Positions 1-64,000 of a DNA stretch of 64,000 nucleotides are shown here, in pieces. The notes below the pieces were generated by a model. That model was not told where the DNA came from. It did no database searches and was given only the letters and a program-made list of their open reading frames with translations. The position numbers were made by a program, and so were the translations under genes. This DNA comes from a virus. The stretch's first letter is position 1. The number at the start of each line of letters is the position of its first letter. Location: IMG/VR virus record IMGVR_UViG_3300031603_000001, positions 64,001-128,000 of that record. One strand, 5' to 3'.

Positions 1-18
1 CGTGGTACCTACGTCAGT

Positions 19-936
19 ATGCCTTTACTTCTACAATCCCATGGTGATTTATCAGCAGACCTGCCCTATAGAGGCAACTATCTACTAGATGTACGCAGCT
101 TCCTTCCAGAAGAAACCAACATGACTGTAGAGTACTGCCCCCTATCAGCAGGGGATCTGTTTACATATTACCGAGCAGACATCGGAGGCGCGCTGTTGAA
201 TAACTCCGCTCTGAACTACTTACCAGTAGAAGACGCCCGTATGCCTCTGCCGATAGGATACTCTGATGTATTGCATGAGAATACACTACGGTACAATGGA
301 GACCCAACACCAACCTTCGTAGGTGTAGGAAATGATATAGACATCTCATTAATAAGTGAGACACCGGCATGGGTACAGACTTCTGCAGAACGTTCCAACG
401 GCGGACGTGACATGTGGGAGACACACTTGGTTGTACAAGATGCCGACGCGTCCACTATCACCTTAGGGGAACTCGCAGACTATTATGTCATTAAGCGAAT
501 GACAGGATCAGGGCAAGCCCTTTATAAAGGTGAAGGAACTCACACCTTAACACCTGGGATTTACAAAATTGTATTTAGTATTTCAGCAGACTCTTCAGAG
601 TTAGGACCTACTGCTACTCCTTCTAGTCCCGAAGTCGCAGGCATGACCATCGACACAGTAGATAGTATTAGTATGCAAGCATTCCCGATACCGTTCACTC
701 CTATAGATAACCCTATCACAGTGACCACTCCGCTTACTGCATATAGATTAGCGTCAGGTGCACTGACATACCAACATATTGAAGGCCTTGAGTACAAACT
801 TGCCTCACGGTCTCCCCTCACAACAGCTGTACCGGTAGCCGTTATCTTACGTGTGACGATGTCCACAGATAACCCAGGGGTAACCCCATTGGTACGTAGA
901 GTACGTCTTATGGCAACTACAGATATAAAGGTTTAA
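19..936 (+). CDS. putative virion structural (tail/baseplate region) protein
   Basis: 305-aa ORF, T/S/V/P-rich and beta-strand-like, first of a tightly packed + strand operon; function inferred from context only. Confidence 0.45.
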   Translation: MPLLLQSHGDLSADLPYRGNYLLDVRSFLPEETNMTVEYCPLSAGDLFTYYRADIGGALLNNSALNYLPVEDARMPLPIGYSDVLHENTLRYNGDPTPTFVGVGNDIDISLISETPAWVQTSAERSNGGRDMWETHLVVQDADASTITLGELADYYVIKRMTGSGQALYKGEGTHTLTPGIYKIVFSISADSSELGPTATPSSPEVAGMTIDTVDSISMQAFPIPFTPIDNPITVTTPLTAYRLASGALTYQHIEGLEYKLASRSPLTTAVPVAVILRVTMSTDNPGVTPLVRRVRLMATTDIKV

Positions 937-937
937 C

Positions 938-1192
938 ATGCCAAACACTAAGACACATGAAGTAGCACCCGGCATGCCACTGTCGGCATATGATTTCAAT
1001 ATCATGTTTGCCGAAGTTGTAGCTGATTGCTTAGAGATATTTACCACAGTGATACCTACCCAGGCTAACCCGGGAGTAGGGCCTCTTGCTTACATAGAAG
1101 ATCTAGCAGAGCTCACGAATACAACAGCATTCCTCACAGAATCTACTACAGATACAGAGGGTGATCATACTACCAATTGGAGATTGATTTAA
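938..1192 (+). CDS. hypothetical protein (structural operon)
   Basis: 84-aa ORF abutting both neighbours. Confidence 0.6.
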   Translation: MPNTKTHEVAPGMPLSAYDFNIMFAEVVADCLEIFTTVIPTQANPGVGPLAYIEDLAELTNTTAFLTESTTDTEGDHTTNWRLI

Positions 1193-2235
1193 TGAAGTAC
1201 TTCAAACAGAATGATAACATCGATCCAACGATCGTAAATCAAAACTTCAGTGAAATAGAGATACTTACAGCACGTGCCGCGCAATTCGTTAAAGAATTAT
1301 CACAACGCCATACAATGACAAACATGCTACTGAATAACCATAGTCTGATAAAGACATACGATGGCGCCTTGGCTACTGCTGTGATTGAATCTATGACAGG
1401 CGGTACAGATTATATATACATGCCTGGTATTACATTCATGACAGGACCAACCTCAATGGAACATATCCAATTAGAGAATGGGTACCTTTCGTTAGCATTC
1501 CAGTCAGAGACATCACGTATAGCCAGTCGTACCAATAAGTTCCAAGAACGTATTCCATCTGAGAATACTGTCTACGCCGCTGACAATAGCCAGACCATGG
1601 TATCGCCGGAGCTTATATTTTCTCAAGATGCAGCATGGGCTGAATCGTTAGAAGCATCTGATGTAAACATCACTGCCACCTTCCCTCCTAGTCTTGAGAC
1701 TAAATATAATTACGTTAAGATGCTTCCAGTACTACCGGATACATCTCTTGAACTAATTACACCAAACCTTTCTCCTATTGTACGTAACACCATAGGGCAC
1801 TTCCCTGAAGGACATTTTGGTTCACAACTTGTAGTTAAGTCTACTGGACGTGGAACCGGCGCCGGTGCTTTCTTACACAATGCAGGCCTAGTTGATGTAG
1901 GTTGGAGAGACTTCTACGAAGCAGGATCCGTTACTAAAAGGATCACGGTAAATGCAACAGAGTACGCGTCAATCACTTCAGCAGAGCTGTCTATTGCCTT
2001 TGGCCTTAATTACTCCCGCTTAGGACAGATAGCGCAACTCAAGATTAAACAATTCGATGCAGGTAATAGTCTGGTAGGTACAGTGTATGACTCAGACGTC
2101 GACACGTACCCTCTAGCATCCTCTGTCGCAATAGATGCCAATACTACGAGCATCAGTGTCACTGTGTCCCTGAAGCGGTACGCAAACTCTAGCGCCATTA
2201 TTAAAGGCGTAGTACTAAACCTATTAAGAAGCTAA
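1192..2235 (+). CDS. putative virion structural protein
   Basis: ORF track 1177..2235; the ATG at 1192 overlaps the upstream stop (TAATG) and is the likelier start; beta-sandwich-like C-terminus. Confidence 0.5.
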   Translation: MKYFKQNDNIDPTIVNQNFSEIEILTARAAQFVKELSQRHTMTNMLLNNHSLIKTYDGALATAVIESMTGGTDYIYMPGITFMTGPTSMEHIQLENGYLSLAFQSETSRIASRTNKFQERIPSENTVYAADNSQTMVSPELIFSQDAAWAESLEASDVNITATFPPSLETKYNYVKMLPVLPDTSLELITPNLSPIVRNTIGHFPEGHFGSQLVVKSTGRGTGAGAFLHNAGLVDVGWRDFYEAGSVTKRITVNATEYASITSAELSIAFGLNYSRLGQIAQLKIKQFDAGNSLVGTVYDSDVDTYPLASSVAIDANTTSISVTVSLKRYANSSAIIKGVVLNLLRS

Positions 2236-2246
2236 GGTAATTACTT

Positions 2247-2600
2247 ATGACAGCTCCAACATTAGATTCCCTTGATGGGAGAATCACCTTACTTACTGGT
2301 AAGGTAAACGCAATGCAAATCCAGTTTGATGGATTAGAAGAAGCACTTCGTGCTGTATTCGCATCCAAGACTGAGCTTGCCTCTGTTAACAACGCATTGT
2401 TATCGCAGATTACTAGTATAGGCACGCAAGTGTCGGAACTAACCGAACGTTACGCAACGATCGTAAGCCCAACGGCTACTAAGTTCTATCTCTCCGAAGC
2501 TGACATGAATGAATTACAAGAGGTAATACGCACCTGGCGGGCGCTGCTAACAGAAGTACAAAACGTCGTAGCAAACGCTGTGACTTCCCAAGCGAGATAA
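2247..2600 (+). CDS. coiled-coil hypothetical protein
   Basis: 117 aa with heptad-like L/I/V pattern. Confidence 0.6.
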   Translation: MTAPTLDSLDGRITLLTGKVNAMQIQFDGLEEALRAVFASKTELASVNNALLSQITSIGTQVSELTERYATIVSPTATKFYLSEADMNELQEVIRTWRALLTEVQNVVANAVTSQAR

Positions 2601-2603
2601 ACA

Positions 2604-3284
2604 ATGAAACTTAAGACTGCCTTTAGCCTGAGTGGCTGGCTACTCGTTATACTGCTTATGGCATATAACATTTTCTTTAATACAGCGGGCCCTCCACCTG
2701 TGTCAGACACAACAGCAATTGTGGATGTTATACCGGACATAGATGATGACGATAGTTTCACATGGTTCCCTGACACTATAAAAGTCGCTGTGCCATTTGC
2801 AGTCCCGGGTCCGATTAGGTATCTACCTACCGACCCGGATACTGTCTATGTTGATTCCTCCAAGGAACAAGTGATCGCATTGAAAGATTACATCGCTAGA
2901 CAGTACATATTTAAGTTACGTTACGTACAACCTAAGCTACAGGTGTCGTATATTTCAGCCGACACTACCAGTGCTGACTCGTTAAATCCATATTATATAC
3001 TTGCCGAGTACGAACTGCCACCAGCATTCCAGCTTGTCCCATTAAGGGACGGAACATACGATGTCCAAAGAATGGAACTCGTAAATAAACCACCAATCTA
3101 TACGCCACCGGCGTACACTATAAAGCATTATGCTGGTATTAGATTATTAGCTAAAGACACTCCCATTGCGGCCTATTACCAGAGCCGCCTTCTCTGGAAA
3201 AAGACAGAGACTAATCTAGGCCTATACCTAGGAACCAATGCTGCAGTGACAGCTAACCTCAGCGTTTCAGTACGCATACGATAG
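2604..3284 (+). CDS. N-terminally membrane-anchored protein (possible lysis or virion accessory)
   Basis: Hydrophobic N-terminus FSLSGWLLVILLMAYNIFF followed by a soluble domain. Confidence 0.5.
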   Translation: MKLKTAFSLSGWLLVILLMAYNIFFNTAGPPPVSDTTAIVDVIPDIDDDDSFTWFPDTIKVAVPFAVPGPIRYLPTDPDTVYVDSSKEQVIALKDYIARQYIFKLRYVQPKLQVSYISADTTSADSLNPYYILAEYELPPAFQLVPLRDGTYDVQRMELVNKPPIYTPPAYTIKHYAGIRLLAKDTPIAAYYQSRLLWKKTETNLGLYLGTNAAVTANLSVSVRIR

Positions 3285-3293
3285 GATATTAGA

Positions 3294-3800
3294 ATGACAT
3301 TAACTAAATTAGCCAAACTAGATGGAGTAGATACCTCGTTAGAGTTTGAAGACCCAGAAGGACGCGACGTACAAGCCATAGCAGTAATAGACGAAAACGG
3401 GGAACACGCAGGGGTTACTGGCACACCCATTAAAGTACAAATAGAAGGCCAAGGAGACGTAGTACTTGGCACAGCTGAAAACCCCCTTGAAGTAAAGGGA
3501 GGCCCCCCTCGCGCCTCCGTAGTCGAAAACCTCGACATGACTACAACTACAGCAGCGGCGGTACAGAGTGCTTTCGCAACCTTAACCCTCGCAGCAGTAC
3601 GGGACGTTCTAATTCAGAACCTCTCTACTTTTGATTGTTACGTAACCTTTGGGGGGACCGCAGTGACTGCAGTAGTAGCCACACATACACTCCTTCGTGC
3701 TAGTGGATCGATCAACCTGGAGAACGTAAAGTTCAACAACTTCTCGGTAATACGAATCGCCGACAACGTAAACGTACGCATCACCGGAATAGGTGGATAA
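3294..3800 (+). CDS. putative virion/decoration protein ending in GG
   Basis: 168-aa ORF, beta-rich second half, C-terminus ITGIGG. Confidence 0.5.
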   Translation: MTLTKLAKLDGVDTSLEFEDPEGRDVQAIAVIDENGEHAGVTGTPIKVQIEGQGDVVLGTAENPLEVKGGPPRASVVENLDMTTTTAAAVQSAFATLTLAAVRDVLIQNLSTFDCYVTFGGTAVTAVVATHTLLRASGSINLENVKFNNFSVIRIADNVNVRITGIGG

Positions 3801-3802
3801 AC

Positions 3803-3991
3803 GTGCCTATTAATGAATCAGCTATTATACCTACAGTATATGAATACTCAAGCTCTCATAACGAGCAGGCCTTTGCTCTTGCTGCCGTTGCCGATATTTC
3901 GGCTGGAAATGATATAGCCGTACAACTAACTTCCACGCTCGGTACGGCAACGATGCTAAATAGGGGTATATTTGCCATAAAGGTGAGTTAA
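3803..3991 (+). CDS. small hypothetical protein (possibly a fragment)
   Basis: 62-aa ORF with GTG start that fills the gap between neighbours. Confidence 0.4.
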   Translation: MPINESAIIPTVYEYSSSHNEQAFALAAVADISAGNDIAVQLTSTLGTATMLNRGIFAIKVS

Positions 3992-4510
3992 ATGCTGATT
4001 GATGACGGCGGACCCACAGATCACCCAGCCAAACTGATTGCCCCACGGAGACGCCGCCGCCGAACACCTAAACGAACCTGTATCTCTAAATTCCAGAGAC
4101 ATGTTGCAGGTTTATTCAGGCAAGTGCTTGGTGATAGTTACATGCGCTACGAACTTAATTGGTCCTGGTTAAAGAACGAGGATGGTAATGATCTTTACCT
4201 TGATATTTACTTCCCGAGCTACTCGCTTGCAATTGAAGCGCACGGTGCCCAGCACTACACCTACCCCAACTTCTACCATAAAACCTATCCTGATTACGAA
4301 CGGCAGCGTTCTAACGACAGAACAAAACGACGACTCCTCAAAGAACACGGAATAAAGTACATAGCTGTACGTGAAACCCCGAAACCTAAGTTAGAGGACG
4401 TGGTTAAACTACTTAAGTCAATAGGAATAGTACCTGGAGTACCTCCTCTTGTACAAGTAAACAATACTATGTTCACTGATGGACCACAACGTCGCAACAA
4501 ACGGAAATAA
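3992..4510 (+). CDS. DUF559/Vsr-like PD-(D/E)xK endonuclease
   Basis: LYLDIYFPSYSLAIEAHGAQHY and DRTKRRLLKEHGIKYIAV match the typical D..F....LAIE.DG.QH / D..K...L...GI..I pattern. Confidence 0.7.
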   Translation: MLIDDGGPTDHPAKLIAPRRRRRRTPKRTCISKFQRHVAGLFRQVLGDSYMRYELNWSWLKNEDGNDLYLDIYFPSYSLAIEAHGAQHYTYPNFYHKTYPDYERQRSNDRTKRRLLKEHGIKYIAVRETPKPKLEDVVKLLKSIGIVPGVPPLVQVNNTMFTDGPQRRNKRK

Positions 4511-4511
4511 C

Positions 4512-4766
4512 ATGTCCCCATATATTAGTAAACAATCTTCTGAGTACGTCTCAGGAAGCTGGAATCGCTCTACTATCGCTAAAGGAATAAAGAGTGCAAC
4601 CTTCGTCTGTCCGACATGCAAAGGCACTATGTCTTTGTCTCATCACCTCATAACCAAGATAGGTGCAGTTACACCCAGTGTCATGTGTCCTTACGACTGT
4701 ACATTTCACAAATGGGTAGTACTAGCAGGCTGGTACGAACCTATAATTCCTACAGGCTCTGTGTGA
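4512..4766 (+). CDS. small putative Zn-binding protein
   Basis: CPTC...TPSVMCPYDCTFH; ATG at 4512 follows the upstream stop (track start 4479). Confidence 0.55.
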   Translation: MSPYISKQSSEYVSGSWNRSTIAKGIKSATFVCPTCKGTMSLSHHLITKIGAVTPSVMCPYDCTFHKWVVLAGWYEPIIPTGSV

Positions 4767-4783
4767 ATACCTATAATTCCTAC
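4739..4783. repeat. 15-bp direct repeat ACCTATAATTCCTAC x2
   Basis: Identical copies at 4739-4753 and 4769-4783. Confidence 0.85.
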
Positions 4784-4799
4784 GTAATATCTGTTATTC

Positions 4800-4880
4800 A
4801 CACTCCCGCCCACTTATCCCGATTATAAATAAATAAAGAACCGCTTTGGTTCTCTAACACTCCCGCCCACTTATCCCGAT
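4800..4880. repeat. 24-bp direct repeat ACACTCCCGCCCACTTATCCCGAT x2 with a 33-bp spacer
   Basis: Identical copies at 4800-4823 and 4857-4880; the spacer holds hairpin AGAACC-GCTTT-GGTTCT (4837-4853). Confidence 0.9.
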
Positions 4881-4887
4881 GGTTAAT

Positions 4888-4920
4888 AAAAAAGAGGACC
4901 CTGTAGATTAGGGCCCTCTT
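4888..4920 (-). terminator. intrinsic terminator for the minus-strand transcript
   Basis: Minus RNA AAGAGGGCCCU-loop-AGGGUCCUCUU (one G-U pair) followed by a U-run, just after the last minus-strand ORF. Confidence 0.8.
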
Positions 4921-4944
4921 AGTAAAGCTATGACTCAAGTGTCT

Positions 4945-5214
4945 CTAGTCAGGAGACTCGTCATTCCAATACCTCTGTGGAGGATTGGCGTGTACATTTG
5001 TAGGTCTACTCGGTTGGTTAGGACCTCTCTTGTGAAAAGGCTGCTGACCGTTTGTTGGCAGCTTCTTACCATAGCGTCGTTCACTGTAAGCTTCTCTCTC
5101 ACGATCTGCTTTATAACCTTTAACAGTATAATGAACTGACTGTGCCTCTCGGGCAACCGAACCTATAGCTTGTATAATCCGAGCTACAAACAGGACTTTC
5201 TTCCATCCACTCAT
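4945..5214 (-). CDS. hypothetical protein
   Basis: 89 aa, AAGGAG ribosome-binding site upstream; preferred over the overlapping 73-aa frame. Confidence 0.6.
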   Translation of the reverse strand: MSGWKKVLFVARIIQAIGSVAREAQSVHYTVKGYKADREREAYSERRYGKKLPTNGQQPFHKRGPNQPSRPTNVHANPPQRYWNDESPD

Positions 5215-5233
5215 TGTATCTCCTTACAGCTTC

Positions 5234-5698
5234 CTACTCCTCGTGTATGATTTCCCAGGTTAGGGTACTCATAACGCGGTGTGTTTGTTGGTTACAGTTT
5301 TCACACTCAAAGACTACATGAATCTCGTCTTCACTGCGTGTCCACGGTGACCCTTCAACGTGTTCTTCAACTGCCACAACCTTCATTGGAAGTAAACAAT
5401 CGTTACACTCTGCATCTCCGTAATCCTCTACATCAAGTCGTACTAGGACATCCTTCTTACATGCATTCTCGGTAAACATCAGTGCGATGCCATTGATGAG
5501 CATGGTGCCAGGTTTGGCCATAATGATTCCAGCAGTGTTCGAGTACACTGTCCAGATCTTGTTAAGAGATATTGCGGTTTGAACTGTATTGTAAGCGCCT
5601 TCTATCTCAGCATAGTCCTGCCATAGGGTAACTTCCTCATCCCCACGGCCTATTGGTCTATACTTGCGATTGAATTCATCGAACGCTAATACTATCAC
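5234..5698 (-). CDS. hypothetical protein with two CxxC pairs
   Basis: CNDC...CENC; overlaps the upstream gene by 4 nt. Confidence 0.65.
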   Translation of the reverse strand: MIVLAFDEFNRKYRPIGRGDEEVTLWQDYAEIEGAYNTVQTAISLNKIWTVYSNTAGIIMAKPGTMLINGIALMFTENACKKDVLVRLDVEDYGDAECNDCLLPMKVVAVEEHVEGSPWTRSEDEIHVVFECENCNQQTHRVMSTLTWEIIHEE

Positions 5699-5955
5699 GG
5701 CTTCGCAGGCGAGTTACCGCCATATCGATTCATGAAAGATGACACAACACTGTTGTACTGACTTCCATTGAGGAAGTAGAATACCCATACTATTCCAGTC
5801 AGGGCATTTGTGCCGACAGGTACTGGTGCTCCACTAATAGAAGCACTAATGTACAAGCCACAGACAACCATAGTCCACACCAACGTAATGAAACGTCGGA
5901 AGGAAACTTCGTTATCCTTATGAAGTAAATGATTCTTAGTCAAATCGCTCTCCAT
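5695..5955 (-). CDS. small two-TM membrane protein (holin-like topology)
   Basis: Two hydrophobic segments in 86 aa. Confidence 0.55.
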   Translation of the reverse strand: MESDLTKNHLLHKDNEVSFRRFITLVWTMVVCGLYISASISGAPVPVGTNALTGIVWVFYFLNGSQYNSVVSSFMNRYGGNSPAKP

Positions 5956-6498
5956 TTACACCGGGTTAAACCCCGGATTTGTTATGAGGAAGTCTCTTAC
6001 TTTAGCTTTAAGCAAAGTACGAGCTTCTCTCTCTGTGTGTATAAATCTATCAGCAAAGAACTCTACCCTAGTACAATCATTACGTGCATAAGCCTTGGCA
6101 GAAGCCGAGCCCATTACAAAGATAGGTGTAATCTGATCATAAATATTACGCACAATGCATTTCTTAAACTCAAGAATTACCGCAGGCACCTCTACCGTAT
6201 CACCGGTAGCAATATGAACACCAGTTGTAGCTGCTACAGCTACATCTATATTCAACTGTCCATCTAGGTCTTTCATTGCTTTAAGTACATTAGGAGCGAT
6301 ATGCTCCATACCAGCTCTACCAAGCATGCTGATCTTTATTTCAAGGTAAGGCTTATGATCATCAATACAGATAGAATCTATCTTAACGTCACCTTCCCTC
6401 GGTGCCCAGGAGTGTACCTTGGAGTCTTCAGTTGTAACGGTTACGAAATCAACCGTACAATCCTCCTCCCATATGTTACGACCTGCAACACTAATCAT
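5956..6498 (-). CDS. hypothetical protein (C-terminal KVRDFLI motif)
   Basis: 180-aa ORF in a coupled chain. Confidence 0.7.
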   Translation of the reverse strand: MISVAGRNIWEEDCTVDFVTVTTEDSKVHSWAPREGDVKIDSICIDDHKPYLEIKISMLGRAGMEHIAPNVLKAMKDLDGQLNIDVAVAATTGVHIATGDTVEVPAVILEFKKCIVRNIYDQITPIFVMGSASAKAYARNDCTRVEFFADRFIHTEREARTLLKAKVRDFLITNPGFNPV

Positions 6499-7003
6499 AA
6501 AAGATCATCACTTCCTCAGTTTCTACGACAAGGAAGTCACTGAGCTTAGGCTTGATTGTAATATCCATAACTATGTGCTCTAGGGGAGTAGGCTCAGCAG
6601 GTACTGCATAGAAAGCTTTGCCATGTATTAGCATGTCTATCTCCATTACATTAGAAGAAGCGCTCATACCGGTGCTATGGCTATGAGTATACCCTTCGCA
6701 TATAAATGCAGAAGATGTCATAGAACCAGACGCCACCTCACGTCGCGTCTCTAAGGTGACCTTTATGTCACCAACATTGAACATACATTCGTACAAGATA
6801 GGGTAGTCCTCTTGTATGAGACTGTACATAGCAGGACACACCTTTAGTTTTAACTCAAAGCTTGTCTGTCCAGACGCGTCCGCTGTGCCACTGAATCCAT
6901 CAACAGTCACTTGGTTACCAGGCCTTATAGTCTGCTGTACGCCCTCTTGCACACAACTAATTTCAACTACACTAGTGTAGTCCCGATGTGCGAAAAGTGC
7001 CAT
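6491..7003 (-). CDS. hypothetical protein (C-terminal KLSDFLV motif)
   Basis: 170-aa ORF in a coupled chain. Confidence 0.7.
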   Translation of the reverse strand: MALFAHRDYTSVVEISCVQEGVQQTIRPGNQVTVDGFSGTADASGQTSFELKLKVCPAMYSLIQEDYPILYECMFNVGDIKVTLETRREVASGSMTSSAFICEGYTHSHSTGMSASSNVMEIDMLIHGKAFYAVPAEPTPLEHIVMDITIKPKLSDFLVVETEEVMIFYD

Positions 7004-7362
7004 TATAGATCCAAGGTTGGTTCATGTACCAAGAAATCTGTGATCTTAAGGTCGTTAGCAAATCCTTTTCTACGTACCTGACGATTAAGTTCTATTTGAT
7101 TGTCAACAATCCAACTCTTAACCTTCTTGAATATAGAATGAGTATCTGGTACAAACTTATAACCTTTAGCCCTCTTCTTACCGATCATGGTATTCGCATT
7201 ACCCTTGTCGTAAACATGGGTCTGTGGTCCAATGTTATCGGTGTTCTTTCCGTACAATGCAAGGCCGGCCCCGTTGATGGGAAAAGGAAGTATAGCATAA
7301 AACTTATCACTAGTATCTTCTTTATAATGCATCACGGTCAGACCTTTAATATCTGCAGGCAT
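7003..7362 (-). CDS. WGR-domain-like protein
   Basis: SDKFY...YGK...G...KKRAKGY matches the WGR signature; AAGGAGG ribosome-binding site. Confidence 0.6.
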   Translation of the reverse strand: MPADIKGLTVMHYKEDTSDKFYAILPFPINGAGLALYGKNTDNIGPQTHVYDKGNANTMIGKKRAKGYKFVPDTHSIFKKVKSWIVDNQIELNRQVRRKGFANDLKITDFLVHEPTLDL

Positions 7363-7371
7363 GCTGCCTCC

Positions 7372-7506
7372 TTACTTAGAAAAGATGTCTGCTATTAGAA
7401 CGCAGACAATAATAAGAATTGCAATCCAGGTGAGCACCCGATTAATCTTACGATTAGTCTTATCCTCTGGGGAAGTACATCCCAGATCGCAATTCTCACA
7501 ACTCAT
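7372..7506 (-). CDS. 44-aa Cys-rich single-TM protein (below ORF-track cutoff)
   Basis: MSCENCDLGC...LTWIAILIIVCVLIADIFSK; ATG directly follows the upstream TAA and its stop overlaps the next ribosome-binding site. Confidence 0.6.
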   Translation of the reverse strand: MSCENCDLGCTSPEDKTNRKINRVLTWIAILIIVCVLIADIFSK

Positions 7507-8364
7507 TTAGAGCTTTGGAGTACTAATGAAGCGTTCCATCATTTCCGAATCACGAAGGGCCGGCATATCTGAGCAAATGCCCAGGATCATAGCCTTAGGG
7601 CCTTTGTGATCCAACTCACTGTCAAACATAAGACGATAGTCTGACATATCATCCACTAGCATCTCACGAACCTGGCTAAGCCAGTCATCAATACGGGATT
7701 CGAACAAGTTTTCAGCTTCTAATGCCTCTTCAGCAGCAATCTCTTCGTCAACCTCCTTCTGTGCTAATGCTATTTGAGCTTCGATTTCTTTCTCAATCTT
7801 AGCGATCAAGATCCATTCCATAATAGTTTCGCCTAGTACTTCGGCAATACATACACTGAAAGGTTCGACACCCAGTTGGTGCACTTCACACAGAGAGAAT
7901 TCATCTGAATCAAGAATCTCACCATCGGTGGTGTCTTTAACGACATAATAGAACTTGTCATTACATCTGTTAACTAGTAACAGAATATTACCCGGAAGGA
8001 TAACACTTGTACGGTCTTCAAAGATCTTGTAACGACCGAAGTCTACTTTGTATCCCATGCTTATACCTCTTTCACTTCGTGCATAGGCCGCTAATCCCAA
8101 CGAATGTCGGTCGGAGAGGTCTAATGCAGGATAAATAGCTGAAAGTAAATCATCATCCGAGAGCCGGTATTCTCCGAAGACATTCTTAGCTTCGAGTACT
8201 CCCGGTAGGACGATTAATTCAGCGGCAGACCATCCGCGTGCGGAGTCTGCGTTATAGATAGGACGAAACCTATCTGTTCGGGGGGCAGCTCTATGCAATT
8301 CTGCATTATAAAAGCTAGCGTATTGAGCGCCGTCAGTCGCCAACACGAATATTGGATTGTACAT
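7507..8364 (-). CDS. hypothetical protein
   Basis: 285 aa, acidic helical C-terminal half. Confidence 0.7.
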   Translation of the reverse strand: MYNPIFVLATDGAQYASFYNAELHRAAPRTDRFRPIYNADSARGWSAAELIVLPGVLEAKNVFGEYRLSDDDLLSAIYPALDLSDRHSLGLAAYARSERGISMGYKVDFGRYKIFEDRTSVILPGNILLLVNRCNDKFYYVVKDTTDGEILDSDEFSLCEVHQLGVEPFSVCIAEVLGETIMEWILIAKIEKEIEAQIALAQKEVDEEIAAEEALEAENLFESRIDDWLSQVREMLVDDMSDYRLMFDSELDHKGPKAMILGICSDMPALRDSEMMERFISTPKL

Positions 8365-8641
8365 CTATCCATTTTCCTTCAGGTAATTCCAACGCCCTGC
8401 CTCGTAATATATCATTGAGGACATCGTTGTCAACACCATATTTAATCAGGGTATCCCACTTTACTCTGTGGAATGTCTCTGGTTTACCACAGTACTTACA
8501 CCCACAGTGTACTCTAAACTCCTCAGAGAAGTTAGACGACACCGGGTGTATTGAATGCATCTGTTGTCTGTGATCTTCCTGGACTATCCATTTGAATATC
8601 CAGAAGTTCTTTGTGATCCTAGGACCTTTGGGGCATTTCAT
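8333..8641 (-). CDS. hypothetical protein with CKYC motif
   Basis: 102 aa, coupled to the upstream gene. Confidence 0.6.
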   Translation of the reverse strand: MKCPKGPRITKNFWIFKWIVQEDHRQQMHSIHPVSSNFSEEFRVHCGCKYCGKPETFHRVKWDTLIKYGVDNDVLNDILRGRALELPEGKWIDVQSNIRVGD

Positions 8642-8880
8642 ACTCGCTGTACCCCCGGATCGCCATCTTCAACTAAGAAGTCTGACGGCTTAAGCGCAGC
8701 CAGGCGTTTACGCTCTTCCTGCTTAACGAGAAGATCTGCGGCTTGTCTGCTCCATAGATCATCCTGCAACACACGTACAGAAGCTTCCGCCCTTTGTAAA
8801 TCAATACTGTTCTTACAATGTGGGCATGTAATGTCCCCACCAGAACTATTCTCCGTATAGAAATCAGTATCATGTGCCAT
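8638..8880 (-). CDS. small Zn-ribbon protein (C-terminal KPSDFLV motif)
   Basis: CPHC; 80 aa. Confidence 0.6.
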   Translation of the reverse strand: MAHDTDFYTENSSGGDITCPHCKNSIDLQRAEASVRVLQDDLWSRQAADLLVKQEERKRLAALKPSDFLVEDGDPGVQRV

Positions 8881-8952
8881 TAGTTACCACAATTGGGATT
8901 TACACAATCATCAGTTGGCCAACCAAATGGACCGCACTCTTGAAACTTCAGA

Positions 8953-9309
8953 TCATTCATCGTACGGAGTCTTTCCCCGAATCATACCACGAGAATGACG
9001 GTACTCCTGTGCCATTAGCATCATACACATCTTATGTAGTAAATCAAATGATTGAATATACTGTCTACTCTTCAGTCCATATGTTGCGTAAGCCGATCTT
9101 ACGATATGCCGCTGACTATTAATGTCATCATGCGTAATCAATAGATCTTGTTTTACTATGTACTTGTTGTGCTCTACTCGGGCATTAGTAGATAAAGCAT
9201 CAGGTGTACTGAGCTCAAGGTATTCTTTGATATGATTATTACGACCATGGTTATATGCCACGAGGTAAAGTATAATATCAATCAGAATAGCTATAAATAT
9301 GTAAGGCAT
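8953..9309 (-). CDS. hypothetical protein with N-terminal TM segment
   Basis: Hydrophobic N-terminus, 118 aa. Confidence 0.6.
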   Translation of the reverse strand: MPYIFIAILIDIILYLVAYNHGRNNHIKEYLELSTPDALSTNARVEHNKYIVKQDLLITHDDINSQRHIVRSAYATYGLKSRQYIQSFDLLHKMCMMLMAQEYRHSRGMIRGKTPYDE

Positions 9310-9313
9310 TAGG

Positions 9314-9625
9314 CTACCTTCTCCAAAAAGCTCGACCAGAGCTTTGCGAACCCACGTTTAGGGGTTCAGGCTTCACAGGATCCACAAGGTGGGTCATACC
9401 CATTATGTCCCAGGTGCTGACACGTTTTGCATAGTACGTGCCCTTCTCGGTCCATACCTGGTGCATACCTGTGCGCATTCCATCAGCAACAGCACATTGA
9501 TACCCAACGAAACAATAAATGTTTCTAGGTACTAACTCGGCTTCGATGTACACGATGTGTCCATTTCTGCAAATGCAGTACTTTCCAACCGCAGGGCTGA
9601 TGGTATCACTATGTAATGCTGTCAT
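9314..9625 (-). CDS. hypothetical protein
   Basis: 103-aa ORF in chain. Confidence 0.6.
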   Translation of the reverse strand: MTALHSDTISPAVGKYCICRNGHIVYIEAELVPRNIYCFVGYQCAVADGMRTGMHQVWTEKGTYYAKRVSTWDIMGMTHLVDPVKPEPLNVGSQSSGRAFWRR

Positions 9626-9920
9626 GATGCAAGGGCTCCTTTATGAATTCAGGGAATGGTGTTAGGCCGCGAGTCTTTAACTCGGCGACGATGCTGATGA
9701 CGTCTGCACGTCTCAGCATTTCTTCTTCAGCATCTTTACACAGCGCAATGATATTCTTTTGCTCCCTGGCTATAATAATTAGGGCGCTCGAGGTCTCTAA
9801 GGCGTAATCACGTGTAAAGACTTGCTCAGAGCATACCCACCCTCCATATAAAGTTACTTTTACTGGAGATTTAAGGGTGCATATCTGCTCCATCATATAC
9901 TGAATATTCTCCTTGCTCAT
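9609..9920 (-). CDS. hypothetical protein
   Basis: Track 9609..9941; ATG at 9920 (MSKENIQ) has a GGAGG ribosome-binding site. Confidence 0.6.
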   Translation of the reverse strand: MSKENIQYMMEQICTLKSPVKVTLYGGWVCSEQVFTRDYALETSSALIIIAREQKNIIALCKDAEEEMLRRADVISIVAELKTRGLTPFPEFIKEPLHHDSIT

Positions 9921-10021
9921 GATTTGCCTCCAAGACAACAATCTGCATGATTCGTCTGCGTAGTTAAATATCCAACTGTGAATAAATATAAATATGATTT
10001 ATCGGTTAGTGTTTTCATGAT

Positions 10022-10213
10022 TTACCCTCCAATATCCATTTGTGCATCATTGTCCTCCTCATCTTCATCCTGTGTTGCATTACAGCATTTATCACAAAAC
10101 ACCTCGCTCCCCATGTGCCATAATTTCTCACCATCTTCAGGAGTTTGCCCACATATATCACATGTATAAATCTTTTGAATTATTATATTACCCATCATCA
10201 TCCTCCATCTCAT
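10022..10213 (-). CDS. small Zn-finger protein ending in GG
   Basis: CDIC...CDKCC, acidic tail, C-terminus MDIGG. Confidence 0.6.
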   Translation of the reverse strand: MRWRMMMGNIIIQKIYTCDICGQTPEDGEKLWHMGSEVFCDKCCNATQDEDEEDNDAQMDIGG

Positions 10214-10544
10214 TCAACCCAAGCAGTATAAATTCACCATATAAAGCATTGGGCAAATTAGTTATTATGTTTGTACTCCCTGTATATGCAATGTCAACTG
10301 GAATACCATTAGCCATTTTGACTTTAAGGGCCGTGAGTTCATTATCCATGTCAATAAGATTATCAATTGTACGCTCAATCCACTCATTGAAAAGTATATT
10401 CATGCTGTGACACTGATCGTGTACCAACTCTTCAATTATAGACTTAAATGCTGGATGATTTTTCCACTTATTATACATCAAAACCATTGACCTACTGCTC
10501 GTTGCTTTCAATCGTTTATTCTCATCCTTCATCCGTTTAAACAC
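10188..10544 (-). CDS. hypothetical protein
   Basis: 118-aa ORF in chain. Confidence 0.6.
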   Translation of the reverse strand: MFKRMKDENKRLKATSSRSMVLMYNKWKNHPAFKSIIEELVHDQCHSMNILFNEWIERTIDNLIDMDNELTALKVKMANGIPVDIAYTGSTNIITNLPNALYGEFILLGLNEMEDDDG

Positions 10545-10607
10545 TCCAATGTTGGTTTACGACTTCTTCTTTCGATAATGGTATAGAGCGAATGAATAAG
10601 CTTTCCA

Positions 10608-10868
10608 TCAAGTAAACCCGTATTTCTTTCTCCTGCGCATCAAGTACAGACTGAACAGAATCATGTACGTCAAGGATGTAAGCAGGGTAGCCATACCTTT
10701 CACGGGAAGGAGTAGGAGGGCTACTCCCGTGAAGAACAAATCACTGAGTAAGTAATGCTTGAAGACAAGTCGCCTCAAAGTCATAGGAACCTTCTCAATA
10801 ATTATGGCTGTACCGATAACTGCCAGTACACCTGCAAACAATCCTGTTTGTATCATGCTGTTAATCAT
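10608..10868 (-). CDS. small multi-TM membrane protein
   Basis: Three hydrophobic segments and a basic tail. Confidence 0.65.
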   Translation of the reverse strand: MINSMIQTGLFAGVLAVIGTAIIIEKVPMTLRRLVFKHYLLSDLFFTGVALLLLPVKGMATLLTSLTYMILFSLYLMRRRKKYGFT

Positions 10869-11245
10869 TTAATACTCGCTGCACCCTTTTTAATAGGGGA
10901 CTTGCGCTTGCGTTTAGGCTTAACCGAAAGGTCAGTAGCCTTAGTCGTCGCAGTACGATGCCCTTTGATACTCTCAACAAGCTTAGTGTTGAAAGCATTA
11001 GATGTACGCGTAGGCATTTCGACGATGGCAAACACTATACCTGGAGCAGTCTTCAAATCTGCCTCAACAGACGGGAAGAATTCAATCATCCCCTCTACTG
11101 CATCAATCATCTGCTCTTGGGTAGTGATAGCATTCTCACCATCCGGGCTTTGGGTAAAAACATGACCCTTCAGTCCCGTTTTATACAGATAACCAACCGC
11201 CTTAGCCGAAGCCGAAGGGGCTGGGAACTTAGTTTTAGCCATCAA
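10865..11245 (-). CDS. hypothetical protein with basic C-terminal tail
   Basis: 126 aa, KPKRKRK. Confidence 0.6.
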   Translation of the reverse strand: MMAKTKFPAPSASAKAVGYLYKTGLKGHVFTQSPDGENAITTQEQMIDAVEGMIEFFPSVEADLKTAPGIVFAIVEMPTRTSNAFNTKLVESIKGHRTATTKATDLSVKPKRKRKSPIKKGAASIK

Positions 11246-11487
11246 TTAATCTCCAATTCACCAGCTTCATCAGATATACCAGACAACTCTCCTAGGAAAG
11301 TATCTAAGGCCTTCTGTATTTCTGGTGCGATTTCTACACTAGGATTAAACTTAGTTGCAGGATAGATTTGCTTTGAAACAGCAAGAGCCAGCCCACACAG
11401 GGCCGGCCTATTCATCCAATCTTGCAACAACGGTATAATCTTACTAAGCGCTTCCTGATCCTGCTGTGCCAGTTTCTCCAGGTTCAT
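11242..11487 (-). CDS. hypothetical protein
   Basis: 81-aa ORF in chain. Confidence 0.55.
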   Translation of the reverse strand: MNLEKLAQQDQEALSKIIPLLQDWMNRPALCGLALAVSKQIYPATKFNPSVEIAPEIQKALDTFLGELSGISDEAGELEIN

Positions 11488-11800
11488 TTACTGTCTCCTT
11501 CTTAACTGTAGCGGGCGTGCGGTTGGATGCGCGAGGTGTAGATCTTTTACGTTTCTTAGGAGCAGCTTTAACAGGCTCATCCTTTACCATTGGCGTAACA
11601 ACTTCGTTGTCAATCTCAAATGGTGCTGTGATAGGAGCTGTGATCTCCTCTATTACTGTGGCCTCCGAGACTACTGCCTCTTCTGTCACAGTCGGTTCGA
11701 TTACTGCTTGTGGTATGGGCACGCCGGCACTAGGTGGCATGACGGCCCGGGGTATAGGTACAGGCGTTGCCACGTGACGTGGCGGAACTTTTGTTACCAT
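11444..11800 (-). CDS. low-complexity Pro/Glu/Lys-rich protein
   Basis: 118 aa, predicted disordered. Confidence 0.55.
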   Translation of the reverse strand: MVTKVPPRHVATPVPIPRAVMPPSAGVPIPQAVIEPTVTEEAVVSEATVIEEITAPITAPFEIDNEVVTPMVKDEPVKAAPKKRKRSTPRASNRTPATVKKETVNEPGETGTAGSGSA

Positions 11801-11809
11801 ATTTACTCC

Positions 11810-12106
11810 TTAGTATTCACTCTCGCTCTGAGAACCAAAGCTCTCAAAGACATCCTCAGACTGATCCCAGTCAACGGTCACACCGTCGGGACTAATATGA
11901 CCACCCTCACCCTTGTACGACTGACGTATGTCAGAACGGATCTGAGTGATCCAATCATTCACTACCTCAACTTTAACTTTGAGTTTAGATGAAATCACCT
12001 GCGGAGAGTGACCATAATAAAGTACACCCAAGAAGGCAAACACTGCCCCTGGACTATACTTTTGCAGAACCTTCAGAATCTGGGCCCTAATATCTATGGG
12101 CATCAT
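11810..12106 (-). CDS. putative HTH (sigma-70 region 4-like) protein
   Basis: GHSPQVISSKLKVKVEVVNDWITQI fits the G.S..EIA..L......V HTH pattern. Confidence 0.55.
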   Translation of the reverse strand: MMPIDIRAQILKVLQKYSPGAVFAFLGVLYYGHSPQVISSKLKVKVEVVNDWITQIRSDIRQSYKGEGGHISPDGVTVDWDQSEDVFESFGSQSESEY

Positions 12107-12794
12107 ATTCTCCTTTTACTGTTGGTAAAATTGTGTACTGCATCGGACATGCTGAGCATGTATCACAACCCGGCCCAGGAACACCTGGTGTCGCGTTGAT
12201 GCGGATTAGCTCCGCAACGGCTTCTAGCTTAGCTTCGGGGTTATACGTAAACGTAAGGAACTCCCCAAGCATTGGCATAAAGTATGTTAATTGGAAGGGG
12301 CGCTTACCGCGGCTAAGCTCGTAGAGCCTACCATTCCATTGGGCAGCCATGTAGAGTTTAACTCTCTCTTCGGCTGAAGGGTACTCAGTTCTGTAATCAA
12401 ACCATACCATCTGCAACAGCTTAGCCTGTTTTAGACGAACGAGATCAACCTCTCCGAGTAATCCATCGTGATCAATCACGAGATCCTCATCGACTATCTC
12501 TGAACTGTACAACTGAGCTATCATTAGAGTACTCTGCGTTAGCATAATGGTGGAAGCTTTCACGAGGGTCGCTGTCATATTCTGAGGCAACGACGCATCT
12601 TTGAGCTTCTTCAACACATAATCATATGCATTTTCCACGGGACTACCTTTGAACATCGATAGTAACACGGGACCGAGTATCTCTCTATAAAGTAAATACA
12701 GAGGGGGCTTCTCTATAACAAGATCAGCCCTCCTCTTAAGGGGACAGTCATACAAAAACCAATAGACTTGGTCGAATACAACTTGCTTACTCAT
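12087..12794 (-). CDS. PD-(D/E)xK nuclease-like protein (Cas4/AddB-like, divergent)
   Basis: N-terminal DCP, GEVDLV...WFDYRT, C-terminal PGPGCDTCSACP. Confidence 0.55.
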   Translation of the reverse strand: MSKQVVFDQVYWFLYDCPLKRRADLVIEKPPLYLLYREILGPVLLSMFKGSPVENAYDYVLKKLKDASLPQNMTATLVKASTIMLTQSTLMIAQLYSSEIVDEDLVIDHDGLLGEVDLVRLKQAKLLQMVWFDYRTEYPSAEERVKLYMAAQWNGRLYELSRGKRPFQLTYFMPMLGEFLTFTYNPEAKLEAVAELIRINATPGVPGPGCDTCSACPMQYTILPTVKGEYDAHRY

Positions 12795-14671
12795 GAACGG
12801 AGAATGTCTTTCAACATTGATTGAAAGTACTTAGACAGATTAGAAGGATCTGACACAAATGTATAACCATCTGCGTAGTCAACCTTCTTATGCTTAGGTG
12901 CTTTATCAATACCAAACACAAGGACATGAATGCCCTTACGCTTAGCCCATTGATAGACATCTTGTAAATTAACTGAACCCCACTCGTCGCCGTCCATTAG
13001 AAGTACAACATACTTCTTCTTTGCACGTGAGTGAAGCAACATGTCAACACCGTACTTCATAGCAGCAGGAAGGTCATTCCCTCCTGCGGGTGTCAACACT
13101 CTGTGGATCTCAGCAAGAGTTACTTCTTTAGACTGCTTCTTAGGAACTAAATCAATGAAACCAGCACCTTCACTAGCACAGCCGTAGCCGCCCATGGTCA
13201 GGTTAATTTCTTTGATGTCCTTAGTGGCTAGATACATCTGAGCCATCACATTACGTGCGACATCAGAACTCTCACCCCAAGCATTAGTAGTACTCATAGA
13301 ACCTGATCTATCAAACAGCAGTACAAAGTCAGCCGATGCATCACCATTACGGATCTCCATCACATCTGTCTTAATCTGTGCACGTTTGATATCAGTCTTG
13401 ATCTGATAGAAGTTTGGTGGGTACAGAGTGTCCCCCGTACGACTGGCACTGCGCCCAGCAAGCTTACGCTCACTTATAAGCACCTTGACATAACGTCGTA
13501 GGTTCATTACACCAGCCATACTGATGTTCTCAACAGTCTGTTTACTCACATGCTTTGGAGGAGCAACATATCCACCACCAGAGCCTTTTGCACCGGCCTT
13601 AGGTGTTTTCTTGTACTCCGATCCCTCCATCTCCTGGTCCTTCTTAGCGAATTCTCCACGAGCTGCGGTATCTTCCTCTGCGGCTTTGTCTTCTTTCATC
13701 TCTTCAAGTTCGCCGGCTCCGTCTTCGTCACCAAGTGCATCCATCGCTTCTTTCAAAGCTTCCTTGTCTGCATCTGACATCTCGTCGAAGTCAAACATTC
13801 CGAGACCACCACCACCCATGCCACCAGGCATTCCGCTACCGGAACCCTTAGCAGGAGGTGGATCTGGCGGATCAAAAGTATCCTCATCTTGACCCATTTC
13901 CTCTACCCACCACTCAAGTATTCTGTCGTACAGAGCCTGAGAGATATCAATGCGTTCCTCACGGAACTCATCTGGGTCTTCTACCCAATAACGTCTTGCG
14001 TAGGTAATAGTTGGTACGGTATCTTCGAACACTTTCTCAAGTGGATGTCCGGCCGGGAAGGTTGTAACCATCTCGTCTTCCCACTTGAACTCTAATACAC
14101 CGCGGTAAATACGATACGTATTGTGAAGCATCTCTCTGTAGTAAGCAGCCTCTTCAAAAGAGCCAGCTACCAGAGTAGTCTCATCAAATAAGTTACCCTC
14201 TTCGTCGACTACTACTTCGTTCTGATTAGTAGTTAGCGCTTTGGCTAACTTATACAGCTCAGTAAAGTATGAACCTGATCCCATCCAATGTCTGGGACAG
14301 ACTGTAGTTTCGTTACAGTCATAGATAATGTTTTCATAGAACATAAACAACTGTGTCTCTGTTCCGTTGCCGAATGTTTCAGGACTTACAATATGACCAA
14401 GCTCATGATAGATGAGAGCGCCTAGAATAGTCCAGTACGCCTCATCCGACATCTTCATAGCAATATCTTCGCTCCACATCTTAGCAAGAGTCTTCCGTGT
14501 TACGGGTAGTTGCATATGCATCATACCCTTTTTATCACGGTACGGCTCTTTTGTCTTTGGGTCAATCTTGACCGACGCACCAGGGTAATCGTTAACAGTT
14601 ATGTCACCAAACCCCAATACCTTATTAAGATAGTTGTACACATAGTACGTCATATCCGTGATAGTGTTCAC
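12791..14671 (-). CDS. VWA/CobT-like protein with N-terminal HExxH metallopeptidase-like domain
   Basis: YHELGH; MIDAS motif DRSGSM; LLMDG; acidic Gly/Pro linker. Confidence 0.85.
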   Translation of the reverse strand: MNTITDMTYYVYNYLNKVLGFGDITVNDYPGASVKIDPKTKEPYRDKKGMMHMQLPVTRKTLAKMWSEDIAMKMSDEAYWTILGALIYHELGHIVSPETFGNGTETQLFMFYENIIYDCNETTVCPRHWMGSGSYFTELYKLAKALTTNQNEVVVDEEGNLFDETTLVAGSFEEAAYYREMLHNTYRIYRGVLEFKWEDEMVTTFPAGHPLEKVFEDTVPTITYARRYWVEDPDEFREERIDISQALYDRILEWWVEEMGQDEDTFDPPDPPPAKGSGSGMPGGMGGGGLGMFDFDEMSDADKEALKEAMDALGDEDGAGELEEMKEDKAAEEDTAARGEFAKKDQEMEGSEYKKTPKAGAKGSGGGYVAPPKHVSKQTVENISMAGVMNLRRYVKVLISERKLAGRSASRTGDTLYPPNFYQIKTDIKRAQIKTDVMEIRNGDASADFVLLFDRSGSMSTTNAWGESSDVARNVMAQMYLATKDIKEINLTMGGYGCASEGAGFIDLVPKKQSKEVTLAEIHRVLTPAGGNDLPAAMKYGVDMLLHSRAKKKYVVLLMDGDEWGSVNLQDVYQWAKRKGIHVLVFGIDKAPKHKKVDYADGYTFVSDPSNLSKYFQSMLKDILRS

Positions 14672-16147
14672 TTAGACCCCCTGTTTAACCATATGAGGTG
14701 GTATTTTAATACCAAGCTGATCATCTATACGTGCGGCAATAACCTCACGAATGCTGATGTCAGTGATCTTGGTAATAATGAAATCATGAATGGCAGTCTT
14801 CCATGCCTCAGGTGTATTCCCATTAGCGGCAGCCCAGAAAGCGGCAGACGCTACAGGAGTGTAACCTGCATCAAAGCCAAGAGATACACCATGGCCATCC
14901 GTTGAATGAATCAACTGGAATAACTTAACAGCATACTTATAACTAGGTTTGTTCGTGCCAAGTCTACCGAAATTAGGACGAGCCTCAACGATACACTTCA
15001 TGATCTTGCCTAATTGCGCAGGACTCTTAGGATAATCAAGATACATACTTGTGATTCTACGTTGTTCAGCAGCAGACAGTGGTTGTAAATCATCAGTAAT
15101 GTACTGATCTGTCATAGGATTGGCAGTCAGCAAGAACTGTACGTGTGAGAAATCTACTGTATCAACAAAGGAACTATCCTTCGTAGACATAATGTCGTAT
15201 ACACGGTCACGATCATTTAATAGTCGATAGAACTCTCTACGAGTCTTATCATTAAAAGCATTCCACTCTTCAGTAATAACTAAGAGTTTGATACCAAGCT
15301 TTTTAGTATCACGAGCGGCTTTTAGCAGTACACCTTCTAGAATAAAGGTACCTTCTTCGTTGAAATCATCACGTTCAAACAACCGGTCACCCTGTAGACG
15401 TCCATTTGCATCAATGATAATAGCACCGTAACCGTACTTCTCTAAGGTACCGGCCAGATACCGAGCAAGGTGGGACTTACCAGAGCCAGTAGGCCCGATG
15501 AATCCGACAGCTGCGGCACCATCTAAGATGTATGACTCAGCACGTTTGTTAAACACTTTATCGACAATGATATCGTTAGGTACCTTGACCCGGAAGTGAT
15601 TAGGAATAGTCACCTTACCTGCAGGTAGGAAGCTCTTGTGAAAGGTTTCGTCTTTAATACGTTTACCTTTATCATCATAGAACTCTTGCTTAGTATACGG
15701 TTGCATCTTAGGCAACGTGGTAGGATCTTCTTGCCACATTTTATAAGTTGCTTCGATGTCAGCCTTAGGTATGTCCTCAATTATTAAGTCCAATACCTCA
15801 CGGCACATTTCTGGTATACCAGAGACACTTGAATCAGAAAGTAATTGATCCAAGGTGACAGCACCTGTTTCATACTTCTTAATATCAGAACTCTCGATGT
15901 CCAAGTTAGTTGTAGCGACGGTGACACTAGTGTCTTCCTCCTCCACACTGGCCTGTAGGACATACTTATCCTTCTTACCAGTAACACTAACAACCAGTGC
16001 CTTAAATACAACTAAATAATCAGTTGCTACCTTAGCACCTGCAGTAGGTTTAATTTGTAGACTTACTGAAGGCCATACAGATTTCATGAATGCATCATGA
16101 TTATCAGGTGAAAGTAAAGCAGTAGCTTTCTTTTTTGCAGCAGGCAT
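14672..16147 (-). CDS. MoxR/CbbQ-like AAA+ ATPase
   Basis: Walker A GPTGSGKS, Walker B variant ITEEWN, sensor LTANP, RR finger; adjacent to the VWA gene. Confidence 0.8.
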   Translation of the reverse strand: MPAAKKKATALLSPDNHDAFMKSVWPSVSLQIKPTAGAKVATDYLVVFKALVVSVTGKKDKYVLQASVEEEDTSVTVATTNLDIESSDIKKYETGAVTLDQLLSDSSVSGIPEMCREVLDLIIEDIPKADIEATYKMWQEDPTTLPKMQPYTKQEFYDDKGKRIKDETFHKSFLPAGKVTIPNHFRVKVPNDIIVDKVFNKRAESYILDGAAAVGFIGPTGSGKSHLARYLAGTLEKYGYGAIIIDANGRLQGDRLFERDDFNEEGTFILEGVLLKAARDTKKLGIKLLVITEEWNAFNDKTRREFYRLLNDRDRVYDIMSTKDSSFVDTVDFSHVQFLLTANPMTDQYITDDLQPLSAAEQRRITSMYLDYPKSPAQLGKIMKCIVEARPNFGRLGTNKPSYKYAVKLFQLIHSTDGHGVSLGFDAGYTPVASAAFWAAANGNTPEAWKTAIHDFIITKITDISIREVIAARIDDQLGIKIPPHMVKQGV

Positions 16148-17424
16148 TATTTGCCTCCAATAATAGTGGGAACACTCTCACTTTCTATGAGAGCCTCCAG
16201 TACGGCCAGCACCAACGCATCATCAGAATGGTTGAATACTAACTGGTCTTTCAATGTCTTTTCAAACACTGAGATAGATTTAATCAATGGCATAAGCTGT
16301 TGTACAGAAAGGTTACCCTTCCTAACAGCCGCCTTAAAGTTTGCACGCATACGTTTAGCTAATCCAAAAGCAAAGTTTCTGGTTGCAGTAGTGCGATCAT
16401 TCTTTTCTAAGCCCTTTTCCAGGGCAGGTATTACAGTTTCAAACAAGGTATGTAAAGCGCCGTCGCTTTGGCCCTTCATAATTTGTGCAGCAAACTTATT
16501 AGTAATAGCATACGAGACTGTACCAGGAGCTACAGATTTAATCATCTCAGCAGCATCAATTACTGCAGTTTTATGATCACCGTCTATCTCTTGGTACACA
16601 CGAGTCATCAAAAGGTTCACGGCGAGGCGAACATTTAGATCACAATTCTCAGAGATAAGCTTAAGGACTTCCTCAGGAATATGAGGTTGAGTCTCGCGGA
16701 TCTCTTCGTTAGCTGCTATGTCCTTCAAGACATCAAGTATTTCTTTTGACTTCCATGAGCGAATATGATATCGATCAAGGCGTGACATCAGCGCAGTGTT
16801 ACGCTCAAGAGTCTTAGGATCCGAGGACACCAAGAACATATACTGTGTAGGAGTTAACTTCTCAGTCCAAGTCAGCAGCAACTGCTGAGTCTTAGCATGA
16901 AAGTTCTGGGCCTCTTCGAAGATCAGTACAGTATTCTTATGACTCATCATGCCTACACCACCGAAGTATTCCTGCAGTACAGCACTAACGTCCCCAGTCT
17001 TTTCCTGTGCACTATCGATGTAACGCGTGCCCATGTCCCTGCCGGCCATGACATTCCTGTCCGCAGCGCGGCACCATTGGCATTCATTACAAGCGACTAA
17101 CAGTCCATCCTCTTCCTCAGGAGAAGCACAGTTAAGCAGTTTGCCTAACGCAACAGCGACAGATGTCTTTCCACTTCCCGGGTCTCCAGTCAGTAGATAG
17201 GAATGTAACAGCCCATCAGAGCCATCCCCACCTGCCTCACGTTTCTTTTGATTGTCCATCAAAGTCTTTGAGAACTTACGAAGGAATACAGCAGAAGGTC
17301 CATAGAATTCAGAGGTACTTAGCGGACGATACCATCCCCAGAGTGATTGATTGTGAGGATATTCATCCCCACCACGGTACTTAAGCTTAAGCTTTGTAAG
17401 TCCGTATGGTAGTGTGGTAGCCAT
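16147..17424 (-). CDS. dnaX: DNA polymerase III gamma/tau-like clamp loader
   Basis: YRP motif, YLLTGDPGSGKTS, LNC...CNECQWC Zn module, FEEAQ, LMSRL. Confidence 0.85.
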   Translation of the reverse strand: MATTLPYGLTKLKLKYRGGDEYPHNQSLWGWYRPLSTSEFYGPSAVFLRKFSKTLMDNQKKREAGGDGSDGLLHSYLLTGDPGSGKTSVAVALGKLLNCASPEEEDGLLVACNECQWCRAADRNVMAGRDMGTRYIDSAQEKTGDVSAVLQEYFGGVGMMSHKNTVLIFEEAQNFHAKTQQLLLTWTEKLTPTQYMFLVSSDPKTLERNTALMSRLDRYHIRSWKSKEILDVLKDIAANEEIRETQPHIPEEVLKLISENCDLNVRLAVNLLMTRVYQEIDGDHKTAVIDAAEMIKSVAPGTVSYAITNKFAAQIMKGQSDGALHTLFETVIPALEKGLEKNDRTTATRNFAFGLAKRMRANFKAAVRKGNLSVQQLMPLIKSISVFEKTLKDQLVFNHSDDALVLAVLEALIESESVPTIIGGK

Positions 17425-17433
17425 AGCTACTCC

Positions 17434-17931
17434 TTAATTAAATATTTCATAGAAACGTGAGTTGTCTCCGCCCTCTATAATATCAACATCCTTACGTTCT
17501 TTAAAGAACGAGAATGCCTTAGGGACGTCTAGCAACATTGGTTCGTATTGATTCTGCATAAGCAGAGCACGAACTGTATTCAATTGTCGGTCGGGTAATT
17601 CAATACGTACAGCTGACCGTTTATCTTTGTATATACGATAGGCAACTAGGATAGAAGCAGCACCGCGTTTCAAATCCATTAGGATTACTCTACGCTTGGT
17701 GTTCAATTGCTCCAAAGCAACAACACGAAGTACAGTACTCTTGTCCGCCCGTGACATCTTTACACCCATGTCGCCTAAACTAAAACAATCAATAGGCTTT
17801 TTATCGTCTACAATGTCTTCCATAGCTCTTTTACTTCCACCTTTATATGTGTAATGCAACGTTGTCGGGCAGGACAGAGCCTTAGCCAGATCACTCTTGT
17901 GTAACACAATTCTCCGTACTTTACTTGGCAC
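17434..17931 (-). CDS. hypothetical protein (possible clamp-loader accessory subunit)
   Basis: 165 aa directly upstream of the dnaX-like gene; function is a context inference. Confidence 0.55.
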   Translation of the reverse strand: MPSKVRRIVLHKSDLAKALSCPTTLHYTYKGGSKRAMEDIVDDKKPIDCFSLGDMGVKMSRADKSTVLRVVALEQLNTKRRVILMDLKRGAASILVAYRIYKDKRSAVRIELPDRQLNTVRALLMQNQYEPMLLDVPKAFSFFKERKDVDIIEGGDNSRFYEIFN

Positions 17932-26452: not shown

Positions 26453-29005
26453 CTACAGGGTATCGATGTCAGTCGACAGCCGCATATCATTTGCCAGAAC
26501 ATACAATCTGGAGACCAGTTTCTGTTCAGGATAAATGTATTCAGCTTTATCAACCATACATATATACTCACCTGTTTTGTACCGAAAGACACTAGCATAG
26601 CTGTTTGATTCAGTACTCAATAGGTAGTCATCCAGACCGCCTTTGATTCTGTATCCGTTAATCGCGGATTGATTTAATGGTGTACACACTGCAGGTACAG
26701 CAGAGGTTAGCTTAACAGCACGAACAATAGAGCTTGCCAGAATAATCTTAGTGGCACGATATCTTTCAGCAGCTTCTTGATACAGCATATTATGCAGTCC
26801 CATCATCCGATCTTGAAATCGAAGGGCACGTGCAGCTAACTTAGCTTTACTAGGCTTACGACGTAGTGCAATAATCTTGCCGTCGGATCCCCTATTAGCT
26901 TTGTGTGTCTTACGTTTCTTAGGACGACACACTCTGTCCATTAGAGTGGAAAGCGCTAGAGGCCCAAGTCCTCTGTCCTGCTTCTTAGTAAACCAGGACG
27001 CACCCCCGCAGTGGAACGTACCGTACTTACTCTCTAGTTGAATAGACTTTCCGTCCTTAGTAGGTTCAAATTCAAATAGAATTCCACCATCCATACCAAC
27101 GTTCTGAAACTGTAACCCACGGGCTACAATGTTACGAAACGCTACAGACATCTTCGATACCTGAGAGAGGTACTCATCGAAATCTGATTGTGTATTACAC
27201 ATGAAAGCATAACGAACAACTTCTTTGAAGTCATCGTTTCTTATCTTCACACCATTAACTATAAGAGGACTGCCAATTTGATAGGTAGTGAAGCGTAACT
27301 TCACATCCCCAAGTTGTACCATCATTGCATGTATCTGATGCAGGCTGCTTTCTTTCCAACCAGCCATGGTTACCGCTTTAGGACCTTCTATTGGATATCT
27401 ATCCAAACGATGCCCACTGTACTCTTTGTATACAGTGGGAAGATGTGCCTCAACTGATGACATTACCAAGTCATAAGTTAACTTAGATATCTCAGCGCCG
27501 GAGGCGGAGTAACCAAGCACGGAACATGCGCCCATAGGTACGTTAACGATAGCAATATCATCAGAATCTTTCGAAGCCGCACCCTGACGGATAGAAATGA
27601 TAGTACCTGAGACTTCCTGTCCTTGGTACATCACACGGTTCTCTTCGTAGATCATATCATTATAGGCTAGTCTATTGTGACCATTGATACGGTCATCATA
27701 AACAGCTTTAAGACTTTTCGTAGATAATCCATGAACTCCAGAGCCACTCGCCATTTGGGCAAGACGTTGACTAGAACGTTGATTTAATACAATCAACTCA
27801 ACAGCAACATCTTTAGGCATGAAACCTGACATAGAAGAGTCAGCACTAATCATGGTTTTACCAGGCACCTCGTAAATATCTTTATCGACACTCCAATTAT
27901 AGATTGCCTTTACATTTCTACGGTTGGTACTTAAGCGGCGCGCAGTATCTCGGAGATCTTTCTGAGCCCAGTTCAATCCAGAACTTAACTCATGACCTGC
28001 CAAGGAACTTAATATCACAGTCCACTTATCGGAACTTGTATCCAAGTATGAATACATCAACTGATCAGGATCCAGAGCATTGTATAGCGCAGCCTGTGAG
28101 GAATGTACAACTAGGTACTGTTCCATACTCCCATTGATATCGTAACATCTAGTTATCCTAAGGTTGTTATCCATCGGATGTACTTTAATCTTACACTTAT
28201 GACGGTAGCTTACTATAGTAGACATCTCTCCGGTATCACCGTAGAATGCTACATTACAATTGTCCAGCTTACCAGTAGTAGTAGCGCCTCGTCTCCAGAA
28301 ATGGAAAGGCTCAACCTTACTGACAAGACGATTAACCATCTTCTCATTAGAGGTTTGTCCATCAGCATGCTGCAGCTGTACACTACCTGTTGCATCCACA
28401 TCAACGTGCACTCCTTTAACAGTGCCCAGGGTTGTTTGCAGGGTTTTAGTAGACGCTAAAGCTTCTTCAGTCTTAGCAATCCCCTTGTCGTAATCAAACT
28501 CCACCGGTACAACCAGGTGGCCATTTGGGAAATACAAACAAGGGCCTACTTTGCCTAACGTGTATGCCAGTTGCTTAAGAGCAGCCTGTTGATAGATATC
28601 ACTCCACTTAAGGATAACACCTCTTTGCATGATAGGTATAGTGAGAGCATCAGCGTTGCTGTAGCTTCTCCCAGGGTTCCTTAGAACAATCAATTCAAAC
28701 TGAAGTTGTTCTAGCTGCTTAGGATCAATGGTACCGTCGATGATTGCATCTAGATCCGCAGCGGACTTAATAAAAGGATTCTCTGAAGCAGAGACATCGA
28801 TGAATCGCAAGCCAGCTACGATCGAAGAGTTGTCTGGATTTAACAGCTTAGATATCAGCAGTATCTCGAGGGCTTTGTAGTACTCCTCGCTCTCTTCGAT
28901 GGATGTTGTGTAGTTCTGTAAGAACATAGCAATGCCAGGCATCTGCGCTAAGTGGGGTCCATCACCAACGCGCAGTGCCTCCCAATAATGTCTATTCAGT
29001 TTCAT
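26453..29005 (-). CDS. large hypothetical protein (850 aa)
   Basis: Long intact ORF between primase and the Ubl gene; no family recognised. Confidence 0.85.
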   Translation of the reverse strand: MKLNRHYWEALRVGDGPHLAQMPGIAMFLQNYTTSIEESEEYYKALEILLISKLLNPDNSSIVAGLRFIDVSASENPFIKSAADLDAIIDGTIDPKQLEQLQFELIVLRNPGRSYSNADALTIPIMQRGVILKWSDIYQQAALKQLAYTLGKVGPCLYFPNGHLVVPVEFDYDKGIAKTEEALASTKTLQTTLGTVKGVHVDVDATGSVQLQHADGQTSNEKMVNRLVSKVEPFHFWRRGATTTGKLDNCNVAFYGDTGEMSTIVSYRHKCKIKVHPMDNNLRITRCYDINGSMEQYLVVHSSQAALYNALDPDQLMYSYLDTSSDKWTVILSSLAGHELSSGLNWAQKDLRDTARRLSTNRRNVKAIYNWSVDKDIYEVPGKTMISADSSMSGFMPKDVAVELIVLNQRSSQRLAQMASGSGVHGLSTKSLKAVYDDRINGHNRLAYNDMIYEENRVMYQGQEVSGTIISIRQGAASKDSDDIAIVNVPMGACSVLGYSASGAEISKLTYDLVMSSVEAHLPTVYKEYSGHRLDRYPIEGPKAVTMAGWKESSLHQIHAMMVQLGDVKLRFTTYQIGSPLIVNGVKIRNDDFKEVVRYAFMCNTQSDFDEYLSQVSKMSVAFRNIVARGLQFQNVGMDGGILFEFEPTKDGKSIQLESKYGTFHCGGASWFTKKQDRGLGPLALSTLMDRVCRPKKRKTHKANRGSDGKIIALRRKPSKAKLAARALRFQDRMMGLHNMLYQEAAERYRATKIILASSIVRAVKLTSAVPAVCTPLNQSAINGYRIKGGLDDYLLSTESNSYASVFRYKTGEYICMVDKAEYIYPEQKLVSRLYVLANDMRLSTDIDTL

Positions 29006-30275
29006 GAACGTTCACCGTGATACCCAGCTTTAAAGTGTTAGGGTCTGCTTCACTTATGGTTTGGAGTAGCACCTGTAGGCGCCATCTCTGGTATAATTGT
29101 TCTTCTTTCTCTACAGCAGCTTCGACCTCCTCAATAGAGATCTCTGTCATGTAAGAAAGTGCGGCAATATAACGAGGCCTCAGCAGAGGACTAGCCTTAG
29201 CAATTAACCTGCAGGCTTCCACCATCTGTTGTCTATTACGATACGCCCCATTAATTAACTCCCATCCAAATAGATCCCACTCTTCAAGGTTAAGGAATGC
29301 TTCCATACCTTTCTTTTTAATGTAATCATCTGGGTCTGACTCCTTAGGAATCAATATGGCAGTAGCATTAGGGAGCAATGCCAACAGCTTGGTAGCCTTA
29401 GTAACACCACCCTTGTCACCGTCAAATGCGATGACAACTTTAGGAAAAGCTTTTAGTACCTCAACTTGCCCATCAGTTACATTATTTGATAGTACTCCTA
29501 TCGTATTAGGTAACTTGTTTGTGCAAGCGGTGATAACATCTGTTTGACCTTCCATCATGTATAACACTTCGTAATGCTTAGCGCGTGACATGTTATAGAA
29601 CGTACGACCTTTATTAAACACCTCATTGTTAGGACTATTAATGTACTTAGATAAGTCTTCGCCTTTAGATTTCTCTGAGACCCGACCACTGAATGCAATG
29701 GGTACACCATTGTAATCACGCAGTGTGAACATCATTCGTTCATTACCGTACAACTCTTTGTTACGTAAGCCTGCTTTCCACACCGCCTGCTTACCGTACT
29801 GGGTCTCCGCAGCCTTAAGCAAGGCCTCGTACCCTATAATCCAACCAATTCCGTACCGCTTAGCTACTTTAGGTGTGTAACCTCTCTTAGCTAAGAGATC
29901 CTCATATCCTTCTGAACTTAAGTTCTGAGAGATGAGACGGTATACACCTTTGATCTGCTGGGATACTGATAGTTGCCTTCCTTTAGGGGGACTGTATGGA
30001 ATACCATATCGATCCGCTAAGGTCTGCACTGTTGTCTCCATGAAGCCTGGGCCACCTGGCTCAGGTAATCCTTCGAGGAACGCGGCCAGATGGAAGATAT
30101 TACCACCCATGCCGCAGCCGAAGCAGTGCCAAATAGGCCCACTCACGTGGAAGGACGGACCAGTGTCGTCATGTATTGGGCAACGGCCCAATGAAGAACT
30201 GTTAAGAGCGATACCCATTTCCCGTAGGTAATCAGGTAACTTCTCACCAAGTGCTTTAATCACATCAACAGCCAT
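28992..30275 (-). CDS. dnaG: DnaG-type DNA primase
   Basis: CHC2 Zn finger CPIHDD...WHCFGC, KYINSP, TOPRIM EGQTD...FDGDKGG...DPDDY. Confidence 0.92.
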   Translation of the reverse strand: MAVDVIKALGEKLPDYLREMGIALNSSSLGRCPIHDDTGPSFHVSGPIWHCFGCGMGGNIFHLAAFLEGLPEPGGPGFMETTVQTLADRYGIPYSPPKGRQLSVSQQIKGVYRLISQNLSSEGYEDLLAKRGYTPKVAKRYGIGWIIGYEALLKAAETQYGKQAVWKAGLRNKELYGNERMMFTLRDYNGVPIAFSGRVSEKSKGEDLSKYINSPNNEVFNKGRTFYNMSRAKHYEVLYMMEGQTDVITACTNKLPNTIGVLSNNVTDGQVEVLKAFPKVVIAFDGDKGGVTKATKLLALLPNATAILIPKESDPDDYIKKKGMEAFLNLEEWDLFGWELINGAYRNRQQMVEACRLIAKASPLLRPRYIAALSYMTEISIEEVEAAVEKEEQLYQRWRLQVLLQTISEADPNTLKLGITVNVHETE

Positions 30276-30286
30276 TCAAATTGTCC

Positions 30287-31057
30287 TTATGTAAGTTTAT
30301 TGATTACACGAGAGGAGAGTTCATTCTCTACTGGACTCTGTAAACAAAGGATCACTTCTTCTAGCTCATATTTTGAGAGTGATGCTTTTAATTGAAGAAT
30401 CTCTAGGGTCATCTGAATGATTTCCCCATCAGGTCCTTCTGCACCTTCGCCAGTGCCATCGGTAGGTGTACCAACAGCTTTGAACTGATCAATATACTCA
30501 GTAGGGTGACACCATACATCCATATACAACCAGGACTTCTTAATGAACTCCTCTGTGTGTGGGATCTTCGCTACTAAGACAGGTAACGACTCTTCGAAAT
30601 CCATAGGCCTACCTGCTTCTGCAGTCAAGTCATTCATGATCTTATGAATCTTGAATACTACCTGCTGCATCAGTGGTGTACCTTGAGGTATGAGTTGATC
30701 ATACTTCTGTAGATAACGAAAGAGCGTCGTCTTGATCTCTCGGGTATAATATGTTGTTAACCTATACCCAGAGTCTAATTTATAATCCTCAAGCTTCTCT
30801 ATGAATCTTAGTACAGCTACCTGTAAGAGATCTAAATGAGAAAGACCGTGATACTTATTGTCATTGGGGTAAACTCCACGGACAAGCTTAGCCAGGTACA
30901 CCATGTGGTATTGAGTCAGCTCCTTAAGAGCTGTTCTCTTCTCCGCATCGGTACCCGTTAGAAATGCAGTCATGCATTCCAGCTCGTGGCCAGCTTCCAT
31001 ACGTTGCTTACCTGCTGAAAGTTTATGTAAAACCTTCGTGAATTCACCAGGGGTCAT
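30287..31057 (-). CDS. sigma-70-family phage sigma factor
   Basis: Region 2 pattern DLLQVAVLRFIEKLEDYKLDSGYRLTTY. Confidence 0.75.
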   Translation of the reverse strand: MTPGEFTKVLHKLSAGKQRMEAGHELECMTAFLTGTDAEKRTALKELTQYHMVYLAKLVRGVYPNDNKYHGLSHLDLLQVAVLRFIEKLEDYKLDSGYRLTTYYTREIKTTLFRYLQKYDQLIPQGTPLMQQVVFKIHKIMNDLTAEAGRPMDFEESLPVLVAKIPHTEEFIKKSWLYMDVWCHPTEYIDQFKAVGTPTDGTGEGAEGPDGEIIQMTLEILQLKASLSKYELEEVILCLQSPVENELSSRVINKLT

Positions 31058-34000
31058 GCAGCTTTCTCCAACTTAATAGTGTGAACCTTCTCTCCCTTAG
31101 AAAGGGTCTTCACACGCAGCTCAGGCTCCGCTGTTAGCCTTACTGGCACAACACCAGGGGCAACAACATTCATGTAGTCATACATGGCTTGTGCCATCTC
31201 ACGTTCATCAACGAGTCTGTATTCTAATACAACCTCGTCGTGAATTAGATTAGTAATGTACACATCTCTGCCATCAAAGTGTCTAGACAACTGTCCCATC
31301 ACCTTCTTGGCAACGTTAGCGCCGGGCCCTTGGATCAGGAAGTTCAGAGCTGATAAGGTGTTATCCACAAAAGGAGTGTGTCTTACACGTCCATAAATGT
31401 TAACTAACTTACGTTTAACCTTAAGCTCTCTCTTCTTATCATCAAGGAATGCTTTAACACCAGGAAACAACTCGTACCAAGCAGCGATGTCCCCCTCTGC
31501 ATCTTCAAAGGTCTTGTCAACCAGACCCATGTTACGATACGTCGTGTACAATCCTGCCGGCCCTGAGCCGTACATGATACCGAAGTTAACCGGTTTAGCA
31601 TTCTTACGTTTCTTTTTAGCAGCAATTTTAATCAATGGATCTTTCGAATGCATATCAATAAAGATTTGCTGAGGAGTAGTATCGTTAATTTTAGCTGCGG
31701 TCACTGTATGGAGGTCTCCCTCTGGATCCGGGCCAAACTTAGCGTCTTCCTTCTTACAAGTAGGACAAGCATTGACGCCTGTCTTCCTGTATTTAATAGG
31801 AGCCGTAGCACAGCACGTGCTTACGATACGAGATTGATCATCACGAATCTGTACCAAACGCGTCAAGACAGGACAGCCTGAGGCTGCTGCCATTAGCGAT
31901 ACTTCTTGAGCATCCCAATCCGCTTTGGCAAAGTAGTACCCAGCATGTGGTGTATACATACGACGAGCGTCGTACATATGGATCTTAGTGACCTCAGTGC
32001 ATATTGTACATGTCCACCTACTCTGGGTTACATCTGTTTTAGAATTGATATCATCAAATACGACACTACAATGTCCGCACTTCTCTGGACGTTCGGGTAC
32101 TTCTGCAGTTAAATTCTGCAGGTTTGGATCGATAGAGGATGTCCTTCCACTAGCCGCACCGTTAGGTTTCAGACTACCATGGATAATATCCTGGTAAGCC
32201 TTCATCTCTGTTGCAACAAGCTTAGCGTCGATAGGATCCGGAGGTGTGTCCCAACTAGGAACAATCTCTCCGTATATCACACGCCAACCGGCGGTATATA
32301 CTGCCTTTACCTTTCCAGTAACAGGTTCAATGCCTGCAATTACATTGTAAGACATAGTCTCCACGAACCGTTCTACCTTCAGTGTTTCCACGTAAGTAGA
32401 CAGAAGCTTATCAACCTTCTTAGTCGTGTTCAATGTAAGCATCCATGCATCAAATTCATCAGGTGTCCACTTAGAAAGTACAGTAGTACCCTTAGTGATA
32501 GCGGCCTTATACTCTTGTCGATAGAACCTAATTAGGTTAGCCCGAGCAACAGAGTCAAACTTCTCCCCGTATTCCTCTTCAAACCTGCCAAAGAATGTGG
32601 GATCCAGAAACATGGAGATGAGATTCTTCTTGATCTCTGCGTCCTTGTTTATGCTCAGCACAGGGGCGCCCAATTCTGACAACTTGTTTAGCAAACCCTG
32701 TCGGTCTTCCCTCAGTACGTGCTTAAGTTTAGTACGATACCTCTGGTCAAATCCCATTCCGCGCTGGTTAAGATCCATAGCTACCAGGGCGACTTCCATT
32801 TCCTCAGGATAAATCTGAGACAATAGCTTGCCGGCGGTAAACGCATCGGATTCTTTCTTAACCTTAGCATAAAACAACTGAGTTAGCTCCCAGGTATCCA
32901 CTGCGTCATCTGCAGCATACTCAAGTGAGTCCTCAGGTGTTACGAATTCAAACGTCACACTCTCATTACCAGTTACTTCAGCATAGGTCTTACGAGTCCT
33001 ATCCAGAAAAGTACGGGCACCGTTCTTCAACGTGCGAGCGTATGACTTATCTTTACTATCTTTATCTGATATATTCTCATCAATGAGATACCAGAGAGTC
33101 CATGCATCATGCCACATAGGCACGTCATGTTCATCTCGATAGAAGATCTTACTAATATCAAAACCACTAGCCTTTAGTACACCGTAGTCGAAACCAACGT
33201 TGAACCAGCAGGTAGCGGGTTTATTCTCAAGGATTTTATACACCGCACGTTTCAGCCAATCCAACGGAAGGTTGGTAGGTTGCTTACCCATGAAGTTTCG
33301 TGGGTCTAAGCGGTGAGCCACCGGTACGTAGTACCCGCGTTCCTTACCTTTAGCAAATGACATACCAACTATTTGAAACTTGGAATGCCATGTACGTAAA
33401 TCATTAGTCTCTGTATCAATACCAATTAGATTAGCATCCTTACTCAGGTCTTCGACCATAGCTATCAGCTTCTCTTTAGTATCAACAAGAATGTACTCAC
33501 GTTTAAATTGTTCTCTCTTAGTAACTGTGACTTCCCTGTCTTTGTATACTTCAGTATTCTCCGCCAGCCATTCCTTTAGAATAGTAAACTGACGTTTAAT
33601 CTCTGTGTACATAGAAGTAGAGGATATCATTGCAGTAATGTTATTCATTACATAACAAGGGTACTCGCGACCACCTATGTTAAAGGTCTCGAGCCTGCCT
33701 ATCTTATACTTCTGGCGTCCCAGTACAGTCTTAGCAGACTGTGCTCCTAAGAATACTACGATCTCCGGCTCAACCATAGCAATTTCACTAAGTAAATGAA
33801 GACCACAAGTTCTCATATCCTTAGACGTTACACGCTGTTCGATGTTACCACGACACTTAACCAGGTTCGTTAGGTAACAGTCATTCTTTGTAGATAACTG
33901 TAAGTATTTCTGAATGAACTTGTCAGCTTGCATGCCACCCTGTGCAGTAAAAGGTTCACTGGATTTATGTTCATCAGGTAGCACAGTGTTACCAACAAAC

Positions 34001-34146
34001 ATTACCCTGCCATTCCCACGGGATACGACAGGATATAGAAAGCTGTTTGCCAGGGTAGCTGACATGTTACAGTTATTACATGACGTACGTGAAAGTTTCT
34101 CTCTCCACGTATTCAGCTTCTCTAGATTTCTAATGGTGACTGACAC
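31054..34146 (-). CDS. polA: family A DNA polymerase with N-terminal UDG-like domain and 3'-5' exonuclease
   Basis: UDG-like CNNC/YLTNLVKCR/IVFLG; Exo IDTET, FNVGFD, YAADD; SGRTSSIDPNLQN; motif B AKPVNFGIMYG; motif C IHDE. Confidence 0.93.
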   Translation of the reverse strand: MSVTIRNLEKLNTWREKLSRTSCNNCNMSATLANSFLYPVVSRGNGRVMFVGNTVLPDEHKSSEPFTAQGGMQADKFIQKYLQLSTKNDCYLTNLVKCRGNIEQRVTSKDMRTCGLHLLSEIAMVEPEIVVFLGAQSAKTVLGRQKYKIGRLETFNIGGREYPCYVMNNITAMISSTSMYTEIKRQFTILKEWLAENTEVYKDREVTVTKREQFKREYILVDTKEKLIAMVEDLSKDANLIGIDTETNDLRTWHSKFQIVGMSFAKGKERGYYVPVAHRLDPRNFMGKQPTNLPLDWLKRAVYKILENKPATCWFNVGFDYGVLKASGFDISKIFYRDEHDVPMWHDAWTLWYLIDENISDKDSKDKSYARTLKNGARTFLDRTRKTYAEVTGNESVTFEFVTPEDSLEYAADDAVDTWELTQLFYAKVKKESDAFTAGKLLSQIYPEEMEVALVAMDLNQRGMGFDQRYRTKLKHVLREDRQGLLNKLSELGAPVLSINKDAEIKKNLISMFLDPTFFGRFEEEYGEKFDSVARANLIRFYRQEYKAAITKGTTVLSKWTPDEFDAWMLTLNTTKKVDKLLSTYVETLKVERFVETMSYNVIAGIEPVTGKVKAVYTAGWRVIYGEIVPSWDTPPDPIDAKLVATEMKAYQDIIHGSLKPNGAASGRTSSIDPNLQNLTAEVPERPEKCGHCSVVFDDINSKTDVTQSRWTCTICTEVTKIHMYDARRMYTPHAGYYFAKADWDAQEVSLMAAASGCPVLTRLVQIRDDQSRIVSTCCATAPIKYRKTGVNACPTCKKEDAKFGPDPEGDLHTVTAAKINDTTPQQIFIDMHSKDPLIKIAAKKKRKNAKPVNFGIMYGSGPAGLYTTYRNMGLVDKTFEDAEGDIAAWYELFPGVKAFLDDKKRELKVKRKLVNIYGRVRHTPFVDNTLSALNFLIQGPGANVAKKVMGQLSRHFDGRDVYITNLIHDEVVLEYRLVDEREMAQAMYDYMNVVAPGVVPVRLTAEPELRVKTLSKGEKVHTIKLEKAA

Positions 34147-34531
34147 TAGCAGCCTCAGTTAGAACTTCCTGCGCTTTAGGCCGATTCAAATACAGAATCT
34201 TGTGACCGTCGTGCGGAGTGATTCGAGTGATACGTACCAAAGGAATCCGGTACAAATGCTCACCGATAACAGTGCCATCAGTGAGAACCTTGTCGGCTAA
34301 CACAGCACTAAGGTTATCGAATGGAGTAGCATCTTTTATTTCTACTATCTTATACAGACCATTGCCGCGAATGACACCACTGTCATCTGGTACACTGACT
34401 GAAGACTCAGCCTGTACATGATAGACACGGAATGTTTCACCAACCTTTAGGACATCTAAGACTTTCTGTCCTACCTTAAGACCGGCTGTTTCGTATACTT
34501 GGAGTGCAGTTGGGCGTGATTGATATAACAT
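34130..34531 (-). CDS. hypothetical protein (beta-rich)
   Basis: 133-aa ORF in chain. Confidence 0.65.
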   Translation of the reverse strand: MLYQSRPTALQVYETAGLKVGQKVLDVLKVGETFRVYHVQAESSVSVPDDSGVIRGNGLYKIVEIKDATPFDNLSAVLADKVLTDGTVIGEHLYRIPLVRITRITPHDGHKILYLNRPKAQEVLTEAASVSHH

Positions 34532-34537
34532 AATACC

Positions 34538-34891
34538 TTATCCGTTGCGATACTCATTCATGAACAGAGTAGCAACTGTTTGTGCGTCCTTGCGTGCAAT
34601 TTCAATCTGACGTTGCATTTGGTCGCCTGCTTTAAGTAAATCCACATCCTTACCGTACGCTGATGATAGCACTGCTCGTACATTGAATGCTCTGACCTCA
34701 TTAGAGAGCTCAGCTAATTCAAGTACAGCCTCACCTATGATAACATGTTCTCTGCTCCGAAGATCATTTAAACATTTGTTAATCTTAGCCTTAAGCTGCA
34801 GTGCGTACTTCTGTAACTGTTTATAAATCTCACGACGTGCATTCAGGTCATCCCCGAATGCAGTCGTTAGATCAAACTTCTCTTCAGCCAT
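34538..34891 (-). CDS. hypothetical helical protein
   Basis: 117-aa ORF in chain. Confidence 0.65.
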   Translation of the reverse strand: MAEEKFDLTTAFGDDLNARREIYKQLQKYALQLKAKINKCLNDLRSREHVIIGEAVLELAELSNEVRAFNVRAVLSSAYGKDVDLLKAGDQMQRQIEIARKDAQTVATLFMNEYRNG

Positions 34892-35448
34892 TAGATCTTT
34901 GGCTCCTCAAATGAGGTGGCTGGAGGAGTAGCAGCAGGCTTACCGCTGAGGTCGTGTTGTTTAACAAACTCCACGTCCAAAGCTTCGGGCCAACCGTACA
35001 ATGAGGGAATAACAGATTCAGATAGAATCTTAAGTAGCAACAGGTCGGGCCCGCTTACTACTATATTCTGAAACTCCGAAGCCTCCCCCTTCTTAACATT
35101 GATTGTAATACCAATGCCGCCGTTACCTACCGCCTTCGCAGACATAGTCTTAACGACCTTGCCTTTGTTAACACTGCCGGCGCCGGGATCATGGATGGCT
35201 TTGAATCCAGCCTCAGTTTTGAGGGCAGGAAACATTGACACCATCTCTAAGGGATTGAGTGCTATCACTACTTTCTTATCCCAGTCATAGGCAAGACGGC
35301 CTTTTGCAGGGGCAATCTCTATAAAGAATGAGCCAGTTTTGGCTACACTATAATGACCGTTAGATCCGAGCTCCCATTGGGCGCGCATAGGTGATACACG
35401 TAAAGCTGCTTTGTTTCTGAACACTGTGTGTTGTTGTGGAAACTTCAA
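34891..35448 (-). CDS. Whirly-domain ssDNA-binding protein
   Basis: HTVFRNKAAL, IAPAKGRLAYDWDKK, HDP..G...GKV.K, IPSLYGW are collinear with recalled plant WHY1/WHY2 motifs. Confidence 0.8.
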   Translation of the reverse strand: MKFPQQHTVFRNKAALRVSPMRAQWELGSNGHYSVAKTGSFFIEIAPAKGRLAYDWDKKVVIALNPLEMVSMFPALKTEAGFKAIHDPGAGSVNKGKVVKTMSAKAVGNGGIGITINVKKGEASEFQNIVVSGPDLLLLKILSESVIPSLYGWPEALDVEFVKQHDLSGKPAATPPATSFEEPKI

Positions 35449-35460
35449 GTAAGTTTCTCC

Positions 35461-36834
35461 TTAAGCTTTGCCGGTGAATAGAACTGGTTCATCTTCCAGT
35501 GTACATTCACGGCAGGTTTTATCCGGTCTCATCATTAAGAGAACGGGGTGTTCCAATGCGAGGCTGCCTGGCTGCTTAGAGCTGAACTTTACCTCGACTA
35601 CTTGAGGACGAGGTACTTGTACTTCGCCAGGACCTATGTCCTCAATGCTTCTCAATGTTCCGAACAATAAGGTAAATACCTCATCTAAATACTTAGTAGA
35701 GAATGTTCCAGGGCCTGCCCATGTACAGAAGACTAGCTTACCATCTGCGTCTTCTTTAGACAATGCAAACCGTGCTAGCTTTCCGTTTAGACGTCCACTG
35801 TTTCCAACCTCTACGGCTGTGATGATGTACTCATCAGTATTTTGGAACTTAAACTTCCAGGCACCACGTCGTTGTGGCTTACCGTTGAGTGTAAATGTTA
35901 CATGAGACTCCGTACCAGTGAGCTTCCGAAGGACAAAGCCTTCCCACCCAGCACCATACGCAGCGTCGATGATTCTTTTATCAAGAACCTTAAAAGTAGC
36001 AGAACGATATTCAGGATGTGTTATCCAATAAGCAACATTCAGAACAGCCCTACGGTACATATAGTTTTGATCACCAAGGAATTCCTTGTCCCAATACAGA
36101 ACATCAAAGGCCTTGACCTCAAACTTCATACTAGATTCAATGAATTCGTTATAACGTATGAGTGCCTTCTTATTTGAGGTACGGTCATTGACTATACCTT
36201 TAATTTTACCAGGTACTTCACGTCCCTTTTCATCAAACAAGATGAACTCTACACTAACTAGGGATCCAGGCGGATCCTTGTGAGCTTTGGAGAAATCTTC
36301 TAAAGGAGTAACACCTCTTACGATATTAGTAATCTTCTTAGCACCACGAGTGTACCAGTCGACGTTGTCATCCAATGTAGTAACTTTCCATAAGTTAACT
36401 CCATTGTTCTTACGTTCCGCAAAGTAATCTTCATAACCACCATCAAAGGTAACACCTTTAGGAGGATCATTGTGAGGTTTACTAGGAGCGAATGCAGATG
36501 ACACAGGGTCAAACGAGAAGACAAACTCTACTGGTTCGTCTGCTTCTTCAATCTCTTCCTGCTCCGTATCAAATGTGCTAGCAGCTTTGTAACCCTGGCG
36601 AACCTTACGGTCCCAGACAGCAGTAGCTTCCTTGATAGCCTGGGCGTTAGGTGTAGTCTCATTGGCACGACCAATGTTCTTACCCTGTACAACCTTCTCA
36701 GCAGTCTGCATCTTGTGACCACGTAGGCCCCATATGCGTTGTATAATATTGCTACCTTCTTCGACGAAGATAGTCAGCTCTTTAATCCCACCCTTGGTAG
36801 AGTGCTGAGCTAGTTCAACTTTAAATGAACTCAA
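35461..36834 (-). CDS. ATP-dependent DNA ligase with N-terminal WGR-like domain
   Basis: Motif I variant ERKNNG, IIIa AFDVLY, IV EGFVLRK, V WKFK, C-terminal OB fold; N-terminal WG...GKNIGRANET...QGY. Confidence 0.85.
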   Translation of the reverse strand: MSSFKVELAQHSTKGGIKELTIFVEEGSNIIQRIWGLRGHKMQTAEKVVQGKNIGRANETTPNAQAIKEATAVWDRKVRQGYKAASTFDTEQEEIEEADEPVEFVFSFDPVSSAFAPSKPHNDPPKGVTFDGGYEDYFAERKNNGVNLWKVTTLDDNVDWYTRGAKKITNIVRGVTPLEDFSKAHKDPPGSLVSVEFILFDEKGREVPGKIKGIVNDRTSNKKALIRYNEFIESSMKFEVKAFDVLYWDKEFLGDQNYMYRRAVLNVAYWITHPEYRSATFKVLDKRIIDAAYGAGWEGFVLRKLTGTESHVTFTLNGKPQRRGAWKFKFQNTDEYIITAVEVGNSGRLNGKLARFALSKEDADGKLVFCTWAGPGTFSTKYLDEVFTLLFGTLRSIEDIGPGEVQVPRPQVVEVKFSSKQPGSLALEHPVLLMMRPDKTCRECTLEDEPVLFTGKA

Positions 36835-36843
36835 ATGAACTCC

Positions 36844-37044
36844 TTATAATGATTCAACTATCACAATAAGGTGAGGAACCTTAGTGATGTAATGTTCAGT
36901 TCGCATAGTTCTGTTGGGTTTAATCCTTGCCATTGTAGGAGTGAACCCAACTATGGTGCCACTAGCTATACTCTTACTTTGGTATCCGTACACATATGCA
37001 ACTGGTTGATCGAGCAATAGCTCTTTTCCTAATGCATCTTTCAT
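36844..37044 (-). CDS. small SH3/KOW-like protein (paralog 1)
   Basis: MKDALGKEL...VAY...GTIVGFTP. Confidence 0.7.
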   Translation of the reverse strand: MKDALGKELLLDQPVAYVYGYQSKSIASGTIVGFTPTMARIKPNRTMRTEHYITKVPHLIVIVESL

Positions 37045-37244
37045 ATGCCGGCCACCTTAGCTACTTGTGAAGCAAACTGCCTTGTCCGGTGTTTTGAATT
37101 CATATCATAACCTTTAGGTAGAATACGCACCATCTTTGGAGTGAACCCTGTTACGGTTCCCCTACCTAAGTCTTTATAATGACCAGGTTTTACATAAACC
37201 ACCGGGTCACCTATCTGCAACTCTGTTCCAGTAACATCTTTCAT
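37041..37244 (-). CDS. small SH3/KOW-like protein (paralog 2)
   Basis: MKDVTGTEL.IGDPVVY...GTVTGFTP. Confidence 0.7.
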   Translation of the reverse strand: MKDVTGTELQIGDPVVYVKPGHYKDLGRGTVTGFTPKMVRILPKGYDMNSKHRTRQFASQVAKVAGI

Positions 37245-37441
37245 GGGTTCCTCACTACAACTAAGTTAGGAGTACGTAACGTAGGGCGTATATCACCGCC
37301 AGAACCGTCTTCTCTTATCCTGACTTTCTTTTCAGTAAACCCGGCGACCGTTCCTTTAAGGAACCATCTAGTATTATCGTACCCGGTTATAAAAACAACC
37401 TCTTGATCATGTACGAGTTCTACCCCAAAAGCATCCTGCAT
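37241..37441 (-). CDS. small SH3/KOW-like protein (paralog 3)
   Basis: MQDAFGVEL...VVF...GTVAGFT; ATG overlaps the upstream stop (track start 37459). Confidence 0.7.
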   Translation of the reverse strand: MQDAFGVELVHDQEVVFITGYDNTRWFLKGTVAGFTEKKVRIREDGSGGDIRPTLRTPNLVVVRNP

Positions 37442-37773
37442 TATGGAGTCTCTTTCCAATCATCGAAGTCACCAGAGTCTTGCTTAGCTTGTACAGCTAG
37501 CCACTGTGCTACTTGTTCTTCTTTGTGTTGTACAGAACGAGAAGGCCAGTCAATTAGATCCTGTTGAAGGTCATAAGAAGGTTCCCCTTCTGCTAACCAT
37601 GCAAGATCTCCATGTAGTAACTGTCCAATAAATGCTTGACGCATGTCGGTATTACAACGATAATCATTACGCATATCAGCAATAGATTCTTCACAGATGG
37701 TTTGATAAAACATCATCAGCTCAAGGTCTTTGAGTTGATTCACCACCGCAATAGCTTGTTCAACTTTATTCAT
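37441..37773 (-). CDS. hypothetical protein
   Basis: 110-aa ORF in chain. Confidence 0.6.
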   Translation of the reverse strand: MNKVEQAIAVVNQLKDLELMMFYQTICEESIADMRNDYRCNTDMRQAFIGQLLHGDLAWLAEGEPSYDLQQDLIDWPSRSVQHKEEQVAQWLAVQAKQDSGDFDDWKETP

Positions 37774-37996
37774 TAGTTTTCCTTAAAAAGGTTTGGTAAT
37801 CATCTGGGTCCCACCCAATGAGCTTACTCAGGGCAGTGGTGTATCCCCCAGCTTCGGTATAACGTTCCCGAATTGTATCCATAATAGCAGTCTCCCAAGG
37901 ATTACCTGGGCTAGGTAAGAACCGATGGTAGTAACATAACATGCCACGATCTGCATCTTCAGCTTCTTCAGGTGTAGGGTACTGTATTCGTATCAT
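37766..37996 (-). CDS. hypothetical protein
   Basis: 76-aa ORF. Confidence 0.6.
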   Translation of the reverse strand: MIRIQYPTPEEAEDADRGMLCYYHRFLPSPGNPWETAIMDTIRERYTEAGGYTTALSKLIGWDPDDYQTFLRKTNE

Positions 37997-38021
37997 TAGG
38001 CTACTGTATTCGTATCATTAG
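37980..38021. repeat. 20-bp near-tandem duplication of a translation start region
   Basis: TACTGTATTCGTATCATTAG at 37980-37999 and 38002-38021. Confidence 0.9.
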
Positions 38022-38245
38022 TATATCCGTTGCCAGGAAATAATAATAATTGTACCTTCGAAATCATTCTTAAGGTACTCACTTATTTTAAGAGTAACAT
38101 AATCAATAGAAGCGCTATCCCGTATGGGTTTACTTAGATTAATTACTACATACCCATGAGAACTTTGTGTCTGATAACTAACATAATACCCAGGATTATT
38201 TAAGAACCACAGCTTCCTTACTATTCTTGGTAACCAAAGTGTCAT
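38018..38245 (-). CDS. hypothetical protein
   Basis: 75-aa ORF in chain. Confidence 0.6.
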   Translation of the reverse strand: MTLWLPRIVRKLWFLNNPGYYVSYQTQSSHGYVVINLSKPIRDSASIDYVTLKISEYLKNDFEGTIIIISWQRIY

Positions 38246-39387
38246 TAGATTCTTCCTGTTAATTCATCAGTTATCGCCAAGAAGTTTGGATATGACATAC
38301 GCCTACCGTCTATACTAAGCATAGCCCCCCAGCGATTATAGCAGTCACCTATAGTGTCAGCTTGCCGCGGTGTAGGAACTATCCCACCGGTCTCAATGCG
38401 TTGCATAGAGAGTTTGATCCAGCCGTCAGCTTCGAGATCTTTCTGAGAGTCTTGACTATCATCAGGCCTCTTCAGTATCTCATGAGCGATATCACTGTGT
38501 CCTGTATCAGGACAACCATAAAAGTTCCCATTGGGTTTAATCCAACCAGACCTATAAATAGTATCTTCAATAGATTCTGGTGTAACACCATTCTTATTGA
38601 ATGTTGCATGTTGTTCAATATAATCGTCAAGATCCGGTACAAGATTAGCAAATTCCTTATTCTTCATCCACTTCTGATTCATAGCATTAACTATTTGCTC
38701 AGGAGATGTGCCTTCTGGGTATTCCTCTGGGGTAAACCCAGTTAGAGATGTACGAGCAAGCTGATCCAGTACACCAACCGTGGTGTCCGGGTCTTCGAAG
38801 TACGAGACAGTCTCCTCTTCAGGGACTGCTTCAACCTCAGCACGCCATGTTTCCATTTCATCTTCCGAAGCATTGTACAACGCCATCGGGTCAATAGCAG
38901 TTACGTTGTAGAAAGGGACAGAGCTTAGTGGTTTACCAAGCCATGCGTACACAGTACTCAGTTGCTTTAGATAATCAGCAATCCGTTCCTGTATATGGTA
39001 CACATATCCTTTAGTATCCCAGTCATAGTCGGAGTTCTTCCAACCATCTTCAGCATACATTTCTAGCTTACGCCATTCCATTCCTACTTTGAGGAAGACA
39101 TCAAGATGTGCATCCTGAATCTTCTTCTCGAGGCATGCTCCCATCTCTTCCATAGAGATAAGCATTTCATCTTCGAAATCATCGTCTTCGATATTAATAC
39201 CTACATTTGAGTCATCAACAAGACGACGTTTGCCTAAGATAATAGGCATATACTCTTTCTTAGGCATACCAATCATACTCTTGAGTAACTCAATAGCACT
39301 GTAAGGTAACCGGGAAGACCACATGTCACGTACTGTAGTAGTGACAAACTCACCAGTAATAGTAAAACTTAATGTCTGTGTTGCCAT
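38245..39387 (-). CDS. hypothetical protein
   Basis: 380 aa; C-terminal GWIKPNG...GH...GWIKL motif; AAGGAGG ribosome-binding site. Confidence 0.75.
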   Translation of the reverse strand: MATQTLSFTITGEFVTTTVRDMWSSRLPYSAIELLKSMIGMPKKEYMPIILGKRRLVDDSNVGINIEDDDFEDEMLISMEEMGACLEKKIQDAHLDVFLKVGMEWRKLEMYAEDGWKNSDYDWDTKGYVYHIQERIADYLKQLSTVYAWLGKPLSSVPFYNVTAIDPMALYNASEDEMETWRAEVEAVPEEETVSYFEDPDTTVGVLDQLARTSLTGFTPEEYPEGTSPEQIVNAMNQKWMKNKEFANLVPDLDDYIEQHATFNKNGVTPESIEDTIYRSGWIKPNGNFYGCPDTGHSDIAHEILKRPDDSQDSQKDLEADGWIKLSMQRIETGGIVPTPRQADTIGDCYNRWGAMLSIDGRRMSYPNFLAITDELTGRI

Positions 39388-39399
39388 TATGCCTCCTTA

Positions 39400-39645
39400 C
39401 TAAGACTTTGGATTTGCATTACTTGTTTCCTTAATAACAAGATCAAGACCAGGAGCAACGCTCCTGGTCTTGATCAATTCATCAGTACGTCGTGCAAAAT
39501 GCAAGATAGTATTGTACTTTCTATAAGCCATGTCGGTTTCTTCAGCAGTTAATACACAGCCCCCTGCGCATTCTAAAACGTCTACTTCAGAGATTGGACT
39601 AGCACATTTAGGGCATCTTGGTCTTACTTCTGCCAGTTCTCCCAT
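39400..39645 (-). CDS. Zn-ribbon protein
   Basis: CPKC...CAGGC. Confidence 0.6.
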   Translation of the reverse strand: MGELAEVRPRCPKCASPISEVDVLECAGGCVLTAEETDMAYRKYNTILHFARRTDELIKTRSVAPGLDLVIKETSNANPKS

Positions 39646-40965
39646 TTAGATGACTTCGTCTTCTTCGGGGGACTGGCCAGTAATCTGCATACGCAGGTCA
39701 TTGAGTAAGCCCAGTTCTTCCATTATAGCTTTGACTTTATACTCTTTACCGGCTTTAATCTTATGCACTTCGCCTTTGCTATCTGTGTACGAATGACCAG
39801 CGGCACTAGTCTTAACCAGTATCCCCTGTTTAATACCCATGATAACATACTCATACATCGGATCAAATCCTTTGTCATTCCAGAATATGGTACGAACTTC
39901 TTCACCTTCACGAATGCCACTGATCTTAGACTTCTTACACTTCATGACGAATTCATAACCAAGTGGTTGGTTGTCATCATCAACAGGAGTGTTAGCTTTC
40001 GGCCCTCTACGGACTTCCAATGTCAGAGTATCAAAGAACTTCCTGGCGTTACCACCAGATACATCTTCGTGAACCCACGCTGTTCCCATACCTGTAGTAC
40101 GGGTTTGCGCAATAAGACCAAACCCAATATGGTTTGTCTTAAGGTAATGTAATATACGAGGAAAGAAATCGGACATAACACGTGCACGAAGAGCAACATC
40201 AGCGTTGTCTAAGTCGCGTTCTGTACCAGATTTCTTGGCAATCTTACCTCGAGGTAATCCTGCACTGAGTGAATCATAAAATATGAAATCAACAGCGCCC
40301 GACTCGGCAAGTTTAAGGACCCAATTGAGTTGGTCTTCCATCACATGGTCTTGATTAATGAGTAATTCATCAACGTTAACACCACGAGAGGCTGCCCACT
40401 CACGATCCAATGTATGTTCTGCATCTGCTATAGCTACTACGTAACCGGCACGTTGCAGTGCCCCGGTCAGATACAACAGAGTAGTTGTCTTACCTGCAGA
40501 CTCTCCACCATAAATAGTGAAAGGTGCAGTTGGGAATCCACCACCCAAGAACAAATCAAGGCTTGGCACACCTATACCAGCACGGTACACGGTCAAGTCA
40601 TGTTCATCAAAGTCCTTACCAAATCCTAATCGGGCAGTTTGGCCCTTCTTCTCTACGATTTTCTCATGACGCTTGGTAATACTTTCAAGAACTTTCATCC
40701 GTTCTTTCTTATCTTTAACAGGTTTCTTCATCAATTTGAATAGTTCCTTGTCTTCGATCCTAATTTCAGACAACATGGACATGTGCTTTGTGTACGCATC
40801 CTGCCATTTAGCTACAGGATTAAGTTTAATCCTGCAGTTAGGTGTCTTCTTAGTTCGAGGGTAATCACGGAGACAAATATCATCTCCGTACATTTCATGC
40901 TCTTCGGCAGTTCCATCATATAAACATGTGACGCAACGATCACGCCAGAGAGGTAACGTTTCCAA
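39646..40965 (-). CDS. recA: RecA/UvsX-like recombinase with Cys-containing N-terminal extension
   Basis: GVPSLDLFLGGG, YGGESAGKTT, ADAEH, FYDSL, GGNARKF. Confidence 0.9.
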   Translation of the reverse strand: METLPLWRDRCVTCLYDGTAEEHEMYGDDICLRDYPRTKKTPNCRIKLNPVAKWQDAYTKHMSMLSEIRIEDKELFKLMKKPVKDKKERMKVLESITKRHEKIVEKKGQTARLGFGKDFDEHDLTVYRAGIGVPSLDLFLGGGFPTAPFTIYGGESAGKTTTLLYLTGALQRAGYVVAIADAEHTLDREWAASRGVNVDELLINQDHVMEDQLNWVLKLAESGAVDFIFYDSLSAGLPRGKIAKKSGTERDLDNADVALRARVMSDFFPRILHYLKTNHIGFGLIAQTRTTGMGTAWVHEDVSGGNARKFFDTLTLEVRRGPKANTPVDDDNQPLGYEFVMKCKKSKISGIREGEEVRTIFWNDKGFDPMYEYVIMGIKQGILVKTSAAGHSYTDSKGEVHKIKAGKEYKVKAIMEELGLLNDLRMQITGQSPEEDEVI

Positions 40966-41551
40966 ATGAATTCACCAACCTCTCAACGTCAATATATTTA
41001 TTGAGTAACCACAATATGTGGTGTGCTTCAGCAGCATCATACAACGCGTTGTGTGCACCCAGATCATGAATCTCTGGATTAATTCGACGCATCATAGCCG
41101 CGGCTTCCTTTTTAAGGGACCCCTTAGCTATCTCAGCTCTCTCTTGCCCAAGTAGACCTCTGAGGATAGCGTTCAGATCTATTGTATAGTGACTGAACTT
41201 AGAGATAGTCCTGCCTTGTACAGTACGTTCAAGGAATGGCCTATCAAAACTACCTACATTAAAGCCTACTATGACAACCTTATTGACGCTGTTATGTTTA
41301 TCAAACTGCCCCAGGTTGTCGTTAATCCAGGCGTGAAGCTCTTTACTAAATACATTAACAGACACGCCTTGATCAAGATCCTGTGCGCGCATCTTATTGA
41401 CACGCATAGCAGCAGGACTTATCAACACATTTGAATGAGCAATATTCCAATGCTTATATGTGTCTCTGTTAATATACATACCCCAGGATAACATCTGATG
41501 GTCATCAGTAGTCCCAGAGGTTTCACAATCCGCTCCAACAGGTATTAACAT
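40940..41551 (-). CDS. DEDDh 3'-5' exonuclease
   Basis: DCETSG, FNVGSFD, HNALYDA. Confidence 0.85.
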   Translation of the reverse strand: MLIPVGADCETSGTTDDHQMLSWGMYINRDTYKHWNIAHSNVLISPAAMRVNKMRAQDLDQGVSVNVFSKELHAWINDNLGQFDKHNSVNKVVIVGFNVGSFDRPFLERTVQGRTISKFSHYTIDLNAILRGLLGQERAEIAKGSLKKEAAAMMRRINPEIHDLGAHNALYDAAEAHHILWLLNKYIDVERLVNSFGNVTSLA

Positions 41552-42432
41552 GTGCCTCCTAGTCCGTATGAGTTTAGCATCTCAAATAAGATACCAATCT
41601 CTGCATTTAATTGTATTAATTGCTCCTCTGTTATAGGAGCCGCTGTCTCTGACATTACGGGTTCAGGTCTAATAAACCCATCTAATAGTTTTCGAATGTC
41701 ATCTTTACTGGAGACATCACGTAGAGAGCTGAGCTTTCTGGCTTCCTCTGCCTTCGGTATCTCAACAGTAGTTAACATATTCTCAAGAACATCAAAGCCG
41801 GAGCTACTTCCATCTCTAATATTTAGAAGAGCCTGGCTATTACTACCCAGGTCTAATTTACCAGTTGTGGCCAATTGCTGTGCTTGTAGTACAGCACGGA
41901 AGGCGTGATACATATCTTTACGCCACTCCTTGCCGGTTTGCATTGCTCTGCTAGCATTCAATACTTTGTTTCCAGCGTAACTTAAGTACGCATTACACAC
42001 GTGCTTAGATACAAATAGCTCTTTAGCTTTTAACAAAGCCAGGCCTACATCGTTTAACTGCAGTACAGCATGATTTGGAACAAATAAGGTATCAATTACA
42101 TTAGGGCTAGCGTCTAATGCTAGCTTTATGAAGTGCACAATACTGTACACCTTCACATCGTAGGACTTATCACCGTAGATAATATGATGCTGTTGGTACG
42201 TACGGAAGGGATCCACCTTGGCATCGAAGACAGGTATCTCTCCGGCCAAGTACGGAAACATCATATGTACCGGAGGTACACATACTGCATAGATATCTAT
42301 GTCTGACTCGTCAGTAGTAGCACCGTACACTGATGAACCCATCAGTACTTCCAGTACTATATTATTCCGAACGAATGCAGGCATGTCATCCAGAAAACCT
42401 TTTGAATACAGCTTTTGAAGTAAACTTTCCAT
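41545..42432 (-). CDS. RlaP/NrdC.11-like (pol beta superfamily) nucleotidyltransferase
   Basis: GSSVYGATTDESDIDIY, SPNVIDTLF, KDMYHAFR. Confidence 0.8.
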   Translation of the reverse strand: MESLLQKLYSKGFLDDMPAFVRNNIVLEVLMGSSVYGATTDESDIDIYAVCVPPVHMMFPYLAGEIPVFDAKVDPFRTYQQHHIIYGDKSYDVKVYSIVHFIKLALDASPNVIDTLFVPNHAVLQLNDVGLALLKAKELFVSKHVCNAYLSYAGNKVLNASRAMQTGKEWRKDMYHAFRAVLQAQQLATTGKLDLGSNSQALLNIRDGSSSGFDVLENMLTTVEIPKAEEARKLSSLRDVSSKDDIRKLLDGFIRPEPVMSETAAPITEEQLIQLNAEIGILFEMLNSYGLGGTC

Positions 42433-42520
42433 TTACGTTATTCCGATTTTTATAAACCTACTTTTTAGATCCTCTTACACGAGGCTTGCTTTCAGCGATT
42501 ACGGTGCTGAAGTATATATT

Positions 42521-42673
42521 TCATATTGTGTATATGAACAACAACGCTAGCGCCATACTCAGGGCATGTACAGATTGCAGTTCTTTCTGCATCCACGCCC
42601 GTCCGCCCAGGCTGGGTTCGACGTCAATAACGCGAACCCTGTCACCTGTAGCAAACTTAGACGCTTTATGCAT
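42521..42673 (-). CDS. small ORF with KOW-like start (below track cutoff)
   Basis: MHKASKFATGDRVRVID...; overlaps the upstream stop. Confidence 0.4.
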   Translation of the reverse strand: MHKASKFATGDRVRVIDVEPSLGGRAWMQKELQSVHALSMALALLFIYTI

Positions 42674-43169
42674 CTTCGTATTCGGCAGCCAGGGCACTAG
42701 GGATACGTGTTCCCAATTGCTCTAATGTAGCTACCGCTAGATTTACCTTAGCTTTACGAGATTTAGCGGTACTCAGCGCTGTAGCTGCTGTGACATCCGA
42801 CTTAATCTGGGCAATACCGTCGGTATAGCCTTCTAGTTGTTCCAAAACATGTTCCGGAATAGCTACGCTAAGACGCATCATTGATGCTACTGCGCGTTCT
42901 AGTGACCTTTGACGACCCTCTAGTTCAGAGTAAACATCATCACCGGCACAGTATGAGAATCCAAAGAAACGAGCACCACCGTAGGTGATGTTCTCTTTAT
43001 TGACTTCGTCAATTTCTTTAATCTCACAGATAGTGACAGATTGAATCTCTGGTGGAAACTTTGCATCAGGAAACTCCTGAGCAAATAAGGCTTCTACCAT
43101 GTACAACTGATCACCATTATACTCTACAAAAGTAGTCTTCATACTACCTCCATCTTTAGTTAGTCGCAC
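42666..43169 (-). CDS. hypothetical protein
   Basis: 167 aa; GFSYC..D......GR..SL.RA motif common in small phage proteins. Confidence 0.65.
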   Translation of the reverse strand: MRLTKDGGSMKTTFVEYNGDQLYMVEALFAQEFPDAKFPPEIQSVTICEIKEIDEVNKENITYGGARFFGFSYCAGDDVYSELEGRQRSLERAVASMMRLSVAIPEHVLEQLEGYTDGIAQIKSDVTAATALSTAKSRKAKVNLAVATLEQLGTRIPSALAAEYEDA

Positions 43170-43205
43170 ATAGCGACACCGGCCGTATTGGCCGTATTCA
43201 TGATA

Positions 43206-43535
43206 TCACGATCCAAGAGCTATGCTCTCAAATGATTCAACAGCGCGTATCATCTTCTCCAACTCTTCAATGAGTTCTGGAGCAGATGTATTATATATGC
43301 TAGATCTAAAATACAAGATATTAGGCGTACTACTGTTGCTAGGGCAATAACATCTAACATACGCCATATTGGTTAATGAAATCTCAACCGTAAGTTTAGT
43401 TTGGGCATATTGCTTAGTATAGTACCATTCCTTGGTTTTAACACCATCGTACAAATATGAATGAGTGGCAGAGAATCCACGTACTAACAGATCTCCAATT
43501 ATCCTATCTTTGGCAATTTCGAGTTTAGCGCCCAT
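43206..43535 (-). CDS. hypothetical protein (starts MGAK)
   Basis: 109-aa ORF in chain. Confidence 0.65.
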   Translation of the reverse strand: MGAKLEIAKDRIIGDLLVRGFSATHSYLYDGVKTKEWYYTKQYAQTKLTVEISLTNMAYVRCYCPSNSSTPNILYFRSSIYNTSAPELIEELEKMIRAVESFESIALGS

Positions 43536-43909
43536 TACCTGACCGCATTAAACTGCATATTATCAATAAACACTGCCATAGCTAGTTTTACTTGTTCCCA
43601 GACTGCAGCTAATTCATGAACATCTGCAATATAAATACCAGTACCGTAATCAACAATGTTATTACTCCACTTGCCATTTACAACAAAAGCAAGACTTACA
43701 CTAACACCAGCGTCAATACAAAGGTAAGCATGCGCAGTACATTGATTCTTCTTTTTACGCTTCATGCCGAATGTACCAAGGTTCTTTTGTAGAAAGTAAA
43801 ACCTCGCTTTACTATCATGGCCGCGATAACGAACGCCTGAAGTAGGATACCCTAATTCAAGGAAATCATCAATTACGAGTTCTTTGACTGCATCAGCTTT
43901 AGCTCCCAT
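43535..43909 (-). CDS. hypothetical protein (starts MGAK)
   Basis: 124-aa ORF in chain. Confidence 0.65.
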   Translation of the reverse strand: MGAKADAVKELVIDDFLELGYPTSGVRYRGHDSKARFYFLQKNLGTFGMKRKKKNQCTAHAYLCIDAGVSVSLAFVVNGKWSNNIVDYGTGIYIADVHELAAVWEQVKLAMAVFIDNMQFNAVR

Positions 43910-44687
43910 CAGGAGCTCCTGGATCCATTGCTCTTGCTAACAGATGTGACCATTCTTCTTTATTCCATTGCCAGGCTTTAGCCATGGCCATTACGGAAAT
44001 GGGAGCAACCTCTTCAGCTTTATCAAGTAGAGCACCAGCGTACAGTTGCATCTCAAATTGTGCATGCGGTGAAAAACGTAACCCGATGAAATGCATCAGA
44101 TTGTGTAAATTCACAGTAGCGTAAAACTCTGTGTACATATTCTGAGGCAGAACCATACGAGCTTGTTCACGAGCAACACCTTGTTTAATCAATAGATTGT
44201 ACAAGCCCAGGCCCTCAAGAGCGTGATTACGTAAAACCTGATGAACAGGCTGTTTCTGTATATCGGAATAAAGTAAATCACTAATTTCGATATCCAGCGT
44301 ACGAATCATAGAAGAACCACCAACAGATTGTTGTTTGTCTTCTCCGTCACTTTGTGAACGTAATCCCTCAGGAAGGAAGAACTCAATGTTCTCGCCAGTG
44401 TATCTGCGACTTACTTCGTTGTATGACCATGTACGATGCCTATGCCACTGCCTGGCAATGAACAGAGGGCATTTCACATGAAAAGTGAAGGTAACATGCT
44501 CAAAAGGAGATGTATGACGTTCCTGCGCCAAATAGACGATTAACTTCTCATCTTTCTTAGTGAGCAAATCCGCACGTTTACCGAATGATACCCGAGCTGC
44601 ATTTACGACATCGATGTCTCCACCAGATGCTTTAACAAGATTGACGAAGCCTATGTCATCGTGTAATACGAAAGTTTCTTTACTCAT
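43899..44687 (-). CDS. thyX: flavin-dependent thymidylate synthase
   Basis: AARVS, HTSPFEH, signature RQWHRHRTWSYNEVSRRY, ARMVLP. Confidence 0.95.
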   Translation of the reverse strand: MSKETFVLHDDIGFVNLVKASGGDIDVVNAARVSFGKRADLLTKKDEKLIVYLAQERHTSPFEHVTFTFHVKCPLFIARQWHRHRTWSYNEVSRRYTGENIEFFLPEGLRSQSDGEDKQQSVGGSSMIRTLDIEISDLLYSDIQKQPVHQVLRNHALEGLGLYNLLIKQGVAREQARMVLPQNMYTEFYATVNLHNLMHFIGLRFSPHAQFEMQLYAGALLDKAEEVAPISVMAMAKAWQWNKEEWSHLLARAMDPGAPDGS

Positions 44688-45028
44688 AGTTCACACTCCA
44701 CCCATACTTTTGTTATAACATGATCCATGGAATCAAATCCACCCTCTTCTGGGAAATAGGCTATTGCCATTTGACGGATCTTTTGATCTTGTACATCAGC
44801 AGGGCATGTATATTCTTCTATTGGAATAGTAATTGCATATTCATAATCGTCAGATGTAAATACCCATTTCTGTTCTTTAGTCTTACGATCACGCCAGGCT
44901 ATGCCTAGCTTTACATAAACAAGCTCATCATCAATAAATTGAGCATGATCTTTGCATTGTGCACAGATGTCGGATTCATCCATGTCCATCCAATGACCTG
45001 CTGTACAGCATAAGCTTACATCACTCAT
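44684..45028 (-). CDS. hypothetical Cys-rich protein
   Basis: CC..GH...CAQC. Confidence 0.6.
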   Translation of the reverse strand: MSDVSLCCTAGHWMDMDESDICAQCKDHAQFIDDELVYVKLGIAWRDRKTKEQKWVFTSDDYEYAITIPIEEYTCPADVQDQKIRQMAIAYFPEEGGFDSMDHVITKVWVECEL

Positions 45029-45524
45029 CGGTTAACGCCTCCACAGTTTGTATACCTACATGAGGTAAATTTGTAGTATAATTAGAAACTATACCAATTC
45101 TAACATAATCAGGATCTTTATCCGGCCATGCAGTGGATGCAGCAACGACATTACCGTTTTTATAAACCCAAAGTACATAACTAGGTTTGAGTTCATGCCC
45201 GTGCTCTTTGAGCATTGCTTTTACATTAGAAGCCCTGTACGTGATGTCAGTATGATCTTGATGAATAAACTCAGGCTTATCATCAACCCATATGTCTATT
45301 TTAATACCAGCAGCTTCCATTACAGGGATCTTAGCTTTACGGTCAGTGTAGAACACGCCTTGTACATGTGCAGTATGCTGTTCCGGTATGTGCTCGTCGA
45401 CATTGTCGAAACGAGCTGTAACCAGGTAACACTTATGGCCGTATCTGTTGAAAGTGCTTATTACTTTACTGAAGGTACCGGGATCTGCAGAATAAGTGTC
45501 ATCGTAATCGATGGCTATATTCAA
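45021..45524 (-). CDS. HAD-superfamily hydrolase
   Basis: IAIDYDDT, LVTAR, K, IWVDDKP. Confidence 0.8.
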   Translation of the reverse strand: MNIAIDYDDTYSADPGTFSKVISTFNRYGHKCYLVTARFDNVDEHIPEQHTAHVQGVFYTDRKAKIPVMEAAGIKIDIWVDDKPEFIHQDHTDITYRASNVKAMLKEHGHELKPSYVLWVYKNGNVVAASTAWPDKDPDYVRIGIVSNYTTNLPHVGIQTVEALTDE

Positions 45525-45781
45525 TGAAATCGCCCAGGAGGAGGATTAATAACTTCAACGGTCTTACCCTCGCGTAATGCCTTTAGAATACGTAAAGCGT
45601 ATTCTAAATCTGTGCCGAAACCGGCTTGATAGCAGTCCTCATCAGTTTGGCCTTCGAAACCTTTACAGTTATCACTGTAATCGTTACAACGGTTTTCTAA
45701 TGCTTGAATACTATTCTCTAGTTGTTCCTTTGATACTAATGTTATACTCATCTTTGTCCTGCCTGATTTCCGCCCAACCAT
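45521..45781 (-). CDS. hypothetical protein
   Basis: 86-aa ORF, start uncertain. Confidence 0.55.
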   Translation of the reverse strand: MVGRKSGRTKMSITLVSKEQLENSIQALENRCNDYSDNCKGFEGQTDEDCYQAGFGTDLEYALRILKALREGKTVEVINPPPGRFH

Positions 45782-46275
45782 GCTACCATCTCAGCAGCCT
45801 TGTAAACATCGGGCACTATATAATGTGCAGTTCCTCGCACAAATGGGTGTAGAGCAGGAGCTCCTGCTAATTCAGGATCCGCAATGACAATAACAGTCTT
45901 AGATGGATCATCATACGCCCATGCTAATTCATAGATTGTACCCAGAATGATCTTCTCAGGTAAATAATGATTCAGATTTGCAACAATCACGTTGGACTGC
46001 TTTACCATCTCACGATCTTTGCTAAGGATCAATGATCCCTTCCAATTATTATGAGCTGATTTAATCGCCTCTTTAACAGTAACATCCTCATCCCAGGCTT
46101 CGCCTTCGGTCGGGTCCAATACAGTTATAGTACGCTGCCAAGGGAGTTGATCTCGGAATTCATAAGTTAATGTTTCCTTAAACTCATTACGCCATAACGT
46201 AGTTGGGTTCTGAGGATGTGGCCAGTCTTTAGGCCTAGGGCCCATCTGCCCAGCAAGGTACACAGTCACTTTCAT
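45748..46275 (-). CDS. nucleoside 2-deoxyribosyltransferase-like protein
   Basis: VYLAG, DP, D..MVKQSNVIVAN, GTIYELAWA; ATG at 46275 overlaps the upstream stop (track start 46287). Confidence 0.75.
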   Translation of the reverse strand: MKVTVYLAGQMGPRPKDWPHPQNPTTLWRNEFKETLTYEFRDQLPWQRTITVLDPTEGEAWDEDVTVKEAIKSAHNNWKGSLILSKDREMVKQSNVIVANLNHYLPEKIILGTIYELAWAYDDPSKTVIVIADPELAGAPALHPFVRGTAHYIVPDVYKAAEMVAWLGGNQAGQR

Positions 46276-46409
46276 TGATATCTCCATTCACATACGACCA
46301 TAGTGCCGTCTGCGGGAGCAAACTCCTTTTTGGGCATATTATCGTAATTTACGGTTAAAGCTAGGAATACTATTCCGTATAGAATAATAAGAAGTTGTAT
46401 ATATGTCAT
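46272..46409 (-). CDS. 45-aa membrane protein (below track cutoff)
   Basis: MTYIQLLIILYGIVFLAL...; ATGA overlaps at both ends. Confidence 0.5.
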   Translation of the reverse strand: MTYIQLLIILYGIVFLALTVNYDNMPKKEFAPADGTMVVCEWRYQ

Positions 46410-46576
46410 GTCATAACACCATTCAAACAAGCGTGTATAATAGTAATGCCAAATACATCACCCATAGTCATCTCGCTGATTAACTTAGCGGATTCAATAT
46501 TACCTAATATAGGGTCACAGCCAGCAATAAGAAATAAAACTACACTTAAAAGTGCAACATAACGCTTACGTTTCAT
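46406..46576 (-). CDS. 56-aa putative lipoprotein (below track cutoff)
   Basis: MKRKR + hydrophobic stretch + lipobox LIAG-C. Confidence 0.55.
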   Translation of the reverse strand: MKRKRYVALLSVVLFLIAGCDPILGNIESAKLISEMTMGDVFGITIIHACLNGVMT

Positions 46577-46815
46577 TTGATTCTCTCCACTTTGAGATCT
46601 GAACGATCTCCAATAATAGATTCTCCATTATAAACAGTCATCCCTGTAGTAAGAAGAGTAAAAGCTTTTCCCATTCTAGCAGGAGTCCCCTGTGGTAGGC
46701 AAGCCGCCACAGAGAGCTTATCAGAGGAGTCAAGAGCGATGTACGCAATTAAGATAGCGCCACCTTCTTTGACTACCTCGTCTTTAATTTGTTTTAGTAG
46801 TTTTGTCGACAGCAT
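46573..46815 (-). CDS. hypothetical protein
   Basis: 80-aa ORF in chain. Confidence 0.55.
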   Translation of the reverse strand: MLSTKLLKQIKDEVVKEGGAILIAYIALDSSDKLSVAACLPQGTPARMGKAFTLLTTGMTVYNGESIIGDRSDLKVERIK

Positions 46816-47329
46816 CTGCCGCTACCTCTTCAACTTTCGGATCTGCCGCTACCTCTCCTATTGGATTAGCATCGACGTAGCCGGCTATCTCCATAACAAT
46901 CATAGCATCATCGCCTTCAAAATCAATGTGATTTGTGTTAAGATACTCCATAACACCACGAAGGTACTTATCAGAAGCCTCATTACCACCACCAGCCTTG
47001 GCGATTATAGTCACAACATCGGCCATAGAAGGTAGATTAAATATGTACTTAGCTAAGACAGATTCTGTCTTTAAAAGCGTTGCATCTAATCCCATGTATT
47101 CCATAGCAAATCCTGCCATACGCATTGTCATAACGCGTTCACCAGGACTGTACAACGAGGATGCCTCACTATCAGGATTGGTAGCTAATACAGTAGCACC
47201 TAAAGGGCGATTGCGTTCAGCCGTGGTATCAAGAAGATCGATACCACCGTCACTCTTGTTTTGTTTAGGATCACGTAGTACAATGATGTGATCATTCATG
47301 GGTTTTGGGGTTAAAACATTAACAGTCAT
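46784..47329 (-). CDS. groES: GroES/Cpn10-like co-chaperonin with C-terminal extension
   Basis: KPMNDHIIV...KSDGGI.L...ATVLA...PGERV, then about 80 extra residues. Confidence 0.75.
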   Translation of the reverse strand: MTVNVLTPKPMNDHIIVLRDPKQNKSDGGIDLLDTTAERNRPLGATVLATNPDSEASSLYSPGERVMTMRMAGFAMEYMGLDATLLKTESVLAKYIFNLPSMADVVTIIAKAGGGNEASDKYLRGVMEYLNTNHIDFEGDDAMIVMEIAGYVDANPIGEVAADPKVEEVAADAVDKTTKTN

Positions 47330-47336
47330 AATATTC

Positions 47337-47876
47337 CTATATACGAAATGTCGTATTAGCTATGCCGGTGATTAATACAGCGGCAGCGTCAAGTTGATGC
47401 TCAACTATGGTTTTAGCAGTTGGCCACTTAACAGTTGGGAATCTCTTACGCACAGCATCGGCGACGTCCTTTTTAGACGCATTAGAGTTCCCGGTCATTT
47501 TCTTTTTAACATCCCCTGCTGATAACCACATAACGGGTATGCCATACATGCGAGGAATGATGGTGGTGAAAGACTTAGCAATAGCTAAACCAATGGCCGC
47601 TCTTGAAGACTTTGCCCCACCTGATACTGTTTCTACATAAAAGACTGAAGGACGATACTTCTCTATGAGAGTTACCATCTCGTCAGTAATATCACTGATT
47701 CTGCGGGCTGTGTCATCCGCGACGTAAATACCCCGCTTCTTTGACTCATTCTTTGTTCTGATATTACCGTGAGCCTTTAATGACTTACGTCCACTATCAA
47801 ATACCACATAACCAGTATTGGTAAACGAAGGATCCAAGGCTATTGCCATATTTGGATCTGGTATATATTTCATCAT
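47337..47876 (-). CDS. ruvC: RuvC-like Holliday junction resolvase
   Basis: IALDPS, YVETV, VKKKMTGNSNASKKDV, HQLDAAA. Confidence 0.85.
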   Translation of the reverse strand: MMKYIPDPNMAIALDPSFTNTGYVVFDSGRKSLKAHGNIRTKNESKKRGIYVADDTARRISDITDEMVTLIEKYRPSVFYVETVSGGAKSSRAAIGLAIAKSFTTIIPRMYGIPVMWLSAGDVKKKMTGNSNASKKDVADAVRKRFPTVKWPTAKTIVEHQLDAAAVLITGIANTTFRI

Positions 47877-48268
47877 AACGTTAATGATCCCATACGCTCT
47901 TCGAGGTCATCTAGCGCAGACTGTGTTTGAAACAGTGAGCCTACTAGGCCCATCCAATCCTCAAGTCTCATGTGTGCCATTTCGCCTTTACCTTGAACAC
48001 CTGTAAAGAATACAGGTACAGCTCCCCCACGTACAATCTGTGACTCAGCCTTTTGCCATTCGACCCAAGGTATAGTATGATTTTTCCTAGCACCACTAGG
48101 AGAGTCTTTACATTCTCCCCCTAGTCTGATTGGATACGTACTGTCATGGGTCATACGCATATCTGCATTGCCTAACGCATTACCAGAACCAGCAGTACCA
48201 ATAAATGGAACTCCATGATCTTCTGCAAGCGCAAGTACTAGTGCTTCTAAGCGTTGGCGAGGACTCAT
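47873..48268 (-). CDS. PD-(D/E)xK resolvase-like nuclease
   Basis: GSG...GNAD...GECK. Confidence 0.55.
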   Translation of the reverse strand: MSPRQRLEALVLALAEDHGVPFIGTAGSGNALGNADMRMTHDSTYPIRLGGECKDSPSGARKNHTIPWVEWQKAESQIVRGGAVPVFFTGVQGKGEMAHMRLEDWMGLVGSLFQTQSALDDLEERMGSLTL

Positions 48269-49512
48269 GTGTCTAAACCATGTGCAAGTGAAAACACTAC
48301 GCGGAAAGCTACACCCTCGATAGGTTTATCAAAACAATCCAACATCCCTATATGGGGATGCCCGCCAAGATCTTCATTCTTAGTGTAATGGACTGTAATG
48401 TTTTCTACTTGCCCAGCAAGCTTATGCAACATATGCATGGTAATAGTATCGTACTGCATAGCGAATGCTTCTTTATGCTTTCCGATTTCAGTACCACTTA
48501 CCTCTACTGTCTCAGCAGCAGCATGCTTATTGTTACGAGTATACACATCAGCAACAGTCTTGCCTATAGGAACGCGTACGTTCATACGGCCAGCACTGAA
48601 TTGCTCGATTCGTTTCAAAGTAGCATGCATAAGATCAATGTTCCATGAGAACTCATTCTTAGGCTTACCCTTGAATTGCTCCAAAGCGTCGTCAACATCT
48701 TGGTTTGACTCAGGCTCGCATCCACATACCATACGCTTTAGCTTATCCTCTGATTCGAAACCAATCAGATTATCAGTCTTATGCTTAGGAAGTAGTACAC
48801 GAATATCCGCACTCTGCAGATTCTTAACCTTACGGAAAGTAAACAACGGTACGTATACCGTAAACTCTCTCTTAAGCTCAGGAGCCTCTACATAGAACAT
48901 ACCCATCATACGATGGGTACGAGTGAATATACGTAGATACCACTTCTTTGTTGTAGGTTGTTGAATAGCTTGTAGACGAATAAATTGAGTAGAATCATCC
49001 AGCATCAGACGCACTTTGTCAAACAAGCGCATCATTACACTGTAATCTACCATTCCGACGCAATCCATATCCCATGCTGGGACAATTAATGCATCCGGAT
49101 CCAGTAATCCTATTTGATACTTACCGTGTTTACTCTTAAGCTGAAGCTCAGAGATCATACCTGAAGAATCTTCCGGTACAGTAATATTAATAGTATCACC
49201 CTTATCAGTTAAATCCAGAGTAGTTTGAATCTGGTTGTACTGCATGATAAGCTTACGACCATGAGTAGTAATCTTCTCAAGAGGCACGAATGCTCTACAT
49301 TGAATAGCACCATTGAAGGTGGATACTTCTGCCATACGCTTCTTGGCATGTGTTCTGATAGTAATTAGATTAGCATCTGGACCAGCTGACGCTGATTTTA
49401 GCCCTGGTGCACAATATACAATTGAATTAAGCAATGCATCACGTTCCCCTACTAAAGACAATACTGTCGGAGTCGGAGTCGGAGAAGCAGGCTTAGGTGG
49501 TGTTGAGGTCAT
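48265..49512 (-). CDS. dnaN: putative beta sliding clamp-like protein
   Basis: About 400 aa with a three-fold repeated helix/strand pattern; N-terminus RDALLNSI...STFNG resembles DnaN; a DnaX-like loader is in the window. Confidence 0.55.
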   Translation of the reverse strand: MTSTPPKPASPTPTPTVLSLVGERDALLNSIVYCAPGLKSASAGPDANLITIRTHAKKRMAEVSTFNGAIQCRAFVPLEKITTHGRKLIMQYNQIQTTLDLTDKGDTINITVPEDSSGMISELQLKSKHGKYQIGLLDPDALIVPAWDMDCVGMVDYSVMMRLFDKVRLMLDDSTQFIRLQAIQQPTTKKWYLRIFTRTHRMMGMFYVEAPELKREFTVYVPLFTFRKVKNLQSADIRVLLPKHKTDNLIGFESEDKLKRMVCGCEPESNQDVDDALEQFKGKPKNEFSWNIDLMHATLKRIEQFSAGRMNVRVPIGKTVADVYTRNNKHAAAETVEVSGTEIGKHKEAFAMQYDTITMHMLHKLAGQVENITVHYTKNEDLGGHPHIGMLDCFDKPIEGVAFRVVFSLAHGLDT

Positions 49513-49774
49513 GTATTTCCTCTATCATCTTAAATATGTTTTCAACAATTTCCTGGTACCCAGAATCTGCTTGCTCTGTTATCACTTTACGAAGCAAATC
49601 TAAGTCATCTTTTGATACTACAGGGTAATTGAAATATCCGGCAATACTCTTAACTGCATTAGCTACAGTAACTTGTAGTGCCTCAGCTCTAGGAGTCCCT
49701 GCTTGTTCTTTACGGGACGCCTCAATCTTTATAATACCAATAATGGTATTAATGTACTCAGGTATATCAGGCAT
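49493..49774 (-). CDS. hypothetical protein
   Basis: 93-aa ORF in chain. Confidence 0.6.
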   Translation of the reverse strand: MPDIPEYINTIIGIIKIEASRKEQAGTPRAEALQVTVANAVKSIAGYFNYPVVSKDDLDLLRKVITEQADSGYQEIVENIFKMIEEIHDLNTT

Positions 49775-50096
49775 TAACTGCTTCTACACCCTTCATAAGG
49801 AAACCTAACTGAGCCTTAGCGGCATTGATAGACACCTCATTATGCACTTCAAGAAGTGTTCTTAATTCTTGTGAATTACTCTGAACAGCTGCTATATAAA
49901 TAAGCAGCATATTAAGATTATGCTCTAACGAAGTGCTAATAAACTCAGCAGCTAAGTCGTCCTCGGCAACAATCTCGTCTAGATTTGGAAATACTTTACT
50001 CACACTGAATGCCAATGTTGTATGGCTTTCTAGTGGAGAAGGGTCGGGAGAAAACACAATAGTGATATTCTCATCGGTTTGTGAAACATTAAGCAT
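49767..50096 (-). CDS. hypothetical protein
   Basis: 109 aa, AAGGA ribosome-binding site. Confidence 0.6.
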   Translation of the reverse strand: MLNVSQTDENITIVFSPDPSPLESHTTLAFSVSKVFPNLDEIVAEDDLAAEFISTSLEHNLNMLLIYIAAVQSNSQELRTLLEVHNEVSINAAKAQLGFLMKGVEAVNA

Positions 50097-50129
50097 AGAT
50101 TCCTTCTCTCATGGAGGGAATATACATCT

Positions 50130-50160
50130 AAAAGCAACAGTACGCAAGCGTAAAGTTGCT
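50130..50160 (-). terminator. intrinsic terminator
   Basis: Minus RNA AGCAAC-UU-UACGC-UU-GCGUA-CU-GUUGCU followed by UUU. Confidence 0.65.
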
Positions 50161-50173
50161 TAATATAGATATA

Positions 50174-50722
50174 TTATTTAACCGAATACCCCTTGGTACC
50201 GGTATAACCCAGTAACCATGGAAGATTTGGCAATTGTGGCAAGAGTTCTACCTCTTCATCGACTATAGTCAAAAACTTCGACCACATCACAGTTACCTCT
50301 TGTAATGTAGTAGGACTAGGCATTGGAGATTTCCAGCCTAGATCTGATATAGGACACCTACGTGCTGAAGGTGACCAGGGAATAGTTAATGCAAACTCCC
50401 CTGAGGCACTGTCCACGATAGATGCGAGTAGTAGCGTCTTTGTAACAGTATTAACACCAAGTACTTCTGCATGGTTACCGTTATACCCTTCAGCGAAGGC
50501 TACAAATGAGAAATCCATTATAGATGTACCAGAATGTATAGGTTTCATCACTTTCCAAAAGGTATTGATTTGAACCTGTAGCTGTCTTTTTAACTCTACT
50601 TGATGTAAATACTCAAGGGCATCTGTTTGTTTAGAAATGATTCCCCAGATATCATTAATTGTAGGGCCCATCATAGTGATATAGTTTCCCTTTTTTATGA
50701 CCAAACTGTACAGCTTCTGCAT
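50174..50722 (-). CDS. hypothetical protein
   Basis: 182-aa ORF; start uncertain because it overlaps the upstream gene. Confidence 0.55.
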   Translation of the reverse strand: MQKLYSLVIKKGNYITMMGPTINDIWGIISKQTDALEYLHQVELKRQLQVQINTFWKVMKPIHSGTSIMDFSFVAFAEGYNGNHAEVLGVNTVTKTLLLASIVDSASGEFALTIPWSPSARRCPISDLGWKSPMPSPTTLQEVTVMWSKFLTIVDEEVELLPQLPNLPWLLGYTGTKGYSVK

Positions 50723-51173
50723 AGTTTATCATGTAGACATCGCCGCGTGAGATCCAACGTTTATTCATTGTGTCTTCCACAACCATCTCTAACATAACCA
50801 ACACGGTGTCACCGTATTCGATGTAAGCACCCCCATACCCATACGGAATTAGCATCTCACGACTAAGGGCTAGCCCTCCGCCGTATATCTGCTTATTACT
50901 TGCCGTTATGTTTGGCGTATCATCAGTCTGATTAACCAAAGCATTGTACGCAGTGAACACTAAAGGTTTACTGTTGGTCAGTATCCCAACGACTCTGCGT
51001 AAATCAGCATTTGCCGTGCGTTCTAAGAACAAGGCTTGCTCATACTCAGCGCCTTGCTGTACATATTGACTGTTCTTTACAGTAGCATTACCAAGGTGAT
51101 TGTTATGCATAAGTCCCATTGTAAACAATAGCCCTGTAATAACAATTCCACTAAATATATTAGATGCTTTCAT
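50655..51173 (-). CDS. membrane-anchored 3D-domain cell-wall hydrolase
   Basis: N-terminal TM; TAYN...QTDDTPNITAS...YGDTV...VEDTM...DVY. Confidence 0.85.
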   Translation of the reverse strand: MKASNIFSGIVITGLLFTMGLMHNNHLGNATVKNSQYVQQGAEYEQALFLERTANADLRRVVGILTNSKPLVFTAYNALVNQTDDTPNITASNKQIYGGGLALSREMLIPYGYGGAYIEYGDTVLVMLEMVVEDTMNKRWISRGDVYMINYAEAVQFGHKKGKLYHYDGPYN

Positions 51174-51176
51174 AGA

Positions 51177-51470
51177 TTACTCTGATAGAAATACGTCAAC
51201 AGCTTCGGCCTCTTCAGGACTGAGCAATTCGAGAGCTGGCGCATCTAATTTAAAGTTAAGCTTACGTTTGTCTCCTTCGTTAACAGTGTATCTAATTTGA
51301 GACACAATATGTTGTACAGAATCGAGAATGGTAGGCTTAGGTAATGTAGTAAACATCACCTGCTTGTTTTTAAACAAGTCAGTATCTGCAGGTCTTGACG
51401 TAGCAATCCAGCCTTCGTCATATCCCATACGGGTTTCGTGTTTTAAATGTATTACAATAAATTCACTCAT
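51177..51470 (-). CDS. hypothetical protein
   Basis: 97-aa ORF in chain. Confidence 0.6.
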   Translation of the reverse strand: MSEFIVIHLKHETRMGYDEGWIATSRPADTDLFKNKQVMFTTLPKPTILDSVQHIVSQIRYTVNEGDKRKLNFKLDAPALELLSPEEAEAVDVFLSE

Positions 51471-51694
51471 AGATTTGCCTCTATTTGTGCATTAGGATTG
51501 ATCTTACTAAAACGCTTACGTAACATAATTACGGAAGAGCGTCTATGCCGATCAGCATCCACTAGTGATTTGATATATGTTAGTTCACCTAAACTTAAGG
51601 ATAATCTGGAACACCCATGTACCTTAGTAGTCTGTCGTTCCCACGCTAGCCCTAGTTTCTCTTGGGTAACCTGGGGTAAGCTAAACGTACTCAT
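51467..51694 (-). CDS. hypothetical protein
   Basis: 75-aa ORF in chain. Confidence 0.55.
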   Translation of the reverse strand: MSTFSLPQVTQEKLGLAWERQTTKVHGCSRLSLSLGELTYIKSLVDADRHRRSSVIMLRKRFSKINPNAQIEANL

Positions 51695-52086
51695 TATAGG
51701 CCGCTTAACTCGCCCATAATATCAATCTGACCTTGTTGAACCAAAGCTTCAGAAGCTGTCTGCCGTATCTTAGCGTCTTCATTTTTAGATAAATCACTAC
51801 GTTCCTTCAGATTAGCTTCGATAGATGTCCTAGCGCCCATACCGTAATTGTAAGCCGTGCCATCAACAGACTTACCTGGGGTACAGGTATAGAATGGTAT
51901 TTCACCCTCCTTTGCAGGTAAAGCTCTCCATGTCCCGCCATAATAGGCAGATAATAGAGTTACGACCTTTGCCCTTGCGGGTTTGGTCATATTCTTTGTT
52001 AGAGATTCAATATCTTCCAGTAAGTGTGTTAACGTACTTTGAACTGGGATCTCGAATCTCTTTGGATACTTCTTAGCTATAGCCAC
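51694..52086 (-). CDS. hypothetical protein
   Basis: 130-aa ORF in chain. Confidence 0.6.
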   Translation of the reverse strand: MAIAKKYPKRFEIPVQSTLTHLLEDIESLTKNMTKPARAKVVTLLSAYYGGTWRALPAKEGEIPFYTCTPGKSVDGTAYNYGMGARTSIEANLKERSDLSKNEDAKIRQTASEALVQQGQIDIMGELSGL

Positions 52087-52540
52087 TGCTGTAACCGTCC
52101 TTAGCCCATCCGGGCCCTTTAAGTTGGAAAGTCGATGAACTGACCTGTTTCTCGGCAGGTGCCTTACATTGAGGGCATATTACCGGAGTATCTCTCTCGC
52201 TGATCTTAAAGATCTTAATGAACTGGTGCTCACACTCAGTACATTTATATTCATAAACTGCCATTTCATGGCTCCTTAATGAATCCAACATTGAAGCAAA
52301 ACGACGTTGTGTCTGAAACACTTCTCGTTCCAATTCTTCGTATGACTTGATATCCCATAAGAGATCAAAGGTATACGGTAATTCATGGAAACGTCCAGTT
52401 TGTACGCCCTTAATTACCAGGGCCATGCGGACTTGACTGTATAACCAAGCTGTGGCAACATAGGCAACGCTACCACTGTTATGACTCCCAATATAGTAAT
52501 AATAACCATCACTTCTGCAAGTGTGATAGTTTGATACCAT
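52073..52540 (-). CDS. hypothetical N-terminal domain fused in frame to an FmdB-family Zn ribbon
   Basis: MAVYEYKCTECEH...CPQC...FQLKGPGWAKDGY; internal ATG at 52264 with AAGGAG. Confidence 0.75.
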   Translation of the reverse strand: MVSNYHTCRSDGYYYYIGSHNSGSVAYVATAWLYSQVRMALVIKGVQTGRFHELPYTFDLLWDIKSYEELEREVFQTQRRFASMLDSLRSHEMAVYEYKCTECEHQFIKIFKISERDTPVICPQCKAPAEKQVSSSTFQLKGPGWAKDGYSSGYS

Positions 52541-52595
52541 TTACGCTTTTTGTAATAGTTGTACATAATGAGTTCCTTTACTCTTTATTAATTAA

Positions 52596-52767
52596 GTGAA
52601 CGGCGAGGAACTCTAGATATACTTCGGGGAACATAAGTACCCTTTTCAATCCAGAATCCCTCTGACGGGTCTCGAACCCGTAACCAGAAGCTGACGTACG
52701 ATAATCCACGGCGCGATGCCGCAACGACCGTACACTTCCGCTCTGCCAATTGAGCTACTGTGTTCAC
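52596..52767 (-). ncRNA. tRNA-scaffold RNA 1 (expanded anticodon arm, insertion in acceptor stem)
   Basis: TAGCTC-AATTGGCA-GAGC D arm; ACGGG-TTCGAGA-CCCGT T arm; terminal GTGAAC/GTTCAC pairing. Confidence 0.7.
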
Positions 52768-52772
52768 AATAG

Positions 52773-52877
52773 GGGAGGAAGGCGGACTCGAACCACCAAC
52801 CGGGAATGATTGTACGTAAAGATAGTCGCAATGACTATCCGAGGTACATCCTGCTCTGCCAGTTGAGCTATACCTCC
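52773..52877 (-). ncRNA. tRNA-scaffold RNA 2 (long hairpin replacing the anticodon loop)
   Basis: Acceptor GGAGGTA/TTCCTCC, canonical D and T arms, 38-nt insert in the anticodon stem. Confidence 0.8.
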
Positions 52878-53014
52878 ATTAAGTGTCTATTTAGTTCCAG
52901 ACGGGAGTGCGAACATAACTATACCCCTTTCCGTCATTGTTTTGCAAATGACCTCGTCGAAATCTTTCTCTAAACTTCTTCTTAATACCCTTACACCTAG
53001 GGCCGGGTAAATCT

Positions 53015-53083
53015 TGGAGAGGAAGCAGGGTCAAACCTGCAACCAGGCGAAATGCCCGCTCTGCCTATTGAGCTGTACCCCTC
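53015..53083 (-). ncRNA. tRNA-scaffold RNA 3 (truncated anticodon arm)
   Basis: Acceptor AGGGGTA/TTCCTCT followed by CCA; D arm; GGC-ATTTC-GCC mini-arm; 6-nt T loop. Confidence 0.7.
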
Positions 53084-53214
53084 AACTCGTAGTCTCGCAT
53101 CAGACGGTTAAAAACCCTCAGATGCTTGATTTCGAATTCCTCCCAAAGGAGGCAATAAACCTATTAAAATGGCTTTAATATACTACCAATCGTTATACGG
53201 GGCTTAGTAAGAGT

Positions 53215-53400
53215 TTAAATAGTAAACTCTTTATAAGAAGCCTCTGTTTCATATGTTACGTACCATTCAGTTACAGTGCTGTTAACAGTCTTTGATCTAA
53301 CCTCTGTGACCTTAAAAGGATGTTTATCATTAGCATGATAACAACCGGTCATTAAAATTATCACACTAAGCGGTACTAGTAGTTTCTTCAGTTTCTTCAT
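53215..53400 (-). CDS. putative lipoprotein
   Basis: MKKLKK + hydrophobic stretch + LMTG-C lipobox. Confidence 0.65.
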   Translation of the reverse strand: MKKLKKLLVPLSVIILMTGCYHANDKHPFKVTEVRSKTVNSTVTEWYVTYETEASYKEFTI

Positions 53401-53722
53401 TAACCTTTTCCTTTACTACAGTGAATTTGCCGTCTTTCTCTTCAATGAAGATTTTTCCACTAGTTTCTGCTGTAACTGTACCATCTAAAACCTCTTTCAT
53501 GTTTAAGAGGGTAGCCTGGCTCATGACGTAATTTATGACATGCACCTGCTTCCGGTCCAGTACAGTCTCGTCACCAATTCCTTTATAACGAGACTTCCAC
53601 GTAACCATAGGGAGGCGCTCACTCTCAGAGAGTTTGCCTTCGAGGGTCACTACGTTTCCCTCTTTATCCGTAATGGTTATCTTCTCATAGAAGAACATCA
53701 TACGCCTTGGTACAAATCCCAA
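53366..53722 (-). CDS. hypothetical protein
   Basis: 118-aa ORF, start uncertain. Confidence 0.6.
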   Translation of the reverse strand: MGFVPRRMMFFYEKITITDKEGNVVTLEGKLSESERLPMVTWKSRYKGIGDETVLDRKQVHVINYVMSQATLLNMKEVLDGTVTAETSGKIFIEEKDGKFTVVKEKVNEETEETTSTA

Positions 53723-54261
53723 GTTGCGCCACAGCCGTGCAGCTGTACTACCATTGCAGCTAATGCCTCAGGAATAGTATCCATAGTTGCAGATAGATGC
53801 CATTTGTTACAAGTCACCGTGACATTAGTATTATCAGGACGATTCCCCACGAACACATTAATAACTGGAAGATATTCCATCAATTCCACTACTGTGTACA
53901 CCGGGATAGCCTGAGTAATCAGACCAGCCACTTTCTCGGCATCATGCCTCGTAATAGGATCCCATAGATCACCGGATCCGGGTCTAGGAACATACACGAA
54001 GTACGAGTCCTTAGCATTAGGCATTATACGTGCAAGACTTTTAGCTTCGCTTACACCTCCGGCCGTCATGTGATAGATAGCACTGCCCAGGGATTCCACC
54101 TGTACCGCTGTGCTCATAGCCTGGCGTAAGCCAGTGAGTATAGCTAACTTAAGATGATATTCCTCGTATTCATCTCCGAACGCTTTCGACATAGTCTCAT
54201 AAAGATCTACAACCTTGTCAGCCAGTTCGCTGGCTTCTTGTATCAGTTTGTTATTATCCAC
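53698..54261 (-). CDS. hypothetical protein
   Basis: 187 aa, AGGAG ribosome-binding site with GTG start. Confidence 0.65.
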   Translation of the reverse strand: MDNNKLIQEASELADKVVDLYETMSKAFGDEYEEYHLKLAILTGLRQAMSTAVQVESLGSAIYHMTAGGVSEAKSLARIMPNAKDSYFVYVPRPGSGDLWDPITRHDAEKVAGLITQAIPVYTVVELMEYLPVINVFVGNRPDNTNVTVTCNKWHLSATMDTIPEALAAMVVQLHGCGATWDLYQGV

Positions 54262-54286
54262 GATGATACTCCTGTATCTAAATTTT

Positions 54287-54378
54287 GATCCAAGGGGAGA
54301 GTCGAACTCACCGACCGGCGTCTACGACGCTGCTCTGCCACAATGGTCAGCTGATGCCATCACTGAGCTACTTGGATC
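54287..54378 (-). ncRNA. tRNA-scaffold RNA 4 (hairpin inserted in D loop, 3-nt anticodon loop)
   Basis: Perfect 8-bp acceptor GATCCAAG/CTTGGATC; GCTC/GAGC; GCGTC-GTA-GACGC; TTCGACT T loop. Confidence 0.75.
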
Positions 54379-54646
54379 GACGGGACGTGACCATAGGTCG
54401 GCCCCCGAAGTTTCTAGGAACCGGGTTTAGGTTCTTAGTACTCTTTGGGACTTCATCATCCGTCATGACGTTAGAGACCTCTGCATACTGCAACCGCAGT
54501 TCTGTACCAGCATGCCTCTTACGTGAATTCTTTAAAGCCGCGAGAGCTGTGCCTCTATTGAAGCCATACACCTTCTTAAGATGCCATACCCCTACATGTT
54601 TCATTTCAATCCAGTACACTTTGCTTGAATGAGCCTCGATTATCAT
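54368..54646 (-). CDS. hypothetical protein
   Basis: 92 aa; the 3' end overlaps tRNA-scaffold RNA 4. Confidence 0.5.
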   Translation of the reverse strand: MIIEAHSSKVYWIEMKHVGVWHLKKVYGFNRGTALAALKNSRKRHAGTELRLQYAEVSNVMTDDEVPKSTKNLNPVPRNFGGRPMVTSRRSK

Positions 54647-54779
54647 TCGAGTAAGAAGTTTTTAAGCTTTTTGCTACGAATACCTCTCACCGCGGCGGCG
54701 AAGGTCGTTTGCCTACCATCTTCGCTATAAAGTAATACTACTGTAAATAAACCCCTTTGGTCTATTGTTTCAAGTTTAA

Positions 54780-55217
54780 TCATCGAAGAATACCAGACAT
54801 GTCTCTATCTGTTTCATTAGTGAGTGTTAAACATTTTGCATGATCAATGTGTACGTACTTGGGACTAACCCAAATAACTTTATCATTAAACACTACACCC
54901 AATTTGATCTTCTCCATTACGTAAGGCCCACCTGTGATGGGATCCAAATGTATATTATGACGCTGTACGGCGATACTCTGTGAGAATTTAGGTACAACTG
55001 TAGTTATAACGGCACCTGAATAGGATGCTTCTACATTTTTCCAATCGGCGTCGTGTATCTTTTGACCGTATTTCTTCCCTAGTATAAGCCAGGTAAGCTC
55101 ACCCTTAGCATTCATGCTAACGGACCATTCTCCGTCCTTAAGGCCGGAGATATAGGTTTCAAAGATTAAATATTCTTCGGATTCTACTATTAGTTTTGGT
55201 GTATTACTCATTACCAA
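54780..55217 (-). CDS. hypothetical protein
   Basis: 145-aa ORF in chain. Confidence 0.65.
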   Translation of the reverse strand: MVMSNTPKLIVESEEYLIFETYISGLKDGEWSVSMNAKGELTWLILGKKYGQKIHDADWKNVEASYSGAVITTVVPKFSQSIAVQRHNIHLDPITGGPYVMEKIKLGVVFNDKVIWVSPKYVHIDHAKCLTLTNETDRDMSGILR

Positions 55218-55495
55218 TCCATTCCATTTGATTTAATAGAGGCTATGCCATGTAGGCATGCGACTGCTACGTCCGTGAGCTCTTTCTCGACATTGTCGAT
55301 ATCATTGCTCTTGACGGTGTCTACGAGTTCATAGAACTCTTCAGTGACTATGCCTAAGATTTCGTGAGAGGACGCACAGATGTGCGGTCCCTTCTCCTGG
55401 AGCCTGCGGATCCACTCTTCGTAGATCTTCTTATGTGTTTCATTTATTAAACGAGGGGTAACTTCAGGACGTTCCATTAGTATCTTCCTTATCAC
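55211..55495 (-). CDS. MazG-like NTP pyrophosphohydrolase-fold protein
   Basis: EEFYEL...EKELTDVAVAC all-helical pattern. Confidence 0.7.
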   Translation of the reverse strand: MIRKILMERPEVTPRLINETHKKIYEEWIRRLQEKGPHICASSHEILGIVTEEFYELVDTVKSNDIDNVEKELTDVAVACLHGIASIKSNGMDW

Positions 55496-56198
55496 AGTTA
55501 ACTAGGGGATCGATGATAGCATCGAGTATCTCGAACCGTGGTTTAATGTCGACACGTTGTATGATAGTCGACCTTACGAACTTAGTAATATAAGTCCCAT
55601 TCTTTCCCCGTTCGGAGATATCATGGGCCCATCGTAAGCCCTTGTCATGTAACATATCGTGCATAGCCTCTTGGTTCTTACCATGCAATTGCTTCTGAGA
55701 GTAATTAGCCTGGGCGTACATCTGTACAGAATTACGTTCCCAGTCTTTAGCTCTCCATAGGAAGTAATTAGTAACTTCTTCCCGCGGTACATTGAACGCA
55801 CGTGCATCGAAGCATGCTATTTTACCATTATCAATGTTTTCATAGGCTTCTTTAGCAAAGTAGGCAGTCATCATACTGGCTAGTACAGACTCGATCTTAT
55901 TCTGAACATATCCAAAATAAGCATCAGTATCGTGAGTAGCATAATCTGTTAACAGAATAGATACTTCATCACTTTGTACGAAAGCGAGTTGAAATCCCTG
56001 GATTTGTCTACACATGTTTTGCGCAGCAATAGCCATTGAACTCATAAATGGTTCATGGAACATTGGCATACCTCTGGTGTACGAGTGGAATGCTTTTCCA
56101 TCTAATCTGACGATAACAGGCATCCTACGAATAAGCTTGTGTTTTGCACGCTTCTCGTAGTTCTCCTTCATACGATCGCCAAGGCCTGTCTTATCCAA
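55464..56198 (-). CDS. thg1: Thg1-like tRNA(His) guanylyltransferase / 3'-5' polymerase
   Basis: VRLDGKAFHSYT, FVQSDEVSILL, FDARAFNVP, NYFLWRAKD..RNS. Confidence 0.92.
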   Translation of the reverse strand: MDKTGLGDRMKENYEKRAKHKLIRRMPVIVRLDGKAFHSYTRGMPMFHEPFMSSMAIAAQNMCRQIQGFQLAFVQSDEVSILLTDYATHDTDAYFGYVQNKIESVLASMMTAYFAKEAYENIDNGKIACFDARAFNVPREEVTNYFLWRAKDWERNSVQMYAQANYSQKQLHGKNQEAMHDMLHDKGLRWAHDISERGKNGTYITKFVRSTIIQRVDIKPRFEILDAIIDPLVNCDKEDTNGTS

Positions 56199-56274
56199 TG
56201 TCCCATTTGGGATATGAAATCCCCATCAAGACGGGTGCAATCAATAAACTCTTTTCTTCTTCAGACATGGTTTA

Positions 56275-56619
56275 CTATTTTCTCCATTTTAATACTCTAA
56301 GTACAAGTTTCTGAATCTTATTAAACTCAGGGGGATTAGGATCATCGAAATCATCGATGTATTCCCAGGGTGAGCCTATACTCTCCTCTTGCCCATCAGC
56401 ACGAATAGCTAATAGATAGAAATCCTCATCTATTAAGATGAGCTTCTCTACCGCGTCGACTATAGGGTCCCCGGGTGGCCAACGCCACTCCTCTAGTTCC
56501 CCAAAGATCCTACCTTTACGATATTTGATTGAATCCCAATCACTCTCAGGTATGATTTCAAATAGATCACGCTTATAATCTTGTGTGACACCTATTTGTA
56601 TATGATATTTATCAGACAT
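56275..56619 (-). CDS. hypothetical protein
   Basis: 114-aa ORF. Confidence 0.6.
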   Translation of the reverse strand: MSDKYHIQIGVTQDYKRDLFEIIPESDWDSIKYRKGRIFGELEEWRWPPGDPIVDAVEKLILIDEDFYLLAIRADGQEESIGSPWEYIDDFDDPNPPEFNKIQKLVLRVLKWRK

Positions 56620-56663
56620 TCGTACCCTAACTTAGTATCAGGACTAAAGCGAGTACTAATAGC

Positions 56664-56918
56664 TCATATAGCTTCATCAATAGCCACGAGACGATCAATC
56701 TCGATCTCGAACTCATGATTACGTTTACTATTAGAGTAAACTCGAGCTGTTCCGAACTTCAACTTCACCTGGGCGAATTGAAAGTTAGAATTAGCCTCTA
56801 TCTCCTCGGCGAACACCCTATCTAGGTATTCAGTTACCGAAGGGTAATCAAACTCAAGACCATAGAACTTATCCTCAATATGATCTTTATACTTTTCGTT
56901 AAATTCTAATTCAGTCAT
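56664..56918 (-). CDS. hypothetical protein
   Basis: QVKLKFG..RVY motif common in small phage proteins. Confidence 0.65.
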   Translation of the reverse strand: MTELEFNEKYKDHIEDKFYGLEFDYPSVTEYLDRVFAEEIEANSNFQFAQVKLKFGTARVYSNSKRNHEFEIEIDRLVAIDEAI

Positions 56919-57397
56919 ATAACAGTACCTATTAAAATAGTAATACCAATTACTACGAATGCCCAGATCTTTTTACCAGTAAACCATGGGATGTTGTAGC
57001 CAAGTATGTGCCACTTCCATCCAGTTTCTTTGTACATAGTAAGACTACATACATAATTCAAACTAGCTTCGTATAAGAATAATCCGATAAACCATGCTCC
57101 GATACCAGGCCAAAAGGCCGATGGCCCTATTAACATGGCGAGCATTACCGCTCCCCAGATGCCAACGTTTTCGAGTATTCTCCAAGCATGATAATCCATC
57201 AAACCATTATGCGCAGCGTTTGGATGAATCAACTTATTGAACAGTCTTTGTTTCTGACCTGCCCAGGTATAGCCTTCGGTAACTCCTTCAGCTAACCAGT
57301 ACAGTATTACTGCTAATATAAACGATATCATTAATATCATATACATTTCCTTATTTTGATATAACGTTAGTACCGAGAACAGGAGTCGAACCTGCAT
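56915..57397 (-). CDS. multi-TM membrane protein
   Basis: Four hydrophobic segments; real start probably downstream of the tRNA fragment. Confidence 0.65.
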   Translation of the reverse strand: MQVRLLFSVLTLYQNKEMYMILMISFILAVILYWLAEGVTEGYTWAGQKQRLFNKLIHPNAAHNGLMDYHAWRILENVGIWGAVMLAMLIGPSAFWPGIGAWFIGLFLYEASLNYVCSLTMYKETGWKWHILGYNIPWFTGKKIWAFVVIGITILIGTVI

Positions 57398-57422
57398 AGG
57401 AGTTACCCCACTGGATCCTCAG
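57371..57422 (-). pseudogene. 3' half of tRNA-Leu(GAG)
   Basis: CT-GAG-GA loop, TCCAG, variable arm TGGGG-TAAC-TCCTA, GCAGG-TTCGACT-CCTGT, TCTCGGT-A; no adjacent 5' half. Confidence 0.75.
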
Positions 57423-57428
57423 TATATG

Positions 57429-57509
57429 TACCACTGGAGGGAGTCGAACCCCCACGCACTTAGCACTGCGCCCTAAACGCAGCGTGTCTACCAGTTTCAC
57501 CACAGTGGC
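57429..57509 (-). tRNA. tRNA-Leu(TAG)
   Basis: GCCACTG/CAGTGGT; CTGCG-TTTAGGG-CGCAG; variable arm; T arm; no encoded CCA. Confidence 0.9.
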
Positions 57510-57517
57510 ATATTAAC

Positions 57518-57768
57518 TATACGGGTCCGATTTGATACGGACACCCACTTTTACCTCCGCCCGACGAATACACGTCTTTGCTACTGTTTTCACTATTAGT
57601 CCCTTCATAGGGAACATCCTGCTTCTGCCAGTTTGGGGCTCTCGGTCACCGCGGCTAGACGTATCATAGAGCAACTATGAATTGCGCTACTTAAATCTGT
57701 GGGCTCACAAGCCATGAGAGGGGTTACTTACCGCACGGCCAGCCGGCCTAACGCTTACCCAACCATAT
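57518..57768 (-). ncRNA. candidate ~250-nt structured RNA
   Basis: ORF-free stretch with several hairpins, terminal ATATGG/CCGTAT pairing and a T-arm-like GTCCG-TATCAAAT-CGGAC. Confidence 0.45.
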
Positions 57769-57776
57769 GTTAATTC

Positions 57777-57995
57777 TTATTGATAATACAAAGCATCATA
57801 CTTTGATATATTCAAACTAAATCCAAGTACATCGTGGAAAAACCTACACGCACTACTAAATGGTGGCAACCCGGGATACATCCCATCCGTATCCAGTGCC
57901 TGGCTGACATCCGTCGTCCAGTACACGTGTAACTTATCAATAGTATCATTATGTATGAAGTATTTCATGTCGTACCAAATCTTATAGGCTTTCAT
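57777..57995 (-). CDS. hypothetical protein
   Basis: 72 aa, GGAG ribosome-binding site. Confidence 0.55.
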   Translation of the reverse strand: MKAYKIWYDMKYFIHNDTIDKLHVYWTTDVSQALDTDGMYPGLPPFSSACRFFHDVLGFSLNISKYDALYYQ

Positions 57996-58070
57996 TACTC
58001 TCCGTAGTACTGCCAGTCATCCTGTTTTAGGATGACGGGCAATCACTTTATATGCTATTATTTCATGTAT

Positions 58071-58146
58071 GTGCCGTAAAATGGATTCGAACTCACATAC
58101 TCCCGTTTTGCACGCGGACGCCTGCCCAATCCAGCCATCTAGACAG
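58071..58146 (-). pseudogene. degenerate tRNA-Cys(GCA)
   Basis: GT-GCA-AA loop and TTCGAAT present, but acceptor, anticodon and T stems carry mismatches or bulges; ends approximate. Confidence 0.6.
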
Positions 58147-58166
58147 ATTTCATAGATCCTGGTCTA

Positions 58167-58772
58167 TTAGTATGTATCTCCGAAACAAATAGTGATATCC
58201 TCGTTCAACATGTCCAGGACTTTAGAACCGCCCTTGACAAAGATCTCTGATAAATCACTTCTCATATGCCAAACATTTAGTATACGATTCATTATAAGTA
58301 AGCGAGCCGTAGCGTCAGACGTAGCTATAGCTTTGGTAGCTAACTCAAGTAAAGGACTAAGACCATAGTCAGATATAAATACCTGACGATCAAAATCATA
58401 AAACTGGAAACATTGAGGATCATACCACGCATCGTGCCAGTCCTCTACTTGTTTCGAAGTTAAATTAAAGTATTCCTCGGGATTAGTTTGAGTATGGCCA
58501 GCTAGTATAGTATTAGCATTGAGTTTAGCTATATTCCACAAAGACCTCTCGATAACCTTATGGACTTGTTTCTCATGACCATGCTGTAACACACCTACGT
58601 ATGAATACTGACGGAACAATCTTTGCAGAATCAAAGGATTTACAGGCCTCATTGGCATGTAACTCTTCTCTAATACTTTCTCCCGCAGTGCTTCCTTAAT
58701 AGGTTCTTCATATTGCTCGATCCAATCCCACATCGCATCATGATTCACGATGCTTGATGATAACTTCTTCAC
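58167..58772 (-). CDS. hypothetical protein
   Basis: 201 aa; SDYG..PL...H.RSDL...F..GG motif. Confidence 0.7.
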   Translation of the reverse strand: MKKLSSSIVNHDAMWDWIEQYEEPIKEALREKVLEKSYMPMRPVNPLILQRLFRQYSYVGVLQHGHEKQVHKVIERSLWNIAKLNANTILAGHTQTNPEEYFNLTSKQVEDWHDAWYDPQCFQFYDFDRQVFISDYGLSPLLELATKAIATSDATARLLIMNRILNVWHMRSDLSEIFVKGGSKVLDMLNEDITICFGDTY

Positions 58773-58902
58773 TAATAAGATACGCTATGACCTCGTCGTT
58801 TCTCTATCACTACATGTGATATAAACCAGATTAGCATTGAGATTAACCCCATAATAAGTCATGTTTGGACTTTTTGTATGAGGGTTAAATGTGACAGATT
58901 TA

Positions 58903-59217
58903 TCATGCTTCGCCTGCCTCTTCGAGTTCTTCTTGATTAAAGTTCCAGAGCTTTTTCTTCATATCCTGAAGTCTACCCTGAGCTACGTGTTCCTCCGTAT
59001 AAGGTTCTCTGCTAGCGCGTAGTTCGTCGAGCTTTTCCTTAGTAGGATCAACGAAGTCAGCTCTAACTGAGGTTATTCCTACGTAATAACCACATGTTAT
59101 TGAACAACATAAGTAATCTTCTACTGCTCTAAAGCAGTCTTTAGTTATACATTTATATTCCATAGCGGGGCGTACGAGATTTGAACTCGTGGTTTCTACC
59201 TTGACAAGGTAGTGCAT
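58903..59217 (-). CDS. hypothetical protein
   Basis: Track start overlaps the 3' end of tRNA-Asp, so the true start is probably ATG near 59163. Confidence 0.55.
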   Translation of the reverse strand: MHYLVKVETTSSNLVRPAMEYKCITKDCFRAVEDYLCCSITCGYYVGITSVRADFVDPTKEKLDELRASREPYTEEHVAQGRLQDMKKKLWNFNQEELEEAGEA

Positions 59218-59241
59218 TAAGCCGGATTATGCTAACGTCCC
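59166..59241 (-). tRNA. tRNA-Asp(GTC), copy 1
   Basis: CTACC-TTGTCAA-GGTAG; ACGAG-TTCAAAT-CTCGT; acceptor has one A-C mismatch; no CCA. Confidence 0.85.
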
Positions 59242-59246
59242 TTAAA

Positions 59247-59480
59247 TCATACACTATTGAGTTTGTCCATCTGGAGCTTACTCCATCTAGACATGTACTC
59301 ATTTATATCAAGCGTCTCTGCTGGATCTTCCTCAGGCTGAGTAATAGCCCAGGGATCAAACACAGAGGTACCTACTTGTTCCAATGTAATTGGATTTGCA
59401 GGAAAACACATGAGGTCTATTTTAATAACCTTAACGAGATCTTTATACCTCGACATGATGTAATTCCTCTTTACCTTCAC
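59247..59480 (-). CDS. hypothetical protein
   Basis: 77-aa ORF. Confidence 0.5.
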   Translation of the reverse strand: MKVKRNYIMSRYKDLVKVIKIDLMCFPANPITLEQVGTSVFDPWAITQPEEDPAETLDINEYMSRWSKLQMDKLNSV

Positions 59481-60147
59481 GTATTACACGAATACTCAGT
59501 GCACGTGCATGTTTGACCTTCTCATCGTCGTACCAACCGCGGTTATCATAACCTAGGTATGCGTACAACGGACCGTTACGGTCGTAAAGCTCATCATCAA
59601 TGGCTTCAATCTGGCGCCATATGACTTCATCAGATATACGGTAATGTGTTACCATATAAGGTTGAATCTTAAGTGCAAATCTCCATTGCTTATCTATTAT
59701 CCAGCGATGGGTAATACCAAAACGTTTAGAATGACTATACGATTTGAAGAAATACTTCTTTAAATGTTCAGGTACTTTATTGTAATCACGTTGTGATAGA
59801 GATTTGAGTACTTGAATAGTGTTAGTCTTAGTCTTAGGACGATTACGATAATGACGTCTGAACTTACTTCCCTTTACAGGTTTGATATGAGTAAAGCTTT
59901 TATCCCGACTGTACGTAGTGTGATTCACATACTTAAGTAGCTCTGTAAAGATAGCCGCCTGGCTGCTGCGTAGAACATCGTCCCGTACAACAAAGAACCG
60001 TTCGTACCCAACTTGTTCTGGTTTGTCTAGAATAATCCAATGTATGGATTTACTGTATTCTTTACGTAAGACTTTCTCGTTCTGCCGTAGGGTGTTAACT
60101 CTTGCTTCACGACTCTTATGAGTAGCTTGCCGTTCTAGCCTACCCAT
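59443..60147 (-). CDS. basic hypothetical protein
   Basis: 234 aa, K/R-rich, possibly nucleic-acid binding. Confidence 0.7.
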   Translation of the reverse strand: MGRLERQATHKSREARVNTLRQNEKVLRKEYSKSIHWIILDKPEQVGYERFFVVRDDVLRSSQAAIFTELLKYVNHTTYSRDKSFTHIKPVKGSKFRRHYRNRPKTKTNTIQVLKSLSQRDYNKVPEHLKKYFFKSYSHSKRFGITHRWIIDKQWRFALKIQPYMVTHYRISDEVIWRQIEAIDDELYDRNGPLYAYLGYDNRGWYDDEKVKHARALSIRVIREGKEELHHVEV

Positions 60148-60449
60148 TAAGCTGCAATCTTTATAATACGAGGCCAGCCTTCGGCTTCTGTATTTGATTT
60201 ATTATCAACTACAGCTAAGGGTCCCTTCCGTCGCCAGAAGCGAGCAGGCGTATGTGCATCGCCCTCTCTATGCCAATATTTGCCTATACCACTAAGTTCT
60301 ACTTCTAATCCAAATTGAGTTTGTTCCTCTGCTTCGTTGAACGCAGCAATGGTGAATTCTGTAAACTGAACCTTACCATTCCTATCTTTATGAATTACTG
60401 GCATAATATCCTCTATAGTTTTAGACTCCGGAGGGCATCGAATCTCCAT
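60147..60449 (-). CDS. hypothetical protein
   Basis: 100-aa ORF in chain. Confidence 0.6.
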   Translation of the reverse strand: MEIRCPPESKTIEDIMPVIHKDRNGKVQFTEFTIAAFNEAEEQTQFGLEVELSGIGKYWHREGDAHTPARFWRRKGPLAVVDNKSNTEAEGWPRIIKIAA

Positions 60450-60498
60450 ACAATTAAGCGACGACGTTTAAAGCCGTTGCGTCTACTTATACAATAAT

Positions 60499-60540
60499 TA
60501 TATGCAGATTGAGTCCTAACTAGGTCTCAATCTGCATAAT
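60499..60540. repeat. 13-bp perfect inverted repeat (hairpin)
   Basis: TATGCAGATTGAG (60501-60513) / CTCAATCTGCATA (60526-60538). Confidence 0.85.
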
Positions 60541-60565
60541 TCTTATCCGAAGACTGATTGACCTT

Positions 60566-60793
60566 CTAGGTTCGTGTCTCCGGCATCTGAAGCCATGTAA
60601 CGAGTGACATAGCCCATTTGTACTCTTCCCAGCAACAATAGTTCCATACACTCTCACTATTGTGATTTGGTATGTATCTATTTATAGCGGTAAGGTATTT
60701 GTATAATATAGATTTAGAATGCGGGTCGACACCCGGGCGACTAGGGTTGCTGGAATTGGGTGTAGTCCTCACCAGCGTTGTCTTACCGGTCAT
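60566..60793 (-). CDS. hypothetical protein
   Basis: 75-aa ORF with AAGGGA upstream. Confidence 0.4.
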   Translation of the reverse strand: MTGKTTLVRTTPNSSNPSRPGVDPHSKSILYKYLTAINRYIPNHNSESVWNYCCWEEYKWAMSLVTWLQMPETRT

Positions 60794-60994
60794 TCCCTTT
60801 TCAGGGACAGTGAGCGGCGTGCATGTTTATACCGTATCTCCTTAGGATGGTGTCATTCGAGGCTACCCTCTTCCTACACTCAGTGCTAAGCACGATCCTA
60901 AATCTATAAAGGTCAGTACGAATGATTCGTGAACAGGCTCATTCAGGCCTTTATACGGCTGATCCATCAGTGTGTACTATCACGATGGGCCCAG

Positions 60995-61066
60995 CGGGGC
61001 GGACGGGGCTCGAACCCGTAACTTCCAGGTTGACAACCTGGTGCTCTACCATTGAACTACCGCCCC
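60995..61066 (-). tRNA. tRNA-Asp(GTC), copy 2
   Basis: GGGGCGG/CCGCCCC; CCAGG-TTGTCAA-CCTGG; canonical D and T arms; no CCA. Confidence 0.92.
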
Positions 61067-61100
61067 AGATCTAGTGATTTTGTCACGGGGTCAAACATAT

Positions 61101-61231
61101 TATGAGCGACCGGATTCGAACTGGCGCACCTAGCTTAGATTATAGTGTGAGGTAGGTACCGTAATTCACACCTCTTACTAGTATATGACCGGGATTATGT
61201 TCCCGCGCTCTACCAATTGAGCTACACTCAC
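61101..61231 (-). ncRNA. tRNA-Met(CAT)-like RNA with 6-nt anticodon loop and ~60-nt variable-region insert
   Basis: GTGAGTG/CGCTCAT; GCTC/GAGC; CGGGA-ACATAA-TCCCG; TTCGAAT. Confidence 0.75.
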
Positions 61232-61238
61232 AATTTTG

Positions 61239-61313
61239 TACGCCAGGTAGGAATTGAACCCACGACCTTCCCGTCCGTAGCGGGGCACTCTATCCAGACT
61301 GAGCTACTGGCGC
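61239..61313 (-). tRNA. tRNA-Arg(ACG)
   Basis: GCGCCAG/CTGGCGT; CT-ACG-GA loop; no CCA. Confidence 0.92.
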
Positions 61314-61529
61314 ATATATGCAGATTGAGATTTAGTTTGGACTTGCTCCAGGCAGCGGCACTGGTGTTACCCACTTCTGCTACCCTTGGCGTACCTTGTT
61401 ACATTCTGGATAGTTAACATCCCCAGAGCTACAATGATCGTGATCTCGGTTTTCCCGTGCTTACGACACTTATACCTATATCTGCATAGTTTTATCTAAT
61501 TGACTGGTTGACCTTTTACTTAAAAGGTC

Positions 61530-61574
61530 ACTAGAGGGAGGGTTTGAACCTCCCCACCCACCAAACGTCTAGGC
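61530..61574 (-). pseudogene. tRNA T-arm/acceptor remnant
   Basis: GGAGG-TTCAAAC-CCTCC then CTCTAGT; only CTAGA/TCTAG pairs; no D or anticodon arm. Confidence 0.4.
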
Positions 61575-61652
61575 ATGCCACCTTTGGTGAATTAACGTAA
61601 CAAGAGCTGCGTGTGCTTTGCAAATGCGATGCAGCCTGTCTGTCCAAGCGCG

Positions 61653-61725
61653 TGGACCACCGGGGGCTCGAACCCCGAACCTCCGCCTTGCAAGGGCGGC
61701 GCTCTCCCAATTGAGCTAGTGGCCC
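61653..61725 (-). tRNA. tRNA-Ala(TGC)
   Basis: GGGCCAC/GTGGTCC with G3:U70; CT-TGC-AA; no CCA. Confidence 0.95.
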
Positions 61726-61813
61726 AAATAATGCCAGAGCAACTTAGGATATCGATAGACTTCTGTATGGCCATACATATGCCGTACATCCTTCACGCAT
61801 TCTGGCAACGATT

Positions 61814-62062
61814 TTACTGCTCTACTACCCGAAACAATCTGTTTGCTCTAATGGTAGTAGTTCTTTGAGTAGTCTTCTTAAGTTCAACATTGTTTTCGTA
61901 AATAGAAGCATACGTTGACAGTACTTCTAACCTAACTGTCTTCTTTATACTATCTGCTGACATGGATCTCCCAAGTAAATTATGGGTAACCCCATTTGTA
62001 CATCTATGATAACCATAGAGGCTACCGTTTACTATAGGATTTCCTAAAGCATCTAAAATCAT
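61814..62062 (-). CDS. small protein related to the 36.8-37.4 kb paralogs
   Basis: MILDALGNPI..G..Y; ATG at 62062 avoids overlap with tRNA-Val (track start 62086). Confidence 0.6.
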   Translation of the reverse strand: MILDALGNPIVNGSLYGYHRCTNGVTHNLLGRSMSADSIKKTVRLEVLSTYASIYENNVELKKTTQRTTTIRANRLFRVVEQ

Positions 62063-62081
62063 ATAACCTTCTCTTTCTCTG

Positions 62082-62156
62082 TACACCTGGATGGATTCGA
62101 ACCACCGACGTCCTCCTTGTAAGGGAGGCGCTCTAAACCAACTGAGCTACAGGTGC
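62082..62156 (-). tRNA. tRNA-Val(TAC)
   Basis: GCACCTG/CAGGTGT; CCTCC-CTTACAA-GGAGG; no CCA. Confidence 0.95.
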
Positions 62157-62169
62157 AAATAGTATCTTA

Positions 62170-62304
62170 GAACCTTTCGGTAACCTCCGATACTTCACTT
62201 TATAGGCGTCCTATCCGCTAGACGACCGGCCCCTGGGGGACCAGGCGAGATTTGAACTCGCGTTTCCTCCTTGATATGGTAGTTAGGGTTTGCTGTGAGG
62301 TTTA
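62170..62304 (-). ncRNA. circularly permuted tRNA-like RNA B (YrlA/Y-RNA-like)
   Basis: Order T arm, CTGGTCC-CCCAG-GGGCCGG closed acceptor stem, D arm; flanks AAACCTCACAGCAAAC and GAGGTTACCGAAAGGTTC. Confidence 0.8.
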
Positions 62305-62311
62305 TATTAAA

Positions 62312-63196
62312 TCATGATATTTTACGGATAATAACACTATGTATTTGCATTCCTCCACCGTTATTACCAGGATATCTTAGACTCTCGAGTAATGTACGTT
62401 TGTATTTTGTATGATCAAGTCCATTAATAAATGAATACCAAAGCGTTCGTTGTTCGTTTGCATTAACTTGAGCCCTAGTAGTAGTATTTAATATTAAAGC
62501 TAATGGTACACCTATTGTGGTGTTATTCGCTATAAACACTTCTACTTGCTTTAATAAGTTAAGTGTAGTAGACACTTGTAGGTCTAAATTAGCTAAAGTT
62601 AAGTTACGATGTACAGCTTCAAATACATTCTTATTAAAAAGCTCATATCTTTTATTTCCACCAGAAACTATATTATTTAACTCTGTAAAATCCTTTAGTT
62701 TACGGTAGTGCGCAGTGTGGTCACCTGCATATTCATATGTATTAAGTATAGCACTGTGAGGCATAAACTCTAATAACCGTTGTTTGTCAATATCCATTGC
62801 AGTACCCGCTAATGTGATAATCTCTGTATTTGGGAGAATTGGTAAATACCAAGTTACTTCCTTAAATACTTTTGCAAATGCTATATGACGTTGCTGATTA
62901 TGTACGTAATCTAAACCATTAGCTTTGCACTTTTTACAAGTGTATACCTTTTGTTTAGGTTTTACCTCTACAAAACTATAAGCAGGACAATGTTTACATT
63001 TTCTCAGATAAACTCGTTGCACTGCCGCTTTCCCTTGTGAAAGGAAGGGGCCTCTAACTTTAAAGTAATAGTCTTCATTTAATAAACAGTAAACTTTAGT
63101 ATTCCTTTGAGTTATGGTGGCTATTCTTCTTTGCTTAGGGTCTCGGCATCTTGCAGCCTTTGACATGATACTTTGTTTTAGATTTAACTTTTGCAT
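62312..63196 (-). CDS. AT-rich hypothetical protein with two CxxC pairs
   Basis: CKHC...CKKC; visibly more AT-rich than the flanks; lies between the two permuted RNAs. Confidence 0.7.
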   Translation of the reverse strand: MQKLNLKQSIMSKAARCRDPKQRRIATITQRNTKVYCLLNEDYYFKVRGPFLSQGKAAVQRVYLRKCKHCPAYSFVEVKPKQKVYTCKKCKANGLDYVHNQQRHIAFAKVFKEVTWYLPILPNTEIITLAGTAMDIDKQRLLEFMPHSAILNTYEYAGDHTAHYRKLKDFTELNNIVSGGNKRYELFNKNVFEAVHRNLTLANLDLQVSTTLNLLKQVEVFIANNTTIGVPLALILNTTTRAQVNANEQRTLWYSFINGLDHTKYKRTLLESLRYPGNNGGGMQIHSVIIRKIS

Positions 63197-63307
63197 AATA
63201 AATATCCTAGTTATGGCAGTACTCCGCCAATTCTTATGATCAACAGAGTATTACCTCAGATCTTTATATAACCCGTTGTACTGGGATTGTATTACGAATT
63301 ACCATTC

Positions 63308-63446
63308 GAACCTTGCGGTAACCTCTAGGTAACTCTCGTGCTCTAACCAACTGAGCTACTCCCCTATGTTTTGCAGGGGAGACTGGATTCGAACCAGTGA
63401 CCGCGTCATTTGGAGTGATTAGTTTGTTTGTTTGCTGTAAGGTTTC
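63308..63446 (-). ncRNA. circularly permuted tRNA-like RNA A (YrlA/Y-RNA-like)
   Basis: Order T arm ACTGG-TTCGAAT-CCAGT, CTCCCCT-9nt-AGGGGAG, D arm GCTC-AGTTGGTTA-GAGC; flanks AAACCTTACAGCAAAC and GAGGTTACCGCAAGGTTC. Confidence 0.8.
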
Positions 63447-63449
63447 TAA

Positions 63450-63998
63450 TTATTTAGAGGAACTAGTCCTCTTTGGATTGCTCTGTGGACGTTTATTACC
63501 GTTTCCCACATTAGCACCTCCAAATGTTTTTGTAAGCGAATGACAATTAGGACAAAGTAACTGTACGTTACCAGGACTTGAGTCCTTCCAATTACCATCA
63601 ATATGATCTACTTGTAGAGGTATTTTATTAGTATAAAGATTAACTACATTCCACTCGCATTTTGAGCACTTATTATTAATCTCAAATAAATGTGCACGAA
63701 TAGCCTTCGATATACCTCCATGGGAGGTTGTCGCCTCATAAGTGCCAGAGTACCAAGCTTCTATTATCCGCTTGCGTTTATCTGCAATATGACATTCTTT
63801 ATTACAGTACTTAGAATGAGGATTATTTAATGGAGTTGTGCAGAATAAACACAATCCAGTACTATGTACTTGTTGTAATTTCTCTGCATCTTTATGCGCT
63901 CTGCAGCAAAAGAACTTACCCGACTTATTAGCTTTAATAGCAGATGGAGATCTATGTATCTTAATATTACATCCGTCGGTTGAACACTGTATGTTTAG
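63450..63998 (-). CDS. HNH homing endonuclease (5' end cut by window edge)
   Basis: CSKC...LQVDHIDGN......NVQLLCPNCHS; the frame stays open upstream of the track start to the window end (QCSTDGC...KFFCCRAH). Confidence 0.9.
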   Translation of the reverse strand, partial: LNIQCSTDGCNIKIHRSPSAIKANKSGKFFCCRAHKDAEKLQQVHSTGLCLFCTTPLNNPHSKYCNKECHIADKRKRIIEAWYSGTYEATTSHGGISKAIRAHLFEINNKCSKCEWNVVNLYTNKIPLQVDHIDGNWKDSSPGNVQLLCPNCHSLTKTFGGANVGNGNKRPQSNPKRTSSSK

Positions 63999-64000
63999 AA

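Follow-up and report, generated by a model that had tools for sequence, protein, structure and literature searches.

Four tRNA look-alikes on the minus strand of an uncultured phage genome, here called RNAs 1-4, are paralogues with a common tRNA body whose stems show compensatory change, and none of them is able to decode. With a probability of roughly one half, they are selected, non-decoding mimics of the tRNA body that bind proteins recognising the tRNA shape. For some 50 years it has been a matter of debate why tRNA genes are present in phages (van den Berg et al. 2023, PMC10264068). More recently these genes have been linked to tRNA-cutting host nucleases.

The source record is an IMG/VR phage of 197,958 bp that was judged complete. 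The window, meaning the whole stretch of DNA analysed, comprises its bases 64001-128000 (64,000 nucleotides), and positions below refer to the window.

Structure of the four RNAs

52657-52764, minus strand: RNA1, with a D arm, a 52-nt extended 'anticodon' arm (52687-52738) and a T arm (52665-52681), without acceptor stem
52773-52877, minus strand: RNA2, with a complete cloverleaf body, the mismatch U6.U67 and an extended arm of 49 nt (52803-52851)
53015-53082, minus strand: RNA3, with a cloverleaf body, an 11-nt mini arm GGC-AUUUC-GCC (53046-53056), A1-U72, G3.U70, U6.U67, C8 and a 6-nt T loop
54287-54378, minus strand: RNA4, with a 7/7 acceptor, a hairpin-bearing D loop of 29 nt (54336-54364), an arm of 13 nt GCGUC-GUA-GACGC (54318-54330) and U50.C64

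The elements described in the initial annotation were all recovered. Common to the four RNAs are the D stem GCUC/GAGC, a D loop with GGCA at its end, which occurs in none of the normal tRNAs of the phage, a YGGUY variable loop (UGGUU, CGGUU, UGGUU and CGGUC in RNAs 1, 2, 3 and 4) and a T arm. The D stem is intact in all four, as are G18 G19. The 15-48 pair is likewise present in all four. The T loop U54 U55 C56 R57 A58 is present in RNAs 1, 2 and 4, and RNA3 deviates in its U56 and its 6-nt T loop. The 7-nt anticodon loop is absent throughout, the region being expanded in RNAs 1 and 2 and collapsed in RNAs 3 and 4. The altered arms are still base-paired, with a closed helical arm in every RNA.

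RNA1 has U8 A9 and the D arm GCUC-AAUUGGCA-GAGC, followed by a 5-bp stem GAAGU/GCUUC around 42 nt, UGGUU and the T arm ACGGG-UUCGAGA-CCCGU. Pairing between the putative acceptor strands, AACACAG/CAGAGGG, is limited to three of seven positions, which is the chance level. RNA2 has the acceptor GGAGGUA/UUCCUCC (6/7), the D arm GCUC-AACUGGCA-GAGC, the 49-nt arm, CGGUU and the T arm GGUGG-UUCGAGU-CCGCC. The acceptor of RNA3 is AGGGGUA/UUCCUCU (6/7), with the U6.U67 mismatch that it has in common with RNA2, as had been noted earlier. Its D arm is GCUC-AAUAGGCA-GAGC, the mini arm is followed by UGGUU and the T arm GCAGG-UUUGAC-CCUGC, and a CCA stands immediately 3' of U72. The U at position 56 and the shortened T loop weaken the G19-C56 elbow pair of this RNA. 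In RNA4 the acceptor AUCCAAG/CUUGGAU is fully paired, with a possible further pair between G-1 and C73. The D loop of RNA4, enclosed by GCUC/GAGC, is 29 nt long and includes a 22-nt hairpin insert, and GCGUC-GUA-GACGC is followed by CGGUC(G) and the T arm GUGAG-UUCGACU-CUCCC with the U50.C64 mismatch. The 3/7 acceptor of RNA1, the C8 and 6-nt T loop of RNA3 and the D-loop hairpin and U50.C64 of RNA4 are defects additional to those of the initial annotation.

The canonical 5-bp stem and 7-nt loop, in which position 33 is U and position 37 a purine, are missing from all four. The loops of the anticodon region measure 42 nt in RNA1, about 38 nt in RNA2, 5 nt in RNA3 and 3 nt in RNA4. The proposal that the RNAs are non-decoding is thus well supported: the loops of RNAs 3 and 4 have only 5 and 3 nt, RNA1 is without an acceptor stem and RNA2 can be 'spliced' only to an implausible ACA.

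Detection and chance level

The check with ARAGORN and covariance models suggested in the initial annotation gave a divided outcome. ARAGORN with default settings called none of the four genes; when introns were allowed, RNA2 was called as a Cys(ACA) gene interrupted by an intron of 31 nt. Against the Rfam tRNA model (RF00005, gathering cut-off 29 bits) RNA2 scored 36.1 bits, above the cut-off, and RNA1 26.3 bits, below it, the match of RNA1 spanning model positions 7-64 only. RNAs 3 and 4 were not reported at E<=10. Because the standard finders miss most of them, such genes are probably under-annotated.

The genome was also scanned for a tRNA skeleton, defined as an acceptor with at least 6/7 pairs, a D stem with 4/4 pairs and GG, a TTYRA loop, a T stem with at least 4/5 pairs closed by G-C, and D and T stems separated by 8-60 nt. 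The 198-kb genome gave 15 matches, compared with a mean of 0.35 in 20 shuffled genomes. None of the 15 is on the plus strand, and RNAs 2, 3 and 4 belong to them. RNAs 2-4 are therefore far above the chance expectation. Folding z-scores were modest (-1.2 to -2.5); the hairpin of the RNA2 insert gave z = -3.2.

Family relationship and covariation

In its D-arm context the sequence GGCAGAGC is found only in RNAs 1-4 and in none of the normal tRNAs of the phage, and the four RNAs therefore form a family. RNA1 is 91% identical to the tRNA-Ala of the phage in its D-arm region and 95% identical to the phage tRNA-Asp in its T-arm region. The family thus probably arose from the phage's own tRNA cluster.

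MAFFT gave no alignment of the four RNAs across the arm and pairs were therefore counted by script. RNAs 2 and 3 are close paralogues. Seven stem bases differ between the two, located in four pairs, and no pair is broken. Three of the changes from RNA2 to RNA3 are double compensations (G1-C72 to A1-U72, G50-C64 to C50-G64 and U51.G63 to A51-U63) and one is wobble-compatible (A3-U70 to G3.U70). Seven random substitutions left all pairs unbroken in only 0.04% of trials. The tertiary pair 15-48 also covaries, being A-U in RNAs 1-3 and G-C in RNA4.

RNAs 1 and 2 have homologous extended arms, with GGA(AG)-UGUAC on the 5' side and CGUAC-(G/AA)-UCA on the 3' side in both. Their layout consists of a proximal helix, a bulge of 4-5 nt in the 3' strand containing UCA, a GUAC/GUAC helix and a distal helix. 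The distal helices are unrelated in sequence and both fully paired (GCGGC/GCCGU and GGAUAGUC/GACUAUCU), so that this elaborate arm is common to two RNAs whose T stems and distal helices have fully diverged. The arms are capped by C-AUCGC-G or C-AUUGC-G (C-AUYGC-G), and the mini arm of RNA3 has C-AUUUC-G. An interpretation of the four GUAC motifs as target-site duplications was rejected; GUAC is self-complementary and merely forms a helix. The arm pattern specific to RNAs 1 and 2 had no match in viral contigs, and no further copy was present in the phage genome or in the retrieved loci.

The initial annotation had taken the paired arms as an argument for selection rather than decay. This is supported for the common body only, on the evidence of the compensations between paralogues, the 15-48 covariation and the homologous arm of RNAs 1 and 2; each copy also carries a defect. 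The compensatory changes could predate the loss of decoding and stem from ancestors that worked as tRNAs.

Genomic context

52918-52947, minus strand: sigma-70-like promoter match (TTGCAA, 18 nt, TATAGT; 9/12 positions, consensus scan only), about 40 nt upstream of RNA2
55464-56198, minus strand: Thg1-like gene of the tRNA-His guanylyltransferase family (Pfam PF04446, E=4e-22; PHROG 4717, E=2e-74), located upstream of RNA4 at a distance of 1.1 kb and listed for context only

The normal tRNA genes of the phage number roughly 25. All of these are on the minus strand like the four look-alikes, and they are bacterial in type, as shown by a class II tRNA-Tyr. At least four further odd tRNA-like genes occur elsewhere in the genome. 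RNAs 1-3 are adjacent within a 674-nt non-coding stretch; the rest of the genome is densely coded. RNA4 occupies a 106-nt gap between two ORFs, and each of the four RNAs is placed between co-oriented ORFs. A Shine-Dalgarno-like AGGAG and a start codon are found 26 nt past the 3' end of RNA4, and positions 8-10 of RNA4 (UAG) are the stop codon of an upstream ORF of 92 codons (54368-54646). The total of sigma-70-like matches in the region was not above the shuffled expectation in the consensus scan. A repeated AAAGGGGT motif was considered as a phage promoter and rejected, its frequency not being above chance.

For the ORFs neighbouring RNAs 1-4, neither the family searches nor the Atlas gave an informative match. 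The genome also encodes, further along, an Rnl-type RNA ligase and a DUF2828/DUF7788 Ro-like protein, and permuted YrlA-like (Y-like) tRNA modules are located at 62.2-63.4 kb of the window. Neither an EndA-type endonuclease, nor an RNase III, nor a CCA enzyme was found encoded in the phage genome, and an RtcB match spans only 42 positions inside a 78-codon frame.

No orthologues of the locus were found, because the phage is without close kin in the collections searched. The 187-aa ORF between RNA3 and RNA4 had no kin in viral contigs or metagenomes. The DNA polymerase had none in viral contigs, and its matches in cultured phages reached at most 26% identity. The kin of the Thg1-like protein were at most 55% identical and non-syntenic. 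A strain contig with 99% identity (L195) covers only the far side of the Thg1-like gene. Neither blastn of the region against GenBank phages nor short blastn against the retrieved loci gave a match. The 130 Thg1 loci contained just 4 odd and 17 normal tRNAs, which gives no usable association between Thg1 and odd tRNAs.

The same design in other phages

IMG/VR was scanned for the common D and T signatures at a spacing of 9-16 nt, which yielded 48 distinct phage genes. The acceptor and T stem are fully paired (7/7 and 5/5) in 28 of these, and 8 more have an acceptor of 6/7. In most of them a short hairpin replaces the anticodon arm, several having tetraloops of the GNRA, UNCG or CUUG type. An alignment of 33 of the genes with RNA3 folds as a short-armed cloverleaf with compensatory changes at 14 of 19 pairs. 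Among related contigs, L129 and L161 differ from L187 on both sides of the T stem while the mini arm is unchanged.

With the D and T signatures 40-70 nt apart, about 40 genes with long inserts were found. Some of these resolve to clean loops (such as L079 to UU-CAU-AA and L071 to UU-UGU-AA) and look like intron-bearing tRNAs; others do not. At least 120 genes of normal length carry the same D/T signature. In the pattern scans, the design of RNAs 1-4 was present in dozens of unrelated phage contigs. No paper describing anticodon-less phage tRNA mimics was found.

Alternative explanations

The four genes may be decaying tRNA pseudogenes, in which duplicated genes lost their anticodon loops by deletion or insertion and are now drifting, the stems reflecting past selection as real tRNAs. 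Lesions outside the anticodon arm in every copy (the acceptor of RNA1; C8, U56 and the T loop of RNA3; U50.C64 and the D-loop insert of RNA4) fit this explanation, as does the failure of the Rfam model to report RNAs 3 and 4, and the triloop arm of RNA4 could stem from just one 4-nt deletion. Against drift stand a closed arm, an intact D stem and G18 G19 kept independently in four of four copies, the retention of one elaborate arm by RNAs 1 and 2 despite their divergence elsewhere, and a 674-nt non-coding stretch occupied by RNAs 1-3 in a densely coded genome. The design moreover recurs with intact 7/7 acceptors, and several tetraloops of the GNRA, UNCG or CUUG type, in dozens of unrelated phages. 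Decay is therefore considered unlikely, although it carries some weight. The genes might instead be cis-acting signals for processing or stability, a form of 'punctuation' at which RNase P and RNase Z cut a polycistronic minus-strand transcript and the excised RNA has no task. The location of all four between co-oriented ORFs is consistent with this, with RNA4 in its short gap ahead of a Shine-Dalgarno-like motif and start codon, and enzymes that need only the acceptor-T minihelix and the elbow would leave the anticodon arm free to vary. Against this, a single signal would suffice where RNAs 1-3 stand together in one gap, RNA1 does not offer RNase P the acceptor stem it requires, and the elaborate arm conserved in RNAs 1 and 2 is left unexplained. 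A cut by RNase P at RNA4 would also strip the ORF at 54368-54646, if this is real, of its stop codon. Punctuation is accordingly judged distinctly improbable.

A further explanation concerns RNAs 1 and 2 and is inapplicable to RNAs 3 and 4. These two could be pre-tRNAs with short hairpin introns, like the tRNAs of Lak megaphages, that are cut by protein and resealed by ligase to decoding tRNAs. Phage tRNA introns are on record (Devoto et al. 2019, PMC6784885), the inserts of about 31-35 nt are located in the anticodon loop, the phage encodes an RNA ligase, and the ARAGORN call of RNA2 and the clean loops of L079 and L071 are in agreement with such introns. RNA1 can be read as xU-ACG-G, intron, A, which resembles the phage's own Arg(ACG) loop. 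The long arms were resolved by joining k bases of the 5' side of the loop with 7-k of the 3' side for all k. This gave only UU-ACA-AU for RNA2 and only GU-ACG-GA for RNA1, and these products make no sense, one having an ACA anticodon and the other duplicating Arg(ACG) with G32 and without an acceptor stem. Neither fills a gap in the tRNA set of the phage, no EndA-type endonuclease or RNase III is encoded, and we estimate that a cut point satisfying the same Y32-U33-R37 test would exist in roughly 40% of random loops. Spliced introns are thus very unlikely here. An assignment of the arms to the bulge-helix-bulge type was also rejected, the geometry being non-canonical, the tRNAs bacterial and EndA absent from the phage.

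Proposed function

For RNAs 1-4 as mimics of the tRNA body, we infer expression, processing, partners and a decoy role along the following lines. The four paralogues would have come from duplicated tRNA genes and been kept for the tRNA body, that is the acceptor-T minihelix and the D/T elbow, and not for decoding. They would be transcribed together with the surrounding minus-strand genes. RNAs 2-4 would then be excised by the host RNase P and 3'-end enzymes, because such enzymes read only the top half of the tRNA and the elbow, and CCA would perhaps be added by the host. Lacking a 7-nt anticodon loop, the RNAs are unable to decode and present anticodon nucleases with no normal target loop, and they would act by occupying proteins that recognise tRNA by its shape.

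The partners would most likely be either tRNA-directed defence nucleases or toxins of the host, with the RNAs as decoys, or RNA-repair and surveillance proteins of the phage, with the RNAs as cofactors. These partners are suggested by the genome content, in which about 25 tRNAs occur together with an RNA ligase, a Thg1-like protein and a Ro-like protein accompanied by Y-like RNAs. The rebuilt arm of RNAs 1 and 2, with the AUYKC pentaloop that it has in common with RNA3, may be an added binding site.

The 'shape' function of a tRNA is split from its 'decoding' function in these RNAs. Provided that the RNAs are produced and do bind proteins of defence or repair, they would represent a new RNA-based counter-defence and a natural probe of shape-specific tRNA recognition. 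A wider and rather doubtful extension is that many phage lineages carry free-standing tRNA-body mimics with the anticodon absent or buried. Such RNAs would be excised like tRNAs and serve as decoys or inhibitors of shape-reading host immune proteins, such as anticodon nucleases, toxins that modify the acceptor end and nucleases that amputate arms. The present locus would then be an elaborate example with four paralogues and a conserved add-on arm.

Comparison with known systems

The t-elements and the tRNA punctuation of mitochondria have an acceptor-T minihelix and an elbow but no working anticodon, and are located between co-transcribed genes. RNAs 1-4 resemble these in both respects. They differ in the clustering of RNAs 1-3 in one gap, in the missing acceptor stem of RNA1 and in the elaborate arm conserved between RNAs 1 and 2.

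The 'enigmatic' short introns of phage tRNAs are structured inserts in the anticodon region that are too small to self-splice (Devoto et al. 2019, PMC6784885). RNAs 1 and 2 also have short structured inserts in this region, but the removal of these yields no sensible tRNA, and RNAs 3 and 4 have deletions and not inserts.

Canonical phage tRNAs counter defences that target tRNA, and altered anticodon loops have been proposed as an answer to host anticodon nucleases (van den Berg et al. 2023, PMC10264068; Azam et al. 2024, PMC11555353). RNAs 1-4 are like such tRNAs in their origin from tRNA genes and their place in the phage tRNA gene cluster. The defence-countering tRNAs still decode, whereas the anticodon loop of RNAs 1-4 is absent or buried. 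Any benefit would therefore come from binding and not from the replacement of cleaved tRNAs.

YrlA and other bacterial and phage Y RNAs (RF02553) are non-coding and carry a non-decoding module that mimics tRNA, with a T arm, a D arm and an acceptor-like stem; some are cut by RNase P and given CCA, and they occur in phages (Chen et al. 2014, PMC4201824). The likeness lies in the presence of tRNA-mimicking, non-decoding RNAs in phages, and this phage has YrlA-like modules and a DUF2828/Ro-like protein as well. YrlA is however permuted, in the order T arm, closed acceptor-like hairpin, D arm and Ro-binding stem, whereas RNAs 1-4 have the normal tRNA order, free acceptor ends and no Ro-binding stem. 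The best YrlA match reaches 25.2 bits, where the cut-off is 69, and lies across the junction between RNA2 and RNA1; a YrlA-like fold over this junction was rejected since no acceptor hairpin is possible there. Although RNAs 1-4 fall outside the YrlA family, the tRNA-like modules of YrlA are their closest known relatives in function.

tRNA-like genes and the D-loop hairpin

Genome positions are those of the whole phage record; window positions are marked as such.

Genome 130188-130274, minus strand: tRNA-Gly(UCC), decoding by appearance, just past the window end (Rfam 52.7 bits)
Window 54368-54646, minus strand: ORF of 92 codons
Window 61101-61231, minus strand: tRNA-like gene of 131 nt (Rfam tRNA model, 35.2 bits)
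Genome 156390-156468 and 161387-161473, both minus strand: two tRNA-shaped genes with an abnormal anticodon region

A hairpin in the D loop, like that of RNA4, one of the four tRNA-derived genes without a 7-nt anticodon loop, also occurs in the tRNA-Gly(UCC), whose anticodon loop is normal. The insert in its D loop is 15 nt long and contains the hairpin GACA-GAAA-UGUC. RNA4 is overlapped by the 92-codon ORF, whose stop codon UAG is formed by positions 8-10 of RNA4. No ribosome-binding site is visible for this ORF. Given where its stop codon lies, the ORF is possibly not a genuine gene.

The acceptor stem, D arm and T arm of the 131-nt gene are all normal except for an A52.C62 mismatch in the T arm. 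Its anticodon arm consists of a 5-bp stem and the 6-nt, CAU-like loop ACAUAA. The place of the variable arm is taken by a structured insert roughly 62 nt long. One of the two tRNA-shaped genes has a 12-nt loop on a 6-bp stem; in the other, 34 nt separate the D and T arms.

Short-arm genes, in which a mini hairpin replaces the anticodon arm, are almost identical in five IMG/VR contigs (L112, L123, L140, L149 and L159). The only difference among them is in the 5-nt loop of the mini-arm (GUAUA, AUAUA, GCAUA, GUGUA).

Permuted modules and RNA-related proteins

Window 63337-63405 and about 62170-62302, both minus strand: circularly permuted tRNA-like modules
Genome 132398-133834: DUF2828/DUF7788 Ro-like protein gene, in the same genome as the modules

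Both permuted RNAs start with AACCYYACAGCAA, and the order is T arm, closed acceptor hairpin (CUCCCCU/AGGGGAG) and D arm. The YrlA model gave 34.7 bits, below the cut-off of 69.

A match to RtcB at genome 138503-138625, minus strand (46 bits), is limited to positions 1-42 of the protein and lies in an open frame of 78 codons. The neighbouring ORFs of 496 and 503 aa had no Pfam match. The RtcB match may represent a gene fragment, or the gene may be split.

tRNA-His and the Thg1-like enzyme

Genome 128736-128808, minus strand: phage tRNA-His

In an unrelated metagenome contig (L265:8161-8292, plus strand) a tRNA-shaped gene adjoins a Thg1-like gene; its acceptor is GUGGGUG and its D and T arms are 84 nt apart. 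The phage tRNA-His has A73, opposed by a genome-encoded G at -1. Because A73 is a eukaryote-like arrangement, in which G-1 is added by Thg1, this tRNA-His may be a substrate of the Thg1-like enzyme of the phage.
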